NCBI GenBank assembly: GCA_964016885.1
Contig: OZ024759.1
Coordinates: 20,956,001-21,020,000, forward strand
Source: Eledone cirrhosa
Taxonomy: Eukaryota
Direction: 5' to 3'
DNA: 64,000 nt
Positions 1 through 64,000 of this stretch are shown here, in pieces (position 1 is the stretch's first letter; each line of letters starts with the position of its first letter). The notes below the pieces were generated by a model. It was not told the origin of the DNA and ran no database searches. It saw only the letters and a program-made list of their open reading frames with translations. Position numbers and translations under genes: made by a program.

Positions 1-40
1 ATATATATATATATATATACAAATATATATATATATATAT

Positions 41-82
<42 letters not shown>

Positions 83-699
83 CTCTCTATGTATATGTAT
101 GCCTGTGTATTCTAAATAGCCTGTTATGTAGTATTAATCATGTATGTATGTATGTATTAGATATACAATACCTCCCCTTCCACCTATGTTTTTCCTTGTA
201 TGGTATAACGTAACTTATGATTTATAGAGCATGTAATAACTACAATGATATATATACTGGCAATATGTAGAAACATGGCAACCTCTTACATCGGTCGACT
301 ATGCTACATGGACATTACATAATACCTGACGATCTGTGTGTATGTATATGTATATATATATATGTGTGTGTATGTATAAACACGTATATATTTATATATA
401 TATTTATATATATATTTATATATATATTTATATATATTTATATATATATATATATGTATAAACACACTCTTACACACACATATATATATATATATGTGTG
501 TGTGTATAAACACGTATATATATATATGTTATATATATATGTATACACGTGTATATATATGTAATATATATATATAAACACTCACACTCTCACACACACC
601 CACACACACACATATATATATACATGTATATATGTAATATATATATAAACACACTCACACACACACATCTACTTTTATATATATATATATATATATATA

Positions 700-862
700 A
701 CGAAGGAAATGTGGTAAGGAACCAGGTGGACCATAACGCACCAAAGTACTCAATACTTAGGGTAGTAGAGTGGGTAATAGGAACGAGTAGGACCCCGACG
801 GCTGAGCTCAAGCCGTTTCGACGGCTAATTCTGAACTCAGCCGTCGGGGTCCTACTCGTTCC
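700..862 (-). mobile_element. (TA)n-embedded hairpin-plus-tail element, family A, copy 1 (probable Penelope-like pLTR remnant)
   Basis: Inverted arms GGAACGAGTAGGACCCCGACGGCTGAG / CTCAGCCGTCGGGGTCCTACTCGTTCC with an ~80-bp unpaired tail on the left and (TA)n on both sides. Near-identical to 19414-19604 in the opposite orientation. Confidence 0.75.
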
Positions 863-909
863 TATATATATATATATATATATACACTCACAACGTACAC
901 ACATATATA

Positions 910-1411
910 TCTATATATATAAAGTTGTATTCCAGTCTGTCTGATTGTTTGTTTGTTCACGAACACCTCCTATGGTTTTGGAGATAGACCCGCATAACCA
1001 TATATATTCTGAAACTACATTTCCCAGGGTACTTGGATAAGTATATTTCATTTTAATCAAAGGGTTCCCCGGGGACACAAACCCCCGCTGAAAATGTTTT
1101 CCCTCGATTTATATGAAATGTAAACCATAGGTAAATGACAAGATATGATGCCTATTCACAAAAGTTTTGAATTTATATTTTGAAAAAAATTATTTACAAG
1201 AAACGAAATAAGAATAATATTTAATATAATTTTGATTTGATATATTACAAAAAAATGTTTTCCAATTTTTCATGCATTACATTTTACATTGAGTAATATT
1301 GAAATGCAGAGTTTTTCTCCATAAATTACATCACTGATTTAAAATCAATCATCATTTTCTTAGAAAAAAAAAAATGTGTGAAACGCAGCAAGGCGCGGGT
1401 AATTCGGCTAG
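910..1411 (+). mobile_element. Non-autonomous Helitron-like element
   Basis: Starts A|TCTATATATATAAAG followed by a GTCT/GTTT microsatellite. Ends with GC-rich GCAAGGCGCGGGT...GGCTAG|T. TC...CTAG termini inserted between A and T are Helitron hallmarks. Confidence 0.7.
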
Positions 1412-1565
1412 TATGTATACATACATACACTTGTATTCAGGTGTATCAAAACGAGTCATCCGATTTTATTTACAATTTTTACAAATGGTCAATATGAAAA
1501 TAATTTTATAAAAATTTATTTAAGATATAAGAAGAACATTTTATATTCAGACATGTATTGTACCA

Positions 1566-1766
1566 CAGGCATGTCAAAGTGAGGGTCCCCCGAGGGCTAC
1601 ATGGATCACATATGTGTTTTCTGAGGGCCACACTCGACATCTAATTGCGCACATTACAACTAATATCTTTTTATTTTATATTACGAAGATAAAACATGCT
1701 CGCGCTATAAAAACCTTTGTATGGGCCGCAGGTGTTCTTGTAAAGGGCCGCATGTTTGACATGCCT
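1566..1766. mobile_element. hAT (Charlie-like) MITE
   Basis: TIRs AGGCATGTCAAA / TTTGACATGCCT, subterminal GGGCCGCA-type motifs, and an approximate 8-bp TSD (TTGTACCA / TTGTACGA). Confidence 0.7.
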
Positions 1767-1938
1767 TGTACGATTTACCGCATGAATATATGGTCATTTG
1801 TTTAAAAAAATATAACCTTTTGAAATTTAGACACAGGGTGTATCAAATATATATGAATTTTTTGTTCATCTTTGACCCTTTTCGAAAGCACCCCGTCCTC
1901 TCATATTTTAGGAATGTATAGAGACAATGGTTTAGCTA

Positions 1939-2291
1939 CGAGGGTCACTTGAAAAGTTTATAGCATAAAGGTCCATAGCCTGACCAAGATACTCTCATGG
2001 AATGACCAAATGAGGTTTATTTTTCATCATAGCCCCTAGAAAGAAACAATGCAGTTATTAAGAAGAGTTGAAAGTAATGCATGCAAGATTTCACAGCACT
2101 AGCATTCATTCTTCATAGGCTGACCAAGATACTCTCATGGAATGATCAGATGTGGTTTATTTTTCACCACGGTCCCTGGAAAGAAACAATGCAGTTATTA
2201 ATAAGAAGAGTTGAATCTAATGCATGCAAGATTTCACAGCACTAGCATTAATTCTTTGTAGTCAGTTTATGAACCTTTCAGTCGACCTTCG
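1939..2291. mobile_element. Mariner-derived MITE with internal ~140-bp tandem duplication
   Basis: TA|CGAGGGTCACTTGAAAAGTTTATA ... TATGAACCTTTCAGTCGACCTTCG|TA gives imperfect TIRs with a TA TSD. CTGACCAAGATACTCTCATGGAATGA occurs at ~1980 and ~2120. Confidence 0.8.
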
Positions 2292-4384
2292 TAGATGGCG
2301 GAATGGTGTTGTGTTTGTGGACGAACTTGTATGGTCGGCTTTTCGACGACTCTGAGGATTTGTGGTGGGTATAACCTAGTGGACCGTGTGTGATCTCTCT
2401 TTTTTATCTTTAACCCTTTTCGAATGCGCTACAGTCGTTTCATATTTCCGGCATGTACAGAGATGATAGGTTGCTATACCACACTATATGAATGGCGATG
2501 TCTTCGATACATTCAAGTTGGATTGTTGTAAAGTTCAAATACGCTGAAACTTGACTAGCCAGCTCGGTAAATAGATATCAACAAAAGAATGGTAGCCGCT
2601 TGAGCAGGATGTCATAAGGCATCAAACATCGCCATCATCCCTAGCACTTCCATAAGAACCATCTTCTCTCCTCCCCTAATTCTCCTCCAATAACCCTAGT
2701 CTCTCCTCCCCTCCACCTTGCTCACCTTTAAGAACCCTAGTATCTTCCTCCCCTCCCTTCCCCCACCTCTCCTCCAAGATCCCTCTGTCTCCCCTCCAGC
2801 TCTCTCATAAAATCCCTTCTCCCCCCTCCCCAGCTCTCCTCTCCTCCCCCAACTCTACTCTCCTCCCCCAACTCTCCACTCCTCCACCAGCTCTGTTCTA
2901 AGGAGCCTAGTCTCTCCTCCCTCCCCCACCTATCCTCTAAGACGCTCTGTCACCCCCTCTCCCAGCTCTCCTCTAAGACCCCTTGTCACCCCCTCTCCCA
3001 GCTCTCCTCTAATACCCCTTGTCACTCCCTCTCCCAGCTCTCCTCCAAGAACCCCCCCCCCTTCCCGTCGAGCCCCCCCCCCCCCCCCCACCTGCCGTCA
3101 AAGACTTTACTAAAGAACCAATTCTTGTCCTCAATGTTTGTGCATAATTCATTAACTCTTGGAGTTCTTATCGCCTCTTGCTGTTTTGTTGTTATTGTTA
3201 TTGTTGCTGTTATTGTTGTTGTATTGTTGCTGTTATTGTTGTTATTGTTGCTGTATTGTTGCTGTTATTGTTGTTATTGTTGCTGTATTGTTGTTGTTTT
3301 GTTATTTCCGTCAACATTTTTGTTGTTGTTGTTGTTATTGATGTTGTTGTTTGGCCATATTGTCATCATTAACCAATTTAGTCGGTTTTGTTGGGGTGTG
3401 ATTGTAGTGGTGGTGGTGGTGGGGTGGATGGTGGTGCTGTTGGTATTGAATGGTGAGGTGTTGTGATTGTAGTGGTGGTGGTGGTGGGGTGGATGGTGGT
3501 GCTGTTGGTATTGAATGGCGGGGCGTTGCGATTGTAGTGGTGGTGGTGGTGGTGCTGCTGTTGGTATTGAATGGTGAGGTGTTGTGGCTGTAGTGGTGGT
3601 GATGTTTGATACAGTGTGGTGGTTGATGTGGTGGTGGTGATACTATAGTATGATATAGTGGAGGAAGATGGCTTATTGTGGTGGTGGTGGTGTTGGTATA
3701 GAATGGTGAGGTGTAGTGGTAGTGGTGGTGGTGGGGTGTTGTGGTTGAAGTGGTGGTGCTTCTGCTGTATGTTATAGTGGTGATTGTAGAAGAGGAAAGT
3801 GTTTTATTGTGGTGGTGGTATCGAATGGTAGGGTTGTGTGGTTGTAGTGGTGGTGGTGGTGGAGGGTTGTCGGCGGTTCAGGAGATGGTGGTGTTGGTAG
3901 TGGTTGGGGTGGAAGTGGTGTGATGGGAAGATGGTTGAAAAGCAAGGGAGATAAGAAGCAATAGAGAGATAAGGAATGAGACTAATAGGGGAGAGAAATA
4001 GATATATAGTGCCAGAGAGTGTGTGTGATAGATAGATAGATAGAGAGAGAGAGATAGTGAGAGATAGAGATAACTAGAGACCCTGATAGGGGGGGGGGGG
4101 GGGGCGAGAGAGAAGGATGACGAGTGAGAGTGAGATAGACTGACACAGACAGAGAGAGACGAATGAGCGAGGTAGAGAGAGAGATAATTTGAGAGAGTGA
4201 TGTGGTGAGAAAGAAAACGTGAGAGAGAAAGACTGATAGAGGAGAGACGAATGAAAGAAATAACTAGAGAGAGTGCTAGGGGTGAGAGAGAGACTGATAG
4301 ATGAGAGAGATAACTAGAGAAACTAGGGGCGAGAAAGAGAGAGATAACTAGAGACTGATAGGGGTGAGAGGGAAAGAGACTGGC

Positions 4385-4872
4385 AAAGGAGAGAGAAAGA
4401 CGAGGGAGAAAGACGAGGGAGAAAGACGAGAGAGAAAGACGAGAGGGAAAGACGAGGGGGAAAGACGAGAGAGAAAGACGAGGGGGAAAGACGAGAGAGA
4501 AAGACGAGAGAGAAAGACGAGGGGGAAAGACGAGGGGGAAAGACGAGAGAGAAAGACGAGAGAGAAAGACGAGGGGGAAAGACGAGAGGGAAAGACGAGA
4601 GAGAAAGACGAGAGAGAAAGACGAGGGGGAAAGACGAGAGAGAAATATGAGAGAGAAAGACGAGAGAGAAAGACGAGAGAGAAAGACGAGAGAGAAAGAC
4701 GAGAGAGAAATATGAGAGAGAAATATGAGAGAGAAAGACGAGGGGGAAAGACGAGAGAGAAAGACGAGAGAGAAAGACGAGGGGGAAAGACGAGGGGGAA
4801 AGACGAGAGAAATATGAGAGAGAAAGACGAGGGGGGAAAGACGAGAGAGAAATATGAGAGAGAAAGACGAGG
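4385..4872. repeat. Purine-rich minisatellite, ~14-bp unit GAGAGAAAGACGAG
   Basis: Direct tandem repetition with GAGA/GGGG variants. Confidence 0.9.
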
Positions 4873-5883
4873 GAGATTGATAGGGAAGAGAGATAACGAG
4901 AGACTGATAGAAGATAGAGAGGGTAAAATAAAGAGGAAGAAAGCGAAGAATCACAGAAGACAGTGAAGAAAAAGAAGGGGTGGAGATGGAGACGAAGAAG
5001 ACGAAGATTGAGATATAAGATGGAAGAGAGAAGCAATTGAGACATTATTGAAGACAAATAGAATACAATTTAGATTATAAAAAAAACCAGTAGATTGTGA
5101 TTAAAAGTTAAATAAGATTAAATAGAATGTGGGAATGAGGGAATGAGAGAATGAAGGGATGCAGGGATGAAGGGAATAAGAATAATAATTGGAATAACAG
5201 TGATAATTGAAGGAGCAAGGAATAGGGTGTAGAATATAGAGGAGACTGTGGTATAGAGAGACGGGGGGGGGATAAAGGGGTGGAGAGAGAACCGTGGTAG
5301 ACTGAAAGGAGTGGGAGAAAAATTAGGGGTAGACAGAAAGGGAGGGAGTGGGAGAAAGGGCAAGGGTAGAGAGAGGGAAGGGAGACAGTGGTAGATAGAA
5401 AAGGAGGGAGTGGGAGAGTAATCAAAGGTAGAGAGAGGGAAGGGGTCGGTGGTAGACAGAAAGGGAGGGAGTGGGAGAAAGAGCAAGGGTAGAGAGAGGG
5501 AACTGTGGTAGAGAGAGGAAGCGAGACAGTGGTAGACAGAAAGAGAGAGGGCGGGAGAAATGTCAGGGGTAGAGAGAGAGAGGGGGAAACGTGGTAGAAA
5601 GAGAGGGTGAAACAGTGGTAGATAGAAAGGGAGGGAGTGGGAGAGAAAGATCTGGGGTAGAGAGTGAGGGAAACTGGTAGAGAGAGAGACGGAAAGGGGC
5701 AGTGGTAGAGAGAGAGAATGGGGAGCAGTGGGATTCGATGAGGAAGGAAACAGTGGTGGAGAGGGAGGGAACAATGGTAGAGGGAAAAAGAGGTAGAGAA
5801 GAAATAGTTATAATTGAGGGAGTGAGTAACTTGGTAATTGAGAAAGAGAGAGAATAAACTGATAATTGAAAGACAGATAATTG

Positions 5884-5950
<67 letters not shown>

Positions 5951-7914
5951 TGAAGAAAGAGAAATACGGAATATAAGAGAGACGGGCCAGTGACAAAGTG
6001 ATTGGTAGAGATATGGAGAGAGAGAGTGAGAGCTAGAGAGACAGTGTATCGTGGAGAGAGAGAGGGGGGGGGGGGGAGAGAAAGAGAGGGAGGGGGTGTC
6101 AGTGGTGTTGTTAACTGCGAACTAAAAGAACTAAAAACGAAAAAAAAAGAAAGAAAAATGGCAGAAGTTGAATAAAAACTTAACTCTCCGTTTATTTCCG
6201 GTAAAATGGAGGCGATCGCTTCCGTTTTCATTAAGGACTTCATCTTTTTATTTGTTTATTTTCATGTTTTTATTTTCCTTTTCCATTTTTAGCCCTTTTC
6301 TGTTCGGACATTTGTGTGTGTGTGTGTATGAGTGTGTATGTGTGTCTGTGTGTGTGTGTAGGGGCAGTGAAAGTGGTGGAAGCGTGGCGAAGCAAAAGAT
6401 GAAAATTATAAGTATAATTGGTCGGTTTTCCTTGAAAAATTATCACACAGATAAGATTCATACAATAAGGAAAGGAAAAAAGTGGTTATACGTTAAAAAA
6501 AATGGTAGAAACATCCCCAAAAACAAAACAAAAAAAAGGAGAAAAAAAAACAACGGAAAAAGCCGAAAGAAGCTTCTTGAATGTTTTAGCAGACGATCAG
6601 GTCTGTTATCAGTAATGGTTGTGTTGTTGATATATACTGCTCTCCCTTGCACGTCAACGGACATTTGTGTTTTTGTGTGTGGTGTTGTATGTGTTGTGTG
6701 TGGTATTGTGTGTGTGTTGTATTGTGTGTGTTGTTGTGTTGTATTGTGCGTGTGTGGTGTTGTGTGTAGTATTGTGTATGTGTTGTGTATGGCATGTGTT
6801 TGTGTTATATTTAGTGTGTACATATGTGTATGTGATAAGTTTCTTACTACTACTACTACCACTACTACTACCACTACTATCACTACCACTACCACTACCA
6901 CTACCACCACCACTACTACCACTACCACACCATCATTACCATCGCTAATTCCCTCGGAAACTGCACACCTCACCACCACCCCCTGGTTTTTGGTGGGGTG
7001 GAAGATGTGGAGAGTGTGGGGGGGGGGGTTTCGATCTTGAAATGTTGATCTTACGATAGCGAAATAATGTTGGAGAGTGTGAGGGGTGTAGTGGTAGGGG
7101 GTGTAGTGGTGTGGGGGATGTAGTGGTGTTGTGTGTGGGATGTAGTGGTGGGGGGTGTATTGGTTTAGATTGTGTGAGTGGTATTGTAAGGGTGGAGTTA
7201 TGGTGGTTTGGATGGTATTGTAAGAGGTGGTGGTGTGAGTGGTATTTTAAAGGTTTGGGTGATGATGATTTTGATGTTGTTGGTGTTGTTGTTTTTGGTG
7301 ATGGTGGTGGTGTTGGTGGCGGTGTTGAGGATGGTAGTGGTGATGATGTTGATGGTAGTGGTGGTGGTGGTGTTGGTGGCGGTGTTGAGGATGGTGGTGG
7401 CGGTGTTGAGGGTGGTGGTGTTGGTGGTGGTGTTGGTGGTGGTGTTCTTGGTGATGGTGTTGTTAGTGTTGGTGGTGATGTTCTTGGTGATGGTGTTGTT
7501 GTTGGTGGTGGTGGTGTTCTTGGTGATGGTGTTGTTAGTGTTGGTGGTGATGTTCTTGGTGATGGTGTTGTTGTTGGTGGTGGTGGTGTTCTTGGTGATG
7601 GTGTTGGTGGTAGTGTCCGTGTTCTTCGCAGTGTTAATCATGGTGTTATACGTAATTATTTAGCCCTAGGTCAACCCTGATAGTGCTGACCTTCAATCAG
7701 AGACACACCAGCTCTGATCATCATGGTGTAGCCCTTGTTTAAGTAACCTCATCATCACATTAGCCAGTAAGCCATTTTAAAGACAGAAGTAATGGGATTT
7801 AAGGGAGAATTGACTGTTATTTCTAGCCGATCGCCTGAATACGTAGAGGCTCCAACATTTGGTGTGGTTTGGTGTGATGTAGTGTGTTCTGGGTCGTGGT
7901 GTGGTGTAGTCTGG

Positions 7915-9680
7915 TTTGGTGTTGTGTAGTATGGTGTAGTATGGTCTTGTGTGGTGTTGTATGGTGTAGTATGGTCTTGTGTGATCTGGTGTGGTGTTGT
8001 ATGGTGTAGTATGGTCTTGTGTGATCTGGTGTGGTGTTGTATGGTGTAGTATGGTCTTGTGTGATCTGGTGTGGTGTTGTATGGTGTAGTATGGTCTTGT
8101 GTGATCTGGTGTGGTGTTGTATGGTGTAGTATGGTCTTGTGTGATCTGGTGTGGTGTTGTATGGTGTAGTATGGTCTTGTGTGATCTGGTGTGGTGTTGT
8201 ATGGTGTAGTATGGTCTTGTGTGGTGTTGTATGGTGTAGTATGGTCTTGTGTGATCTGGTGTGGTGTTGTATGGTGTAGTATGGTCTTGTGTGATCTGGT
8301 GTGGTGTTGTATGGTGTAGTATGGTCTTGTGTGATCTGGTGTGGTGTTGTATGGTCTTGTGTGATCGATGTGGTGTTGTATGGTCTTGTGTGATCCGGTG
8401 TGTTGTTGTATGGTGTAGTATGGTCTTGTGTGATCTGGTGTGGTGTTGTATGGTGTAGTATGGTCTTGTGTGATCTGGTGTGGTGTTGTATGGTCTTGTG
8501 TGATCGATGTGGTGTTGTATGGTCTTGTGTGATCTGGTGTGGTGTTGTATGGTGTAGTATGGTCTTGTGTGATCTGGTGTGGTGTTGTATGGTCTTGTGT
8601 GATCGATGTGGTGTTGTATGGTCTTGTGTGATCTGGTGTGGTGTTGTATGGTGTAGTATGGTCTTGTGTGATCTGGTGTGGTGTTGTATGGTCTTGTGTG
8701 ATCGATGTGGTGTTGTATGGTCTTGTGTGATCCGGTGTGTTGTTGTATGGTGTAGTATGGTCTTGTGTGATCCGGTGTGGTGTTGTATGGTGTAGTATGG
8801 TCTTGTGTGATCTGGTGTGGTGTTGTATGGTGTAGTATGGTCTTGTGTGATCTGGTGTGGTGTTGTATGGTCTTGTGTGATCGATGTGGTGTTGTATGGT
8901 CTTGTGTGATCCGGTGTGTTGTTGTATGGTCTTGTGTGATCCGGTGTGGTGTTGTATGGTGTAGTATGGTCTTGTGTGATCTGGTGTGGTGTTGTATGGT
9001 GTAGTATGGTCTTGTGTGATCTGGTGTGGTGTTGTATGGTCTTGTGTGATCGATGTGGTGTTGTATGGTCTTGTGTGATCCGGTGTGTTGTTGTATGGTG
9101 TAGTATGGTCTTGTGTGATCCGGTGTGGTGTTGTATGGTGTAGTATGGTCTTGTGTGGTGTTGTATGGTGTAGTATGGTCTTGTGTGATCTGGTGTGGTG
9201 TTGTATGGTCTTGTGTGATCGATGTGGTGTTGTATGGTCTTGTGTGATCCGGTGTGTTGTTGTATGGTGTAGTATGGTCTTGTGTGATCCGGTGTGGTGT
9301 TGTATGGTGTAGTATGGTCTTGTGTGATCTGGTGTGGTGTTGTATGGTGTAGTATGGTCTTGTGTGATCTGGTGTGGTGTTGTATGGTCTTGTGTGATCG
9401 ATGTGGTGTTGTATGGTCTTGTGTGATCCGGTGTGTTGTTGTATGGTGTAGTATGGTCTTGTGTGATCCGGTGTGGTGTTGTATGGTGTAGTATGGTCTT
9501 GTGTGATCTGGTGTGGTGTTGTATGGTCTTGTGTGATCTGGTGTGGTGTTGTATGGTCTTGTGTGATCTGGTGTGGTGTTGTATGGTGTAGTATGGTTTT
9601 GTGTGATCCGGTGTGTTGTGGTGTAGTCTGGTTTGGTGTTGTGTGGTATGGTGTAGTATGGTCTTGTGTGATCCGGTATG
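7915..9680. repeat. Minisatellite, 40-bp unit GTGATCTGGTGTGGTGTTGTATGGTGTAGTATGGTCTTGT with 28/30-bp deletion variants
   Basis: Direct tandem repeats built from 5-bp subunits. Variants GATCT, GATCG and GATCC recur in a higher-order pattern. Confidence 0.95.
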
Positions 9681-10321
9681 GTATGGTATGGTGTGGTATA
9701 GTGTGGTGGTGGTGTAATTTAATTCCGTGTGGTGTAGTATGGTATGGTGTTGTTTGGTGGCAGTATGGTGTGGTGTGGTGGTGGTGTAGTTTAATACCGT
9801 GTGGTGTAGTATGGTATGGTGGTGAGGTGTGGTGGTTGTGGTGGTGTAGTTTAATACCGTGTGGTGTAGTTTAATTCCGTGTGGTGTAGTATGGTATTGT
9901 GGTGTGGTACACTGTATTATGCTGAGGGTGGTATGGTTAGGAATAGCGCCGGCTAGTGTGTTGTGACGTAGTGTAGTCTGGTGTGGTGTGGTGTGGTGTG
10001 GAATGGTATGGTGTGGTGTGATGTGATGCAGTCCGGTATGGTGTTGTATAGTCCGGTGTGGTATGGAGAGATAGAGAGAGGGGGATAGAGAGAGAGAGAG
10101 AGGGGAGAGAAGGATAGACAGGTAGATAGAGGGAGAGGGGGATAGAGAGCGAGATAGAGAAGAACTGCGGCCCAATACAATGTTATCTTGAAGTCGGCCA
10201 TGTCAAAATAATCAGTGCTGAAGACGATTGTATTGTTAGAGAAAGTCTGAAATTCTGTGTGGAATTGGACCCCACACCAAAAACTCGTTAATTGTATAGA
10301 AATACATTATATATATATGTA

Positions 10322-10352
<31 letters not shown>

Positions 10353-10406
10353 GTGTGTGTGTGTATATGTGTGTGTATATATGTGTATATATATATATAT
10401 GTGTGC

Positions 10407-10470
<64 letters not shown>

Positions 10471-10770
10471 GTGTGTATATGTGTATATATGTGTGTGTGT
10501 ATGTGTATATATATATATATATGTGCGTGTGTGTATATATATATATGTGTGTGTATTATATATATGTATATATGTGTGTATATATATATGTGTGTGTGTG
10601 TGTATATATATATATGTATATATGTGTGTATATATATATATGTGTGTGTATATATATATATATATGTGTGTGTGTGTATATGTATATATGTGTGTGTATA
10701 TGTATATATGTGTGTGTATATGTATATATGTGTGTGTATATGTATATATGTGTGTGTGTGTATATATGTA

Positions 10771-10803
<33 letters not shown>

Positions 10804-11050
10804 GTGTGTATATATATAGATATATGTGTGTGTGTGTATATATATGTGTGTGTGTATATGTATATGTATGTGTGTATATATATATGTGTGTGTGTGTATA
10901 TATATGAGTATGTGTGTGTGTATATATATATGTATATATATGTGTGTGTGTGTGTATTTATGTGTGTGTATGTGTGTGTGTGTATATATATATATGTATA
11001 TATGTTTGTATATGTGTGTGTATATATATATATATGTATATGTATGTGTG

Positions 11051-11083
<33 letters not shown>

Positions 11084-11084
11084 C

Positions 11085-11117
<33 letters not shown>

Positions 11118-14062
11118 ATATTAATGTGTGAGTATATATATATGTGTGTGTATGTGTATATATATATGTATATATATGGGTGTGAATATATATATATCTG
11201 TATGTATATATATATATATATCTGTATGTGTATATATATATGTATGAGTGTATATATATATGTTTTATATGTATGTGTGTATATATATGTATATATGTAT
11301 GTGTATATATATATGTATATATATGTGTGTGTACATATATGTATATATATATATATATATATATAAGATATATATATATGAGTGTGTGTGTGCATATATA
11401 TATATGTATATATATGTGTCTGTGTGCATATATATATATATATGTATATATATGTGTGTGTGTGTGCATATATATGTATATATATATATGCGTGTGTGTG
11501 TGCATATATATATATTTATATATATATACGTGTGTGTGTATTATATAATGTACATATGATGTGTTCGTGAACATATATATATATTATATATATAATGTGT
11601 GTGTGCGCGTGTATATGTATGTGTGTGTATATATATATATAATATATATATATATATGAGGGGATGGGGAGTAGAAATGAGAGAAAGTAGGTAATATTGG
11701 AGACTGAGAAAGAGAGAGAGAGAGAGAGATAAGTAAAGTGTGTGAGAGAAAGAGAGAGAGGTAAGTAAAGTGTGAGAGAGGGAGAGAGGCAGAGGTAAGT
11801 AAAGTGTGAGAGAGGGGGAGGGTGGCAGAGGGTTGACAATTAGAGTGATGTGATTTGAAAGCAACACAGCAATATATTCGAGAGGTGGTGGAGAGATAGG
11901 GAGAGGATAGGATAGGATAAAGATGAAATACAGAGAGACAGAGAGGGGGGGGGGTGAAGAGAGAGAGAGAGAGAGAGAGAGAAATGAGATGAGTAGAGAT
12001 AGATGAGAGAAAGAGGGAGAGAGGAAGAGAGAGAGGGAAATGAGATGAGTAGAGAAAGAGGGAGAGAGGGATAATGAGAAAGTGAGACAGAGGAAGAAAG
12101 AGAGTGTGTTGTGGGGGGGGGGGGGGATTAGATAGGAAAAAGAGACAGAGAGAGTGGAAGAATGAGATAGAGATAGTTGGAAATGATATGAGGAGGGAGA
12201 GAGAGGGGAGAGGAAACGAGAAAGAGAGAGAGAGAGGTGGGGGAAATGAGATAGGTAGGGAGATGACAAAGGTACAGAGAGAGAGATAGTCAGTATAAGT
12301 AGAGGGGGAATAATTTGAGAGGGGGGGGGAGAGGGATATGGAGTTGTTGTTGTTGGTATTGGAGTTGTTGTTGTTGTTGCTGGTGTGGATGTTGTTGTTG
12401 TTGTTGTTGTTGCTGGTGTGGATGTTGTTGTTGTTAGTGGTGTTGTTGGTGTTGTTGTTGTTGTTGTTGGTGGTGTGCTTGTTGTTGTTGTTGGTGTGCT
12501 TGTTGTTGTTGTTGTTACTAGTGTGGATGTTGTTGTTGGTGTGGTTGTTGTTGTTACTGATGTGGATGTTGTTGTTGGTGTTGTTGTTGTTGTTGTTACT
12601 GGTGTGGATGTGGTTGTTGTTGTTGGTGTGGTTGTTGTTGTTGTTGTTACTGATGTGGATGTGGTTGTTGTTACTGATGTGGATGTGGTTGTTGTTGTTA
12701 CTGATGTGGATGTGGTTGTTGTTACTGATGTGGATGTGGTTGCTGTGGATGTGGTTGTTGCTAATACGGGTGTTGTTGTTGTTGTTGTTGTGGATGTTAT
12801 TACTGCTGCTGTTGTTGTAGTAGTAGTAGTTTATTTTTGTTGCTGTTGTTGTAATCACAGTAGCTGTTATTGTTGCCGTTGTAATTGAAATTGCTGTTAC
12901 TCTCGTTATAGATGTTGTTGTTGTTGCTATTGGAGTTGCAGCTGTTGGTGTAGCTGTTGTAGTTGTTGTTGTAGCTGCTGTTGTAGGCTGTTGCTGTAGT
13001 TGCTGATGTAGTTGTTGTAGTTGCTGTCGTTGTAGCTGTTGTAATTGTTGTTGTTTTTGTTGTTGTAGCAGCAAGCTATAAAGGATTAAAATGGCCGATT
13101 GATTATCGCAATAGACAAACAATAAATGTGTCTTTTAGTCAACATAAAAGAAAATGTTACAGAAGGAAAATGGCGTCTTGGGTTTTCTTTCTTGTTAGTC
13201 AAGTGTAATATTGTAATATTGAGATGGAAGCATTGCAGCGGTTTCATTGGATGGCTTTTGTTAACGGTGTTCGGCCATCTTGGCACAACGGACTGTAGGT
13301 GTGGTGTGGTGTGGTGTGGTGTGGTGTGCTGTGGTGGTGTGGTGTGGTGTGCTGTGGTGTGGTGTGGTGTGCTGTGGTGGTGTGATGTGCTGTGGTGGTG
13401 TGGTGTGGTGTGGTGTGGTGTGCTGTGGTGGTGTGGTGTGCTGTGGTGGTGGGGTGTACTGTGGTGGTGTGGTGTACTGTGGTGGTGTGGTGTGCTGTGG
13501 TAGTGTGGTGTGTGGTGGTGTGGTGTGCTGTGGTGGTGTGGTGTACTATGGTGGTGTGTGGTGATCGTATATGCAGGCATTTGCGTTCACCTGTATAGGC
13601 ATATACAATGTATGTACGTACCTATGCTTGCATGTATACGTATATATATATGTGAATTTGTATACCTGCGTGTATGAATGTATGTGTATGCCTATTTAAC
13701 TCCCCCCTCTCTCTCTCTTTCTCTCTCTCTCTCTCGCGCTCTCTCTCTCTACACACACATATATATATACATATATATATATATCTATGGTTCTACCTAT
13801 CTCTATCTAGCTATCTCTCTCTCTCTATATATATATATATATACACATATATGTGTATGCTTGTTGGTCTTCATTGCCTCCATACCAGTAATTAGTATGA
13901 ATGTATGTCATTATAAGGGTGGCTACGGTTCTCCATCTCTTAACCCTCTCTCTATCCCTCTTAACCCTCTCTCTATCCCTCTTTCTGCCATTCTATCCCC
14001 GTTTCCCCTACTTTCGACAATCCATATCCAATCTATTTGTATATCCATCCTTATTTCCTTCA

Positions 14063-14122
<60 letters not shown>

Positions 14123-14182
14123 CTACGTAGGTATGGTATATGTGTGTATATATATATACATATATATATACACGTATGCATA

Positions 14183-14279
<97 letters not shown>

Positions 14280-14280
14280 T

Positions 14281-14403
14281 GTGATTAAATAGACGTATTG
14301 TGAAACAATCTATGATTTAACACACGTGTTTTCTATATATATATACATACAAAACACGTGTATTAAATCATAGATTGTTTCACAATACGTTTATTTAATC
14401 ACA
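14281..14403. repeat. Inverted repeat (~52-bp arms) with a (TA)n centre
   Basis: GTGATTAAATAGACGTATTGTGAAACAATCTATGATTTAACACACGTGTTTT and its reverse complement at 14351-14403, with 2 mismatches. Confidence 0.9.
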
Positions 14404-14416
14404 CACATACAAAGAT

Positions 14417-14454
<38 letters not shown>

Positions 14455-14467
14455 TATATATATATAC

Positions 14468-14528
<61 letters not shown>

Positions 14529-43338: not shown

Positions 43339-43710
43339 TGTATGTATATGTGTGTGTGAGTGTGTATATATATATATATAGTGTATGTATGTGTGAGTGT
43401 GTATATATATATATACATATATAGTGTATGTATATGTGTGTGTGTGTGTATGTATATATATATATTGTGTATGTATGTGTGTGTATGTATATATATATAG
43501 TGTATGTATATATGTATGTGTATATATATATAGTGAGTATATGTATGTATGTATATATATATATATATAGTGAGTATATATATATATATAGTGAGTATAT
43601 GTATATATAGTGAGTATATGTATATATATATAGTGAGTATATGTATGTATGTATATATATATATATATATATATATAGTGAGTATATGTATATATATATA
43701 TATATGTATG

Positions 43711-43748
<38 letters not shown>

Positions 43749-44610
43749 GTATATGTATATATATATATATATATAGTGAGTATATGTATATATATATATA
43801 TATAGTGAGTATATGTATATATATATATATAGTGAGTATATGTATGTATGTATATATATATATATATATATATAGTGAGTATATGTATGTATTTATATAT
43901 ATATATAGTGAGTATATGTATATATATATATATATAGTGAGTATATGTATGTATATATATATATAGTGAGTATATGTATATATATATAGTGAGTATATGT
44001 ATATATATAGTGAGTATATGTATATATATAGTGAGTATATGTATATATATAGAGTATATGTATATGTATATATATAGAGTATATGTATATATATATATAT
44101 ATAGTGAGTATATGTATATATATATATATAGTGACCATATGCATATATATATATATATAGTGAGTATATATGTATGTATGTATATATGTGTGTGTATATA
44201 TATATATATATATAGTGAGTGTATGTATATATATATATATATATGTGTGTGTACAGTTGACAGGCTACTTTAATCTCGGGACTCAGTAGACCAGACATAT
44301 ACATTAAAGGACTCAATACGAGGGAAATGGAACGATTAATGTTTTTTTTATATAATTTTTAGTTGTTTTACAGAAGTTCTTTGGTTTCTGATATAACACA
44401 CACACACACACGCACACGCACACGCACACACACACACACACGCACACACACACGCACACACACATACATGCACACACACATACACCCATTGGTGAACCCA
44501 CACATATATATATACCTACATATATATGTATGTATATACGTATATTTATACATATATACATATGTACATGTACATCTTATAAATTCCCATTTTCATTATA
44601 TAAATATATG

Positions 44611-44725
<115 letters not shown>

Positions 44726-44728
44726 ATT

Positions 44729-44800
<72 letters not shown>

Positions 44801-45216
44801 TTTATATATATATATATATATATATACATATATTTATATATATATATATATATATATACATATATTTATATATATATATATATATATATACATATATTTA
44901 TATATATATATATATATACATATATTTATATATATATATATATACATATATTTATATATATATATACATATACATATATTTATATATATATATATATATA
45001 TACATATATTTATATATATATATATATATATATACATATATTTATATATATATATATATATATACATATATTTATATATATATATATATATATACATATA
45101 TTTATATATATATATATATATATACATATATTTATATATATATATATATATATATACATATATTTATATATATATATATATATATACATATATTTATATA
45201 TATATATATATACTTA

Positions 45217-45253
<37 letters not shown>

Positions 45254-45297
45254 CGTAAATAAGAAAATTATAAAATTAACTTACTTACTAAAAAATC

Positions 45298-45380
45298 ACT
45301 TCCAACTAATTAGTTTCTGGAATGGAGTAAATATATTTTCCGAAGAAACTTATAGAAAATCATTCCGTCATCAGGAAAGT
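45298..45380 (-). ncRNA. Type I hammerhead ribozyme, inverted copy
   Basis: Exact reverse complement of 46189-46271. Confidence 0.78.
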
Positions 45381-46188
45381 CTTTTTCCGTATAGGTCTCC
45401 AGGCATAGCGAGGACACTGGAAACTTATTAAAAAAATAATTCAGTGGAATGGAAATAGCGATGCGTGGACTGGATTCCAAGCCATTGAAAAAATCACTGC
45501 CTCTACGTCCGTGGCAAATTCAAAAAGAATCAATCACGTGACATCGAGGTCAATCAGTGGAAAGCGAGTGGTTATTAAGACAGCGGCCAGCTTACTACCA
45601 TAGTAGCAGTCATGGCCAAATATTGCTCGACAAATGAATTGGAGATAATTATAAGGAATTTATATCTAGTAACATTTATATACACACAGATGCATATCAA
45701 TGCTAGCAAATATATAGGTTTTGTCTTATTAACAATGTGGTTCAATGCATTTTTTAGTAAGTAAGTTAATTTTATAATTTTCTTATTTACGTCTCTCATA
45801 TTATCGTTCTGCAACCCCATGCATTGAACCACATTGTTAATAAGACAAAACCTATATATTTGCTAGCATTGATATGCATCTGTGTGTATATAAATGTTAC
45901 TAGATATAAATTCCTTATAATTATCTCCAATTCATTTGTCGAGCAATATTTGGCCATGACTGCTACTATGGTAGTAAGCTGGCCGCTGTCTTAATAACCA
46001 CTCGCTTTCCACTGATTGACCTCGATGTCACGTGATTGATTCTTTTTGAATTTGCCACGGACGTAGAGGCAGTGATTTTTTCAATGGCTTGGAATCCAGT
46101 CCACGCATCGCTATTTCCATTCCACTGAATTATTTTTTTAATAAGTTTCCAGTGTCCTCGCTATGCCTGGAGACCTATACGGAAAAAG

Positions 46189-46271
46189 ACTTTCCTGATG
46201 ACGGAATGATTTTCTATAAGTTTCTTCGGAAAATATATTTACTCCATTCCAGAAACTAATTAGTTGGAAGT
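46189..46271 (+). ncRNA. Type I hammerhead ribozyme with extended stem II
   Basis: ACTTTC-CTGATGA-C-GGAATG...CATTCC-A-GAAAC-TAATTA-GTT^GGAAGT. Stem I is ACTTTC/GGAAGT and stem III is the palindrome ACTAATTAGT. Predicted cleavage after 46265. Confidence 0.8.
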
Positions 46272-46436
46272 GATTTTTTAGTAAGTAAGTTAATTTTATA
46301 ATTTTCTTATTTACGTCTCTCATATTATCGTTCTGCAACCCCATGCATTGAACCACATTGTTAATAAGACAAAACCTATATATTTGCTAGCATTGATATG
46401 CATCTGTGTGTATATAAATGTTACTAGATATAAATT

Positions 46437-46473
<37 letters not shown>

Positions 46474-46693
46474 TTTATCTGTGTATATTTATAGTTGTAT
46501 GTGTATATATGCATATATATATGTATATTGTATGTGTATGTATATATGCATATTGTATGTGTATGTATATATATATATATATATATGTATATTGTATGTA
46601 TGTATATTGTATGTATATATATATATGTATATTGAATGTATATATATATTGAATGTATATGTATAGTGTATGTACATATATATATATATATAT

Positions 46694-46745
<52 letters not shown>

Positions 46746-46780
46746 ATATATATATATATATTGTATATATATATATATAT

Positions 46781-46816
<36 letters not shown>

Positions 46817-46874
46817 ATATATATATATATATTGTATATATATATATATATATATATATTGTATATATATATAT

Positions 46875-46905
<31 letters not shown>

Positions 46906-46907
46906 TG

Positions 46908-46938
<31 letters not shown>

Positions 46939-47212
46939 ATAATTATGTTTATGTGTATATGTATATATATACATATATACATACATATATATATATATAT
47001 ATATGTGTATGTATATATATAACTATCGTTAACGTTCATATAGTAAATGGGCCTCTCACCACCCCTATCCACCCACTGTCCTCTCACCACCCCTATCCAC
47101 CTACTGTCCCCTATTAAACCCTAAAAACTTTGTCAAGAGATAATGATCAAATGTAAAACCAACAGACCGACAGATAGAACTATATCTTCTACGTATATTA
47201 CTAGTTTACCGC

Positions 47213-49480
47213 CATTACACTGCACTGAACTACACCCTACACTGCACTGAACTACACCCTACACTGCACTGAACTACACCCTACACTACACTGAACTACA
47301 GCCTACACTGCACTGAACTACACCCTACACTACACTGAACTACACCCTACACTACACTGAACTACAGCCTACACTGCACTGAACTATAGCCTACACTGCA
47401 CTGAACTACAGCCCACTGCACTGAACTACACCCTACACTGCACTGAACTACACCCTACACTACACTGAACTACAGCCTACACTGCACTGAACTACACCCT
47501 ACACTGCACTGAACTACACCCTACACTGCACTGAACTACACCCTACACTGCACTGAACTACACCCTACACTGCACTGAACTACAGCCTACACTGCACTGA
47601 ACTACAGCCTACACTGCACTGAACTACACCCTACACTGCACTGAACTACACCCTACACTACACTGAACTACAGCCTACACTGCACTGAACTACAGCCTAC
47701 ACTGCACTGAACTACAGCCTACACTGCACTGAACTACAGCCTACACTGCACTGAACTACAGCCTACACTGCACTGAACTACACCCTACACTGCACTCAAC
47801 TACACCCTACACTGCACTGAACTACAGCCTACACTGCACTGAACTACACCCTACACTGCACTGAACTACAGCCTGCACTGAACTACAGCCTACACTGCAC
47901 TGAACTACAGCCTACACTGCACTGAACTACAGCCTACACTGCACTGAACTACACCCTACACTGCACTGAACTACACCCTACACTGCACTGAACTACAGCC
48001 TACACTACACTGAACTACACCCTACACTGCACTGAACTACACCCTACACTGCACTGAACTACACCCTACACTGCACTGAACTACAGCCTACACTGCACTG
48101 AACTACACCCTACACTGCACTGAACTACACCCTACACTGCACTGAACTACAGCCTACACTGCACTGAACTACACCCTACACTACACTGAACTACACCCTA
48201 CACTGCACTGAACTACACCCTACACTGCACTGAACTACACCCTACACTGCACTGAACTACACCCTACGCTACACTGAACTACAGCCTACACTGCACTGAA
48301 CTACACCCTACACTGCACTGATCTACACCCTACACTGCACTGAACTACAGCCTACACTGCACTGAACTACACCCTACACTGCACTGAACTACAGCCTACA
48401 CTGCACTGAACTACAGCCTACACTGCACTGAACTACAGCCTACACTGCACTGAACTACAGCCTACACTGCACTGAACTACAGCCTACACTGCACTGAACT
48501 ACACCCTACACTGCACTGAACTACACCCTACACTGCACTGAACTACAGCCTACACTGCACTGAACTACACCCTACACTGCACTGAACTACAGCCTGCACT
48601 GAACTACAGCCTACACTGCACTGAACTACAGCCTACACTGCACTGAACTACAGCCTACACTGCACTGAACTACAGCCTACACTGCACTGAACTACACCCT
48701 ACACTGCACTGAACTACAGCCTACACTACACTGAACTACAGCCTACACTGCACTGAACTACAGCCTACACTGCACTGAACTACAGCCTACACTGCACTGA
48801 ACTACAGCCTACACTGCACTGAACTACACCCTACACTGCACTGAACTACAGCCTACACTGCACTGAACTACACCCTACACTACACTGAACTACAGCCTAC
48901 ACTGCACTGAACTACACCCTACACTACACTGAACTACAGCCTACACTGCACTGAACTACAGCCTACACTGCACTGAACTACACCCTACACTACACTGAAC
49001 TACACCCTACACTACACTGAACTACAGCCTACACTGCACTGATCTACACCCTACACTACACTGAACTACACCCTACACTGCACTGAACTACAGCCTACAC
49101 TGCACTGAACTACACCCTACACTACACTGAACTACACCCTACACTACACTGAACTACACCCTACACTACACTGAACTACACCCTACACTGCACTGATCTA
49201 CACCCTACACTACACTGAACTACAGCCTACACTGCACTGATCTACACCCTACACTACACTGAACTACAGCCATTACACTGCACTGAATTACACCCTACAC
49301 TACACTGAACTACAGCCTACACTACACTGAACTACAGCCATTACACTGCACTGAACTACAGCCATTACACTGCACTGAACTATAGCCTACACTGCACTGA
49401 ACTACAGCCTATACTACACTGAACTACAGCCATTACACCACACTGTAGCCACTACACTACACTACACTACACTGAACTGC
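47213..49480. repeat. 22-bp minisatellite TGCACTGAACTACA(C/G)CCTACAC, ~100 units
   Basis: Period 22 (47221, 47243, ...) with two main polymorphic positions. It decays into 5-bp CTACA-type repeats at the right edge. Confidence 0.97.
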
Positions 49481-49731
49481 AGCCTACACTACACCACAGC
49501 CACCACAATACATTTTACCCACTACACTACAGTGTAGTCATTACGCCACAGTCATTACAGTGTAGTCGTTACACCTCACCACAGAACACTGCAATGTAAC
49601 CACATTATACCACAACACAATGTACTGCAGCCCCTACAGTACATTACACAATAGCCACCACACCACACCTCATTATAGCCACACTACACAGTTGCCTCAC
49701 CACGCACACACTATATATATATATATATCGC

Positions 49732-49830
49732 ATCACCAGTCTGAGGAGCAGATCGATACTTGAATCAGGTCCATATTTCCTATGCGTCACCTTGATCCAA
49801 TCCTCTGCGAAACGCGCGTAACAGGTCGAT
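49732..49830 (+). ncRNA. Type I hammerhead ribozyme in a (TA)n-flanked ~155-bp insert
   Basis: ATCACCAGT-CTGAGGA-GCAGA...TCTGC-GAAAC-GCGC-GTA^ACAGGTCGAT. Stem III is the palindrome ACGCGCGT and stem I has one A-A mismatch. Confidence 0.82.
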
Positions 49831-49882
49831 ACGCAATAAATATTTTTCATATGTAAACGAACGTTCCTCATTTTTTATTTTG

Positions 49883-50015
<133 letters not shown>

Positions 50016-50267
50016 GACGACCGGCTAAAGTGGAAGATGCTAGATGGTTGGTCGTCCTCGGGTCTATGATTTTCAGCCCCATGGATTTTATCTGTTACAT
50101 TCATTTATTATATTTCGAATACCTGATGATATCACCGGATTCATACCTAACTAGTCCAGCGTTGCTATTTATGAAGATTCGAGCTTTCTGTTTGTCAGCT
50201 AAAAGATGTCTCTACTTTCTTTATATGAAGAGCGAACACAGAGACAGATAGCATATATATATATATA

Positions 50268-50507
50268 ATAAAATAACAGGAGGCGGGACTGGTGTAAATC
50301 CTTGAGAGGTTTATAATAAACCTTTCAAGGATTTACACAAATCCAGCCTCCTGTTATTTTATCATAATATTTAACTCCGTACTCGCACCACCAACTACAC
50401 AAACGAAGACGAGTGAGCTGCTTTACGTTGAGTACTCTCCATATTATTACATCAAGATTGACCATACGGAATTGACCAGCTCTATCCAGTGGTGAACCTT
50501 CAAACCT
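50268..50507 (+). mobile_element. Hairpin (50268-50362) plus 145-bp tail between (TA)n and (TAGA)n
   Basis: ATAAAATAACAGGAGGC...TGTAAATCCTTGA / TCAAGGATTTACA...GCCTCCTGTTATTTTAT. The tail shares AACTACA and GTGAGCTG with the tail at 15952-16064. Confidence 0.7.
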
Positions 50508-50676
50508 ATAGATAGATAGATAGGAGGAAATGGTAGTTTACTTGAAGCATTGCGTAGTGAGGTATAAACGTTTGAAGTTAGAAGGCCAGTACAATGCAGG
50601 TATGGATATAGAATATAAATACAAATGCAAAAGATATCGCTGACAATTAGTCTTTTACCTTAAATTTATTTGAATA

Positions 50677-50713
50677 TCCTGATATTTCGAGATAATATCT
50701 CTTCTTCAGAGGG
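50677..50713 (-). ncRNA. Minimal hammerhead ribozyme (Penelope-type)
   Basis: CCCT-CTGAAGA-A-GAGAT(ATT)ATCTC-GAAAT-ATC^AGGA, with a short stem I. Confidence 0.65.
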
Positions 50714-50772
50714 AAGTAAAGGAGTTAATCCAGTGATCTAATTAGCTTACCAAGTCATGCTGACAGGAAAGA

Positions 50773-50829
<57 letters not shown>

Positions 50830-51191
50830 GGGGCCTGAGTCAAAAATAGCGCCCAGTTTCTGGGAATTCGTGCTCATGTTGTTGCTGTTAATGATTCCTT
50901 GGTGTTGTTGATATCTTTCTCTGAGTAACTTGATAGAGCTCTGCAAAGGTTGTGTGTCACTCTATACCGTCTCCATTGCAATTGTACAATGATCACAAGG
51001 CAGGGCAATTCGAACATTGAAACTAAAACAGCTTGTTTCAATTCCTTAATCCCTCAATTAATGGAATGATTTGAAATAATTTATTTGAAAACATGTCTTT
51101 CATTTATTTCTACTTTCTTGCACACAGTAATACAAATGACAATCAAACAACTAACTGACAGCCATAAAACAGGAATTCTCTAAGTCTAAAG

Positions 51192-52138
51192 CAGAACTTC
51201 TCAAACTTTTTAGGCTACTGCCCCCTTCACAGCCACGTAATACACTCAGCGCCCCAACCCTTTCTCCAGAGAGACCTGCCTACACGCAAATTGTAAATAA
51301 TTGTTTCCACTTTTAGCACAAGGCCACCAATTATCCCAGTTCATTACTGGTACTTTATTTTATCGACCCCGTAAGGATGAAAGGCAAATTTAACCCTGGC
51401 GGGATTTGAACTTAAACCGTAAAGGAGCGTAACTCTATGCTGCAAAGCATGGTGTCCGACGCTCTACCGATTCTGCCCATCCACCGTCCTATCATCATCA
51501 TCATCACCGTTTTACGTCCGTTCTTCCACGCTAGCATGGGTTAGATGGGTTGTCCTGTTGTGAGCAATGTCCGGTCGGCTGACCTTGTCTTGGTCATATG
51601 GGAACTGATTCTGGCTCGATTTCTACAGCTGGATGCCCTTCCTAACACCAACCTCATTTACAGTGAGTGCTGGGTGCTTTTTTTGCCGTGGCGCCTCCAT
51701 GACCACTTTGCAATGGAATGATAGGGATCCCAGTCCTATCATCTCATTTCTACAGCTGAGTAAACTGGAGCAATGTGAAATAAAGTGTCTTGCTCAAGGA
51801 AACAGCACATCACCCGGTCTGAGAATTAACTCACAACCTTTCGAGTGCAAGCCCAATTCTCTAACCACTAAGCCATGCGCCTATATATATAATATATAAT
51901 ATAATTGTTTCTACTTTTGGCACAAGACCAGCAATTACCCCAGTGCATTACTTGTACTTTATTTTATCGACCCCGTAAGGATGAAAGGCAAAGTTAACCA
52001 CGGCGGGATTTGAACTCAGAATGGCAAGGGCCATAACTCTATGCGTCAAAGCATGGCGTCCGACCCCTTACCGATACTGCCAATCCACCACCACATATGG
52101 TGTACTATGTATAAATAAATATTATATATTTTTTATTT

Positions 52139-52176
<38 letters not shown>

Positions 52177-52295
52177 CATTTGATATTTAATATACTATTA
52201 TATCATCTCGACTGTCCCCTCTAGAGACCCCAGCACCTCCTGGACATTCTCAACGCCCTCTGAGGGGCTGGTAGCGCCCACTTTGAGAATCTCTG
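51192..52295. mobile_element. hAT MITE with perfect 8-bp TSD, expanded by nested SINEs
   Basis: GTCTAAAG|CAGAACTTCTCAAA ... TTTGAGAATCTCTG|GTCTAAAG. Internal SINEs lie at ~51298-51490, ~51500-51880 and ~51902-52090, all on the minus strand. Confidence 0.85.
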
Positions 52296-52303
52296 GTCTA
52301 AAG

Positions 52304-52545
52304 TCTAAAGCCTGTCTTAAGCCAGGAGGCTCACCAAGTTGGTGCTTATCACCTTTTCGTGACTTAGAATACAAGACTTTCCCCCTGGACAGGACGCCAG
52401 TCTACCGCAGGGTTAAACCTCCAGTTATCGTTACTGGTACTCATTTTAAGCAGAGTATACTGGAGCAATGTGAAATGACACAACCCGGCCCAGGAATAGA
52501 ACCCACAACATTATGATCGTTAGTTAAACACCGTCACCACTAGGC
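52304..52545 (-). mobile_element. tRNA-derived SINE
   Basis: CCCCTGGACAGGACGCCAGTCTACCGCAGGGTTAA; homologous to 15370-15624. Confidence 0.7.
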
Positions 52546-53547
52546 CATAATGAAGATGATGATGATGGTGGTGGTGTGGTGTGGTTGATGATGATGGTGT
52601 GGTGTGGTGTGGTTGATGATGATGATGGTGGTGGTGTGGTGTGGTGTGGTTGATGATGATGGTGTGGTGTGGTTGATGATGATAGTGGTGGTGGTGGTGA
52701 TGATGATGATGGTGTGGTGTGGTGTGGTGTGGTTGATGATGATAGTGGTGGTGGTGGTGGTGGTGGTGGTGAAAGCGTTGATAGTAATGATAACGATGAT
52801 GATTACCATCTTGGAGCTGGTGATGATGGTGGTGGTGTTGATAGGGATGGTGGTGGTGGTGGTGGTGGTGGTGTTGATAGTGATGGTGATGATGGTGGTG
52901 CTGGTGGTGGTGGTGGTGGTGTTGATGGTGATGATGAGGAATATTATGAAGGTGGTGGTGGTGATAGTGTTGATGAGGGCGATAGTAATGTTGATGATAG
53001 TGATGATGGTGACAACAGTGATGATGGTGCTGGTGGTGATCGTGATGGTGATGGTGCTGGTGGTGATCGTGGTGATGATGATGATGATGATGGTGCTGGT
53101 GGTTGTGTTGATGGTGATGATGAATATTATGAAGGTGGTGGTGGTGGTAGTTATGATGATGGTGATGATAGCAATGCTGATAATGATGATGGCGTCGATG
53201 ATAAAGGAGAGTGGTTGGTGCCGGACGGGGGGGGGGGGACAGAGAGAAAAGTTTCGCTGTGTGGTGGCGCTAGTATTGAGTGCTTGCGGGTCGTTTTAGG
53301 TCGAGTGTGTCGCTGAACTAAACCAGAGGTAACTACACAGTACCCGACGCTAAATCTCGACCTGACCCTTACTTGATGACCCTTCAGCTTCTCCATCCAT
53401 GCCCCACCTATCTCTCCCTTTCCCTCTCCCCAAACCATCCATCTTCGGAAGGGAGTTGGTGGCCTTCAGTCACATTCAATTATGGAATTTCTTAAGAGAG
53501 ACAGACGCCGGGGCAGTTAAAAAAATCTCCTTCTCTCCAATAGAAAC

Positions 53548-53687
<140 letters not shown>

Positions 53688-53790
53688 ATCTGTGTGTGTG
53701 TATCTATATATATATATATATATGTGTCTGTGTATCTCTCTATATATGTGTGTGTACCTATATGTATATATATGTGTGTGTGTGTGTATA

Positions 53791-53876
<86 letters not shown>

Positions 53877-54094
53877 TAGTACAGAGAAATGACAAACGAC
53901 ACTTCACGAAAGTAAGGATATATTTGTGTGTGTTTACATACTTATGTATGTATATGCATATATATATATATATGGATGTATATATATGAATGTATGTATG
54001 TATATATATATATGGATGTATATATATGAATGTATGTATGTATATATTTATATGTATATATGTGTATATTATGTATGTATCTATATATGTATGC

Positions 54095-54153
<59 letters not shown>

Positions 54154-54416
54154 TATATATATATATATATCCCTTTATTTGATAAACAGTAGATTTTAGT
54201 TCGCCTGACACCGATCACTGGGTGGAACTCTTGTGACATTTATTCTTTACACGTACACACACATACAGAGAGAGGGGGGGTGCGAGGGGGCGAGGGTAAC
54301 CTAGGATTCACCATAGAACGGCAGTCACTATCACCATTCTCCATGTTGCCAATGTCATAGCACTGGTCTCCAATCAAACTCAGCAAACACAGAGATTGCT
54401 TAACTCTTATATACAG

Positions 54417-54471
<55 letters not shown>

Positions 54472-54512
54472 ATGATATTAATAAATGGAAACTATATTTA
54501 TAAAACCATATT

Positions 54513-54577
54513 TATTTTATTATATATATTTCAAGAGTACCCCAAAAAACTTTGGTACGCCCTCATCAGATAAAATA
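54513..54577 (-). ncRNA. Type I hammerhead ribozyme in (TA)n-flanked insert 54468-54652
   Basis: TATTTTAT-CTGATGA-GGGCGTACC...GGTACTCTT-GAAATATATATA^ATAAAATA. Stem I is a perfect 8 bp plus distal TTTATAAAAC/GTTTTATAAA. Confidence 0.72.
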
Positions 54578-55172
54578 CAAAATTTGTTTTATAAATAGTG
54601 ACATACCCGATAAACCAAACCTTATCGGTTCAGGTTCCATTGGATTATTACTATATATATATATATATATTTGTATTTATATATATATATATATATAGTA
54701 ATAATAATAATACTAGTAATAATAATAAATGTGAAGACTAAAATCCAAAGAGGGCTCGATACGGATAAATATATATCAAATATATAAGAACCCTAGAGCA
54801 AATAACAGAGCAATCCAACATTTGTTGATTCTTAAAGGAGCATAAATTAATTATGGTGCCTTTCCTGGACCCTATAAGTAAAATGTTATGCTAATTTAAT
54901 TTTATGTATTCAAATGAAGTTCAGATATTAAAAAAAAATAAGCTTTAAAAGAATTTATTATATGAAATAAAGAAAAAATAAAATATAGACGTTTGAAAAA
55001 GTGTGTGTGTGTGTGTGGCCCTTGGTGGCTAATATGTGGTTAATATACCGTAGTATTTAAAGCGTTAACTGAATGAGCACTCAATGCTGGTGAACACAAT
55101 GTAGAAATATATTCTTTCCTAAATAGATAAACAGTGACTTAGACGTTTCATATTAATCGCTTTATCTGGCTT

Positions 55173-55965
55173 AAGTTTCAGTTTGGTTACCTCATCAGGC
55201 CAGTTTTCTACTGAGAAAATAACTGAAGCTAATACTGATATCTAATTTAGACCAGACGAGCGACAGTGACCTCGAAGTTTCAGTTTGGTTACCTCATCAG
55301 GCCAGTTTTCTACTGAGAAAATAACTGTAGCTAATACTGATATCTAATTTAGACTAGACAAGCGACAGTGACCTCGAAGTTTCAGTTTGGTTACCTCATC
55401 AGGCCAGTTTTCTACTGAGAAAATAACTGAAGCTAATACTGACATCTAATTTAGACTAGACGAGCGACAGTGACCTCGAAGTTTCAGTTTGGTTACCTCA
55501 TCAGGCCAGTTTTCTACTGAGAAAATAACTGTAGCTAATACTGATATCTAATTTAGACTAGACAAGCGACAGTGACCTCGAAGTTTCAGTTTGGTTACCT
55601 CATCAGGCCAGTTTTCTACTGAGAAAATAACTGAAGCTAATACTGACATCTAATTTAGACTAGACGAGCGACAGTGACCTCGAAGTTTCAGTTTGGTTAC
55701 CTCATCAGGCCAGTTTTCTACTGAGAAAATAACTGAAGCTAATACTGACATCTAATTTAGACTAGACGAGCGACAGTGACCTCGAAGTTTCAGTTTGGTT
55801 ACCTCATCAGGCCAGTTTTCTACTGAGAAAATAACTGAAGCTAATACTGATATCTAATTTAGACTAGACGAGCGACAGTGACCTCGAAGTTTCAGTTTGG
55901 TTACATCATCAGTAAGTAATGAATTTTCTACTTAGAAAATAACTGAAGCTAATACTGATATCTTA
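55173..55965 (-). repeat. 102-bp tandem repeat (~7.7 units), each unit carrying a hammerhead core
   Basis: AAGTTTCAG starts at 55173, 55275, 55377, ... 55887. The minus strand reads CTGGC-CTGATGA-GGT(AACCAA)ACT-GAAAC-TTCGAG-GTC across the unit junction. Confidence 0.88.
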
Positions 55966-56156
55966 TTTAGGCACAAGGCCTGCAATTTGTGGGGTAAGGA
56001 AAGTCGTTTATATCGATCCCAGTATTTCACTGATACTTTACAATTCATAGTTCCAGTGTCGATAAAATAAAGTTGACCTCGGTCGTATTTCGAGCCAGAA
56101 CAAATACCGCAAAGAATTTGTCCGACATTCAGATGTCTCTGCTAATTTACCACCCT
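55966..56156 (-). mobile_element. tRNA-derived SINE, diverged
   Basis: GGCACAAGGCCTGCAATT...AAGTTGACCTCGG...TTTCGAGCCAG. Its first ~80 bp are identical to 57243-57322. Confidence 0.75.
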
Positions 56157-56469
56157 TAAATTGATAATAAACCCTCAGTGAAGACTTAGGCGGTGCGTGT
56201 GTTTTTATTAGCAGCATGTCTCTTCCCATAGTATAACAAAGCTAGTTCGGCTGCCTCCGTACTGTTAATTCTTTGCTTTTTTTTGTTCTTATTATTGGTG
56301 TGTTTCATCAGTAAGGATTACTTAATTATATCTATTATGTTCATACGGTCTAATGACGTCAAAGATTGTATTGCGTCATGGTCTGATGGCGTAATTAATT
56401 GACCACGGAAATACATATTATGTAATAATAAAAGAAGTTAGTGGAATCAGGCCTTCGCATGTTTTTCAT

Positions 56470-56511
<42 letters not shown>

Positions 56512-56642
56512 CAGAGTAGGACCAGATCGATACAGATCGAACCTTGAGTTGATCAATAGCGAAACACACATCACCAATCAATAAGCGTAATGAAGGCATA
56601 ACAAATTGTCCTTGTATTATCATTATTATATATATATATATA

Positions 56643-64000: not shown

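Follow-up and report, generated by a model that had tools for sequence, protein, structure and literature searches.

Two fixed, paired 3' ends in a non-coding hammerhead repeat family of Eledone cirrhosa, and their probable origin by Penelope-type priming

The locus described here raises the question of how a short repeat with a predicted hammerhead ribozyme comes to be inserted as two head-to-head arms, and whether self-cleavage of its RNA sets the point at which the copies begin. It lies in a 64,000-nt stretch of Eledone cirrhosa DNA (the window; contig OZ024759.1, positions 20,956,001 to 21,020,000), to which all window positions refer. A sequence-only reading of the window had proposed a ribozyme-processed RNA template of Penelope type, with a 5' end defined by cleavage. 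Across the family, the pairing of 3' ends is a stronger pattern than the excess of 5' ends at the predicted cut, and it is on this pairing that the account below is built.

Layout of the window copy and its predicted hammerhead

The window copy (45244-46443) consists of two arms of a 524-bp unit, 507 and 695 bp long, arranged head-to-head with their 5' ends facing each other (Table 1). The inverted layout described in the sequence-only reading is exact, the left arm (45244-45750) being a 100% reverse complement of the 507 nt at 45819-46325. The right arm (45749-46443; 695 nt, period 524) starts at the equivalent of 46273, 7 nt past the GUU of the predicted cleavage site (GTT at 46263-46265), and lacks the 7 nt corresponding to 46266-46272. 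It continues through a full unit and the hammerhead into a further stretch, given as about 170 nt in that reading and measured here as 171 nt at 100% identity. With +1 assigned to 46266, the base following the predicted cut, the right arm runs from +8 to +178 and the left arm from +78 to +60. Since the arms share 2 nt (45749-45750) where a 6-nt palindrome ends, the actual start of the right arm lies between +8 and +10. The outer ends of both arms pass into (TA)n: the left arm can be followed to +56 and then shares ATAT with the target (hence "+60"), while the right arm can be followed to +174 and then shares TATA (hence "+178"). A long 22-bp minisatellite lies immediately to the right (47066-48100).

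The unit has a GC content of 35% and no ORF, its longest ATG frames being 17 aa (sense) and 68 aa (antisense). No LTR layout is seen, and the ends directly adjoin (TA)n. Judged by its sequence, the element is non-coding and non-autonomous. The unit had been called larger than typical retrozyme monomers, which holds against the 150-450 bp given in PMC7229834 and does not hold against the 51-972 bp reported by Li 2026. Each arm of the window copy contains one complete hammerhead, one short of the two units by which Li 2026 describes active copies.

Table 1. Features of the window copy and its flanks (window positions)
Feature	Position	Strand	Basis
Left flank, (TA)n-type microsatellite, self-complementary; inferred target	44597..45247	.	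sequence
Left arm, +78 via predicted hammerhead to +56; 3' end is the short site	45248..45750	-	alignment
Left-arm copy of predicted hammerhead, identical to right-arm copy	45298..45380	-	mirror of 46189-46271
Head-to-head junction, 2-nt overlap at end of 6-nt palindrome	45745..45750	.	sequence
Right arm, +8 via full 524-bp unit to +174; 3' end is the long site	45749..46439	+	alignment
Predicted type I hammerhead	46189..46271	+	12-subfamily alignment; pair counts; 190 distinct variants surveyed
Predicted distal hairpin in 36-nt stem II extension	46215..46237	+	6/9 pairs change both sides; 78.5% of cells paired
Terminal redundancy, 171 bp	46273..46443	+	100% identical to 45749-45919
Predicted hairpin +16..+49, then unpaired putative short priming site (+56/+60)	46281..46325	+	circular fold
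118-bp "tail" between both fixed 3' ends, with predicted long hairpin +114..+167 inside	46322..46439	+	fold and alignment
Right flank, (TA)n-type microsatellite; inferred target	46440..47019	.	sequence

In the predicted hammerhead, stem I pairs 46189-46194 with 46266-46271, and the core consists of CTGATGA (46195-46201) and GAAA (46252-46255). Stem II (46203-46208/46245-46250) has a C.A mismatch at its base, and stem III (46255-46257/46262-46264) is a palindromic 3-bp stem, with the cut predicted after 46265. Across 12 subfamily representatives (picked for diversity, down to 72% identity), 89% of the stem cells are paired and 9 of 24 pairs change on both sides; none of 500 shuffles matches the covariation score, and slid controls drop to 34-47% paired. 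On this comparative evidence the motif noticed in the unit is not due to chance. The stem II insertion, put at about 35 nt in the sequence-only reading, is present as 36 nt between the strands; rather than a mere insertion, it is predicted to be structured, with a covarying distal hairpin. Among 190 distinct variants, in a survey that itself demanded a near match to the motif, the core is intact in 165 (CTGATGA in 149 and CTGACGA in 16) and the 14-mer comprising GAAA, stem III and GUU is exact in 173. An Rfam scan of the whole 64-kb window gave 0 matches at gathering score, single-sequence folding of 46170-46290 left the hammerhead unsupported (z 0.57), and the active fold differs from the predicted minimum, both in the linear region and in the circular fold.

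GUU is a permitted but weak hammerhead cleavage triplet. Because the unit combines this triplet with the C.A mismatch at the base of stem II, which is found in nearly all of the surveyed variants, the predicted hammerhead is expected to be weak.

Fixed 3' ends and spread 5' ends across the family

The window copy belongs to a family of 524/525-bp units with thousands of copies in the 3.0-Gb genome. Exact genome matches number 544 for the 34-mer across the predicted cut and 3753 for the 25-mer at +19..+43, and those joined to TA repeats number 225 for the +178 end and 1319 for the +60 end. Most copies are 525 bp long; because the window copy is without one T, its exact +60 junction pattern occurs at only 5 places, and other rare alleles are present in all of its repeats. 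The insertions are dispersed and span 0.1-3.3 units, with 90 distinct arms exceeding one unit (longest 3.3 units) and tandem core matches spaced 525 bp apart. An older subfamily, 72% identical (L306:3897-4889; L142; L316), keeps the hammerhead stems, and its long end is at the equivalent position; the loop of its first hairpin has been expanded by A/T-rich sequence.

The first genome search favours arms that cover the query start, and the 5'-end statistics were therefore redone on genome-order samples. Sample 1 comprises 94 of the first 100 genome-order places matching the +178 end with TA. Sample 2 comprises places from matches to the +60 end and to the 25-mer (+19..+43), with a few loci common to sample 1, and sample 3, used for counting passes, comprises the first 100 genome-order places of the same 25-mer. 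In sample 1, anchored on +178, 64 of the 94 insertions are two-armed and head-to-head; the tail-to-tail arrangement occurs in 1 case against 147 head-to-head junctions. The 3' ends lead into (TA)n in nearly all arms, in samples not chosen for TA, and TA repeats are also present 5' of the arm in 21 of 30 single arms.

The 3' ends fall at two sites, +60 and +178, each with a 4-nt match to the (TA)n target, and the two sites are used as a pair. Of the 64 two-armed copies anchored on +178, 57 have a partner arm that stops at +60, 2 have one that stops at +178 and 5 have an interrupted partner end, which puts 57 of the 59 canonical partner ends at +60. For insertions anchored on +60, all 12 canonical partner ends are at +178, and 4 more are interrupted (Fisher p 7e-12 for the pairing of +60 with +178). 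The pooled set of 147 distinct junctions contains 112 mixed pairs, 3 of +178/+178, 0 of +60/+60 and 32 with an interrupted end; one of each site is thus used by 112 of the 115 two-armed copies with canonical ends. One +60/+60 pair was found under a lenient rule and was dropped under a stricter one. Each arm type is also found alone, with the same fixed 3' end.

In the predicted circular fold both sites are unpaired, and each lies 7 nt 3' of a hairpin, the one at +114..+167 stopping 7 nt short of the long site. The hairpin before +178 has modest covariation support (4 of 19 pairs change on both sides), and that before the short site is nearly invariant and consequently gives little covariation. 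In contigs of three runs from a single sample, loose ends extend into TA repeats at +60 as well as at +178; this sample may be the assembly's own and is not counted as independent. Among the runs listed, none is on record as RNA, which is evidence neither for nor against expression.

The 151 5' ends of the 94 insertions in sample 1 are spread over the unit at about 0.25% per nt, and 121 arms cross the predicted cut, 29 of them twice. In +1..+7 there is 1 end of the 151 in sample 1, and there are 7 against 2.3 expected in sample 2. In +1..+25 there are 16 against 10.0 expected in sample 1 (p 0.05) and 16 against 7.2 in sample 2 (p 0.003), with 0 against 4.8 expected just upstream of the cut in the latter; pooled over both samples, which have a few loci in common, the excess has a p of ~0.001. 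In sample 1, a scan statistic over all windows of 25 nt does not mark the cut region as exceptional (p 0.35), so the case for the excess rests on the prior choice of site and on the second and third samples. Of the 100 passes in sample 3, 89 continue past the predicted cut and all of stem III, 1 ends in stem III, and 10 end in +1..+18, where ~4 would be expected (p 0.01; one insertion contributes both of its arms to these ten). By hand count, 13 of the 36 best-scoring full-unit copies start at +2..+18, in a tool-ranked and possibly biased sample. Six 5' ends at +26 in sample 2 are probably alignment breaks at a subfamily duplication.

A roughly twofold excess of stops just 3' of the predicted cut is real, and a minority of templates were probably cut at the hammerhead before copying. 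The origin from a ribozyme RNA by Penelope-type insertion, as put forward in the sequence-only reading, gains support from the family, whereas a 5' end set by cleavage does not hold as a rule: 5' ends spread along the unit, which that reading had named as evidence against itself, are largely what the genome-order insertions display, and a cut-defined start is a minority effect only. The right arm of the window copy, at 695 nt, is just within the 702-nt limit for a cut linear dimer and fits a circle equally. Since about half of the stops in its interval are excess, the chances that its start records a cut RNA end are roughly even.

A proposed two-site priming scheme and its alternatives

In 64 young pairs, 394 of 415 diagnostic sites have the same allele in both arms; the corresponding level in shuffles is 64%, and the highest among 500 of them is 75%. 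Consecutive units agree at 566 of 602. As a pattern, this is the agreement that copying of both arms from one template would leave. Later conversion between the arms could account for part of the shared alleles, and homogeneous linear multimers from homogeneous source arrays would yield an equal allele pattern. The overlaps at the junctions are mostly 0-8 nt. In four insertions (L063, L354, L143 and L147) both arms end at an almost equal unit position, which in L063 places both arm ends inside the 12-nt stem III palindrome; palindromes may aid the joining of both cDNAs.

Paired ends are also found in two other families of the genome. A 310-bp hammerhead family, unrelated to the 524-bp unit, is very young and is represented in the window at 19641-21698 by head-to-head arms of 3.8 and 2.9 units. 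Its loci were picked by best score, which favours long, young ones; among the 21 examined, an end at +139 is paired with an end at +159..172 in 18 of 18 two-armed loci, and the tail is ~26-33 bp. Its arms reach 14.5 units, several loci have private variants in all units of both arms, and 153 crossings of the cut include 0 indels within 12 nt. In one 310-bp insertion (L239, G000:C3:282881500-282889000) both arms change to a second variant near their 5' ends, which suggests a late switch to another template molecule.

The other family is an autonomous Penelope-like element (L286:1730-7260, minus strand) encoding a 784-aa frame with RVT_1 and GIY-YIG and an upstream 455-aa frame, and with a CxxC linker as described for Neptune/Nematis (Craig 2021, PMC8557442). 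It is young and abundant, with many identical intact copies, a ~690-bp pseudo-LTR and an age similar to that of the 524-bp family. Its short end is paired with the end carrying a 38-bp tail in 14 of 14 classifiable loci (50 examined). This element, the one autonomous family compared, shares no sequence with the 524-bp and 310-bp units, and a search for a hammerhead core in it found none; the hairpin-before-site geometry is not clear in the 310-bp unit or in the autonomous element. At L038:630-3160, an arm from the short end of the autonomous element switches into unit +104..+48 and is joined to a +5..+178 arm of the 524-bp family. This chimera was later tandemly duplicated as a 2.55-kb block, with at least 5 repeats on C4, and counts as one event. 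With a single chimeric event, no shared sequence and no hammerhead core found, the autonomous element is at most a candidate for the partner of the 524-bp family.

Elsewhere in the window, a tandem array at 55160-55960 (minus strand) is built of 102-bp units that each contain a hammerhead core. Short inserts flanked by (TA)n tracts at 49730-49884, 50014-50253, 50267-50778 and 56700-56830 have hammerhead-like cores or small inverted arms and are probably further families of like kind. CTGANGA...GAAA motifs occur at 16237, 17573, 24463, 24772, 29888, 54569, 62139 and 62346, some of them in related pairs.

For the 524-bp family we consider it probable that a Penelope-like RT-GIY-YIG enzyme cut (TA)n and primed both broken DNA ends at different fixed sites on one, probably circular, RNA of the non-coding hammerhead repeat. 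In the first step, tandem copies would be transcribed, cut by the weak hammerhead and partly circularised. The enzyme would then nick both strands of (TA)n, the sequence into which the arms lead. One DNA end would prime at +60 and the other at +178, each through the 4-nt target match, at a site that is predicted to be unpaired and lies 7 nt 3' of a hairpin. Synthesis from both ends would give two cDNAs with the same alleles, about nine of ten passes crossing the cut cleanly and stops falling at a near-constant rate, as seen in the counts above. The cDNA ends would be joined via 0-8 nt of microhomology, or one cDNA would be lost to leave a single arm. In a minority of cases the template would already have been cut, producing the twofold 5'-end excess at +2..+25, to which the window right arm may belong.

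Twin priming could also operate on linear, partly cleaved multimers with a ribozyme-cut 5' end, circles being minor. The excess of ends at +1..+25 and their absence just upstream in sample 2 would fit such templates, as would the best-scoring copies starting at +2..+18 (subject to their possible bias), the window arm just below the dimer limit and the multimeric and linear RNAs that axolotl retrozymes give besides circles (PMC7229834); most arms of the 524-bp family are short enough for a linear dimer. We nevertheless regard this as unlikely, given the 89 of 100 passes that cross the cut, the 29 of 151 arms that do so twice and the scarcity of ends in +1..+7 in sample 1. The cut-monomer limit is exceeded by 68 of 94 and 52 of 57 arms, and the cut-dimer limit by 18 of 94 and 9 of 57. 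Linear templates by themselves could not make an array longer, yet the longest arms have 3.3 units here and 14.5 units in the 310-bp family, there with a private variant in every unit. Copying of cut linear monomers, with the enzyme jumping from the 5' end of a monomer to a 3' end, whether of that monomer or of a different one, is far less probable. The cut is followed by an enrichment of stops, switches between templates are seen (L038, L239), and private indels in +1..+25 number 14 against 5.5 expected. These indels, however, are located within or next to a T run and a short tandem repeat, another T run of similar kind has 14 against 4.3 expected, and none of the indels in +1..+25 removes +1..+4. 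Of 224 passes over the predicted cut, 223 are clean (1 indel in 521..+4), as are all 153 in the 310-bp family.

In fold-back self-priming (Arkhipova 2013), proposed for head-to-head Penelope copies (PMC3846280), a single cDNA or antisense RNA folds and is copied back into an inverted arm. This would account for the shared alleles, and in the window copy the left arm is nested in the right and the junction lies within a palindrome. Fold-back needs nesting, yet 40 of 87 arm pairs are not nested, arm lengths are uncorrelated (rho 0.18, p 0.18) and each arm type also occurs alone with its fixed end, which makes this route very unlikely, if marginally less so than the jumping of monomers. The least credible of the alternatives is a single priming site followed by endonuclease resolution that trims or adds the tail at the second end, or a DNA-level duplication. 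The one-ended tail has been attributed to endonuclease-mediated resolution (Craig 2021, PMC8557442), and such a process would likewise yield one end of each kind. Against it, both ends match (TA)n by 4 nt in predicted unpaired RNA after hairpins, both join fresh (TA)n, and in the in vitro assays of Frangieh 2024 (PMC11167929), made with a Poseidon protein, the two boundaries of the tail map as RT start sites.

A more specific form of the two-site priming scheme is offered tentatively, with confidence falling a little short of even. In it, one Penelope-type RT-endonuclease dimer would bind one circular ribozyme RNA at two sites, 118 nt apart and each marked by a hairpin, and would allot one of them to each broken DNA end. 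The inverted repeats of Penelope-like elements and their one-ended tail would then follow from a single rule, and the small pile of 5' ends after GUU would have been left in the genome by cleavage in vivo, the hammerhead being deliberately weak.

Relation to retrozymes, Penelope-like elements and LINE-1

Animal non-LTR retrozymes were defined by Cervera 2020 (Cervera and de la Pena, PMC7229834), where copying of their circles by Penelope-like RTs was proposed; Li 2026 (Li, Clavereau and Pollet, bioRxiv 10.64898/2026.07.22.740005) gives the range of unit sizes cited above and links retrozymes to pLTRs. In both accounts, the cycle in which a circle is copied by a Penelope-like RT is still a hypothesis. 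As described there, retrozymes resemble the 524-bp element in having a non-coding head-to-tail unit of a few hundred bp, one type I hammerhead and low GC (35% here, <50% in the class). The palindromic short stem III is a further likeness, and the mismatch at the base of stem II has its precedent in the slow axolotl hammerhead HHR_Amex2 of Cervera 2020 (U.U there, C.A in the 524-bp unit). A circular template and a Penelope-like helper are proposed for both, the circle of the 524-bp family being suggested by its insertion patterns only. Unlike the long arrays of those descriptions, the 524-bp family forms short dispersed head-to-head pairs, and it has fixed paired 3' ends; the GUU triplet, the 36-nt stem II extension with its distal hairpin and the lack of an Rfam match also set the unit apart from the retrozymes described.

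The insertions resemble those of GIY-YIG Penelope-like elements as described in PMC8557442, PMC3846280 and PMC4209133, where 5'-truncated partial tandems have an inverted truncated copy on their 5' side, a one-ended tail is common and (TA)n serves as target. Cervera 2014 (PMC4209133) describes the traits of Penelope-like element hammerheads and mentions pairs on opposite strands, 100-700 bp apart. One of these traits, an extra base between A9 and the G10.1-C11.1 pair, has its like in the 524-bp unit and is a further precedent for the C.A mismatch at the base of stem II. The origin of the tandem and inverted insertions and tails of Penelope-like elements has been named as unsolved (Craig 2021, PMC8557442), and the one-ended tail is already known qualitatively. 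Unlike these elements, the 524-bp unit has no ORF, and it has no sequence in common with the one autonomous family compared; its tail is 118 bp, against 30-40 bp, and is one-ended in 112 of 115 copies. The tails of the 310-bp family and of the autonomous element, by comparison, are of ordinary length for such elements.

In LINE-1 twin priming, two target ends prime one RNA, and the result is a head-to-head inversion joined by microhomology. The second primer acts at variable internal places, and the two pieces do not overlap. In the 524-bp family, by contrast, the two sites do not vary, and the same bases are copied into each arm. In the literature searched, which covered few subscription papers and in which older reviews may hold a precedent, no proposal of paired two-site priming was found for Penelope-like elements or retrozymes.

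A biochemical parallel is a Poseidon protein studied in vitro (PMC11167929). It nicks both target strands and extends each of them, with synthesis beginning at two internal sites that mark the boundaries of the tail; cleavage by the hammerhead is dispensable, and the protein is predicted to form a dimer. The 524-bp family likewise has two sites bounding a tail and an AT-rich target. For Poseidon_Ac, Frangieh 2024 (PMC11167929) reports an equal start site for top and bottom strands and no match between start site and target, in an assay that did not pair ends within one molecule; the equal use of start sites by the two strands speaks against the scheme proposed here. The 524-bp family, in contrast, has a different site for each end in almost every insertion, and a 4-nt match to (TA)n at each. 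The family offers a countable rule for Penelope-like insertion, with one arm per site in 112 of 115 copies, both arms following one template and the sites 118 nt apart, enough for them to be mutated separately. With the published Poseidon system, twin priming, use of the circle and the role of the hammerhead are directly testable. Taken by itself, the 524-bp element is unexceptional within an abundant class, and it is best read as a variant of that known class, an animal non-LTR retrozyme with Penelope-type insertion and an unusually long tail.
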